DNA of 63,891 bases, counting the filler, from Ministeria vibrans ATCC 50519 (taxonomy: Eukaryota > Protista > Filasterea): assembly GCA_943704425.1 (NCBI GenBank). It is 11 parts of 11 records of this genome, joined end to end, with 100 filler letters (N's around TTAATTAATTAA, not from the genome) between each part and the next. Parts side by side here need not be neighbours in the genome. Positions count along the whole stretch, not along the records: positions 9,761 to 32,739 come from CALSCP010001072.1; 10 more parts are not named here. One strand, given 5' to 3'. Below the pieces are notes generated by a model that made no database searches, was not told the DNA's origin, and saw only the letters and a program-made list of their open reading frames with translations. The position numbers were made by a program, and so were the translations under genes. Of the stretch, positions 1 through 63,891 are shown piece by piece (the first letter of the stretch is position 1; each line of letters opens with the position of its first letter).

Positions 1-635
1 GAACATACACACCCAATCAACACGTCATGCAAACTGACTTTTGGCGTCTCGCTCTGGTACACTGCGAATCCACGTCAAAAAACAACTCAACCTGTGCACC
101 CGTCGTTCCTTTCGTGTTCCTTTCGTGTCGCCCAGGCCATTGCTATTGTTCGTAGCACACCCAAAACCGAAGGTAGGGGTGCTGCTGAGCATGCTAGACG
201 TCTGGGAGCAAGGCTCAAGCACGTTACAACCAGCAAGGACGCCAAGGTGCTCGAGAAGACGATGAAACCCAACCATGTTCATTTTTCCGGGGGATTTCAC
301 AGATCAAAAAGCTCATTGAGGAAAACGCAAGTTTGCGTCTCAAGTCATCAAGTCCCTTATCAAAGGGTGCGCTTGTAACAAAAAAGAGTGCTCCGCCCAA
401 GCGAAAGACTGCAAGCAAAGCGGTATGACGAGAAGAGAGAACTTGACGAAAACTTAAAACGATCGCGCTCAAGACTCAAAAGGAGCCCCTTTCGAATGTC
501 GACCCCGCTGTCGCCACACAGTCGCCCGTCGTTCATCATCAGCAACAGCTCTTTCGCCTACTCCAACTTGGTATAATATCAAGAAATTTTTGAAGAACAG
601 AAACATAATAAAGCTGTGCTTTCGCTGTGCTGTAG

Positions 636-1629
636 AGAAACTGCTGATGGCTGACAATGACAAACTCCTTACTGCATTCCACCGAGATAGCTCAAGGGTC
701 AGGTAAACATTTTATGTGTGTGCATCTGAAAACACAAATTCAATTCGCACAAATTTTGTCTTCTTTTGATCTTTCTGCAGAGCGATTTGCATTGACTTTC
801 TGCACATCACTCGCTCTGTGCCGCTATTGAAAATAACACAAGAGATTGCCGCTGCAAAAGGTCTTGATGTTTCACGTGCTACAGCAACACTTGCCAATGT
901 CTTTGCCTCCCTTTCACGTATGGTGTTCAAACATTAAATCTTATTCCTTTCATAAAAAAAATTTCAACTAATAATTATAATATTGTGTAGATTTGATGAC
1001 TCGCCCAGAGATGCAAAAGGCGCGAAAAGAGTTTGAAAAGGAACTTGAGTTTACGATTCAACATGTCTTTGACTCACTCACGGTACATTTCTCAAAGTTT
1101 GTGCGTGCACTTTGCGTTTTTTGTTGCCTGGAAAATAAAATCATGAAGGATAACTCTAATTCTCTTGTGAAGAGGAGCGATGGCGAGGGACATGCTGCAC
1201 TCGCCCTACTTGGCGGATTTGTCGAGTGCTCGGTGGGGAAAGAAGGGCTCCTATGGACGCATGTTGCGCGACAGCTGATGGTGCTATCGTCAACAGTGGA
1301 GGAGACACTTCAAGAGGAGCGTAAAACAATACATTTGTGCGTGTGATTCGACAAACCCCCGATGCCTTTCATGTGTTTAGGTCTCGAGTCGGCCACATTG
1401 TCGCATGCCTATGTACTGTGTCGAATACTCGAGTGCATGGTCCAAGCATGCGCAACACACAGCGACAAGACAACTCGCGTGCGTCGCACAGCACTCGCTC
1501 TCATGGTAAGGTCGAAGGCCAAAGTGCGTCCTTGTTTGCAACGACATTCTCTTATAGAGCGAAATGGTACATGCACGTCAACGATTCCCATTGGTTGCAA
1601 TCTACCTTCGTCAAGTTGCATCAGTTTAG
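636..1629 (+). CDS. Hypothetical multi-exon, probably alpha-helical protein (3' part; 5' exons uncertain)
   Basis: Phase-compatible GT-AG exon chain: EKLLMADNDKLL.. / AICIDFLHITRSVPLLKITQEI.. / LMTRPEMQKARKEFEKELE.. / RSDGEGHAALALLGG.. / LESATLSHAYVLCRILE.. / SEMVHARQRFPLVAIYLRQVASV*. No family recognised. Confidence 0.5.
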
Positions 1630-1749
1630 ATAAAGAGAGAAAAAAAAAAAAGAGAGAGCGAATTACACAACAAGAATTGCAATGTTACACAGAGAAGGAG
1701 ACAACAATCACCAAAACACATACACACACACACAAACACACTCAGCATA

Positions 1750-2081
1750 TCACTGCAGCAACTTAAAGTCCGTTTTGGCACGATCAGCAATAATTTTAGC
1801 AATGGCAAGCGAGGAGGTAGCGCCCGGAGAGGGCGCATTGCGAACATGCAGCAGATTCTGACCGCCTTCGACGATACGGTCACCCCCACCACCACCGCCA
1901 CTCTCAAAGATGAAATCATCCACAAGTGTTCCGTCCGATGTCATCGCTTGGGCCCGTACACCCGTCGGGCCTCGCGAGAAGTCCGCCCGTTGAATGTCAG
2001 GTATATACGCCTAATATGAAAAGGAATAATAATTATATTGAACACTTGCTGCGTTTTTGTTTTGTTTTGTTTTGTTTTTTG

Positions 2082-2123
<42 letters not shown>

Positions 2124-3626
2124 GTTTTTTTGTTTTGTTTTTGTTTTTTGTTTTTTGTTTTGTTTTTTTGTTTTTTTTTGTTTTTTCTTCTTACTTGGAT
2201 GAGCTTTGTCTGGGCGGAGAGAAAAAGTGAGCGAAACTGCTCGCCGACACCAAAGGAAAAGTACTTGACCATGAGGCGGTGAAGACCGGGAAAAGAGAGT
2301 GCGTCTTTCATGTCTTCAATGCTGATGTCGGTGTAGCCATAGCCTTCGCGCGAGAAGGCCAGTACGGCATTAGGGCCAATGAGTACTTCACCCTTGACGG
2401 TGCGCGTGAAATGAACGCCCAGGAATGGCACGGTGGGGTCCGGAACAGGGTAGATGAGACCACGCACAAGGTGGTGCTTGTGTGGTGCAAGCACTTGATA
2501 CTCGCCGCGAACCTAAAACACAAAGAGATAGAGAAGGAGAGAGAGAGAGGAGGCAAAGTGACAGAGAGAGAGAGAAACAAAGTGATGAAGAGAAAAAGAA
2601 CCAACGTGATAAAAGTGAGAGAGAAAGAAGAAAAATAGAGTGAGTGAATATTGGGCCTAAACCATCTCTCTGGCGTTGTTCAACAGTACGGGAACAATCA
2701 TGGGCTCGGCTGCTCCACCTGATTTGCGTGCGACACGGTCAGCGTATGCACCAGCGCAGGCAATGACATGTCGGCACACCACCGGTCCCTATGAATGAGA
2801 TATTATTTGACTTTGCTTCTGTGTATTCGCCTCTTTCTTCGTTGCTGACTGAGTCTGTTTCTACGCGCACACCATTGGCAAAGGAGCCCGGATCGTCAAC
2901 ACCAGCAAAGTCGCGCACGCCATGACTAAGGAGCACACGACCGCCCCGTGACTCAATGTCCCGCTGGTAGTACTGCGCCACAAGTGCCCAATCGACAATC
3001 CCCGTATTTGGCGAAAAGATTCCACGGACACCCTTGCAGTGGGGCTCAATCTCGCGCATCTCTTTCGCATCAACAAATCGCAAGTCTCGAACACCGTTTG
3101 CCTATGAATTGACACCATAACATATATAAATCGTTACATCACCGCCAATCGTCTCATCTGATCTCCTCTTTCATACCACCCCCCTGTCGTACAGCTCTTG
3201 CAAGGGCTGCAGCTCTCGGTCGTTAAGGGCCACAATGAGCTTGCCAATGCGCTGGTGCGGGATGTGGTTGGCCTCGAAGAACTCATACGACAAATCAAGG
3301 CCTTCGACGCACAGCTTGGCCTTCAACGACCCCGGCTTGTAGTATATGCCTGCGTGGATCACGCCGCTGTTGTGGCCCGACTGGTGCGCCGCTAGAGAGA
3401 CGAAAAACGCATCAAAACTAACTTTGGGTGTTTCGCCATCCTCGCACATACCAACACGCTTTTCTTTCTCGAGCACACACACATCCAGTTTGGGATGACG
3501 CATCAAGAGCTCGCGCGCCGTTGCCAGGCCCACAAGACCTCCGCCAACAATACAAACATCGGCAGTTTTTGCTTTGCTTTTCAGAGTGATCCCTCGAACC
3601 AGCCGAGGGAGAGGCCTGGAGCGCAT
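1750..3626 (-). CDS. L2HGDH: L-2-hydroxyglutarate dehydrogenase, mitochondrial (multi-exon)
   Basis: Arg-rich presequence; FAD motif IVGGGLVGLATA; HQSGHNSGVIHAGIYYKPGSLKAKLC; IYPVPDPTVPFLGVHFT; HVRNAPSPGATSSLAIA. Exons join through GT-AG introns. Confidence 0.95.
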
Positions 3627-3762
3627 GGAGTGGCGCACACCAAGCATCACAACACAACAAAAACGAGTAATCTGTAATGTATTAAATGTAAAGACTAGTC
3701 GCCAGACGCACACCAGTCTAGTCATCAACTCTTCCTATAAGCATTTTTTTGTTCCTTCCTTT

Positions 3763-4789
3763 ATGAATTCGGTTCACACGTCGTTCATTCGATCGAGATC
3801 GACCCTGGAAAGGGAGTCGAGCGCGGGTGTGGAGGAAGGGGACGATGTGGAAATGACCACGATTGCGCGCGATCCCTCTTTGCCTCCCACCCCCGAGGAC
3901 GAGGCGTCGACGTCAGCGGACGCGGCAGGGCCCAACCCAGCTCACACGGTCACTCGCATTGTCGATATTACGCCGTTTGGAAAGTTGCGCGGAACGGCAG
4001 ACGGAAATGGCGAATGGAAGTTGCCTCTGGATCGTTTTGAGGTGTGTGTGTGTGTGTGTCTCTCTCTCTCTCTCGCTCACATGCTCTCACTGTGCGTCTT
4101 TCGTTGTTGCCTGACTCAAGATCGCGCGACGCACAGAGGGTACCCCTGGATGGGACCACCTGCGGAACAAGACGAGATCCTTTTACGAGGATCAGAACGA
4201 GCTGTTGGACGACGTACGACCGCCCTCACACGAAGAGCCGCTCTCTTGATGTCCGAATCGTTTGCTTTGTAGTTTGGCGATGCTGAAAGACTTCTCTTTG
4301 ATGGCGAAGCACACACCGAACAAGTCACAGAAATGTCAAGGTCGCTGTCAAAACAGGTACGTGACACAAAGTGAGTGTAGCATTGTTGCTCGCTCACACA
4401 CACCCACGCACACACACTCACTTGTTTTTTTTTTCTTTCTTTCTGTCTTTCTTTGTCTTCTTTAGGTTCACATTGCAGCAGTGGTGTCACTTGTCGCCAA
4501 CATTATACTTCTCATTGCCAAAATTGCTGCTGTCGTCTCCAGCGGATCACTTGCTGTCGTCTCGTCGCTTGTCGACTCTTCCTTCGATCTGCTTTCCGCC
4601 TTTGTCATTTGGTGGACCGGACGTTGGATCAGAAAGGTAGCAAGCTATAACAAATAGATAGGTGTGTACATTGATAACACACTTACTCACTCCCTATCAC
4701 TTTGTTTCTTTCTCCCTCCCTTTCTCTATCACTTTGTTTCTTTCTCCCTCTCTCTCTCTATCACTTTGTTTCTTTCTCCCTCCCTCCTT

Positions 4790-4820
<31 letters not shown>

Positions 4821-4821
4821 T

Positions 4822-4854
<33 letters not shown>

Positions 4855-5852
4855 TCTTGCAGCGAAACCCATTTCTCTACCCACAAGGCAAAACGCGCTT
4901 AGAGCCAGTGAGTATTGTCATTCTCAGTGCCATTATGGCTGTCGCTGCATTTCAAGTGGTACATATATATAATTATATACATTATTCATTACCATTATTT
5001 TGATTGGAATTATATATTTCTCTCTCTATCACTTTATCCTCTCTCTCTATTGCTTTGTTTCTTTCTCCTCCTCCTCCTCCTCTCTCTCTCTATCACTTTG
5101 TTTCTTTCTTCTCTCTCTCTCTTGTCTTATTCTGTGACTTGTTGTAGATTACCCAGAGTATCGAGCAACTTGCACGCAAGTCAGCTGATCCCATCGCAGA
5201 CACACGGACCATCGTCATTCTGGCCAGTACAGTCGTAGTCAAGTTTATCCTTTGGATTTATTGCAGGTCACACACATACACTAAGCACACACAAACAAGC
5301 ACTCTACACAGACACACATTATTTTAATTATTGCTGCTCTTATTATTATAAATTTTATTACACGCTCTTATTACATGTCAAAACCATTAATTTTTTTCTC
5401 TCGTTTTTTTCAGGCGAATCAACTCTGCGTCGACACACGCACTGGCACAGGACCATTTGAACGATGTTGCGGGGAACGTGGTTGCGATTGTGTCGGCAGT
5501 TGTTGGCGCGCGCTACTGGAAGCCAATGGATCCTCTGGGTGCACTCATCATTTCCATTTACATTGTATGTCTTGTTTTCTTTTTCTCCCCCAACCCACTA
5601 CTCAACTGATAACGTTGTATAGGTTGTGAATTGGGCCCGCACCGGTCTCGAACACGTTCGTCATTTGACTGGTCGCAGTGCCGACTCGAAACTCCTCAAA
5701 AAACTCACGTGGATTGCCTGGAATCACGACTCCCGTGTTCTCCTTATTGACACTGTGCGTTTCAACCCCCTCCCTCTCTCTCTCTCACTTTTTTTTTTTT
5801 TTTTTCCTTTTCTCTATCACTCTTTTTCTTTCCTCTCCTCTTCCTCTTCCTC

Positions 5853-5895
<43 letters not shown>

Positions 5896-6281
5896 CTTTT
5901 TNNNNNNNNNNNNNNNNNNNNNNNNNNNNNNNNNNNNNNNNNNNNNNNNNNNNNNNNNNNNNNNNNNNNNNNNNNNNNNNNNNNNNNNNNNNNNNNNNNN
6001 NNNNNNNNNNNNNNNNNNNNNNNNNNNNNNNNNNNNNNNNNNNNNNNNNNNNNNNNNNNNNNNNNNNNNNNNNNNNNNNNNNNNNNNNNNNNNNNNNNNN
6101 NNNNNNNNNNNNNNNNNNNNNNNNNNNNNNNNNNNNNNNNNNNNNNNNNNNNNNNNNNNNNNNNNNNNNNNNNNNNNNNNNNNNTCAACAGATTGAACGA
6201 GTGGAGGACGTTGAACGTGCGTTTGTCCATCTTGACTATGAGCCTTTCCATAACCCAAACATTGAACATAAAACAATTTAA
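3763..6281 (+). CDS. Cation diffusion facilitator, Mn-CDF / MTP8-11-like metal tolerance protein (gap inside)
   Basis: Spliced exons give FYEDQNELLDDF, SGSLAVVSSLVDSSFDLLS, YPQGKTRLEPV, AQDHLNDV, LTGRSA and the C-terminal VERAFVHLDYE. Confidence 0.9.
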
Positions 6282-6495
6282 CAGTTCTAAGAATTATTCT
6301 TAATATTTTAGATCAGCTAGATACTTTTAGGAGGTTTTTGTATTTATTCGTGCGGGTGCGCGTCTCCTTCGTCGAAATCGAGTGGCAGAGTTTGAAAGTC
6401 AATTCTTTGTTTCACTGAACAACCCTTTAAATGATGGATACCTCATTTGTCCGATTGTTCGATCGTCGGCCCAAACGCATCTCATGCATCGTATT

Positions 6496-6613
<118 letters not shown>

Positions 6614-6912
6614 TGCATTGGTATAAAACACTGCCGATCAACCCACTATGCCCTACTTTCACAGAAATGATGGAATCCAAAGTCCTTGTCAGCAATGTGG
6701 CGAGAATTTAACTTGTTCTGAGCAAGTAGAACACGTGCGATTGTGTTCGACACACCGCACGTTCCCCTTTTTGTTTTATTCTTTTTATTCTTTTCCAATT
6801 TTCAATTTTCGTTTGAGTGGGTATTTGATGTTGTTGACGTCTAATTAACTGCGTCGACTTAATTAAACTTGTTGTTTGAGTTTGACAGAAAACCTGATCC
6901 GAACGTACTCGT

Positions 6913-8371
6913 ATGCTTTTCCACTACCGAGGCGCTATCGTCGCGACAGATCAAACCGCGACGTTCATTGGCGACATCGTCCTGCCACGTCACGCGCATG
7001 CAACTCTTTACTATCGTGCCACTAGCAGCGGTGGATCCGACGCCGCCTGGGCTGAGGCATTCCCTAACGAGCGATTAGACGGCTTTCACACCGTGTGTGC
7101 ATACGAGGTGTTTCGCAAGGTTTGTCTTGTTTTTGTTTTTTTTTTCCTTCTTTTCTCACTTCTTTGTACAGGTTCCATGCGACCTGTATCGCACCGTCAC
7201 GCCAAACGAAGTCAATCCGATGATTCGGAGTGATAAGGGTACACAAGTGCCATGTTTTTGTGGCGCGGAAGCCGAGGGCTCTTGGGACACGACGGCGTTT
7301 GTTCTCGAGAACCGCGTCCACAGAATTCCCAACGAACGAAAGACGAAGTACTCCATCGAAACGCCTCGCGGCATGTCCCTATTTGCATCGCACCCTACTG
7401 TGCAAGAACCGTACAACGCTCCTTTGCACGAGGACAAACGAGACACATGGTGTCCCGCGGAGTCTCTTCCGCCTGGCCCTGACTACGACCCAGCCGAGCA
7501 CCTTCACTCATCCCTCTTCTACAACAGTTCAACGGGATTGTCGACACGGAACGTCGTGAAAGAAGACGGGCCCATGAAGCGCACAGGCTTCTTCTGCTTC
7601 CGCTTAGCAAAAGGGGCTGATTTGCGACCTATGAACTGCGCTCTTCTGTACGACAACAACGACACTACCACACCAGACCACTATACACTCGTGCGCTGGG
7701 ATCCACAAGCATTGCCCGAGTTCACGTATCGTGATTACACTGACAGTGTGCAACATGCGGTTGACACTGCTGACGACGCCGATGAGCACTCACATGCCGA
7801 CCGCACGTCCTCTCGCATCTGCCGAGATTTGACCGTCAAGGCCTGTCATCCGTCCGTGCGTATCCTCGGCGACGTGATCAAGGGAACGGCTGCTACTTTG
7901 CGTGACGCCTATGTCGCGTACAACCGCCCAGCTGTCCCCGCTCTGACTGCATCACAGAACGCTTCCGCCGCCACTTCCACCGCTGCCTCCCAGCAACTCC
8001 CACCTCCAGCCAACACTATTATTCGTGGTGTTGTCTACCCTGGCGAGATGTCGCGCGATGTTTTGGTCGGGATTGCATGCCTGTTCCAGCTTCACTGCTT
8101 TCATATGAGAGGTGCGAGTGAGCCCAACGACACGGCCCTGAGTGACCATGACGAGCAAGGGCTGTGTGTGCTGGCCGCCATGAAGCGGGTGTACCACAGC
8201 ACCAACGACATGGCCCTCACGGGGCTTCTCAACGTCTACGTCGCGTATGGATGTGACTATCGTCGCATGTCATGGAACACCCGCGTGGCTTTGGCGAGCG
8301 CCATCCGCAACACCACACTGTACAGCAACGGCGATATCCCCGACGCTGTTCTCCATTGGCTATATTCCTAA
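6913..8371 (+). CDS. Hypothetical protein with a Tse2-like ADP-ribosyltransferase-fold domain (one intron, 7120-7171)
   Basis: ATG 6913; AAG|GTTTGT...ACAG|GTT joins in frame. Motifs PCDLYR, PRGMSLF and FCFRLAKGADL..DHYTL resemble Tse2-type ART domains. Confidence 0.55.
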
Positions 8372-8383
8372 GCCGATTCCTCC

Positions 8384-9295
8384 ATGACACTCTACCTTAC
8401 TGGGCCACTTCGGCACTCACCAGTCGGCGAGTGTGACGCTGACACCTCTGATGGGTCGCCCTCATCACTCAGCGACTCGGAGCCTACCACAACTACGCCA
8501 GCCACTCTCATGCACACGACCGCCGAAACCGCCTCTACGTCCATAGCCACAACTGCGACCACAGCGACACTCACAGCCTCCAACCCAACCCGCGATGTTG
8601 ATGCCTCGACACCCTCATTCCTATCGAGCAGCAGCACCGCTCCAATCGGTGCCAGCAATGAATGTCTGAGACTCTTCCGCGGCAAGCCACTACAGATTTC
8701 CTTCAGCGCTTTTGCGGACGCCGTGGGGTTCCAGCCCTCGGCAGTGCAGTCTTTCGGAACTGCTGAGGTCGCTACTGCCGCAAGTGCCTTTGTCAAGATG
8801 AACAACATCTCAGAAGACTGCTACAGGGCTCTTGACGACTTTGTTAATGAGCATAGCGACCGCATCATTCGGTGGGTCAATACCGTCTGCGGAGACTCTG
8901 TGGCAGATCACGTGTCGTTTGTGGTGCCGGCAAACACGGATATGTCGCTCACCATCCTCAACAGCCAGCCCATTTACATGCCTCCGCAGCCGTATCAAAA
9001 GACGTATGTAAAAACGTGGGCCGTGGACAGTCACTACGTTGGCCATACGTCCGCCCTTGCTCACCAACACGTTCGTATTCTCGCACGTTCGACATGGGCT
9101 GTTCCAGACTGGCACTTCATTATCTTTTGCCGACCCTCCAACCCTATCCGCCTGGTCGAATTGTACCACCATATTTTCGAGCCTTCCACCCCCGCGCCGC
9201 TTCGCGATCGCAGTCAATGGTGTCAAAGTGCCATCGACGCCTTCGAGCAAAACAAAGTAGCGTCAGCGCGGGAACTCCTGCTTTATCCAGACTAG
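8384..9295 (+). CDS. Hypothetical 303-aa ORF (Thr/Ser-rich linker plus globular domain), in frame with the upstream ORF
   Basis: Long ORF with coding-like composition, starting 12 nt after the TAA of the previous ORF in the same frame. Confidence 0.5.
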   Translation: MTLYLTGPLRHSPVGECDADTSDGSPSSLSDSEPTTTTPATLMHTTAETASTSIATTATTATLTASNPTRDVDASTPSFLSSSSTAPIGASNECLRLFRGKPLQISFSAFADAVGFQPSAVQSFGTAEVATAASAFVKMNNISEDCYRALDDFVNEHSDRIIRWVNTVCGDSVADHVSFVVPANTDMSLTILNSQPIYMPPQPYQKTYVKTWAVDSHYVGHTSALAHQHVRILARSTWAVPDWHFIIFCRPSNPIRLVELYHHIFEPSTPAPLRDRSQWCQSAIDAFEQNKVASARELLLYPD

Positions 9296-9660
9296 AGCTT
9301 CGTTCTCTTCTGCACTTGTCATGAAGAGCTCTTCTCGAATGCGAAGGCCGCCATCCCTTCATTCTTTTCATCCCACCAAGTTCCCCTCACCTCATCCTCA
9401 TCCTTTTCTTTTGAGTGATTACACTCTTCCGTCAATTTTTGTAAAACACCCAACGCTCAGGCAAGAAATTAGGCACACTCATTACGGGGTCTGTTTCGCC
9501 TCCCGGATTTGTAGGAAAATGAGGGAGCAAAGACAATCAATCAACAAGCGCAAACGCTACATTGGCCATCTGAGCGAGCTGTGATCATGGGAGCGAAATC
9601 AGTTCGAAAACAGAGAGTAGTCTGAGTGGGAATTTCTCAGCCGGGCCGGCCCTCTCTCCC

Positions 9661-9760
9661 NNNNNNNNNNNNNNNNNNNNNNNNNNNNNNNNNNNNNNNN
9701 NNNNTTAATTAATTAANNNNNNNNNNNNNNNNNNNNNNNNNNNNNNNNNNNNNNNNNNNN
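9661..9760. other. Artificial contig linker N-TTAATTAATTAA-N (others near 32740, 37997, 40597, 42334, 54417, 56984, 58778, 60917, 62689)
   Basis: The same ~100-nt N block with a central six-frame-stop 12-mer occurs about 10 times; genes are truncated at several of them. Confidence 0.97.
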
Positions 9761-9805
9761 TTTTTTTTTTGTTATTGACATCGTTATGCGTGTGATTTAT
9801 TATAG

Positions 9806-10095
9806 CGACTGGAGATGAAGCTCAAGACAGTTGGACTGGGGTACTTTAGTGCACGCAAGATGTCGTGGGGCTACAAGCGACAGTGGAGCAATAATTACCT
9901 GTCAACAACAGTACGTGACATAGAATGTATGTGTGTGTGTGCTCATTCTGTTTCCTTTCAGCTGCACAATGATCATGCTGAAAAGTTCTCGACCATGATC
10001 CGTCGTCATATGGATGCTGCTGGCGAGAGAAAAATTCACTTTGCTGCTCACGCAAATAAGGTAAACCCAAAAAAAGAAACGTATTGTCAATCAAC

Positions 10096-10129
<34 letters not shown>

Positions 10130-10672
10130 NNNNNNNNNNNNNNNNNNNNNNNNNNNNNNNNNNNNNNNNNNNNNNNNNNNNNNNNNNNNNNNNNNNNNNN
10201 NNNNNNNNNNNNNNNNNNNNNNNNNNNGTAGCCCCCCCCCCCCCTCCGCTCTCTCAGTGCACTGTTTCGTCTTACTTTGTGATGGTAGTCATTTTTCACA
10301 TCTCTCATACTATTCGCTTTTTCTTTCCTCTCCACTTTCCAGGGCCCGTTGGCGCTGCAGCACATCGACGGAATGACTCTGTCGAACGGGCACGACCAGG
10401 TCGTCGTGGTGCATCTCAAGACAGGCGAGGACCTCGTGTACAACATGGCGGTGGGTCGCGGCGAGCGCGTCTGCGAGTTTGCTGTTGTGCTTGCTGAGGC
10501 CGTCAAGCGCGTCTCGTCCCGCGCCGTCCCCGTCAACGTCAAGAACCTTCTTCCCGTCGTCGTTAGCGGCAAACAGCTCCGCATGACTGTTCGCGAAGAT
10601 GGACTCGTCACAAAGAGCTCTCTCAAACGCTCCAAAAACGACCTGACTCTTCTCGTTCCTTCCATTCTCTAG
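9806..10672 (+). CDS. Class I myosin, C-terminal TH1 tail (MYO1D/G-like), 5'-truncated
   Basis: RQWSNNYLS, IHFAAHANKVN, LQHIDGMTLSNGHDQVVVVH, ERVCEFAVVL and VPVNVKN match the MYO1D/G TH1 pattern. Confidence 0.85.
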
Positions 10673-10982
10673 CCCTTTTTTATCTCTCTCTCTCTCTATC
10701 ACTCTGTTTCTTTCTCCTCTCTTATCTCTATCACTTGGTTCTTTCTCCTCTCTCTCTCTCTCCCTATTTCTTTATCTCTCTTCCCGTCACTTTCTTCATT
10801 CTTTCTATCTCTATCTCTATCACTCTCTCTCTCTCTCTCCCTTGCCTCTTTCTCCATCTATCAATATTTTTGTGTCTGTGTGCCCTTTTTTCAATTTGTA
10901 GAACGATTATTATTCTTCCTCCCGAAAAATACAAAAAAAAAAAAGAAAAATTTGAATGCAAAAAAAACCGCCTTCTTATGTA

Positions 10983-12002
10983 TTAGTGTAAGGTCGAGAG
11001 AATGAGTTCACGCACAAAGGCAGCCTTATCGGGGCGCGGGTGGCGACTGTGGGAGCTTGCATCGCGCAACGTAGGAGGGACGCGCGGAACAAGATTACGA
11101 CGCACTTGCGACGAAGAGGTGATGTGTAAGGCATTGCTACGAGTGTTGCTGTCGCTGTTGTTGGCGGTGGTGCCACTGCGACTACCGCTACTACTCGTGG
11201 TGGCAGGCGGTAAACGGCTAGACAGGATGTCACGGCGACTCTTGGGTGCCTTGACCGCGCTCGCGTTGTTCTGGTGTTGTTGCTGAGGCGGAGGCACATC
11301 GTCAAAAAAATCTTCTTCGTGTTGTTGCCACTGTGCTTTGAGGTGCGCGTGCAGACGCATTCGCTCCTGGCGGCGGTGACCCTGTTCCTCTTGTGACTCG
11401 AGTAGATGATGTTGTTGCTGTTGTTGTTGCTGCTGTTGTTGCTGCTGCTGTTGTTGTTGGTCCGGGTGCTGCTCGAATTGACCGACGTGTTGGAGGTGCA
11501 GATCAAAGAGTTCGTCCAGTGCGTCCGAACGCGGAGGGCGTTGCTGTTCGGGATTGAGCGCCAGTGCTGGAGTCTCCCCCCACTCGTTGAGCGGTGCACC
11601 GGCATCCAGAAACTCGGCGTGTTCGCAGACCATGTGAGAAATGAGATGGGGCTCGACAGAGCAGCAGATGGGGCATTCGGCGTCGCCTTCGCCTGGATGC
11701 GCTCCCGCCAAATGCCCCAGAAACCCCGACCCTTCTGCCAGCTCGCCACAGTACGGGCACTCAAGAGGCCCCGCTGCGCCAAGGTAGTCCTCCTCGTCTG
11801 CCTCCTCCTCCTCCTCGTCGTCGTCGTCGTCGTCGTCGTCTGCGGGCGAGTCCAGTGCCACAGGTTCGTGATCACAGGGAAGGCGCAGGCCGCCGTCCAT
11901 GCACGTCTCGCAGATGTCGTAGCCACAATCAAAGCAGGCATATCGAACCCCTTCAAACTCGTACGACTCGCAAGTGTCGCAGGTGATTCCGCTGTGCGCC
12001 AT
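10983..12002 (-). CDS. KCMF1: KCMF1-like E3 ubiquitin ligase (ZZ finger plus Di19-type zinc finger), intronless
   Basis: HSGITCDTC..FEGVRYACFDCGYDICETC (ZZ); CPYCG..H..H..CPIC; C-terminal FVRELILSTL. Confidence 0.85.
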   Translation of the reverse strand: MAHSGITCDTCESYEFEGVRYACFDCGYDICETCMDGGLRLPCDHEPVALDSPADDDDDDDDEEEEEADEEDYLGAAGPLECPYCGELAEGSGFLGHLAGAHPGEGDAECPICCSVEPHLISHMVCEHAEFLDAGAPLNEWGETPALALNPEQQRPPRSDALDELFDLHLQHVGQFEQHPDQQQQQQQQQQQQQQQQHHLLESQEEQGHRRQERMRLHAHLKAQWQQHEEDFFDDVPPPQQQHQNNASAVKAPKSRRDILSSRLPPATTSSSGSRSGTTANNSDSNTRSNALHITSSSQVRRNLVPRVPPTLRDASSHSRHPRPDKAAFVRELILSTLH

Positions 12003-12417
12003 TGTCACTCAAAATAAATGAATGACTACTCCTCTTAATCATTAATGATCAATGAATAAAATTTAATACGGTCTTATCATAGTGTGTAGGAATAAATTTG
12101 ATTGTTTGTTTTCATTGTCTGACAGAAAACACCTCTAAGGCGGTGATCTTTGTGGGTCGGGGAAGAGAACGACGAAGGTTTCCCGCAATTCCCGGAGTGT
12201 ACTCACTCAGACACGCGGGCTAACCCCTGGCACACCACACTGACCACAGTCTGTCTGTTCAAAGAGCGTGAGTCTGAAAGATCAAAGATTGACAGTCCGA
12301 CAGCGACCGACACGGTCCCAGATCTGTCTCTTTGCGTAGTGATGGTATCATTAATCATTATGAAATGGGCTCCTACTCATATTCTTTTTGTATTTGTTTG
12401 TTTCTCCCACTGACTGC

Positions 12418-13790
<1,373 letters not shown>

Positions 13791-14311
13791 GTTAATATTT
13801 GAAAAGAGAGAGAGGAGAGAAAAAAAGTGAAAAAACTAAATTATTATTACTAAGATTGTTGAATAACGTTCGAATTAACCCACAAAGCAGCTTATAAGAT
13901 CAAAAGATACAGGCGATACAGGCCAAGTCGCAAAGAGCTGTTATTCGATTGCCACATAAGTCTGAACAACGAGAAAACTTACAGTCTTACACCGATCTCC
14001 TTAGAAGAATGTCCAAACTCCAAAACATATTTCAGTAGATATGTGAACCTTGACTTTCTTTTAGGCGTCTGTCTGCCCGTCAAGTGCCGGGTGAAGCGAC
14101 GAGGTCTGCGAGGATACAATTACAATTTAATGAGTGGATGGTGACAGGCGTCAGACAGCCGCCTTTGCTCATAAAGAGTGAAACAACTCTGTGAAACTGA
14201 AAAAGACCCAAGTCAAAAAAATATAAAAATTAATAATTACTCGTCGTAACTGTTAACACTTAACAACACTTTTTATCGACTTGTTTTCAGTAGAGCAAAA
14301 ACCCCCCTTCA

Positions 14312-17156
14312 ATGCTTGTTGTTGCGACACTGCTTGCGCTGGCTGCGGCTGTGCGCGGCGAGTACCTTGTGGGCGCAGGGCGGGCCGACATCACCGGACC
14401 CGCTGCGCAGGTCAACATGATGGGCTACGCCATGCGTAAGCACGCCCCCTCTCTGCCCCCTCACTGCCCCTCTCTCTCCCTCTCTCCGTCTCTCTCTCTC
14501 TCCGTCTCTCTTTCTTGTCGTTTCTGCCCTTTTCCCTTTGTCATCCGTCTTCTTTTCCTTACAAATCGTCATTTCCAGACCGATTTGTCCCCTCCCATTC
14601 TTCTCTGCCCACCCTGTACAGCGATACGCATCGACTTTCCACCCCGAATAATGCCCCATTCGCCAGCTTGACCGCTTTTTTTTTCTTTTTTTATTATGCT
14701 TATTGTTTCTTCTCTCTCTCTGGTGCGTAGCTGGCCAGACGACCAAGGGCATCCACACACGACTCTACTCGCGTGCGTTTATCATTGGGGAGACGACGCC
14801 GGGCGGCAAGCGTGCCTGCTTTGTCTCCATTGATGCGTGCATGGGTTCGCAGATTATGCGCATGAACGTCCTCACCAAACTGCAGACGCTGTACGGCCCG
14901 CTGTACAACACGGACAACCTGATCATCTCGGGGATCCACACGCACTCGGGGCCCGCCGGCTACTTCCAGTATGTGCTCTTTGAGATCACCTCGCTGGGCT
15001 TTGTCAAGGAGTCGCTGGATGCCATTGTTGACGGCATTGTCCTCTCCATCCAACGCGCACACGACAACCTCACGCCCGGCTCGATCACCGCGGCGCACGG
15101 CGAGCTTCTCGACGCGAGCGTGAACCGCAGTCCCAGTGCCTACCTGAACAACCCGGCCGAGGAGCGGGCGCGCTACCAGTACAACACGGATAAGAATGTG
15201 ACGCAGTTGCGTATCCGCGCCTCCAACGGCACCGACATGGGCGCCATCAACTGGTTTGCCGTGCACTGCACGTCGATGAACAACAACAATTCGCTCATCA
15301 GCAGCGACAACAAAGGCTACGCCTCGGCCATGTTTGAGCGCGAGATGAACAGCGCCCCGCGCGATCCCAACGTTGCACCTTTTGTCGCTGCCTTTGCCCA
15401 GAGCAATGAAGGCGACGTCTCGCCCAACACAGACGGTGCCAAGTGCATCAAGGGGCCACAGGTGAACATGCCTTGCGACTTCAACTCAAGGTATATTGTA
15501 TAGTCTGTCGAGTATCATAGTATTGACAATATTGTAATATTGTGTGGTGTTAGTACGTGTCTGGACGACAAGGGAAAGGCACGTGTGGAGCTGTGCATGG
15601 CACGGGGACCGGGTGGGATGGACGATGCACTGTCGACCAAGATTATTGGACAGAAGCAACTGGACAAGGCCAAGACACTGTTTGCAAGTGCGACGGAAGA
15701 AGTGACGGGCCCCATCGACTACCGTCACCAATTTATTGAGATGGGAGAGGCGCAAGTGCAACTGAGCAATGGAACGTGGCGCAAAACGTGTGTGCCGAGC
15801 ATGGGCGACTCATTTGCGGCCGGAACCACCGACGGACCCGGTGCATTTGACTTCAAGCAGGGCGATGCGACGGGAAACCCCTTTTGGGATGCAGTGGGTC
15901 ACCTGCTCAAGAAGCCGTCAAAAGAGCAGACGGAGTGTCAGGTGTGTGTTTATTAATTTTTTATCATCATTAATATCATTGGTCGTTTCATTTTTATCTT
16001 GGGCTTATTTTTTTTTGTTTTTGCTTTTGCGTCTGGTATTGTGCAGCATCCCAAACCAATCTTTTTGGACACGGGTGAGATTAAGGTCCCGTACGAGTGG
16101 CAGGTATATCAACCACACATTTTTGTCTCATTATACATTGTCTCTCATTTTCCCCCCACTTTTCTTTCCCGTTGTTCGTGTGTGTTTGTATAGGCACATG
16201 TGGTGGACGTGCAGGTGGTGCGCATTGGCCAACTGTTCATCATTGCCGTCCCCAGTGAGTTTACTACCATGGCGGGCCGACGCACGCGCGACGCTGTTGC
16301 CGCGGTGGTCCGTGCCAATGGCATTCCATCCGACCTTGTTGTCATTGCGGGTCTGTCCAACACCTACAGTGACTACACGACGACCTTTGAGGAATACCAG
16401 ATTCAGCGCTACGAAGGGGCGTCGACGGCCCACGGCCCCTTTACCCACTTGGCGTACACACAGGCACTCGTCAACATCACCAAGGACATGTTCGCCGGTG
16501 TTCCCAGCAACCCAGGTCCCGAGCCCCCGCATGACCAGTCCAAGCAGGTGTCCTTCCTCCCGCCCGTTCTTGAGGTAAAGGAAAAAAAAAAAAAAAAGAC
16601 GAAGAAAAAAAATGATGACGGCGACTCACTTGTGATCTGTTCTTTGGTGCAGGACTCGACACCGTCGGGCGTCAAGTTTGGCGACATGGTGGAGCAGCCG
16701 AGTGCGTCCTATACGGTAGGCCAGACTGTCACGGCAGTGTTTTGGTCGGCCAACCCGCGCAACAACGTGCGTCTTGAGGGTACCTTTTTGACGGTGGAGC
16801 GTCAGGCTTCAGCCGGTGCGCCCTGGCAGGTCGTGTACACTGACGCTGACTGGGAGACGCGCTACCGCTGGGAGGGCAAGATGCTGTCGTCGCACTCGCA
16901 CGCCAACATTACCTGGGACATCCCTGCAGACTACAAGGGCGTCGGGCTGTCTCACCGCATTCAGCACTTTGGCACTAGCAAGGCACTCGGTGGTCGTCTC
17001 TCTGACTTTGCTGGTACCTCGTCCACCTTCACTGTCACGGCTGCGCCCTTCGCCATTGCCAACAACGCCAACGACGACCTTTCTCTCCCCTTCCACCACA
17101 ACGACGATAACGTCGACGTCACCATCGACGGCGAAGTCAAACTGGTCCTTTTCTAA
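14312..17156 (+). CDS. ASAH2: Neutral ceramidase, secreted (multi-exon)
   Basis: Signal peptide; YLVGAGRADITGP..MMGYA; GIHTHSGPAG; NWFAVHCTSMNN; SDNKGYAS; NEGDVSPN; AAGTTDGPG; QRYEGAST. Confidence 0.96.
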
Positions 17157-17240
17157 TCCTCACACTCACTCACACACACACGAAATACTCACACACATAA
17201 TGAACGGTTATTCATAATAATAATTATTGTGTTGGTTATA

Positions 17241-20200
17241 TTATACATTTTCTTCGTGTCCGGCCGCGTCGTTGCCCACATCGTAGTAGGCGCGCAGCTC
17301 GTCGTCGGCGAGGCGCTCCTCCTTGGTTGGGCGGCGTTTCTCCTTGTTGAACAGGTCCATCTGTGCCCGCATGACACTCGGTGACATGGCGTACGCCTCG
17401 TCAGGATCGACCGACGAGCGCCCGTCGCCGTGCACCCGCAGCGACATTTCCAGGTCGTTTTGACTCACGTGGATCTTGTTGCGATGGCGTCCTCGCTTCT
17501 CAATAAACGACACGATTACAATGAGCAGGATAAGAACAACCAGAATCCCCGCAATCATGCCAAAGACCCACCAGAGGGAGGAGCCGCCGACCGTGTCCGG
17601 CTGGCGGGCACCTGACGTTGTCGCCATGAGCACGCTGAAGGACGTGACACACACCGTCAGCATGCCCGACTGCTCAATTGTCTCGTTCGCCAGCTGCACC
17701 CAGTTGTTGGCCGTCTCGTTGGACGCGCGCCAGGGGGCCACGGCAAGAATGGTCGTGTCGACGGGGAAGGTGAGACAGACAGGCTGCAGAAAGGTCGTGC
17801 CGTGCGGCATCAGAATGATCTGCGTCGACGCACGCAGACCGCGCGCGCCACTCGTCACAATGGACGAGCTCGACACATCCGAATACGCAATCTGCAGTGT
17901 GATGGGCGACGACACAGCATTGGCCGGAATTTCAATGGTGATATCGGCGCCTGCTAGCGTTGTCGTACGTCCCCCAAGACCCACAGCAATGTCATTGGTC
18001 GATGCGCAGAGGGTGCTCCCAATGAGTGTGGTACCGACGGGGCAGGCACACGAGAAGCTGACGCCCAACTGGGGCGTGCATACACCACCCCCCTGGCAGG
18101 GTGACGACGCACAGGCATCCACACGAGACTCGCACTGGGCACCTGTGTAGTCGACGGAGCATGCGCAGTCAAAGGAGAGCACGCCTGTGTCGTTGCACAC
18201 ACCCCCATTGGCACAGGGCGACGAGATGCACTCGTCGAGCTCCGAAAAGCAGTGGGTGCCACTGAGGCCGGCGGCGCACAAGCACGTGTAGCCGTCGAGC
18301 ATGTCGACGCATGTGGCGCCCGGTGCGCACGGGGACGACGCACACTCGTCCAGATCCACTGTGCAGTTTATGCCGGTATAGGCCGAGGAACACACACACG
18401 TGTAGGCGAGACCATCCACGAGACTGCCGATACATGTCGCGCCGTTCTGGCAAGGCATCAACGTCCCACAGGCACCCACGAGACATTGGTAACCCGGCAT
18501 GGTCGTCAACTCGCTGCAAAACTCATCCGCGGAGCATGGCGATGACTCGCACTCGTTAATATCCACGCTACAGTCGGCGCCAGTATAGCCAACGGCACAG
18601 ACACACACAGTCGCCGCGACCAGGTCGGTGCACGAGGCGCCATTGGTGCATGGCGACGACGCACACTCGTCCACCTCCGACGCGCACTCAGCGCCTGTGT
18701 AGCCAACGGCACACACACACACGTGTTGTGCAACGCCATCGACACAGGTGGCGCCATTCGCACAGGGTGACGACTGGCACTCGTCGATATTCTCGGCACA
18801 TGTTGCACCTGCAAACCCTTGCGCACAGGTACACGCGTACATGTTCGGCGTAGATGCAGGTGCGCTGCACGTCGCACCGTTGGCGCAAGGCAACGACGCG
18901 CACTCGTCCACGTCTGACTCACATTGACCACCTGTAAAGCCCACGACACAAGCACACTCAAAAAAGCCTGTGGCAGACCCCTCCGAGCACGTTCCGCCGT
19001 TGGAGCAGGGTGATGAGATGCACTCGTCGACATCCGACTCACAGAGCACACCGGTGACTCCCAGAGGACATTCGCAGGTGTACGATACAACGCCATCGAC
19101 ACAAGAGGCACCATTCGTACACGGTGAAGAGAGACACTCGTCAACATTCGCCGCACACGTGCTGTCGGTAAACCCTGCAGCGCAGGCACACTCAAAGTGG
19201 TTCGGCATGGATCCTTCAGAGCAACTTCCACCGTTGGCACAGGGCGACGAGGCACACTCGTCTACGTCCACTTCGCATTGGACGCCCGTGAATCCCGACG
19301 AACAGCTGCATGCAAAGCCAGCAACACCATCAATGCAGGAGCCTCCGTTGGCACAGGGCATGGAGAGGCACTCATCAAGGTCGATCGAACACTGCGTGCC
19401 CGTGTAGCCCTCGGCACAGGCGCAGTCATAGGTGTTCGGCAATGATCCTTCGGTGCAGGTGGCGCCGTTTGAGCACGGCAACGACACACACTCGTCCATG
19501 TCCACTTCGCATTGAACTCCGGTAAACCCGGGCGAGCATGCACAATCAAAGCCGTTGGCTATGGACACTTCCGTGCAGATTGCGCCGTTCGTACAGGGCG
19601 ACGATGCGCACTCGTCAATATCCGACTCACACACGCCGCCCGTAAATCCCTCGGCGCACACACACAGGAACGAGCCGGATGCCTCTTGCGTACAGATGGC
19701 TCCGTTGGCACACGGCGACGAGAGACACTCGTCAATGTCCTGCTCGCACAACAACCCGGTGAATCCCGCGAGGCAGGCACACTCAAAGAATTCTACAGAA
19801 GTCTCTTCGTCGCAAGAACCGCCGTTTTGACAGGGACTCGAGGCACACTCGTCGACGTCCGCCTCACAGTGATCGCCAGTGAACCCGGCGGGGCATGTAC
19901 ACGACCACGCACTACTGATCAGTGCGTCCACTGTGCACTCGCCGCCGTTTGAGCAGGGACTCGACAGACACGAGTCGGCAAACGCACAGGTGGCACCAAC
20001 ATATCCCGCCGCACACGCACACTCAAACGCATCAACCATATCAGTACATGTGCCTCCATTGGCACACGGCTCACTGGCGCACTCGTCCACGTCCGTCTCG
20101 CACTGAACACCCGAAAAGCCCTCGAGACAGAAACAACCAAATGCCGCACCCCACGAGCCACACTGACCACCGTTAAGGCACGGCGACGAGTCGCAGCCGC

Positions 20201-22512
20201 GCTGACGACAGAGGCACTCGTAGCCCCCAGACTCGGTGACGATGCACTCGTGATAGACATTGGAGGCACATGGTTGCGTAGCACACGCGCCATAATCGGC
20301 GGTGCAAAGCTCGCCGGTACGATCGGGCGGACAGGCACAACGGAAGCCACCCACAGCGTCGGTACAGGTTGCGCTGGGATCGCACGGTGACGACAAGCAG
20401 GCGTCGGCAATGTCGGTGGCGCATGTGAGTCCTGAGAATCCTGCAGCGCAGCTGCACGTGAACTCACCCTGTGTGTCCGAAGTGCACGTTGCGCCATTGG
20501 CACAGGGACTCGACGCGCACCCGGCGAGTTCCACGTCGCAGTAGGTGCCCGTAAACAGCGACGAGCAAGCACACGCAAGAAAGACACCCTCGCCATCGTC
20601 GGTGCAGGTACCACCATTGCGACACGGTTGCGCATCGCATCCGCGCGATTCGCATTGCACACCTGCAAGGCTGATGGAGCCACACACACACCTAAAACTG
20701 TTGATATCATCGACGCAGACGGGAGAGGGGCTGCCTGGGATTTGAACGCAAGGCGAGCTTGCACAATCGTCAATGTTTTCCGAACAGTCAACGCCCGTAA
20801 ACCCGGGGGCACACGACGCGCCCACGTCGACGCACACGTGTACGCCGCTGGCGATCATCACGCAAGGTTGCGAGAAATACGGACATGGGTTGGAGAGACA
20901 CGGGTCGGCAGGACACGCACAGAGAGGATTGGTTGAGTTTGTGGGACACTCGCATGAGTAGCCAGTCGACTGACTTGTCGAAGGGACGCACTCGAGCACG
21001 GCAAAGCAGGGCGACGAGGCGCACACATCAATCACTTGTGAACAGTCGGTACCCGTGAATCCTTCGGGACAGGCACACTCAAACATGTTGAGCATGGCCC
21101 CTTCGCTGCAGGAAGCGCCGTTTGAGCATGGTGACGAGGCACACTCGTTAAAATCGGTGTCGCAGAGAGTGCCGGTGAATCCAGGGGCACAAGTACACTC
21201 AAACAGGTTGGGCATGGCCCCTTCGCTGCATGTAGCGCCGTTTGAGCATGGTGACGAAGTACACTCGTTGATGTCGCTCTCGCATTGGGCACCGGTGAAC
21301 CCAGGGGCACAAGTACACTCAAACAGGTTGGGCATCGCCCCTTCACTGCATGTAGCGCCGTTTGAGCATGGTGACGAAGTACACTCGTTGATGTCGACTT
21401 CGCATTGGGCGCCGGTGAACCCAGGGGAACAAGTACACTCAAACAGGTTGGGCATCGCCCCTTCACTGCATGTAGCGCCGTTTGAGCATGGTGACGAAGT
21501 ACACTCGTTGATGTCGACTTCGCATTGGGCGCCGGTGAACCCAGGGGCACAAGTACACTCAAACAGGTTGGGCATCGCCCCTTCACTGCATGTAGCGCCA
21601 TTTGAGCATGGTGACGAAGTACACTCGTTGACGTCGACTTCGCATTGGGCGCCGGTGAACCCAGGGGCACAAGTACACTCAAACATGTTGGGCATCGCCC
21701 CTTCACTGCATGTAGCGCCGTTTGAGCATGGTGACGAAGTACACTCGTTGACGTCGACTTCGCATTGGGCGCCGGTGAACCCAGGGGCACAAGTACACTC
21801 AAACAGGTTGGGCATGGCCCCTTCGCTGCATTGTCCTCCGTTGATGCAGGGAGATGACGCGCACTCGTTGATGTCGCTCTCGCATAGGGAGCCGGTGAAC
21901 CCACTGTCGCATGTACACGAGAAAGTGTCAGGCGAAGACGGCGAGCAAGTGGCACCATTGCTGCATGGCGAGGAGATGCATGAGTCCTGCAGGGAGGTTT
22001 CGCAATCTTCGCCAGTGAACAGTGAGGGACAGACGCAGACAAAATCGTCGACGAGATCTTGACAGGAGGCGCCGTTGAGACAGGCGCTGCCATACAGGGC
22101 GCAATCGTCAATGTCAGTCTCGCACTGTACTCCTGTAAACCCCCCGGCACAGTCGCACTGGTACGTCTCTGTTTCTTGGCGACACGTCGCGCCGTTCGCG
22201 CATGGCAACGAGTCGCACAGACTCACCGCGTCGCACGCCTCTCCTGTCATTCCCGCGGGACACTCGCACATGTGAGCGTCCTCTGCCGCGTCAATACAAG
22301 TCGCAGTACCCACACACGGCGAGGACTGACACGTCGCCGACTGGGGAGAGAGAGAGAGAGAGAAGAAGGCAAAACCAAAAAAAAAAAAGAAACCGTGTGA
22401 GTTAATATATTTTGCAATTGACAGCGAGTGACACTGGTCTGCGTACCGCGAGATCGAAAGCCGACAGGAGGCAGCCAGCGACCAGGGCAAGGACGCAAAG
22501 AGAGCGGATCAT
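17241..22512 (-). CDS. Giant type I membrane protein: signal peptide, dozens of (Ca-binding) EGF repeats, ZU5-like domain, TM helix, ~80-aa tail
   Basis: Exon 1 MIRSLCVLALVAGCLLSAFDLA spliced to a ~5.1-kb exon of D-x-[DN]-EC-xSxPC-xNGxxC repeats; ZU5-like ITIEIPANAVSSPITLQI..LMPHGTTFLQPV; TM LWWVFGMIAGILVVLILLIVIVSFI. Confidence 0.9.
21075..21900. repeat. 120-bp coding tandem repeat (about 7 near-identical 40-aa EGF units)
   Basis: Lines starting at 21181, 21301, 21421, 21541, 21661 and 21781 are almost identical. Confidence 0.95.
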
Positions 22513-22775
22513 GTTCGATTCAACAAACAAAATAATTGAAATCTAAAAAGGGAATTAGGGAGAAGAATTCTTTTTATTTAACGAAATGAGAGACTTGCGT
22601 CACTCGTGGGCTGTTCATGAATCATGCGTCATGGTTAGAACTTAGATGGAGAGTTCAGAGTTGGAGACTAGAGTTACTCCAAGATAGCCTTTAGCAAGCC
22701 AAGGACTCAAGATCATAAGTCAGGAGAGAGTCTTCAATTTTCAAAAATCTATTCAAAAACATCAAAAAATTTGCA

Positions 22776-24068
22776 ATGTCTTTGGAAAATACGTGTGCGC
22801 TGGTATCGTGCTCCAGCCCTATCGAGATCAGCAATGGCTATGTGGACGTTCGCTTTCTGGAGCGCCCCTCAGACGCATCGCCTTTTACAGTGTCCTCGTC
22901 GAACTATTCGGCGCGCTTTCATCGACCCTGTTACACCAACCTCGTCTCAGGCACACAACGCGCGCGATCGTCGACCGTGGCGCTGACCAAAGGCGAACGT
23001 GCTGCAGTCTTGCTTGCCCATGAGACTGCCGAGTTCCACGACAGCGACGCCGATGTCGAGCAGAGGGCGACGGAGCTTGTCCAACTGTTGCGTCGGGCAA
23101 AACACGCCGTGGCGTTCACCGGAGCCGGCATTTCCACGTCGGCCGGCATTGGAGACTACCGTGGCAAAGATGGCAAGTGGACGGCGGAAGATCGGGACGC
23201 AGAGCTGGCCAAGAAGGTGGTGGTGGCGACTGCGGATGAGGAGGAGAGCAGAGCGGAGGAGGAGGAGGAGGAAGATGGCATCGAGTACGAGCATCTGCGC
23301 CCCACGTACACCCACGAGGCGCTCAAGGTGCTGTTGGACCGAGGACATCTTCACTATGTTATTTCGCAGAACGGCGACGGGCTCCACCGCCTCAGTGGTG
23401 TGGGCACCTCGCAACTGTCGGAATTGCATGGGAACGTATTTGTAGAGCATTGTGAAAAGTGCAATCGCGTGTACGAGAGACCGTACTACGTCATGTGGGA
23501 CGAGGCATCGCAGTACTACGAGGAAGTGCTGGATGGCGTGAAGAAGCACACGGTAAAGGCACCACCGCGCTCGGCGAAGCGTTGCGGTGGATGCGGTCTC
23601 ACGCACCGCACGGGACGCCGATGCGACAGCTGCAAGGGCTTCCTCAAGGACACCATTATCAACTTTGGAGACCAGCTGGATGAACCGGTGCTGTCGCGAG
23701 CCGAGAAAGAAGCAAAACAATCGGATTTGATGATTGTCCTTGGCTCGACCGTTCAAGTGACTCCCGCGTCGTCCCTTGTCTCGGCCGGAAGACGCACGCG
23801 CAATTTGGCGATGGTGAACCGACAAGAGACGGCCAAAGACCGACTGTGTACGGTGCGGACGTTTGGTGATGTGGACCGAGTGATGAAGATTGTGATGCGA
23901 TCACTGCTGGGCGCAAAAGAGGAGGGGGAAGTGATGGGGGAAGGGCGGGTGGGACGTCTGAGAGAGTATGCACACAAGAGACAAAGCGGAGATGGGGACA
24001 ACGGTGGCAGTGATGAGGGTGAGGAAGCGAGCGGTCGTCCTGTCAAGAAGAAACTCAAGAGAGTATAA
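22776..24068 (+). CDS. Class IV sirtuin (SIRT6/7-like NAD-dependent deacylase), intronless
   Basis: FTGAGISTSAGIGDYRGKDGKWT, PTYTH, ISQNGDGLHRLSG, ELHGNVFVEHC, HRTGRRC, LKDTIINFGDQL; C-terminal basic NLS-like KKKLKRV. Confidence 0.92.
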   Translation: MSLENTCALVSCSSPIEISNGYVDVRFLERPSDASPFTVSSSNYSARFHRPCYTNLVSGTQRARSSTVALTKGERAAVLLAHETAEFHDSDADVEQRATELVQLLRRAKHAVAFTGAGISTSAGIGDYRGKDGKWTAEDRDAELAKKVVVATADEEESRAEEEEEEDGIEYEHLRPTYTHEALKVLLDRGHLHYVISQNGDGLHRLSGVGTSQLSELHGNVFVEHCEKCNRVYERPYYVMWDEASQYYEEVLDGVKKHTVKAPPRSAKRCGGCGLTHRTGRRCDSCKGFLKDTIINFGDQLDEPVLSRAEKEAKQSDLMIVLGSTVQVTPASSLVSAGRRTRNLAMVNRQETAKDRLCTVRTFGDVDRVMKIVMRSLLGAKEEGEVMGEGRVGRLREYAHKRQSGDGDNGGSDEGEEASGRPVKKKLKRV

Positions 24069-24543
24069 TAAGAGCAGTACTAATACTAATGATGTATTAA
24101 TTATTTATTTTACTGCTCATTTCACATTGTCCCAGCTTACCAACCATTAACGGCAACGACAATAATGATAGCAAAACTAATAATAAAAATAAAAATAATT
24201 TAAGACCCAGAGTTCGATTTCCCACCGGAGAGTTCATGTGACACTGAGTACAGCTCTCGATTTCATTCGCGTCTTCATACAAATATTAATGTACCTAGGT
24301 ACACTATACCTCTCGATAAGACTTTCAAAGAGGGTATCCATCGATATTTTGTCCGTCTGACTTTCGCGCATGGACGGACCGGTGTACCTGCCTTCCTTGA
24401 TGCGCTGCATAGACGACATACGCAGGAACAACACAATCGATGATCATTGACAACGAGAATAATAAAATTAATTGTGTTTCTCTTCATTGTACAACAACTA
24501 ATTTCATTTCCTGGAGTTAAAACTTCATGAATTCCTACTAAAA

Positions 24544-24585
<42 letters not shown>

Positions 24586-24670
24586 TATTATTATAAATTT
24601 TTTGTTTGTTTAGTAATTTATTTTACCTTCTGTTGACGCACTTTGCTCAGCTGCTGCTCCGCCCAAATGC

Positions 24671-27600
24671 TCACTCCTCACTCAGAGTGCGCTCCATTGA
24701 TGCAATCTGGCCCCGCAGGTCGCCCATGGCATATTCCTCGCCCTCGTCGGTGACCAGCACCTCGTCGTCCGGAATGCACGCCAGCGGACTCAACGCCGAG
24801 TCTGTGCGCCGTGTCAGCACCACATCCGTTCTAACATCGTACGCCTCGTTGTTGGATTCCGTGTCGACGTATGTAGCACTGTCTTGCTGGCGCGCCAAAT
24901 TCCCATTCAAATCCGCATTGTCTTTAAACATCGGATTGGTCTCCATCGTGGCAAACCCGTGTGATCCGTGTCCATCCTACCCAAACCATACGATATCGGA
25001 CAATATTACAACTGGCATTCACATATACATGAACAAGAATATATCTTACCCACATGAGCGACTCGTTAGCGGCTATGCTCGAGCGCGCCGATGTTGCGGC
25101 ATGCGGCGCCAGCGCCAGTGCCTCCTCAACAAATTCTTCCCACACTTCCGTTCGCTTTTGAGAACTACACAATCATCACAAATGAAACAGACAATTTAAC
25201 ACACACAATCATAGTTGGTATGACTTAATCATTACAGCCATTTGATTACACACCCACACACATACATGTACGTACATACATAAATACACGCACTCACAAA
25301 CACACTTGTATGACACACACACGTTCTCACATACATTGAACTGTTCAGTCGGTGCACAGCCTCCGAGCGTCGCTCCCGTCGCCACACCACACCAGCGACA
25401 ATGAGCACAGCAAGAACGGCAACAGCAGCGCCCGCTGCAATAAACGTCATGAATGCGGCACCCGCTGTGCTCCCTTGTGCACCCGTCTGGGGTGCCGACG
25501 ACAGCCCCGACACCACAGGCTGGCCGCCGTTGAGTACGTTGAACTCGCCGAGTCCATTGCCGCTCTGAAGAGACGCAATCACGTCCGTCGCCGACACGGG
25601 TGTGCTACTGTTGAACTCGTTGACGCCGAGCACGACCGAGCCACTCGAACTTGAATATGTGTCCACGTCACTCGCGTCAATGTTGGTCCAAACAGCGCGA
25701 CGTCGGTCCTTTGAAAGCGCACTCATGTAGTCGTTGATTTGTTGCACAATGATGGCGATAAATGCCGACACGTTGTCCATGACCACGCTGAGCGACACCG
25801 CCAGTTGGAACTCAACCATCTGCGCCAGCTGTTCGCTGGTAAAACTACCCGAGACACACATGTTCACCGTCAGACCGCTGGTCACTGTCGCAAGGTCAAA
25901 GCCAAAAAAGCACGCGGCACAGCTGGAGTCTGTTGCGGACGAACACGTCGTGAAGCCCGTGTAGCAACCGGCAATGGTGGTGCATTTGGTGCACGTCGAC
26001 GCGGCACCCACCGACGCTGGGCCAAAGTGGCCGCTCTTGCACACGCACTGGTACGAGCCCACCTGGTTCACACAGGTTGAGCGCACAACGTTGCACAGGT
26101 TGTCGCTGGCTGACGCACACTCGTCAATGTCGCTCGAGCACGTCGCGTCCGTGTAACCCGTCACACATGCACACGCAAACCCATCCACAAGATCTTGGCA
26201 AGTCGCACCATTCTCGCATGGGCCCGACGCACACTCGTCAATGTTCGTCTCGCAGTNNNNNNNNNNNNNNNNNNNNNNNNNNNNNNNNNNNNNNNNNNNN
26301 NNNNNNNNNNNNNNNNNNNNNNNNNNNNNNNNNNNNNNNNNNNNNNNNNNNNNNNNNNNNNNNNNNNNNNNNNNNNNNNNNNNNNNNNNNNNNNNNNNNN
26401 NNNNNNNNNNNNNNNNNNNNNNNNNNNNNNNNNNNNNNNNNNNNNNNNNNNNNNNNNNNNNNNNNNNNNNNNNNNNNNNNNNNNNNNNNNNNNNNNNNNN
26501 NNNNNNNNNNNNNNNNNNNNNNNNNNNNNNNNNNNNNNNNNNNNNNNNNNNNNNNNNNNNNNNNNNNNNNNNNNNNNNNNNNNNNNNNNNNNNNNNNNNN
26601 NNNNNNNNNNNNNNNNNNNNNNNNNNNNNNNNNNNNNNNNNATCGTCAAGGCAGGTGGCACCGTTCTCGCACGGGTTCGATGCACAGTCGTCAATGTTGT
26701 TCTCACATTGGCCACCGTTGTAGCCCAGGACGCAGTCGCAGTCGAAGCCATTCACTCCGTCGACGCATGTGGCGCCGTGCTGGCATGGATTCGACGCACA
26801 CTCGTTGACAGTGTTGTGACAAGTGCTCGAAGGGCCGTACGACTTGCTGTAAGGACAAATCCTACAAACCGAGATATTCAAACAAAGAACAATAATAATG
26901 ATAATAATAATTGTAAGTATGAATAACGTATCACACTAATTATAAACAACATTAATTGATTGTCACTTACGTGCACGAAGTGGCTGTGGTTGAATCGGCA
27001 GTGTAGTAGCCTGGAGCACAAGCGGAGCAAGTGGACGCCGACGACTTGTACTTGTCAACACCACAGTCGGTGCAGGAGGCGGAGGCGGCAGGGCTGATTT
27101 TTCCGTTGGGACACGACGTGCATGACGACGCAACGGCGCCAGAGTAGGTGCCGGCCGCGCAATCGAGACATAGTTCGGCCGAGGCCGCGCTGTACTTTCC
27201 TGCGTCACAGTCAATGCACGTGGTGGAAGCCACTCCTGCGGAGTATTTGCCGGCGGTGCAGCTGGTGCAAATGGACGCTCGATCAGCGCTGAACGTTCCG
27301 GCCGAACATGAGGTACAGCTGCCTGCCTTGGATCCACTAAGAAGAACGGCAAAGTGTATGATTATGATATCCACCGTCGCTTTTGACTTAGGACAGCTGT
27401 TTACCTGTAGGTACCAGCGGGACAATCGTTGCACGTCTACGTCGAGCGAGATTGGTTACAATAACAACACCCCGATAACAATAAATACGCCGTACCGATG
27501 AAGACGAAGGAGCGTACTTGCCTGCTGCGCAATTCGTGCATTCGGAGGCTTTAGCGCCTGAGTATGTTCCACTGGCGCATGCCGGACAAGCGCTACAAGA

Positions 27601-28867
27601 ATAATGGTGATAATATTAATAATAATAATTAGAAGAAGAATACAACCCATTTATAAACAATCCTCAATACACCACAAATCGAACCTTCCGGTTTTGGAGG
27701 AGGAGTACTTTCCTGCAACACAATTGGTACAGCTGGTAGAACCCGACGAGGAATACGCGCCGTATCCACAGTCCTTACACGACTATTGTAACAACGAGTT
27801 ATCAGAACATAAAGGAAATACAATAAGAGTAGAATTAATAAAAGAAGCAGAGTCCATTAATAATTAATAATTAATGGGTTGTATTCTTCTTCTTCTAATA
27901 ATTAATAATAACAATAATAATAGTAACAATAATAATATAATAATAATAATAATAAATTTATTATTATTATTATAGTTGTTGTTGTTGTTGTTGTTATTAT
28001 TATTGTTATTATTACTATTATTATTATTATTATTATGATTATTATTATGATTATTATTAATTTTTGTTGCGTACCGAAGAAGCGTATTGCGAGGTATACT
28101 TGCCGGCAGGGCATTCTGGACAGGATGTCCCGTGATAGCCGGGTTGATAATGACCAATGTCACACCAACTACATTGACTTTGGTTAGGGCTGCTCGTGTA
28201 CTTGCCAGAAAGACAGGAGTAACACACGTAACTGTGAGAAAGAAACAATAGAGCAAGCCGTGAAAAAAGAGGAGAGATTCGGAGACAATAATTGATGTTT
28301 ATACTAGTGTTCGCAGCCACATGTGTCACAATCATTGGTATACTTAGTGAAGAATTTTTTGCAAGAGCTACGTCCAAGGACAGTGTAAGTTGACGGAATG
28401 AGAGTATTATGCTTTCGTTTTCTGAAGCCAGAAAGTGTTTTTCGAGAGGTGGATTTGGGAGTTGTTTGGGAGGAGGGGGATCCAGGAGAAGTAAAGGGCA
28501 GGCTTGTAGAATACTGATGAGCGCCCATGAAAGGGTTAAGTTCGAATTAAGTTCGGGCTCTTTCGCTCAACCCAACCTCATAATAATCATAAAAATTATG
28601 CACATGCCACATGATTAAAAAAAAATCGTGAAACGGAGATGACAGATTCAATCACGCTTACTTGCACTGCTGACATTCGTTATAATTTGTGCCACGATAC
28701 CAGCCTGGGGTACAGGTTGGTAAAGCCCGCGCCTGGCGACTGAGCGTCGGTAGGTAGGGCGCACGCGCAAAGCGAGATTTCTCAAATTTAGAGTTTTCAC
28801 TGGCGACGACAGCAGAGAGAGACAATGCCAGCACCGCCAGGAGAAGAAGAATGGAGAAGCACTTCAT
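24671..28867 (-). CDS. Type I receptor A: signal peptide, Cys-rich CxxC-PxG (GCC2/ephrin-receptor-like) repeats, EGF repeats, SEA/Notch-HD-like module, TM helix, Tyr-containing tail (gap inside)
   Basis: MKCFSILLLLAVLAL signal; small Cys-rich exons (CPECPAGKY, CTSCSAGTF); EGF repeats; RRR..GSVVL; TM FIAAGAAVAVLAVLIVAGVVW; tail with NPMF and several Tyr. Confidence 0.85.
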
Positions 28868-29669
28868 CCGGCCTTAGAGCCTTGGTCTTTGGAGTGCGTC
28901 AGAAAGAGCTAAAAATAATGTTGATTTCGAATAATTCGAATGATCAATTGAAGATCGTACCGACCGGAGACACTTTTTTTTTTTTTTGGGTCTCGCTTCC
29001 GTCTTTTTTTTTTTCTATCGCGCTTCGCGATAAGCGCATCTCGACGAATAAGTACCGACTACCGACTATTGTGCGTGTTGACGTTTCTACGTGTGCACTC
29101 ACTGACTCCGATTTAATTCACGGAGTCCCATGAGTCACTTTTCAGTCACTTCGCCAGTGAGTGCACCTCTTATCCCTGCGAACAGAGATTAAACGCCCCC
29201 GCCGAGTAATCGCTCAGCATGAGTACAGCTATTCACAGTATTTTTTTCGCCTAACCCCAAAGGAAAAGGTTGTTACCCACATCAATACACGTGCATTGGG
29301 GGTGGGATCGGGCGGGGGTTGGGATGAGCGTGGTGATCCTGAAAATCCTGGCGCGTCCACAACGGTTTTTTGTGATTGTCGCCTCCTAAGCCCTAGTGTG
29401 GACTGTGAATATGCCCATGGTTGCGTAATATGGTTGCTGTTAATATGAATTTTCGTTGGAATCGCCGAGCGTGTTTTCATTCTGGATTTCACATTCATTC
29501 CGCCTTTTCGGCTCATGGTTTGCCTTGTTTGTATCCTTGTATGTTGTTTTTTTCGATATATTCATGCATCGTTTTGGACAGGAATGCCATTTTCGCGACG
29601 TGAAGGACTTCGCTGGAGTGTGGAATGTTGGGATATTTTTTCTGTGACCCTTAATGTCCTTTCTGTAGA

Positions 29670-30770
29670 GTATCCGTGTCATACCGAAGAGGAGGAGGGC
29701 TAGGAGTGTGCATATAGAAACGAATGGCGCTGAGCGTGACGGCTGTAAGGAGGATCTGACCCCTCAGGCAGAGTATGTTGCGTTTGTTGTCGTTTTTGAT
29801 GCTGATCCCATTACTCCGATAGATACGAACGCAAACTGCGCAGTAAGGCGAAGGCGTGGGACTCTTTACGAAGCACGGTCGCCTGTGCACCTTCCGGGAC
29901 CTATACTCAGGCTCTGCATGATGCTTCTTCTAAAGGGAGTGATTCTCTTGAAGTGTTTGTTGACCTCCTTCTGCACGACGCTAAGATGCGAGCCAGCGAC
30001 GGCACCTGCCTTGGTCCCGATACACATGGTGCTGGGCCGTCGAACATGTTGGTGACGTCGCCCATGCGTACGCCGAGTCAATCTACTCTCACTTCGACGA
30101 CAGCCACACGTCGCAGTGCAGCAACACTTCCCCGCTCCGAGTCTCGACCTACTCCGTACAATATGCGCACTAGGAAGCAGCTCCCTCTGGTTAGCTCGTC
30201 CAGTCCTGGTCGCCCTCAAGGACGACGTACTCTTGACGGTCTCATTGCGGTACTGGCACCCATTGACACGTCGTACTTGGGCGCATCGATTCAGGCCGAT
30301 GACTTTTGTTTGTCAGTGTGGCGAACGACGCATACTGTTTGTTGTGGAGGGCGTTTGTGGTGTGTCGTCGTTCAAGCTCAAGTGCCAGCGTGACCTTGAA
30401 CACAAGTCTCCAACTCCTCTCTGCGTTGCGATCAACAAGCCTCTCGCCGACACCATCGACATCGTGGTGCGATCACAATCCGACAACGACTTGGCGAAGC
30501 GCTCCTTTACTCTGCCCGAACCGGTCGTCGCTGATGCGATTGCTTCTATTGTGCTTCGACTCGTACAACACGTATGCCTCTCGTCGAACGTACGCACAGC
30601 GCTGCTCATTAATTCTAAAGAATGATTGTACATCTCTCACGACCAACACTCTTTACATAGATACCTTGGTTGGCCCCCTCTAGGTGAGTCCCGATGGCGT
30701 GCAATTTGCTCTGTCTTCCTCAATCCCTTTTCCGTGACAGTCCAACGCCACTCGGACGATGTGTGTGAGC
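29670..30770 (+). CDS. Hypothetical spliced gene lying between the two receptor paralogues
   Basis: Phase-compatible GT-AG joins (QAE|YERKLRSK.., LDGLIA|CGERRILFVV..) link the ORF pieces. No family recognised; both ends uncertain. Confidence 0.4.
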
Positions 30771-30974
30771 TGGTGACAATGTCGCGACGTCGAAAATCCC
30801 GATCAAAATGAAATCAAAATGCGCCCACCATGCCGGAATTTGAGCATAACACGAGACGCAAACATAAACTTGCCCTAGAGGTAATGTATATACACCACTA
30901 CGTGAAGACGATCACTCGCGAGAAGGTGTGATTGTCCAGAACAATTGATAAATTTATGCTGAGCGATTACTGGG

Positions 30975-31034
30975 AGTAATAATAATAAGAATAAGAAGAA
31001 GAAGAATTAATAATAAGAATAAGAATAATAATAA

Positions 31035-31070
<36 letters not shown>

Positions 31071-31157
31071 GAATAATAATAATAATAATAATAATAATAA
31101 GAAAAATAATAATAATAAGAATAATAATAATAAGAATAATAATAATAATAATAATAA

Positions 31158-31239
<82 letters not shown>

Positions 31240-31322
31240 AATAATAATAATAATAATGAGAATAATAATAATAATAATAAGAATAATAATAATAAGAATA
31301 ATAATAATAATAATAATAATAG

Positions 31323-31362
<40 letters not shown>

Positions 31363-31370
31363 GTTATTGT
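30975..31370. repeat. Degenerate (AAT/AAG)n microsatellite
   Basis: ~400 nt of AAT with AAG interruptions. Confidence 0.97.
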
Positions 31371-31653
31371 TTTTTCCTCGTTCGATCCCTTCATGTTTTA
31401 ATAACCCCAGCAATACGGAGTTATCTTACGCTCCGCTGCAACCTCGATCATCGATATCATTTGCCACGACCTACCTCGTCCGGAACATCTTCCTCTCTGT
31501 CTCCGGTTGTAGCATGGCTATGTTTAAAATCTTCCCTTTCAAGTAAAGCTTTTGAGATATACTATCGTCCGATCATACAATGCATACTGCTTAAAACAAA
31601 ATAATTTATTATTGTTCATTGTGCAAAAAACAGCAAAATTGAACTCGTATAAA

Positions 31654-32739
31654 CTAAACCTCGAGAAGATCCTCGAACAAGGCATCCATTTGCGAACTGT
31701 CCGTCTGGCTTTCGCGCGTGGACGGACCGGTGTACCTGCCTTCCTTGATCCGCTGCATTGACGACATGCGCCGCACCAGCACAGCCTGTCGGAAATATGT
31801 AAAAACGCCAATCAATACTTTTACTTTTTGCTTTGTTTGTTAAATAACTTCAGTATTATCGTTCTTTACCTTCTGTTGACGCACTTCCTTCAGCTGCTGC
31901 TCCGCCGACTCCTGCTCATCAGCCACTGATCTGCCCAAATGCTCGCTCAGAGTGCGCTCCATTGATGCAATCTGGCGCGCCTCGCCCCGCAGGTCGCCCA
32001 TGGCATACTCATCACCCTCGTCGGTGACCAGCACCTCGTCGTCCGGAATGCTCGCAAGCGGACTCAACGCCGAGTCTGTGCGCCGTGTCAGCACCACATC
32101 TGTACTGACATCGTACGCCTCGTTGTTGGAATCTGTGTTGGCGTATGTAGCGCTGCCTTGCTGGCGCGTCAAATTCGCATACAGATCAGTGTCCACATCG
32201 TCTTCAAACATCGGATTGGTCCCCATCGTGGCATAGCCATCTCCATCCTGCCCAAATAATGCAAATGTTAAAAACCACACTGACACTCGCTAAGATGAGC
32301 AACGTCTTACCCAGAAGAGCGACTCGTCACCGGCTCCGCTCGTGCGCGACGATGTTGTGGCATGCGGCGCCAGCGCCAGTGCATCCTCAACAAGTCCTTC
32401 CCACACTTCCATTCGCTTTTGTGCACTACACGCAAACAGAAAAAAAAACACAAACATAAACAAACATAAACACAAACACAATTAGGAAAACAATCGTTAG
32501 ACACGTACATTGAACTGTTCAGTCGGTGTGCAGCATCCGAGCGTCGCTTCTGACGCCACATCACGCCAACAACAACGAGCGCAACAAGAACGGCAACAGC
32601 AGCGCCCGCTGCAATAAACGTCATGGATGAGGCACCCGCTGTGCTCCCTTGTGCACCCGTCTGGGGTGCCGACGACAGCCCCGACACCACAGGCTGGCCG
32701 CCGTTGAGTACGTTGAACTCGCCGAGTCCATTGCCGCTC
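31654..32739 (-). CDS. Receptor B: 3' end of a tandem paralogue of receptor A (juxtamembrane, TM helix, full tail), 5'-truncated by the contig end
   Basis: Same exon structure and high similarity to ~24300-25565; ends ..MDALFEDLLEV*. Confidence 0.85.
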
Positions 32740-34158
32740 NNNNNNNNNNNNNNNNNNNNNNNNNNNNNNNNNNNNNNNNNNNNTTAATTAATTAANNNNN
32801 NNNNNNNNNNNNNNNNNNNNNNNNNNNNNNNNNNNNNNNGGACTTCAAAAAAAAAAAAAAAAGAATATAACACAACAGCCTGACTAAGAACCTTCGCTTT
32901 GTCGGGGAGAGCCCGCGACCCACCGCTGCACACCACTCGCGGTCACATAGTCTGACCACCAAGCCGTGTGTTCTGTGTTGGCCCCACTCCCTCCACAGAC
33001 GCCGCTCAAGATCCGCCGTCAGCTTGTCCGAAATGGGTTCATCAATCGCGCAGAGTGTCATTCTGCCGTCATCGCGTGCCACACAAGTGTATGCGAACTG
33101 GTGAGCGCTTGAATCAGTGCTCACTCCGCAGCGCGAGCTGTGTTCGACGGGTCTGCGAAAGAGGCTAAAGAAGAGGCGGTGAAGGTCAAGAAGAATGATA
33201 AGGTGGGCATGATGCTCCACACCAACGACAACAACTCAGAGAGAGTTGTACAATGAAGCTTTCATCGAACTTTCATCTTCCTTTCATTAGGGTTTTCATA
33301 AAAAAACAACTGAGAGAGAGAGAGAGAGAGAGCGAGCGAGAGAGAGTACCACGATGCGTCATGCCACTTCATGACGCCTCTTCACTGTGGAATTGGTTTC
33401 CACACGAAGAGGAGGAGTGATGTTTGTGTTTTTCTTTTCCAAAGAGTGTTTTCAGAGACAGAAAAAAATAACTTGTAGAACTTTTGCTGAACAGCCCGTG
33501 TGCGGATCGTGGAGTTAGAGGGATGGGTGCCTCGGGTCTTCTCAGTCAGCAAGGCTGATAGATAGGCAGTGTTGTAATCAAGACTGAGAGTCTTATTGGC
33601 TTGTATGAAAGTCACCTGAAAGGAACTGAAAGTGTAATTTTAAAAAAATATCCGTTTCGGCCCATGCGGGGGTGAAGCAGCCGCTTCGGATGGTTAGATT
33701 GTCTTGTACAATGAAGCTCCTGCCCTAGGACTTCCAAAAATATTTAAAATACATATAAAAATCGGTCTCTCACTGACCCTCCACGGAGGATGAGAGTGAT
33801 GGATGCCTTGGGGTTTCAAAGTCAGCGGTGTTGCTTCTGAAAACTATAATATAGACTCACACAGTCTTATGTTGACTTGTATAAATGAAAGGTTACTTGA
33901 AAGGTTACTTAAAGTCTCTTTACAAAATACGGGAAGGAAAAGGGATCCTCACTTGATAAGAAGGGAGTACAACACGACGACAGCAGATAATGACACCGGC
34001 AAAGTATACAAGAGGTGTGACAAAGGCTTGGTCGAGATGCCATCGGCGGTGCGACTGGCCGCGCGCGGGCGACGAAGGTCAAGCAGATGCACCCGAGAAG
34101 TAATTGGAAGAGGCCGAAAACAGGCATAAACAGATATAACCAGAATCATGATATATGC

Positions 34159-35244
34159 TCAGTCGCCAAGAAGAGCACTGAGACGACGCAAAAGGGGGCT
34201 GGGATTGAACGGAAAAAGTTGGCGTCGATGGAGGCGAGCGATGGCCGCATGAAGATGCTCCACGAGGGCGCGGTGGGGCGACGCTCGCGCTACCCGCACC
34301 GCACGAAACGAAAGCAACAACGACGCACAACTATGGACAGTCTCTTCGGAGACGAGCCAGTCGAGCAGCACAGAGTGATCATTGCCAACAGCATGCTTGC
34401 ACAGCGCCTCAAAGATACTCTGCTGCGTGTAGGCTGGTTCGCCGCCCGCCGACCTCTCAAGAGACACCAGTGTCACCAGAGTGTTCAAAAGCGTCGTGTC
34501 TTGGTCGACAAGCGTGCACACAATCGCATTCACATCCATCAAATTCCCTTTTGAGTGTTGCCACAGGATGGAGTCGAGAGCAATGGCGTTTCGCGAGGTG
34601 CACACAAGTTGTACAGAGCAAGCCAAATATCGTCTCGCCACCGAGGCTAAATCACGCGTAACAAGAGGAGAAACGTCAACACACGCGTCGAGGGAGGACG
34701 GGGAGGCAGCAGAGCAAATACGCTCGCGAGCCTGTTGACATATCCGTGAGCTGTTGAATGCATCGCCGACTTTCGCTAAGAGATCGGAATGTAGTGTCGT
34801 GGATCGCTCCAGTGCCACGCGCAACAGCCACAGCGTGTCGGCAGCAACATAGGGAACGTCAATATACGCGTCTGCGAGTCGGATAAGCTGACAGGCATGC
34901 GTGAGAGTGGATTCGCATGCATGCGCAACTTCCGATTTGCAAAGCGCCCGCAAAAGATCCAGTGTTGCCTTTACCAGCACATGGCAGGAGAAGGGCGGGG
35001 ACCCCAACAGCAAGACTGCAGACAGGAGGTCGTCCGCAAGAGTGGGTGGTAGCTTTGGTGCGGCGTACGTGTCGCAAGCGGCACGAGAGCGCTTCAGCAA
35101 GGACGCCAGTGTTTCACAGGCGCTCACACGCAAATGCAGCGCCATCGGCGCGACAGTCTCTCGCACCAGACGGTCCACAGTCACATCATCTACACACGGC
35201 GACGACTCCAACACTGTCACTGACGCGTAGTATGCTTTGAGCAT
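34159..35244 (-). CDS. LINS1: Protein Lines homolog, intronless
   Basis: Lines-family motifs VDQDTTLL, NDHSVLLDWLVSEET and LFPFNPSPLLRRL. Confidence 0.8.
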   Translation of the reverse strand: MLKAYYASVTVLESSPCVDDVTVDRLVRETVAPMALHLRVSACETLASLLKRSRAACDTYAAPKLPPTLADDLLSAVLLLGSPPFSCHVLVKATLDLLRALCKSEVAHACESTLTHACQLIRLADAYIDVPYVAADTLWLLRVALERSTTLHSDLLAKVGDAFNSSRICQQARERICSAASPSSLDACVDVSPLVTRDLASVARRYLACSVQLVCTSRNAIALDSILWQHSKGNLMDVNAIVCTLVDQDTTLLNTLVTLVSLERSAGGEPAYTQQSIFEALCKHAVGNDHSVLLDWLVSEETVHSCASLLLSFRAVRVARASPHRALVEHLHAAIARLHRRQLFPFNPSPLLRRLSALLGD

Positions 35245-35448
35245 GAAATCAAAATTCGAATCAGATTGGGGCAGGTCTTGAGCGAAAGGCAATGAGTCAA
35301 CGAGAAGGACTCAGAAGGTACGTGTCATATAGCGTGTGCCAAAAGAAACAATCAAAAACGTTTTGACTTTTGAGTTAAATTTTTTTATTATAAGTTTTTT
35401 TATTATATTTTTATTCTCAATCATTCAAACTTTTTTGCTCTTTTTCTC

Positions 35449-37899
35449 ATGAAACTGATCGCTCTTGTCACGCTCACATGTGTGGCAAGCGCGTTGTCTG
35501 CACCTGTACTCTGGCCACTGCCGCATGAGGTGAAATATACAGGGGGAACAGGTACAGCCGCAACAAAAGAACAGCGCAAACCAAAACAAAACTCGAGCGA
35601 ACTTCTCACCTCTCACCTCTCCCGTCCATTGTTCGGTGCAGGCGTTGTCCCTGTCAACCTTCGGCTGACCACGTCGGGAGCCTATGCGTACCCGCCGGAG
35701 ATCCTCGTGGACGCGTTTGCGCGGTACCACACGCTGCTGTTTCCGTCGGCGGGCTCGGCGGCGCTGTCGGACGCGCCCCTGCTCGATGTCCTCAACGTCC
35801 ACCTGGAGAGCAGCGACGAGTCGCTCAACGACAAGACCAACGAGACGTACACGCTCCACGTGGCCTTCCCCACCAGCTCCATTCGCGCTCACAGTGTGTT
35901 TGGTGCCCTTCGCGCTCTGGAAACCTTTGCGCAGCTGACCGCAACAACCACCCACGAGATTCCCGCCTGCATCATCAACGACGCCCCCAACTATGTGCAC
36001 CGCGGCTTCATGATCGACTCGGGCCGTCGCTTCTTCCCGATGGAAGCCGTCAAGAACATCCTTGACGGCATGTCGTACAACAAGCTCAACATTCTCCATT
36101 TGCACGCCTCCGACTTTTGCCGCTTCTCCATCGAATCCGACCTCTTTCCTGAGCTCACCGCCAGCCTCACGGGACTCCAGGTACACCGCCATAGCCCATA
36201 TCAATACCACCGCCGCAACAGCGATGGAATGATTGAACTTTCTCTTTGGTTCGGGTAGGGGGGATTCTACTCGAAACAGGACATTGCGGAGATGATTGCG
36301 TACGGTCGCGCTCGTGGCATCCGCGTCTTTCCCGAATTTGACGTGCCCGGCCACGCCAAAGGTACACAAAGTTCAAAGCACAAACACATTTCTCGGATGG
36401 ACACGGATCTCAAATCGCTCTCTCTTTGTGTGTGTGTGTATACTTAGGAATGAATCCGCTGATGGACTCGGGCCTCAAGTACTGCTCGTCTGATCCGGCC
36501 GTGCAGATCTACGACGATCCTGCAGGGTCGTCGCTGGATGTGCTGAAGAAGCTGTTTACCGAGATGTCGGGGCTGTTCCCAGACGAGACACTGTTTGACA
36601 TTGGGTGTGATGAGACGTCGACGGACAAGACGTGTTCACTGGACAATCTCAAGTCGCTCGAGCATGCCCTAGTGGAGTTTATTGAGACGGATCTGAAGAA
36701 GACGTCAATGGGATGGGAGGAAATTTTGTTTACGACTGGAGCAGCAGACAAGGCGACGGTGGTCAACGGGTGGCATCAGGAGGGCGCAGGGCAGATCACG
36801 GGCAAGGGCTATCGGGCAGTCGAGAGCTCGGGCGGTCACTTTTACCTCAACCATGTGGCGGTAGGACACTGTTGGAGTGGTTGTGGGGAAGGGGCGTGTG
36901 TTGTCATTCTGTTGTTTCTTGTTCTCTGTGTCTTTTGTTTTGTGCTCCATTGTTGTGTCTGTCTCTCCCTTGCTTATGTGACCGAGTTTGTGCGTGTGTG
37001 GGGTATGTGTATCCTGAGCCGCATTCATTGTAGACGTCGCCCAGTGACTGTTGGACTGACATCAGCGCAAGTGTCAATGCAACCGACCGCTCTCTGCTTA
37101 TTGGCGGTGAAGCGTCAATGTGGTCCGACAACTTTTGTTACATTGAGCAGGTCAGCGGAGAGGAGGAAAAAAAAAGCGAGAGAGAAACAATGCTATGTGT
37201 TATTGAGAGAGAAGCAAGTGATAGAGAGAGAGAGAAAAAAAATGTGATAAAGAGAAACAAAGTGGTGGAGTGGAGAGTAGCAAAGTGGTAACAAAGTGTT
37301 AGTGTTAGAAGGAAGCAATGTATAAATAAAATACCGTTGTTTGTAGTGTGGGGCGTTTGGAGGAAACCCGCCCAACGGACATGAGCTGTACGGACCCGCC
37401 GTGGACCCCCTGTTCTCCTCTGCGATCAACTCAATGATTTTCCCACGTCTCGTACGACTCATTGTTACACTCACAACACTGACCATGGTTTACTTTTGTG
37501 CAGAATTCAAGGAGACTCACTTTGACTTTCTCCGTTTAGAATGTCGCTGCTGGCTCGTTTTGGAACTACGACGCGTCTCTCTCTGCGTCGAGCGAGCAGT
37601 TTACCGCCATGTACCACGCTCACAACGACCGTCTTATTGCGCGCGGTCTCATTGCCTGTCCCAGCAATGTACCACACACACCAAAAAAAACCACTGGCAC
37701 ACAGTTGTTCTCTCTCTTCTCTTTCTCACACACTTTCCTTCTTCTCTCCACGTCACACACAGTGCTCGTGTGACGAAGTGACGCGTTGTGGTGTGCCGCA
37801 CATTCCGTCTCCTCCGACGCCCAAGCCTGAGAAACCCGCGCCTGCCCTTACCATGTCTTGCTTTGAAGCCGACGACTGGGTTGCCCACCAAACCTTCCA

Positions 37900-37900
<1 letters not shown>
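35449..37900 (+). CDS. Beta-hexosaminidase, GH20 (multi-exon, 3'-truncated)
   Basis: Signal plus LWPLP; GALRALETFAQL; INDAPNYVHRGFMIDSGRRF; NILHLHASD; GIRVFPEFDVPGHA; IGCDE; GGEASMWSD; IFPR. Confidence 0.93.
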
Positions 37901-37996
<96 letters not shown>

Positions 37997-38330
37997 NNNN
38001 NNNNNNNNNNNNNNNNNNNNNNNNNNNNNNNNNNNNNNNNTTAATTAATTAANNNNNNNNNNNNNNNNNNNNNNNNNNNNNNNNNNNNNNNNNNNNAAAA
38101 AAAAAAAAAAAAAAAAAAAAAACGCTGAAATCTCCCATCCCACACGCTCCTCTCACGTCCTCTCCGACCCTATTCAACGCCTTCCCTTGTCAGTGTTGGG
38201 GGCATTGGGCGCCCATGATAATTCGTTTTCTGTCTCGCTGTCGAGTTTACTCTTTCTGACAACGTTCGTTTCACATCTCACAAACGTCTTCTGATTTTCG
38301 ATTCGCGTCTGCTCGTCTCTCTCCTCCCAG

Positions 38331-39063
38331 ACGAAGCGCTGCTCTCTGCCCAACTGCAGCAGTGACACATGCTACGACTACCACATGGACAGCGATCGTC
38401 GACGACGTCCAGTGGACGCAGACGATCTCTTACTGTACAGGTAAGGCAAAATCATTTGACCAGCACCGCACATAGTTTGACCAAGTTGACGCAATAATCG
38501 TTTTTTTTTTACTTTCTTTGGAATGGATTCATTCTTGTTACAGCGAGGAACACTGTAAGTACTATGACGAGCATGGGAAGAACTGTCCCAAAGGAATCAG
38601 CTGCCGTTGTGCGCACACACGGCTTGAGGTGATGTTTCACCCCAATCGCTATCGCACCAAACTCTGTGCCAAGAGTAAGGGAAAAGATGAGAGTGGCTTC
38701 TTTCTCATATGTGTGTTGGGTGTATGTATGATTAGGTCCCGGGTGTCACGGCAAACAGTGTGCTTTTGCGCACAACAACGAGGAGCTGCGCATCGGGCGG
38801 AAACACAACATTGGCGAACCTGTGGGACTCATTTCACTCATTCGACCAGCCACGGTTCCCAAAGCAACTTCAGCCAAACCAACCGCCACCACAACAGCAA
38901 CCTCAACATTGCAACCACAACCAAAGACCAAGTCTGTTTGGAACACCACCCACGACTCCCCTCCGCTCCTGTCCACCGTCTCACCCTCTCGCTCTCACGC
39001 TGCCCTCGCTATTGGCTCCTCCTCTGCATCATCATCATCACCTCTCCCGCACGCCTCATCTTT

Positions 39064-39094
<31 letters not shown>

Positions 39095-40285
39095 GCTGCA
39101 GATGACTTTGATGTCTTCACCTTCAAAACCATTCGCTGCACTCGTCAGTCCTGTTCCAAAGCCCAAACGTGTCCCTTTTACCATTCTCAGGCCGATCGTC
39201 GGTAAACATAATGATTGCAATCTCACACTGGATTATTATCTCTGGCACCGTCGTCTTTTCTTTTATGTCTTTTTTCTCACTCTTGCTGTTTGTCTTAATG
39301 TCGCTCTCTACACATCTCATACTCTCACGCTCTCATTCTCTTCTCCAGTCGTGATCTTCGCGTTGTGCCTTACACAGTCGCAGAAGTGTGTCCCCCACAC
39401 AACCGCACCTGTGACGATGACTGTCCCCACATCCATTCTGACCACGAGTATCTCTATCACCCGCGCCACTACAAGACACGCGAATGCAAACAGGTAAAGA
39501 CGCAACTCACTCACTAAGTGACTCCGTGAGAGAGTGAAACTTATTCAGTTAGCTCATGCACATCCTACCACCCACCTAACCACTCACTCACTCACTCACT
39601 CACTTGCTCTCACTTAAAAATGTTTTTTTTTTGAGTTTGTGTGTGTGCGGGACTCTTTTATTTTTTGTGCATACTCATTCCTTCATTCACGATAGAAAAA
39701 GAACTGTGCTCGTGAGGGATTCTGCGCTTTCTATCACAACAAATCAGAAAAACGAATCGCAAGTGGTAACTCAGCTGAATTCTGCTGTATTAATTGTTCT
39801 CTCTCTCACACACTCTCTTTGTTTTCTCCTTCGCTTTCTCTCTCTCTCTCTACTTTCGTATGTCTGATTTGTTTTTTTTCAGATGACTTTGAAGACGAAT
39901 TTTATGAGCGGTCTGCTGACATTGCTAAGCGAATGGAATCGAAAAGCACGCATGCGCCTTTTCCCAGAGGAGTTGAGTCCTATGCGACACAAGCGTACCG
40001 AACTTCCGTTTCTCTCTCCTTTCTCTTTGCGTGTTAAACTCACTCGTCTTTTGTTGTTTTTTTTTGTATAATAATTATTATGATTATAGGAATCTGCACC
40101 AGAGCCCAAAAGTCCGTCAGAGTGCTCCTCAGTCGAATTTGCGCGCGCAAGGTACGAAAACGCATCACAATTCAATGATGTACGTATTGATATTGACAAC
40201 CTTCTTTTGTAGCTGTGAGACCACTTACTGTGAAATATGTTTGTGCAGTGTGTTTCAACGGGACACGCAAACAGTCAGAAATTAA
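38331..40285 (+). CDS. Unkempt-like tandem CCCH zinc-finger RNA-binding protein (5'-truncated)
   Basis: CYDYH..DRRRRP, CPKGISCRCAH..EVMFHPNRYRTKLC, CAFAHNNEELR, FKTIRC..CPFYHSQADRR, YHPRHYKTREC. Confidence 0.85.
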
Positions 40286-40696
40286 ACAGGTTACACAAAA
40301 TGAAAAAGAGAAGAGGAGAAATTCACATTGGATTGTTTGTATTTAGAATCGAACACGAGCAAACTGTCCGGTGTGCCGACAATTGGAAGTGGCGAAGCGG
40401 ATTGTGCGGTTGGATGGGAACCGATGGGTGGCAGCACGAGAGAGGGAGATGGGCGCAGATGGGATGCCGTAAGGAATATTATTTGGGGGTTAGAGTGGGT
40501 TTGTTTTACATTTATTTACGTCTGGGCTTCATTTTATGTTACCGTTGCAATATTCGGTCGGTTTACTCTTTGCAGTAGGTTCCGGTTCGTCGTTGANNNN
40601 NNNNNNNNNNNNNNNNNNNNNNNNNNNNNNNNNNNNNNNNTTAATTAATTAANNNNNNNNNNNNNNNNNNNNNNNNNNNNNNNNNNNNNNNNNNNN

Positions 40697-40977
40697 TGAA
40701 CACGGCTGTGCCTGTGCGCATTCAGATGTCGCATGTGACTGCGGGTGGCGCGGGAGCGGGAGGAGGAGCGGGTGGTGGCATGTCGGGCATGTCGTCGTCG
40801 AGCGATCACACACTGCTGATTGTGGGTGTGATGATCGTGCTTGCGTGTGTTGTGCTGTTTGTGGTGCGTCGCCACAGTGCCAAACAGCGTACCGTCAACC
40901 GTACATTGATGCAGCAGAACGAGCAGATGATGGCCGTGCTCATGGGCCAGAACAAGGCCCAGCACATTGCCATTTGA
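40697..40977 (+). CDS. C-terminal fragment of a single-pass membrane protein
   Basis: Gly linker, hydrophobic LLIVGVMIVLACVVLFVV, RRH stop-transfer, stop at 40977. Confidence 0.55.
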
Positions 40978-42488
40978 GTGAAAACGAAGCTGCTAGAGAG
41001 AGAGAGCGAGAGAGTGAGAGAGATAGAGGGATGAAGAGAGGGATAGAATCTCACTTCGTAGGGAGAGAGGAATAGTTTCTGAAGAGTTAACAAAAAGAGA
41101 ACAGAATTAATCAAGAAAAGAGACTACAAACAGCAATGCGCTTTGTAGGCAAGTGAAAAAGTGGAGAAGAAGTACGAGAGAGGAGAGAAAAAGAGGAAGA
41201 GAGGAATGAAAACCGACCGTGATTCTTTTCCATTTGTCTTGTCTGGGTTTAACAATCATCACCTTTTACCAGGTGGCCTGCAGGTCGTTGAGTTCTTTTC
41301 ACTTTTCAGTACGTCTGTCAGGTTTTCTCCACGTACTTCTTTATATTGTGGGGGTTGTGTGTGTTTTACTGTTTGTTCCTAGGTAGAACTTGTGAGTCAG
41401 TTCTTAGTCTTGAAACTTGCATTTTTTGTTGTGTCAATGGGGTACGGAGTAGTAAGATCACTGTGGAGCAGTCCGAACAAACATTTTTACATGGAGTGAA
41501 AATACACTAAATAATGTGAAGAAGAAGAATTCAAGAAGAATACAACCCATTAATTAATAATACAATGTGTCTTCGCGTGATGACTGTGGCTAGCAGAAAC
41601 ACTGCGTGCGATGCTGATTCGGTACAAACAAATTGATGGAGGGAAACAAAGTGATAGAGGGAAACAACGTGTGATTGAGATTATAGAGAGACAAAGAACA
41701 AAGTGATACAGAAAGGATACAGAAAAACTAAATGATAGAGAGAGAGACCAAGTGATAGAAAAAGAAACACAAAGTGATGGAGAGAGAGAGAGCGAGAAAG
41801 GCGTAGAAAGAAACGAAATGATATTTTTCTCACTGTTATTAATTTGTGTTGGATTAGTTTCATGAAATGGCACGAGTCACTTTGAACGCGCTGGCAACCA
41901 AACTTGGTCGAAATACGGTCCTCATGGGCAAACAGTACGATTTTCAGAACAGACAAAGAATATGAAGTTCATCACAGCTAATTTTGTCACTTTTTCCATA
42001 TGGATGCGTGTCTGTTTGCACTATGATGAAACTATGATATAGGAAAGCGACTGCAGATGCTTTTCTGTTTGGCTATCTGAGTGTGATTGCGGGGAGCTCC
42101 TTGCCGGTGGATGTGCTGCGCGAGTTGCTGTTGCAGCACTCGAATCTCTGCGCCTACACTGAGCGCATTTCTCAACTGATTAAATAATGCATAATTATTA
42201 ATAATAATAATAAGACTTCAATTACTAGGTTTCACACAAGTGCGCAAACTCTCTCTTTCTCTCTAACAGACATAAAAAGAAACAGGTTAGAGAGACTCCT
42301 TAATGCGCTGGAAACAGGCTTTGAGGCTGGAGTNNNNNNNNNNNNNNNNNNNNNNNNNNNNNNNNNNNNNNNNNNNNTTAATTAATTAANNNNNNNNNNN
42401 NNNNNNNNNNNNNNNNNNNNNNNNNNNNNNNNNATTAGACATTGGAACTTGTCGGTCGTCGAGGACGTGCTGATAAGATCCAGAGCAC

Positions 42489-45400
42489 ATGCATCGTATC
42501 ATGTCGCATCGCCATGCAGCGCGCGCGACAAGCGTGATCGCGTCACTCGCTGTCATTTGGCTGGTGCACCGCACACTGGCAAGCCCGCCCGCGATCGTCG
42601 ATGCGACGCGTCGTGACGGTGCGTTGACCTTCTTTACATGCCCCATGTTCGTTCCTTTCAACCTCAATTCGTCTCCGCATCGGATTACCTTTGATTTTTG
42701 CGTCGGATCTTTTTTTTTTCTTTTTTCTATTATATTCTTTTCAACGCGTCTCAAAATACAAATCTCTTCCGCGTCTTCCCTGTAGCTGTCCCGTGTGATT
42801 GCAGCCATCAGAATCCTGGTGGCGATCTCAATGCAGACCCATACGAGCGTCGGGAACGCCAGAATGAGCTCATTGGCAAAATGATGCAGGTGCGACGGCC
42901 GGTGGAGGCGGAGGCCAAGCGCACGGGCCACCGCGTGCTGGACGAGGTCGCCGAGCAGGAGCGGCAGGCTGAGGTGGACATGCTTCGTCTGCGTGTCCGT
43001 CAGCTGGAGGCTGCCGTCGAGAATGCCAAGATTGAGGCTGAAATGAAGGAGCAACAGAGCAAGGTGGATGCGTTGAAAGTGCAGGAGCAGCTCATGATGC
43101 AGCGGCAGCACGCTGCAGGCGACACAGATACGCCCGACCAGGAGCATGCATCGGCGTCAACAACCTCGTCTTTGATGTCAACCACCTCGACATCGACAGA
43201 CAGTGGCACAGGCGTTGATGACGTTGAACGTACTCTTCCAGTGGCGCCGCCAGCTTTGCCCGTCACGCCGTGTGCGCCTGTGACGGTGGCAATCATTGCG
43301 ACGGGCCCCAAGGCCTCACTCAACTTTGTGCCCATGTTTAAGTCGTTGCTCTTCTACCGAACACGCCCCATCCATCTTCACCTGCTGGTCGATGAATACT
43401 CCCAGCCGTCCCTTGAGCTGCTATTCAAAACATGGAACATCCCATACCTGCGCGTGAGCTACATCAACGCAACGCCCCTGCTCGACGAGGTAGTCAGCAT
43501 CCCCACGTGGCACTATGCCGGGCGCTTTCCCATGCTCAAGTTGCTGCTGGAGCGTGTGCTGCCCTCCGTGTCACGTATCATTGCCCTCGACATGGACATT
43601 GTGCTGCAGGCTGACATTGGGTTGCTGTGGGACCACTTTGGAGCGTTCTCCGACGAGTCGGAGGCAGACGAGTCGACTGCAGGCGTCAGCTCCGGTGACG
43701 ACATGAAGGCGCGCGACGCGTCGCTGTTCAAGCAGTGCATTGGGCTGGTGGAGAACGAAAGCGATTGGTACCTGGGCAAGCTCAAGGTGAAGATGCCTTG
43801 GCCAGCCATTGGACGCGGCTTCAACACGGGCGTCATGCTTATGCATTTGGACCGTCTACGCGCGCTCCGCTTCAACGATCTCTGGCACGACGTCACGCGC
43901 GCCGTCTTTGCAACACGCTCGCCCAAACTGCGCAAGACCCATCTGGCGGACCAGGACATCATCAACGCACTTGTCAAAACCCATCCCGCTCTGCTCTACC
44001 GCCTTCCCTGTGAGTGGAACGTCCAGCTCAGCGACAACAGCAAAGCGCACGAGTCGTGTGTCGTAAAATCGGGTCGAGTGGGAGTAAGAAAGAGATTGTG
44101 CACAATAACATAACAAAAAACACGGATTACTCTGAATGACTTCATTTATTGTGTTCTTAAAATCTTAGGTGATCCACTGGAACTCGCCGCACAAGATACA
44201 CGTACGCAACGTAACCAACCTGGAATACTATCGACAGAAACACGAGTTCTTCGTGGAGTACAACGGAGACCATTTGCGTGAGACCATGATCGATTGCCCC
44301 ACAGCTGCAATGACTCGTCCTGCTGATGAACATGGTGCTTATACGCCTCTGGTTGGGTCGGTTCATGTGCCCTGGCTAGTACATGGGCGGGTGTCTGCGG
44401 CGCAGGCACGTGCAGACGAGCAGGCCATGCGCGCACGGCCCGACGAGTGCTATGAGTACCGCCACGCAGTGTACACCCTCTTCCGCACACACGTCAATTA
44501 CTTTCCCGTCGACATGAGCGATGCGGCTGCGTCACCTACGGCTATCACGCTTGTCGCACAGCTGTCTATGGACCGTCTGAACATGATTGAGAGCATTGTG
44601 CACAAGTGGAAAGGGCCCATCTCAATGAGTGTGTTTGCCTCGGACGCAGACCTCCCTGTACTCGAACAGTACCACAACAACTCCCAGGCACTGCGAGAGC
44701 GCACCAACATTGCCATTCACATTGTGTTCCGGCGCGGAGGTCACTACCCCGTCAACTACATGCGCAACGTGGCCCTCTCGCACGCCCGCTCGCCCTTTGT
44801 CTTTCTCGTCGACATTGACTTTGTGCCCAATCCGGGTGCGTATGCCTATCTCACCCGCATTGTCCTTCGCGAAATGGCCCAGAAGTCCGATGGTCGTGTC
44901 GCACTTGTGGTCCCCGCCTTTGAGACACTCCGCTACAAGTTTCAGTTCCCACACAACAGAAAAGCACTGTACGTATACCACAATAATAATATTTATTTGA
45001 TGTTACCATTTCCATGCATGGGGGGACGGTACAATACAATATATCAATATCCTGAGGTGCAATAATTTTGTAGGTACACCATGATGGACGAAGGAAAGAT
45101 ATTGCGGTTCCGCGAAAACGAATGGCCGGCGGGCCATGCGCCCACCAACTACACGCGACTACGCTCCGCAACCACACCGTATGCTATCCAGTGGGCCAAG
45201 GACTTTGAGCCGTACGTGGTCCTTTCGCGCTCTCTTGCGCCCCACTACGACGAGCGCTTTGTGGGCTTTGGCTGGAACAAAGTACTGATGATCCAGCCAG
45301 CGTGACTCATGATCATTAATGTGTTATGGTTTTCCCCCTTGCTCTTCTTGTAGGTATCACACATATACAATTTGATGCGGCTGCATTTCCGCTTTGTCGT

Positions 45401-45617
45401 TGTCCCCGAGGCCTTTATCATACATCTTCCCCACGCACCTTCCGTCGACATATCCTCCTTCCGCAAACAGCATCAATATCGAGTACGCGAGGTCAATACT
45501 ACTACTATTGTTTTGCTAATTTTTCCTTTTGTGTGTCTGCATGACCATGAATAGAGTTGTTTGGAGAATTTGAAGGCGGAGTTTGTGACTGACTTGAATA
45601 TGGCGCTGGATGTATAG
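42489..45617 (+). CDS. LARGE: LARGE-like bifunctional xylosyl/glucuronyltransferase (GT8 plus GT49)
   Basis: N-terminal anchor and coiled coil; [99 protein letters not shown]. Confidence 0.94.
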
Positions 45618-46222
45618 CAGTGAAGAATATTAATATATCATTTCTCTGTTTGTTTCTATATACGCCTCCAGCAGCCTGGGAGCACTCGGAGCTCGTATGC
45701 GTCAAACGCGTGCGAGTCTCCGGAAATCTTTGTCGTAAGTGTAGCGCCTCGTACTCATGACGTGCTACTTAGCAGCCCTGGTCAAAGTCCATGCATCATT
45801 CCTCACCCATTGCCGTTGACAGTCTGATCATCAGCTCCCACAGGAAGACCCGTTGCCGCTTGCCACACAGACCACAGCACGTCCCTTAAATCTTAATGTT
45901 AGATTGCTCTTTGACGCCACCAGCGACCGACTGGGCGAGCCTGTCTGCGCGTGGGGTCGCACACCTGTACGCCTGAGCACAACTGCGTTGTACACCTCTT
46001 GCGTCCTAGGTCAGGTCGACCCGGTTCCTGCCAATCACTTGCACGTAGCTCTTGGCCCTGTTTACCCCCCGAGCCTCCGCGTGCCGCAGTGGCCCTTGAT
46101 GCAATCCAGAGGCCATCCATCGACGTGCTCTCACGACACTGAAGACAGTTCAAACTTCAAACTTCAAAATTCCAAAGTATAGATATTTATTTGTAACATC
46201 CTTTCCCTCGTCCTTGACATCA

Positions 46223-47723
<1,501 letters not shown>

Positions 47724-47816
47724 CACACACAGACACCACGAGAAAAAAAAAACATACTTCTTTCTTCTTTCTTTCGTTCGACTTTGGCAAATTTTTGTTC
47801 ATGTTTTTGTGTATGT

Positions 47817-49732
47817 TCACGAGCGGGCAGACGGGGGAGGGCCCGGGGGCGGAGGGAGCTTGTTGCGCGTGCCAATAGGGGCGGGAGGGGGGCGAGTAGA
47901 AGTGCGAGGCATGACAGGGATTGCGCCGGCAAAGGAGGGGGCACCTGCCACGGACGCAGTGCTGGCGCTCGTGCTGCTGTTGGTCGTGGGTGTTGCGGCC
48001 GTGCGCTTGGCGCCACCACCCCCTGAAGAAGAGGCTTGCGAAGCAATAGCACCCTCAGCGTCGCCTCCACCTGCACCTCCACGACCACGACGACGGTTGC
48101 CTGCGCCTCCTCGCCCGCGGCGTGGCTGCTTGGGCTCCTCACTCTCACCCGAGTCTTCGTTTGCATTCCGTCCGGTGCGTCCGCCACGGCCCCTCCCTCG
48201 TCTCACAGCTGCTGTCGGCGCTTCATCGATGAGGGTAGCTTCAGCGGCAGTGTCGGAAGGGACTTCGTCAGCTGCCTTAACGGGTCTGCCGGAGCCGGGT
48301 GCCTGAGGGAAGGCGGACGACGAGGCAGAAGGAGTAGGTGCACTCGAGGACGCGGTTACAGGAGGTGATGCGGCAGTTACAGGAACAGAAACAGCATCAA
48401 CAACAGCAGCAGCGGCAGGTGCATCCTCTACGGGGACAGCGGATGTCTCGACAGCAGGCGTCTCGGTGGCGACGACGGGCGCGGGCGTCTTGGCGTAGAA
48501 GAACGGACTGGCAACGGCCGAGTAGACACGCGCACGCAAAGTTGCATAGCTGAAGTCACCAATGGCCGCGTCTTGCTTGCCCAAATGGAGGCGAGCAACG
48601 CGGTGTGCGGCAGTTGTTGTGCTCTGTTGCTCTGCCTCGTCACTCTCGAGCGCCTCCGATTGAAGCTCAGACAGTTGAACGGAGAGCGACAGCGACAGCT
48701 CGAGCAGTGCCGACACTTCCTCCTCGGACATGCTCCCGGCATTTTCTGCATTCAAAAAGTAGGCACGACCCTCGGCGGTCGAAAGAGCAGCAACTACAGC
48801 ATTGAAAGCTGCATAGGTTCGCACCGCAGCCGCCATTCCATTTTGCATCTCCACAACCTGACGGCGCTTCGCCTTCTTTGCTGCCTTGGCCTCCTAAAGC
48901 ACACGCCAATGAAGGGAATTAAGTAACTACGCTGTAAGATGATATACAAAAAAAAGGGGGGGGGGGTACCTCTGCGGACACTTGCTGAAGCTGTCGCAGG
49001 AGCGACTCGAGCTCCTCCTTCATTTCGTGCACACTCATCTTTTTCGTCAACGCCTCCAACTGCTCTTGCTCCAGCTTCTTTCCTGCCCGACGATCCTCTT
49101 CGATCTTGTCCAGCTTAGCCTACGGGCAAAGGAGAGACAGCGGGAATAGTTGTGTGAGCAGTGGGAAGGATTGGAAGACGCGCGAACAGTCGCGAGAGAC
49201 CAGACGGAGCAGCACGCCATCCCTGCCTAGCGACGCATGGGACATCACAGGCCACACGCACGCACACACATGTGTGTGTGGTTTGCTGGCCATCACGATG
49301 GCCCTTGACAGGGGCCGTCCAGACGCCCAGGGGACGCAGCAGGGACGGCAGCACGCCGCGCAGTGCGTGCTGCAGGTCGTCCCAACGAAAAACGCGCTGG
49401 CGTTGCCATCCGCCATCCACACGCGCTGTTGCCGCTCGCCCGTCGTGAAAACAACCATGCGCATCACAAACTCACGCATACGGCAATCAACTCCAGGATT
49501 TCGCTTCGATGTGAAGGAAATCAAAGGTCCTTCTTTTTTGCAGACGACTGAAGAAAAACAGAAGAAGGTTGTTCCATGGTTAGCTCTCCCTTCNNNNNNN
49601 NNNTTTTTTTTTTTTTTTTTTTTTTTTTTTTCTGTTCTTTACCAAACGCTTATTCAACGTTCTCAATCGCTTAGCGATCACATCAATATACGAGCACGTC
49701 TGTGCGTCTGCGGGTTTCGATTGCTTCTCCAT
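47817..49732 (-). CDS. Caprin-like RNA-granule protein (HR1 domain plus RGG-rich tail), 3 exons
   Basis: VIAKRLRTLNKRL|AKLDKIEEDRRAGKKLEQEQLEAL..; MSEEEVSALLEL; SYATLRARV..SPFF; RGRGRGG repeats. Matches the Caprin-1 architecture. Confidence 0.75.
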
Positions 49733-50015
49733 CGGAATTGGTTTGATTATTGTGAGATTTGTGACTACTTTTTTGTAGGAATTTGGTCATCGCTCCAAAA
49801 AATTTAAGACGTGAAAATAACCGGTTTGTTACAGCCTGAGGCATGAGAACCAAGAAGATCAGAACAACTTCAGTCTCGATATCGAGCATTCGAGTTGAAT
49901 TTCTAGATTGTAATTATTTAAAGACACTTAAGAGAGTCAAAAGTTTCAGACTGTCAGTTTGTGATCCGCTTTCTTAGTTTCTTTTGAATGAATTTTGATT
50001 AGAAATTTTTTTGAC

Positions 50016-50256
50016 ATGTCGGAGGACACTGTGTCGTACACGTCGGACTATCCGTCGGTGGCATCGGGCGACAGCTTCTGGGATGTGGGCAACTACCGGA
50101 GGGTCGTGGATCGCGTCAGTGCGGGTGCGCAGCTGTGCGACGACCTTGCGTCGTTGCTGCGCGACCGCAGCGACCTCGAACGCTCCTATGCAAAGCGCTT
50201 GGGCGCCTGGAGTTCCAAGTGGGAGCAATTTCTCGAAGAAAAGAGCAGTGGTACGT

Positions 50257-50313
<57 letters not shown>

Positions 50314-52547
50314 GAACTCTGCGCGGCCTTTTTTTTTCTTTTGCCTTTTCAACCGGTTTATCGCACTTCAACTCGCTACAACTCCCACTGGACGGTGTCC
50401 TTGCGTCTTTCTTCGTCCATCCCTCCGTGCGAATCGTCGTCTCGTGCCGTTGTGGAGCTGTCAGCGAACGAAAGTTCTCTCTCTCCGTCTCTCTTTTTTT
50501 TTTCTCTCTCTCTCTCTCTCCTTTTCCGTTTGCTACTCTTGCTGGACGCGTGTCCTGCCGGCCCCAGCGTTGCCCAAGGGGATCTAGTCCTATACAGCGC
50601 CGTGTGGTGCGCCAGATTGCTCTCCCGCCGTGCAACCATCCGGATTTCTTGTCCTTCCTTGTCGCTTTTTTGGTGTTGACTCCTGTCGCAACGCGCCGGC
50701 GAGGTGTGTCGCAACAGGCGTCCACACGGTGGCGTACCGTGGCATTGCTGCTGGCAGGCGCGTCGTCGTTGCAGTGTGTCCGCCTGTGCTTCGCTCGTGC
50801 GTTTGTGTTGTTTTTCCAAGGCACTAAGTTTTGCACTTTCGTGTTTGTTCCCTGTAGAATTCGGAACACTTCGAAATGCGATGAAGTCGATTCTGGTCGA
50901 AGCCGAGAACATGTCCGCAGTACACATGCAAGTATCGCAAAAGATTGTGTCCGACATTGAAGGCGTACGTCACAGGCTGAAGCAACAACGAAAATCATCA
51001 CGCCATACTTTTTGCGACTGATGCCCATCTGTGTCTTCTACTTTCAGGATGTGAACAAATGGAAGAAGGAGAATTTCCACAAGTCGATGATTCATTACAA
51101 AGAGGCAAAGAGAGCCTCGGATGGGTTTGAAAAGGCACAAAAGCCTTGGGCGAAGCTCAAGAGCAAGACAGACAAGTACAGAGGGGTGTACCACTCTGCG
51201 TGTTCGGCGGCCGAGAAACTGACCAACAAACTGTCAGAGGCGCAGCGCGACCAAGCTTTGAACCCGGAGGAGTGCATGCGGTTGCGAGAGAGGCTGGTAA
51301 AGGCCACGGACGACGTGCGTGCCGCAAAGGAGAAATACTTGCGCGGCATTGACGCCATTAATCAGTACAACGGACAATATATGGTAAGACGACGAAGAAA
51401 TAATAATCTGTATCACCCAATGCATTGCGACTGCGATTGCTCACCTTATTTCATCTTCTTTTAATTGTAGGCCGAAATGACGGCCGAGTTTGAGTACTGG
51501 CAACACTTTGAGCGGCAGCGCATTGAGTACTTCAAGACGATGCTGCTTGAGTACCATGCCATTGTTGATATCTACCACAATCCAGAGTATGCGCTTCCTC
51601 TCTCTCGCGCGCGCGCGTAAAAGGCTGTTCGATTTAAATTGTGAATGTTTTTTTTAGTGTGCCGCGCACTTTGGAGACGTTGCGAGCGGGTCTGCAGGCC
51701 ATTGACGCACAGACTGATCTTGAGGCATTTAGTGACACCAGAGGCGTTGGAATGCCAATGGAATGGCCTCAATTTGAAGAGTATGCACTTACCAAAGCAG
51801 TCCTTATATTTAAAATTGCATTAGAGATGCTTTCTCAAACGCGATGTTTTTTTTTTTTTTTTACATGAGCATAGGTTCAGCGGTGGGTCGTACGACGAAA
51901 TGCGGGACAGCGTCAACGTGGGGTCGCGGCCTGCATCGCACTCGGCGCCTCCGCGCTCTGTTCCCGTCGCCGCGCAGGGCCCTCCGCCCGCGCAGCCTCG
52001 GTATGGCGCCCCGCCCACTGCACAGCCCCCTCAGCCTGCCGCATACCAGCAGCAACCCGAATACGATGATGAGTGGGACGAGGAAGAGCCGGTACCTTTA
52101 CATTTTACTTTTCGCTACTCCAGCACTCATTTTGTTTCCCCCTGTCGTATGACATTGATTGCTCTTTTTGTTTCAATTTTTACTCTTTTTTTCCATCTGC
52201 CCTTTTTTCTGTGTGAATTTGTGTGTTCCGGACGTAATTCATAGCAATACGACGAACAGTATGATCAGGTAATGATCTTGTTTGGGTCTTTACGTTTCAA
52301 AGTCCCAATCAAAAAGCCAACACAAAACGTGACACTGACGGACAATGTGTGTGAATATAGGAATATGCCGAACAATACGACGAGTACGCTGCAGAACCGG
52401 TGGCAGGAGGAAATCAGGTAGGAACACGAGATAAAGAGAGGGTTGGAGATAAAAAAAAACATACAAGTGATGGAGAGAAATTGTGCTGGTGAATGTGCTG
52501 GTGTGCGATTGATTGTGCAAGTGTGTACAACATTATTATTTGTATTA

Positions 52548-52622
<75 letters not shown>

Positions 52623-53025
52623 CAAAAATCAAAAAGATAATAATAAGACTCGTTAAACGTGTACATTTAGGTGCGTGCTCTGTACGACTACGACGGAGTG
52701 GATGCGGAGGAGCTAAGCTTCCGTGTTGACGACATCATTGACCAGATTGAGCCTGAGGACGACCAAGGCTGGTGCCGCGGCTCGCTGAACGGCCGCTCCG
52801 GAATCTACCCCGCCTCTTACGTATTCATTTTTCACATTTTTGTTCTTTTCTCTTTTCTTTTTTTTCGATCACTTTGTTCTCTCTCCCTCATCTCACGCAC
52901 ATGCACCGATACTTTCGCACACACACACTCTCTTCTTCTTGCTATTCGTACTGCCTCCATCCACTGTTTTACTCACTTTTCTTTTTGTACTCGCTCCTCT
53001 TCTGTTTTAGGTGGAATACATCTGA
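50016..53025 (+). CDS. PACSIN: PACSIN/syndapin (F-BAR plus SH3)
   Basis: DSFWDVGNYRRVVDRV, WKKENFHKSM, GFEKAQKPW, GVGMPMEWPQFEE; SH3 RALYDYDG..ELSF..DDQGWCRG..GIYPASYVE. Confidence 0.94.
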
Positions 53026-53121
53026 ATTGTCTCCAGATTTAAGTCTCTTTTTCATTTTCAGATTTTTTTTTCTTTATAAAGTGAACATTGATATTTTCTT
53101 TGAGTCTTGAAAGGTGGTGGG

Positions 53122-54397
53122 TCACAGGGCGAGGGTAAAACGGTACTTGAGGTTAGCACGACCGTCAAAGGGATACCAGAAAGGATAGTTTGTGTTGTAC
53201 GGGTTGGCCCAGAGAGTGAAGGCAGCGCCTTTGAAGGGATCGGGTTGGGTGATGAGGGGCGACGGGAAGGGCGACGGGTCGTCGAAGGAGACAAACCCGG
53301 CGTCGAGCGAGGCGATGGAAAGGGTCTTGTTTGAGTGGGAGCGGGTCAGGCGGATACCAGCATCATCGATGCCTGGCATGCCGCGGTTGGCGCCGACGAC
53401 GCTGTCGTGCAGACCTGTCCAGCCGTGCAGACGACGGAACTCCCATTGGGGGGTCTCTCCAGCGTCGTACGTGGGCAGGAACTGGAAAAAGGCTGCCTCG
53501 GGGAAGCGCGTGGTGGTCTTGTTAAATAGTGACAGAGTGACGCTGATGGATGTGTCATCGTCGTCACTCGCGTACTCCACCCAGACCGTCTCGGGCGCAC
53601 CGTAGTGTTCGTGCACGTCGCTCACGCCCACATACGACAACTCCACAAGAATGTCCGTCCTGAATTTGCCTTCAGCAGTGCGCGTCCAGACACTCTGAAG
53701 ACGCGGAGGGAGCATTTGTCGACGAGGATTGGACGCGGTCACGTTGGGCTTGCCATACTCCGTATCAAAATGCTCATGAACAAAGAGATACTCGTTCTGG
53801 AATCGTGTAAAATCGGCTTCCACCAGAGAATTGTAAAGCACGCGCGCCAAAGGACGCTCCGACGATGCCCACTGCACGCCCGTGCGACTGTCCACCAGCG
53901 ACACAACTGCACCGCTGGTCGCGTCAAAGCTCAGCTGTACGCGCTTGGACAGTGCTATTTCACGCGTGGGATCACTCTCACGATGCCATCCCTCAGTGCT
54001 TGGCACGCGCGGCTCGAGTGCGTCCAGTGCAGCTCGCACATGTGCACCAAAGGGCGACGCGCCCAGTTTGCTCACCGGCACAGTAATGCCCCATTCGCGC
54101 TGCTCCTTCCACGACTGTTCCATCAGTAGCGACGCTTTGTCGCCACTCGCCAGTTGCTCTTGCAAATACGCATTCGTGTAGTTACTCTGGTCCTTCATAT
54201 GGCCCAACGACAGACCCCACGTGTGTTCGCCGTTTTTCAGAGCAAGACGCGAGAAATCAAACATCTCCTTGGCACTGCACTGGCAATGCGCTTCGGTGGG
54301 TGTCCCGTCGACGCACTGTGCCCGCTGGCGGTGCAGTTCGCGTAGAGCCGCCACTTTGTATGGGTCGGACGGAGGGCCAAGCACCCAAGAGTCACTG
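53122..54397 (-). CDS. DUF5054-type glycoside hydrolase-like protein, C-terminal part (5'-truncated)
   Basis: EHTWG motif, SWKEQR, KTTTRFPEA, SLDAGFVS and NTNYPFWYPF. Confidence 0.7.
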
Positions 54398-54516
54398 TCG
54401 AAAGAAAAAGAAAAAANNNNNNNNNNNNNNNNNNNNNNNNNNNNNNNNNNNNNNNNNNNNTTAATTAATTAANNNNNNNNNNNNNNNNNNNNNNNNNNNN
54501 NNNNNNNNNNNNNNNN

Positions 54517-54549
<33 letters not shown>

Positions 54550-54766
54550 GGGAAAGAAACAAGTGATAGAGGGAGCAGGAAAAAAAAACAAAGTGAGAGA
54601 GAGGACGGGGAAAGAAACAAAGTGATAGAGAGAAGGAAAAAAAAAACAAAGTGATAGAGAGAGAGAGAGAAGGGAAGAAGAAACAAAGCGATGGAGAGAG
54701 AGAATTTGTGTGTCTGTATAAGTGACGAATTGGGTACACGCTAGTGATTGACACGCCGTTGATTAC

Positions 54767-55945
54767 CTTCGTCGGCCTTGGCGGACGTTTCAAAGTGCAG
54801 TGCGTTTGTTTCCGCTGCAAATTCTTCCGCCTGACTGCGCTCAACCTGTCGCTTCATGTCTGTCTTACTCCCCACAATACACACCACTACAGGCACAACA
54901 AGAACAACAACCGAATGAAAGAGAGATCCCTTTACGCAGAAAATATTTTCTTACGGAGGTTTTGGTTGGCATTTTGCCGTAAATCTGCAAGAGGGGGAAC
55001 AAAGTGAGAGAGAAAAAACACATAGTGAAAGAGAAAAAGAACCAAACGAGAGAGAGAAAAAGAACCGACGTGAGAAAGAGTAACAAACAAAGTGAGAAAG
55101 TGAATGAGCCAGAGTGCAAGAGAGAAAGAGACAAAGCGAGAGGGAAAGAGACAAAGTAAGAGAGAAAAAGAAACACAGCGTGAGAGAGAAAGAACCAAAA
55201 CGAGAAGGAAAAAAGCCAGGTGTGTGAGAGAAAGTGAGAAGAGAAACAATACAAAACGAGACTTTGGTGTGTTGAGTCGAATGGAACAACAACACTTACC
55301 TCTAATCCAACCCTTGAGGTCTGTGAAACTGTTCATGCAGGTGACATCGTACACGACAATGCCCACGTGTGCGCCACGGTAGTACATTGGCGCCTGGACG
55401 AGCAGCGCAAGTCAGCCACAGCACAAAGAGGAAAATAATACATAATAGAATGAATGCTCACCATTGACCGGAAGCGCTCCTGCCCCGCCGTGTCCCATAT
55501 TTGCAACCGAATCGCCCAGTCGTCCATGGTCCTACACAGATGCAACAGACCGTTAGGAGCTCAGCATATCGACTGTCAAAAGTCATAAGATCAAAATATC
55601 GGGAATGAGACACAGCGGCGTCTAGGGGGAATGCAGGGGGCACACGGAACGCGGGACGGGGGCACAGGCAGACGGGGGCCGTACATCTTCCGGGTCATGA
55701 ACGATGCGCCGATTGTCGACGTAAGGCCGTGCGTAAACGTCCCCTTGACGAATCTGAGCACCAGCGACGTCTTGCCAACACCTGCAACACGCCGAAGAGG
55801 GGCGGGGGTCAGTCATCGGAGAGTGTACGGTCGCACAGGCTGTCGCAAAGAGCGACGTTCTCGTTTTTTGCTCATCCGCGTCACCTTGCGAGCCCAGCAC
55901 GACGACTTTAGCCTCGAGCGCTTTACTGTCGTCCATGAACGACAT
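54767..55945 (-). CDS. Rab5-family small GTPase (Rab22/31-like), 3'-truncated
   Basis: [43 protein letters not shown], ETSAK. Confidence 0.9.
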
Positions 55946-56295
55946 GGTCGACCAAGTAGCTTCCAAAAACGTGAACGAAACAAAAACTAGTGACTTTCAA
56001 GTTTGCAGTTGCAAATGAGTGTTTTGGCGTTTCGTTAACCCTAAGATGTCACTAATGTCTTCTTTAAAATGCAATAATGGAATTTGTTTATACACAACTA
56101 CATTATTGTATACGAGTGATTTATTAGCAGAAGTAGTTCTTAGTGTTGCCGCCTTTCGTTTGTGATTGATAATATATTGGAAACGTCTTCTTCTTCTTCT
56201 TCAATAATATTTCAGTCGCGAAGAAAAACGCTCGCCAAAGAGAGAAGGAGAAAAGAAGATGTACACTATACAACAACAGAGGGGAAGAGTAGAAG

Positions 56296-56862
56296 CTACA
56301 GTTTTCGTGGAAACATGCGGGCAACGTCAGCATCGACGAGTGAGGTAAAGCGCGGCTGTGGGGCATCGGTGAGCACATCGACGCCAGCACTGCCGTCGGG
56401 CGAGCGATGACTGAACACCACACTACACATCATAGGAGAAGGTCCGCCAGCAAGTGAGTGAGTGCGTGAGCAAATGGGGGGAGATGTGGTATGGCCGATG
56501 GGTGCGTGTGTGTATGTGAAACTTACCGAATTTCACTGTGGAGGTAGTAGTGCTTTTTGGAACGTACAAACTTGAGGTGAGTGGCATAAACAAGTGAGTG
56601 AGGCGTTTGGCTGAAAGAAAGAGAGAGAAAGAGAAAGAGAAAAGCACGGTGAGAGATAGGATGAGAGATAGGATAGAGAGAAAAACAAAAGTAAGCAAGA
56701 AAGAAACACAGTGATAGAGAGAGCGGTTGAGAAGAAGATGAGTTGTGTGTACCGAGTGAGGGTTCGTTGACGCAGGAATGTCTTTGAGCGCGGAGGCATG
56801 TCAGTGAGGTCGTACGGAACCACAAACACTTTGATGACTGTCTTTTGCGGGTTGAAGACAAT
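56296..56862 (-). CDS. Atos/FAM214-like protein, C-terminal exons (5'-truncated)
   Basis: FNPQKTVIKVFVVPYDLTDMPPRSKTFLRQRT and HLKF..YYLHSEIRVVFS. Confidence 0.8.
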
Positions 56863-56873
56863 CTGATAGAAAA

Positions 56874-56983
<110 letters not shown>

Positions 56984-57292
56984 NNNNNNNNNNNNNNNNN
57001 NNNNNNNNNNNNNNNNNNNNNNNNNNNTTAATTAATTAANNNNNNNNNNNNNNNNNNNNNNNNNNNNNNNNNNNNNNNNNNNNTTTTTTTGAAACGAGCG
57101 ATTACAGCTGAAAGAGTATTGTCGGTGCGCACCGTCGGGGTCTCACATGAGAATGCTGTCTTTGGTGTTTGTCGCGTGTGCGTTGGATGAATCCCAACTG
57201 TTGGTTTGGTGTCATTTTGGGCTCTTTTTGAACGTGACACCATTTTTCGCTCATCCTGGTCCTTCTTCTCACTCTGCGATCCCCCTGTCTAG

Positions 57293-58708
57293 ACCCGCAT
57301 GCGCGTGAGGCGGCACAAAAGTACCTCGAGGAAGCCGAGCAGAACAACTTTGTACGATAACGGCGGGATTTTCGAAAAGGCACATTGAGAATTTTTTTTT
57401 GAAACACGCTGTGGTTTGTCTCTGGTAGCCTGGCTATTTGGTGGCGCTGGCGGAGCAGCTGTCGGCGCCGGAGGCGTCGTCCATTGCCAAGAGTGCTGCA
57501 GGGATTGCGTTGAAGAACTCGCTGACGACCAAGGAGGACGCACAGCGCGAGTACCTCTACCAGCGCTGGTTCAACGTCGACCCGGACATTCGCACGCGCG
57601 TCAAAGACAATGTTTTGCGTGCCCTTGGAACAGACTCCAAGCCATCCGTTGCAGCACAAGTACGTCACACTCCACAATATGTCACTCTAGATAATTACCA
57701 TTATTATTATATTTTTTTGTATTATTATTTTCTTGTTAAGTGCATTGCCGGAATTGCAGCAGCGGAAATCCCGCGACAGGAATGGCCAGAGCTGATCAAA
57801 CAGTTGCTGGAGAAGGCGGGCTCGCCCGATGTGAATGTGCGACAGGCATCGATTGAGGCGGTCGGTTATGTGTGCGAGTCGGTTGAGCCGGAGTTGCTCG
57901 AGGAGCAGAGCAACGACATCCTCAACTCTGTTGTGCACGGCATGGTCGAGACCGAACAGAACATGGGCGTGCGCTTTGCAGCTGCCACCGCACTGCACAA
58001 CTCCCTTGAGTTTATCCGCTCCAACTTTGACAACAAGGTCGAGCGTGACTTTATCATGCGGGTCGTGTGCGAGACGAGCCAGTGCGACAATGTCGACGTG
58101 CAGGTCGCCGCTCTCATGTGCCTCAACCGCATCATGGCCCTCTACTACGATCACATGGTCGACTATATTGTCGAGGCTCTCTTTCCCGTATGATTTTTTT
58201 TTGTTCCCATATGCCTCCAACTCGCGCTAATGCTCTTTTTTTCTTTTCTTTTCTTTTTCTTCGTCTTCAGATTACATTGAAAGCGATGCAAAACGAAGAC
58301 GAAAAGGTTGCCATGCAAGGGACGGAGTTTTGGTCGACGGTGTGCGACGAAGAGATCGAGCTTGCGCTGGAGGCAGAGGAGGCGCAACAGATGCAGACAC
58401 AGCCGTCGCGCGTGAGCCAGAGCTTTGCGCGCGGTGCACTGGAGCACCTGTGTCCCGTGTTGCTGCAGAACCTCGCCAAGCAGGACGAAGAGATCGACAA
58501 CCAGGACTGGACGGTGCCTGCCGCCGCCAGCGTGTGTCTCATGCATCTGGCGCGCTGCTGTGGCGACGTCATGCTGCCTCATGTCATTCCCTATGTCGCA
58601 GCTCACATCCAGCACCAGGACTGGCACTTGCGCGAAGCAGCCGTCATGGCCTTTGGCCAGTGTCTCGAAGTCACCGACTCTACCGACATGCCCGCTTACA
58701 CCGCTCAA
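57293..58708 (+). CDS. KPNB1: Importin subunit beta-1, N-terminal half (fragment)
   Basis: AAQKYLEEA, AGIALKNSLTTK, EIPRQEWPELI, SNDILNSVVHGM, ALHNSLEFIRSNF, ERDFIMRVVCE, EFWSTVCDEE, LREAAVMAFG. Confidence 0.95.
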
Positions 58709-58926
58709 GTACCACTGCCGAAAGGGAAAGGATAAAAACAAAATTTGACACTCCACCTCCCCCCCCCCCCTTCCTTTNNNNNNNNNNNNNNNNNNNNNNN
58801 NNNNNNNNNNNNNNNNNNNNNTTAATTAATTAANNNNNNNNNNNNNNNNNNNNNNNNNNNNNNNNNNNNNNNNNNNNAAAAAAAAAAAAAAAAAAAAAAA
58901 AAAAGTTAATAACCCTAACCCTCGAT

Positions 58927-60848
58927 CTATCTACCCAACGTACACTGATTGATTGTGGCTGTATGAAGCACGGAGATGTAAATCGTGTCATCAGCAAGCA
59001 CGGCGCCTTGGGTTTGTAGGCTCGGAGAAACCGCGGAGAGAGTGGTGCTGTTCACACTGAATGAGTCGCTGTCCAGTTCCACCACAAAGGCTTGCCGGGT
59101 CCCGGCGGTTGTTTGATCGAAAATGGTGCGCGCATCACCGATGACGTAAACCGTCGAGAGATCGGGAGACAAGAAAATCTGACGTCCGAGGCATTGCGAT
59201 GACTCGCCGGAAGGGCAGGCCAACTCTTTGGTCTTCACGAGAACAAATGGCTCGTCAGACTCGCCAGGGATAAGATTCCACTCGTAGTGAGTGATAAAAA
59301 AGTCAGTGTCGAAGGATCCAATTGAGAAGTGGTGTGAGAGGAAAAACCCATCGACACCCCTGTCGTCGTAAACAGCATCATAAATAGCGTCGTCTACAGG
59401 TGTTCCAAACTGCCATGTAATGAGAACAGATCCGTCTGTTACGTTGACAACAGCAAGAGCGAGGTCGTCGTCCATGCCCAAGTTATCGCTGTAAAAGTTC
59501 AAATCGGTGTTGAAAAAGACATAGGCCCTACCGACAGCGTCGACCAATATAGGCCCGCCCGTCACGGTATTCGTGGTGAGTCCAGTGGTGGTAAGCAGCG
59601 GCGTAAAAATCTCAAAGGCAGAATTCGAGACGGAGCCAGGGCTGAGGCGCGCAAAGAACGGAACGGTGTTGGTGCTGGGGGTCACAGTACCGGTGCATAA
59701 AATGTCGGAGGCATCGGACGATTGAGCTTTGACACAGCGAGTCACAGTGTTCGAGCCGCTACTGGGCGTGAATGTGGCAACAGTCTGTTCCATGACGGGC
59801 TGCCCGAGAATGTGAACCTCCGCCTCGCACAGCGCTCCCGTCGCGTACGGCGAGCAATCGCAAGTAAATCCGGCAACACCATCAAGGCAGGTGTTCCCAA
59901 CTCCACATGGTGAGCTGGTGCACTCGTCAATGTTGATCTCGCACAAGTCGCCCGTGAAACCCACGGCACAGGTGCATGTGTGCACATTGTTGGCAACCGA
60001 CACACCATCAAATATGACGTTGCAGGTAGCGCCATTGGCACACGGCGAAGAGACGCAAGGTTGGGGTTCACCAATCATGCTGACGGAATAAAAAAATCCA
60101 TTAGGAGCCGAACCTTCTTCGTCGAAGAGGAAACCTGTAGTCACGGCGCGATTCAAAGGCGAGTCAAGACTGTGTTTTTCGACCCCAAGTTCGGTGTTTA
60201 AAAAAGCTCCATACATCGAGTAGGAGCTCAAAAACGTCAAATGGTAGACGTCAAGAACATAAGCTACGACAATCCCAGCAGCGTCATTATCAATGTCAAA
60301 CCTGCCACCCGATATGTACACGGCGTTAGTTGTTGAGGGCAACACGCTCACATCAAGCCACAGTTCTTCGGTGCTTGCCGGGCCGTGGATTTTTCCTCTT
60401 TGCAAACTGCCAGGGCCTGCCTCGGTCAGACTGATAATCGCCGCAAAGCCAGAGCCAAACGAGGATCCAGTGCCAGAGAAGTCTGAATGGGTGTCCGTTT
60501 TAGACCGGCCTGAGGTACAATAATAAACGCCGACGTAATAAAAAGAATAATTAATAACAATAATAATAATAATAATAATAATTAAAATAATAATAATAAT
60601 AATAAATTTAATATTATTATTATTATTAATGCTTTGAACGTACCAACAAAGACACCAACGGACGCGTTGAAGGCAGCAAAGGCGTGACCTTCGTGGTCGT
60701 TTGAGCCATCCGCCACGGTGTAGTTGTTTTCCTTCTGGTCACCCTGAACGGCGTCAAAGCTAAGGAGAATCGCTTGTTTCACCCCTGCCACTGTGGTCAC
60801 ACCTACAAGAGTCCATAAAACAACGGAAAACAATAAACAATGTTTCAA
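58927..60848 (-). CDS. Secreted or surface protein with beta-propeller-like (SBBP-type) segments flanking two EGF repeats (ends uncertain)
   Basis: Hydrophobic N-terminus; EGF pair CVSSPCANGATC..INIDECTSSPC; WQFGTPVDDAIYDAVYD and VYVIGD..AGTRQAFVVELD blade-like motifs. Confidence 0.6.
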
Positions 60849-61016
60849 TAAGGCAAGGATATGAAATAAAGGTGGACAATACCAGAGACAAACAAAGAAT
60901 GGTAGTCGACTGAGTANNNNNNNNNNNNNNNNNNNNNNNNNNNNNNNNNNNNNNNNNNNNTTAATTAATTAANNNNNNNNNNNNNNNNNNNNNNNNNNNN
61001 NNNNNNNNNNNNNNNN

Positions 61017-61047
<31 letters not shown>

Positions 61048-61199
61048 AGAAAACAGTCTGTGGATGGAAGGAAAGGGAAAAGAGGGTAAAGGCGACGGAG
61101 TGGGAGCGTGTAGAGTGGTGATGGGGGAGACTGACGAGGGCAGCATGGGGCGGGGGCGGGGGGATGGAGAGGGAGTGCGAAACAACAGGAGACGGTTGA

Positions 61200-61480
61200 C
61201 GTGGATTTGGTGCGGTCAAGTGTACCTGAGCCAGTGGTAAAGCGGCGACGATGAGGGAGCGGCGGTCGCGACGGCGACCCATGGGGGGTGATAGAGGGGC
61301 TGTGGGCGGTGGCGGTGACGCAGGCACGACGGATGGCGCCATGGACGGTCCGACGCTGTGTGACCGATGTCTGAGAGAGGAGAACAGCGACGTCAGTCGG
61401 AGTTTCCGCTCGCCCCTTGGAGAGGTTAAGGGTGGCGGAGACGCCCGGGGTAGGGCCTCGCCGACATGGGGCTGGGACAT
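61200..61480 (-). CDS. First exon of an unidentified Pro/Ser-rich protein (3'-truncated)
   Basis: ATG 61480, open frame to a CAG|GTACAC donor, followed by a pyrimidine-rich intron running into the gap. Confidence 0.4.
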
Positions 61481-61535
61481 TCGAGGAGGATGAGAAGGAG
61501 AAGAAAAAAAATAATTAGATTAATAATAAAACGTT

Positions 61536-62680
61536 TTATTGTTCAGTCTGAGATACAGTGGTCGGAGACACGACAACCACGTCGCTCTGACTGCTGGACG
61601 AGGCGTGTTTCATCTTGCGTCGCTTCAAAAGCGGACTATCGTTCGATTCCTATAATTCGCGGTTTTGAATTTTTTTGTCATGTTGGTTTCCTTTTTGACG
61701 CGTTACCTCAATGGGTTTGAGTCGCAGACGGACTTGGGCACGCGCAGGACTCGGCTGTCGTTGTTGTTGAGCAAAGGCAAAGCCAGCAAAGTTGGCCTCG
61801 TAGCGCATGCGGTTCCCATCGACACCGAGCACAGAGGGGCTTTGCAGGGCTGAGCGCCCAAGCCTGCAATGCAATCCATGTTCGGGAGAGAGATAATTAT
61901 AATGTGTTACTGTGATTGTTGATATAGAAGGGAAGAGTAGGTACGAGATGGGGGAGAACCAGCTGTGGTCGAGTGCCTGTTGCGCTGAGAGACGTTCGTG
62001 GGGATTCGAATTAAGCAGTCCTCGAATGAGATCCTGTGTAAAAGTAAAAGAAAGAGAGAGTTTGAACTGTGACTGTGATTTGGTTCATTTCACCTTTGCA
62101 AACTCGGATACTACGCTCCACTGAGCATCGGGAAAGACCAAAGGGGCACGTTTCATTTGTTGCAGAACACGATAAGACGAGACATCGTGAAGAGACGCAC
62201 GCGAGAGAAACGGAGGATAGCCACAAAGCAAAATGTACTGTGCATGAGAGTGTTCGAATATTCGAGTGTCAGTGAGTGAGTGAGCAGGCGAGTGACATCA
62301 GTGTACCATAATAGCGCCGACACTCCATAAGTCAGCAATCTCATCGTAACCGATTTCCTCCTCTTCTCCTTCTTCCCGTTCATCTGTGTCTTTTTCCCCC
62401 TGACCCTTGCCACCACCATTCATAACTCCCTCCACCTGCACCGCGGTCTTTCGACTCAGCACTTCCGGGGCAACAAACCCAGCAGTGCCCACAGGCGTCT
62501 GCAACAGCATGCGCCTCCCACCACGCACACCGCTCCTGTGCCCTGGGTGTGCGGCTTCCGCCCCATCACCACTATCGTCATCTTCGTTGTGCTGCGATTG
62601 AGAGTGCATGCGCGTTGCAAACCCAAAGTCAATCAATTTCAATGCGCTCTCCTCAGCGTCACTCTCAAACACCAGATTCT
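61536..62680 (-). CDS. MAPK-activated protein kinase (MK2/MK5/MSK-type), C-terminal part
   Basis: LKLIDFGFA, LQTPVGTAGFVAPEVL, GYDEIADLWSVGAIM, YILLCGYPPF, LQSPSVL, and the MAPK-docking/NLS tail RLKPIEESNDSPLLKRRKMK. Confidence 0.85.
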
Positions 62681-62789
62681 AAAAAAAANNNNNNNNNNNN
62701 NNNNNNNNNNNNNNNNNNNNNNNNNNNNNNNNTTAATTAATTAANNNNNNNNNNNNNNNNNNNNNNNNNNNNNNNNNNNNNNNNNNNNG

Positions 62790-63891: not shown

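Follow-up and report, generated by a model that had tools for sequence, protein, structure and literature searches.

A predicted SEA-like membrane-adjacent domain with an invariant, putative convertase site in a family of EGF-repeat receptors from the protist Ministeria vibrans

What is the domain that lies between the Cys-rich repeats and the transmembrane helix of an EGF-repeat receptor from Ministeria vibrans ATCC 50519, and is it, as a preliminary description of the locus proposed, akin to the heterodimerisation domain of Notch? The window (the whole stretch of DNA that was analysed) is 63,891 nucleotides long, filler included, and the gene, which we term receptor A, lies on its minus strand, as do all of the features given below. 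Translation of 25367-25846 returned every motif that had been quoted for 25380-25840, in the order given (among them MVEFQLAVS at 25793-25819, SGSVVLGVNE at 25616-25645, VSATDVIASLQSG at 25559-25597, and RRERR at 25367-25381). The stretch shares one open frame with EGF repeats, and the exon is genuine. Judged by its conservation, the frame is coding and did not arise by chance, because paralogs elsewhere in the genome keep the protein sequence (47% identity, E = 4e-34).

A candidate first exon (28658..28867: an ATG, then a leader of hydrophobic residues, with Cys-rich sequence after it) probably encodes the signal peptide, and we infer that it belongs to this gene. Ephrin-receptor-like or TNFR-like Cys-rich repeats at 26967..27434 (Pfam Ephrin_rec_like, 1.6e-11) are probably an upstream exon of receptor A, and a second exon of this type lies at 28057-28377. 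EGF repeats follow at 26642..26881 (Pfam EGF, 1.7e-11). Part of the EGF region is concealed by a run of N's (26257-26641), past which there are two EGF or calcium-binding EGF repeats (25994..26254; Pfam EGF, 4e-10; EGF_CA, 3.5e-10). From the last EGF repeat to the module runs a Cys-rich stalk (25847..25993) with a C-x2-C ... C-x2-C pattern that is kept in all of the paralogs; the stalk has no Pfam assignment, and the EGF repeats upstream of it are the only Pfam matches. Then come the juxtamembrane module itself (25496..25846, 117 amino acids) and the transmembrane helix (25382..25456), a hydrophobic stretch of 25 residues (AFMTFIAAG...VVW) whose outer half is rich in Ala and Gly. About 12 residues separate the predicted strand beta4 from the membrane, and all of the paralogs are arranged alike, so the juxtamembrane placement that had been proposed is correct. 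A basic stop-transfer sequence (the RRERR) and the start of the tail (25335..25381) extend to a splice donor (AT|GTATGT at 25335/25334). The tail continues in a second exon (25050..25164, SQKRTEVWEEFVEEALALAPH..., with an AG acceptor and a GTAAGA donor) and ends in a last exon with a TGA stop (24671..24976); the three parts are separated by introns of 170 and 73 nt, both of them GT-AG. Neither LNR repeats nor ankyrin repeats matched any exon-sized open reading frame of the gene when Pfam was run exon by exon, in line with the preliminary description.

When the 29.7-Mb genome was searched with proteins and profiles, receptor A turned out to belong to a family of at least seven type-I surface receptors, all paralogs, which this module defines. 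They share an architecture of signal peptide, Cys-rich and EGF repeats, Cys-rich stalk, membrane-adjacent domain of about 110 residues, transmembrane helix, and a tail that is acidic and has NPxF and Tyr motifs; the order of EGF repeats, stalk, module, and helix is the same in all of them, and so is the basic stretch after the helix. A tandem paralog, A' (31840..32739), comprises the C-terminal part of the module, the helix, and the tail exons of a gene that is cut by the contig edge (89% identity over query residues 95-155). The seven paralogs are otherwise 22-46% identical, and their alignment has five invariant columns. Three of these are the Arg-Arg-Arg (RRR) at 25697..25705, which is the only invariant motif (kept in 7/7). 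Profile comparison with hhalign joined the subfamily of receptor A to that of the paralogs L019, L015, and L014 with a probability of 97.7% (E = 1.7e-12, 98 columns).

As the preliminary description had proposed, the module appears to have a SEA-like fold. This is supported for receptor A because a confident model of L019 (AlphaFold, 7 sequences; pLDDT 84.4, pTM 0.79) can be carried over to it by the profile homology just described. The L019 model consists of a strand at residues 14-19, a helix at 23-46, strands at 59-67 and 70-78, a helix at 88-105, and a strand at 110-116. Receptor A's own model, built from four close paralogs, was uninformative, having a pLDDT of only 46, with residues 4-47 as one helix and no beta1, from a construct that stopped right at beta4 and an alignment of only four sequences. 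In a Foldseek search with the L019 model, protocadherin-15 (PCDH15 EC9-MAD12) came out on top (E = 4.8e-5), and VIA-align gave Z scores of 13.2 for MAD12, 12.3 for the ACE2 neck, 11.4 for Nup54, 10.1 for IA-2, 9.9 for CDH23 MAD28, and 9.6 for CELSR1. Generic ferredoxin folds such as HMG-CoA reductase and RRM domains reached at most 8.2. Thus the membrane-proximal domains of cadherins, which had been named as comparators along with Notch, mucin SEA, and dystroglycan, are the best structural matches, whereas mucin SEA, dystroglycan, and the Notch2 heterodimerisation domain scored only 6-7, the same level as unrelated RRMs. On the strength of the model, we place the module in the SEA-like ferredoxin-fold class, as a member that has diverged far; it adds to a class of domains that was already known. 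Because no protein of the SEA class could be linked to it by sequence, homology to the class, rather than convergence, is not proven.

Indeed, no sequence method tied the module to SEA, to Notch NOD or NODP, or to any solved structure. The Pfam SEA family (PF01390) was not matched by receptor A at E values up to 1, by six paralogs at E up to 10, or anywhere in the genome at E up to 0.1, and neither SEA nor NOD or NODP was among the Pfam matches of receptor A, its tail, or any paralog module. When all PDB sequences were searched, a profile of six paralogs (hmmsearch) gave only chance matches (E of 0.9 and above), as did phmmer. A word-based search with the 1241-residue paralog L007, limited to the module, and a scan of metagenome contigs with a single module protein returned no match. 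The sole match of a profile search in 1.84 billion representatives other than those of this genome (P0001) was spurious: it is a repetitive helical protein that aligned to profile positions 5-39 only. Two of the paralogs each independently matched one Pfam-SEA cluster in the ESM Atlas (0.82 and 0.83), which we treat as a lead only.

The structural neighbours differ from receptor A in informative ways. The alignment to MAD12 (also known as the PICA or EL domain) covers 112 residues with an rmsd of 2.9, and in both PCDH15 and CDH23 the domain lies directly ahead of the transmembrane helix, as does the module. However, the MADs of PCDH15, CDH23, and CELSR1 have no detectable sequence similarity to it (12-14% identity in the structural alignment), they follow cadherin repeats instead of EGF repeats and a Cys-rich stalk, their hosts are vertebrates and not protists, and an invariant RRR loop is not described for them. 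The ectodomains of IA-2 (ICA512) and phogrin (PTPRN and PTPRN2) are likewise juxtamembrane parts of type-I proteins and have a SEA-like ferredoxin fold (Z of 9.4-10.1). The mature ectodomain of IA-2 is produced by a dibasic convertase cut, but this site is N-terminal to the domain whereas the putative site in receptor A is inside it, and the cytoplasmic part of IA-2 is a phosphatase-like domain, unlike the tail of receptor A. The ACE2 neck or collectrin-like domain and the alpha-beta domain of Nup54 belong to the same fold class (Z of 11-12.3); the copies in ACE2 and collectrin are juxtamembrane like the module, whereas Nup54 is nucleoplasmic, and for all of these there is no sequence similarity and the partners and context differ. 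Finally, the canonical SEA domains (MUC1, MUC16, and dystroglycan's SEA-like domain) have the same topology as the module, and receptor A and L019 resemble them in a Gly-Ser that precedes hydrophobic beta residues; this Gly-Ser would fall at the beta2-beta3 turn in L019 and at or within two residues of it in receptor A. They form a non-covalent heterodimer after cleavage, which would hold for receptor A if it is cut. On the other side, Pfam SEA does not match, the Z scores are only 6.7-6.9, and the Gly-Ser is not family-wide.

The RRR is predicted to lie in an exposed loop, that between alpha1 and beta2. In the L019 model it is coil after the helix at 30-46, the block of residues 41-50 has a pLDDT (79) below that of the rest of the core, and a loop of variable length that is rich in Pro, Gly, and Ser comes after the RRR. 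It is probably cut by a kexin/furin-like convertase (xRRR|A), judging from the motif, although it departs from the classical furin pattern (R-x-K/R-R) in that P4 is never basic. The genome encodes two genes with Peptidase_S8 and a P-domain. The product of one is 938 amino acids long and has SRRRA, RRRRA, and ERRRA in its prodomain; ERRRA stands 18 residues ahead of the catalytic domain, whose start is conserved. Furin and kexin cut themselves at such a position before the catalytic domain. Thus, ERRR|A is the predicted self-processing site of this enzyme (RQRR|D is that of the other), which would make its specificity suit the invariant site of the module: the two motifs match.

We propose, with moderate confidence, that these are receptors whose SEA-like membrane-adjacent domain is cut at the RRR to give a heterodimer that could respond to force, with a tail that would signal. 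Most likely, a kexin/furin-like convertase in the secretory pathway would cut the exposed alpha1-beta2 loop. The ligand-binding ectodomain with beta1 and alpha1 would stay docked, non-covalently, to the membrane-bound fragment (beta2-beta3-alpha2-beta4 and the helix). The outcome would be like that of Notch S1 processing or of SEA heterodimers, but with the cut elsewhere in the fold. Force on the ectodomain could then unfold the joint or pull the halves apart.

A second possibility, which we consider less probable, is that the domain is never cut and serves as a structural spacer or dimeriser: it would fix the geometry of the ectodomain at the membrane or drive parallel dimerisation in cis, and the RRR could be a structural patch or one that binds a ligand or glycan. 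The top structural match, MAD12, reportedly causes dimerisation in a parallel fashion, and no cleavage of it is known (bioRxiv 10.1101/460097), the non-basic P4 fits this reading as well, and packing of helix against helix would be compatible with an Ala/Gly-rich transmembrane segment. However, a structural triplet is not expected to be the sole invariant motif of the family or to precede a loop of variable length, and its agreement with the motif at which the convertase is predicted to process itself would have to be due to chance.

A third possibility is classical SEA autoproteolysis, in which receptor A, like MUC1 and dystroglycan, would cleave itself at G|SVVL within a beta2-beta3 hairpin that is under strain. 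This seems unlikely. The GSVVL (25628..25642) does agree with the consensus G|S[VI]VV, and it is at or within two residues of the predicted turn: MAFFT places it on the turn of L019 (between strands 59-67 and 70-78), which likewise has a Gly-Ser (G68-S69). In hhalign, however, the register differs by two residues. Receptor A does have the Gly-Ser that the preliminary description gave, but only 2 of the 7 paralogs have it and the other five have SASS, SSSS, GAE, GGTT, and NGR. Also, a flexible SSSS run precedes the turn in receptor A, and SEA cleavage is abolished once the strain is relieved (PMC10327162). Canonical SEA structures reach a Z of only 6.9.

The comparison to Notch is attractive at first sight: EGF repeats are upstream of the module, a basic motif (putatively a processing site in receptor A) and a beta-alpha-beta unit lie ahead of the membrane, the proposed heterodimer would be analogous to the outcome of S1 cleavage, and the Notch heterodimerisation domain is likewise assigned to the SEA-like class, broadly taken (bioRxiv 10.1101/279315). 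The Notch2 NRR is also on the structural list (2oo4_B; Z of 6.1, 90 residues aligned), but RRM domains have equal Z. Receptor A has a Cys-rich stalk and EGF repeats in place of three LNR repeats (PF00066 was unmatched in its exons), and it has no NOD, NODP, or ankyrin repeats. The idea that the module is homologous to the Notch domain, with a furin site like S1 and a site like S2 that is gated by force, in a receptor still to acquire LNR and ankyrin repeats, seems very improbable and is largely refuted at the level of sequence and topology: NOD and NODP are unmatched at E values up to 10, searches of PDB sequences return no Notch chain, the RRR precedes strand 2 whereas Notch S1 is between strands 3 and 4 (PMC2726630), and the 'SATDV' that had been taken as Notch-like occurs in receptor A alone among the paralogs. 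Furthermore, LNR repeats are present elsewhere in the genome, and a separate protein with three LNRs, a transmembrane helix, and ankyrin repeats is a better Notch-like candidate than receptor A; its LNR-to-helix stretch is unlike the module (hhalign probability of 0.1%). The attractive but unsupported reading of this locus as an early Notch is thus corrected, and the better candidate for a Notch-like gene lies elsewhere in the genome.

SEA-like juxtamembrane domains are mechanical and proteolytic control points in Notch, dystroglycan, mucins, the tip link of hair cells, and IA-2. Here, a protist whose phosphotyrosine toolkit is rich proves to have, in its EGF-repeat receptors, a member of the class that is an orphan by sequence and that bears an invariant putative convertase site in agreement with the predicted motif of the enzyme itself, which suggests that ectodomain joints that are nicked yet stay assembled predate animals. 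A bolder idea, which we regard as quite speculative, is that pre-metazoan adhesion receptors used a convertase-nicked joint of the SEA/MAD type as a force-releasable link from a large EGF ectodomain to a tail that docks phosphotyrosine-binding proteins, and that the two halves of Notch logic were separate genes before animals. If so, these halves would be a cleaved alpha/beta heterodimer that bears an EGF ectodomain and an ankyrin effector guarded by LNRs, and the origin of Notch by domain shuffling would be directly testable.

The tail of receptor A (about 150 amino acids, acidic) is as had been described: its last exon encodes NPMF, YVD, YDV, and YAM and has three acidic Tyr motifs, and the tail exons had no Pfam match and no RAM/ankyrin intracellular domain. 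PTB- or SH2-type adaptors might be recruited by it; among the genome's matches are at least 28 to SH2, 3 to PID, and at least 155 that are tyrosine-kinase-like. With integrin beta and LNR also present and no Wnt among the gene content, the genome looks like that of a unicellular holozoan, consistent with a filasterean-like source and with the non-animal lineage that had been suggested. NPxF was found in five of the tails (receptor A, A', L007, L015, and L019). The VE[ED]ALALAPH motif of the second tail exon also occurs in A' and in L007, and the last exon holds a conserved box, DDE[VL]L..D.GEE..MGDLR.

The part of the window that carries receptor A, an EGF-repeat receptor, is eukaryotic: its exons are GC-rich, its spacers are AT-rich with microsatellites, and its introns are short and of the GT-AG type. 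All of the motifs that the preliminary description had quoted ahead of the TM helix are present in the minus-strand translation. The ORF (25232-26881, minus strand) runs from EGF repeats through a Cys-rich stalk and the juxtamembrane module (25496-25846) to the TM helix (25382-25456) and a basic RRERR (25367-25381). Within the module, RRR is at 25697-25705, GSVVL at 25628-25642, and VSATDVIASLQSG at 25559-25597 (all minus strand). A gap of 385 N (26257-26641) breaks the ORF within the EGF region and hides part of it; the frame is presumed to run on across the gap. The module exon ends at a splice donor (AT|GTATGT; final exon base 25335), and two more exons (25050-25164 and 24671-24976, minus strand) encode the tail with the expected Tyr motifs (NPMF, YVD, YDV, and YAM). 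Upstream of the EGF part, exon-sized ORFs supply a signal peptide and Cys repeats of the ephrin-receptor-like type. The exons were searched and folded singly, unspliced; scanned one at a time, they gave no LNR or ankyrin match anywhere in the receptor A gene, as had been claimed.

The tail of receptor A is about 30 codons shorter than those of its tandem paralog A' and of the paralog on C1236 (24590-24780 versus 31830-32010, both minus strand) because a 22-nt indel shifts the frame to an earlier stop. The missing stretch (EQQL..VRQQKVK) remains legible in another frame. This could be a true truncation or an assembly error.

Outside this genome, sequence searches gave little. Receptor A had only EGF-type matches in Pfam, the modules had none at E up to 10, and PDB searches with a single sequence or a profile gave only chance matches, with the Notch NRR, MUC1, and dystroglycan entries unmatched by the module. 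No relatives of the module were found by a word-based search, a profile search of 1.84 billion representatives, or a metagenome scan; these negatives speak for other lineages, not for sister species. In the ESM Atlas, two paralogs that are 26% identical to each other were nearest to unnamed protist clusters, and among the named families both matched one Pfam-SEA cluster (0.82 and 0.83), which we treat as no more than a lead.

Within the genome (29.7 Mb, 2860 contigs), searches with the module and afterwards with profiles identified a copy on C1236 (47% identity, E = 4e-34), further copies on C1265 and C1139, and others that diverge more on C1435, C1633, and C2677. The tandem copy A' (31840-32739, minus strand) lies at a contig edge and is incomplete there; it is 89% identical to receptor A across the module end and TM helix, and both have a three-exon tail. 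A 481-bp contig (G000:C2318:1-481) is nearly identical to the receptor A stalk and module start, with few amino-acid differences, and is probably a haplotig or collapsed duplicate. In all copies the EGF repeats are followed, in this order, by a Cys-rich stalk, the module, a short linker of Ser and Gly, an Ala/Gly-rich TM helix, and a basic stop-transfer. The tails have in common VE[ED]ALALAPH, NPxF, and an acidic box with MGDLR at its end; in the C1236 paralog, the tail (L007:6052-6741) contains three copies of YxN and two of NPxF. In the ectodomain of that paralog (L007:2324-6046 and 645-2171, plus strand), repeated blocks of about 150 amino acids, without Pfam assignment, separate the groups of EGF repeats. 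The two module subfamilies are linked by hhalign (probability 97.7%, E = 1.7e-12, 98 columns), and a seven-sequence alignment has only five invariant columns, namely the Arg-Arg-Arg triplet plus a single Val and a single Asn.

The outer half of the TM helix is Ala/Gly-rich at its start in all paralogs (25420-25456 in receptor A), with runs such as IAAGAA, IAGAAAA, IIGAAAGG, IAGGAAAA, IIGGVVG, and IAAIAGG. Such runs are seen in helix-packing motifs and in the substrates of intramembrane proteases.

Support for the proposed SEA-like fold comes from a divergent paralog, L019, and not from receptor A's own AlphaFold model (pLDDT 46 with four close paralogs; the construct ended exactly at the last strand). 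With L019 as the target and seven sequences, AlphaFold gave a pLDDT of 84.4 and a pTM of 0.79, with a strand (14-19), a helix (23-46), two strands (59-67 and 70-78), a helix (88-105), and a strand (110-116). The top Foldseek match in the PDB was mouse protocadherin-15 EC9-MAD12 (E = 4.8e-5), followed by Nup54, the ACE2 neck, CDH23 MAD28, CELSR1, and IA-2/phogrin. By VIA-align, PCDH15 MAD12 was again best (Z = 13.2, 112 residues aligned, rmsd 2.9), ahead of the ACE2 neck (12.3), Nup54 (11.4), IA-2 (10.1), CDH23 MAD28 (9.9), and CELSR1 (9.6). Generic ferredoxin folds (HMG-CoA reductase and RRM domains) scored 8.2 or less, MUC16 SEA 6.9, dystroglycan 6.7, and Notch2 NRR 6.1. In 2017, Pei and Grishin reportedly placed MAD12 and these similar proteins among the divergent SEA domains, together with EpCAM, dystroglycan, and the Notch HD. 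MAD12 is ferredoxin-like, membrane-adjacent, dimerising, and mechanically weak, and it resembles Nup54; domains of its type are also predicted for CDH23 and PCDH24 as well as FAT and CELSR cadherins (bioRxiv 10.1101/460097). Given the modelled fold, the position, and the ranking of Z scores, we therefore assign the module to the SEA-like class and, within it, nearest the MAD/IA-2/collectrin group rather than mucin SEA or the Notch HD. The module thus adds a sequence orphan to a structural class that is already known. The SEA-like fold of the preliminary reading is supported through the paralog; a kinship specific to the Notch HD, and the argument from motif order, are not supported: Notch2 NRR scores low, RRR is not at the S1 position, and SATDV is found in receptor A alone among the seven aligned sequences.

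Where might the module be cleaved? The better-supported hypothesis is a putative convertase site at the invariant RRR, which the L019 model places in the coil that follows helix 1, with pLDDT falling to 79 there; the loop behind it varies in length and is rich in Pro, Gly, and Ser. The genome encodes two kexin/furin-like convertases with subtilisin and P domains (L030:1550-4363, plus strand, and G000:C257:27500-36500, minus strand). The prodomain of the first contains SRRRA, RRRRA, and ERRRA, the last of which precedes the conserved start of the catalytic domain (DPMFKHQWHL) by 18 residues, the place at which enzymes of the furin and kexin type remove their own prodomains. The second has RQRR|D at the matching place, so the predicted self-processing sites differ (ERRR|A versus RQRR|D). 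Five of seven receptor modules have xRRR|A, the motif of the first convertase; for processing at RRR this evidence is circumstantial, though specific. Notch S1 is no equivalent of this site, since S1 is found between HD strands 3 and 4 (PMC2726630) and RRR follows helix 1. After a cut at RRR, the ectodomain fragment would keep beta1-alpha1, and the membrane fragment would retain beta2-beta3-alpha2-beta4. In the sheet order of ferredoxin-like folds, beta1 is one of the inner strands, and the two chains should therefore remain joined until unfolding.

A second possibility is self-cleavage at G|S. SEA domains cut themselves at the beta2-beta3 turn, which in the L019 model is G68-S69, and cleavage needs strain in a tight turn (PMC10327162; bioRxiv 10.1101/279315). 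Only L019 shares with receptor A the Gly-Ser of GSVVL, and five of the seven paralogs lack the motif. The receptor A Gly-Ser aligns with G68-S69 by MAFFT and is two residues off by hhalign, and a flexible SSSS run lies just ahead of it. Self-cleavage is possible in receptor A only, and is not a family-wide property.

The genome has at least 155 tyrosine-kinase profile matches (top scores near 300 bits), at least 28 to SH2, three each to PID/PTB and integrin-beta, seven to LNR, and none to Wnt. Such gene content in a genome of about 30 Mb is known from filastereans such as Capsaspora, so a holozoan source of receptor A, non-animal as had been suggested, is plausible; the host lineage matters for animal origins. 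Given the kinases, SH2, and PID/PTB domains, phosphotyrosine or PTB docking on the receptor tails is a credible prediction. Another gene (L029:1417-5319, minus strand; G000:C2097) encodes 1301 amino acids in which a signal peptide is followed by three LNR repeats, a spacer of alpha/beta appearance, a TM helix, and ankyrin repeats; without EGF repeats, it is Notch-like minus the EGF part. No similarity was found between its spacer and the module. Of the two, this protein and not receptor A is the nearer Notch-like candidate.

The adjacent single-exon receptor (17241-22490, minus strand; 1749 amino acids, 32 EGF repeats) has, in its juxtamembrane part (17541-18140), an extracellular ZU5-like domain (Pfam ZU5, E = 1.2e-4; scanned alone it scores 22.7 bits, the cut-off being 21) abutting the TM helix, where receptor A has its SEA-like module. 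The domain closes with TSFSVL, which we take to resemble the HFS motif at which ZU5-UPA proteins cut themselves, and the tail also has acidic Tyr motifs. Nearby are a Sir2-family deacetylase gene (22776-24068, plus strand; Pfam SIR2, 2.4e-29) and a multi-exon gene (14312-17156, plus strand) that we take, by eye, to encode a neutral ceramidase.
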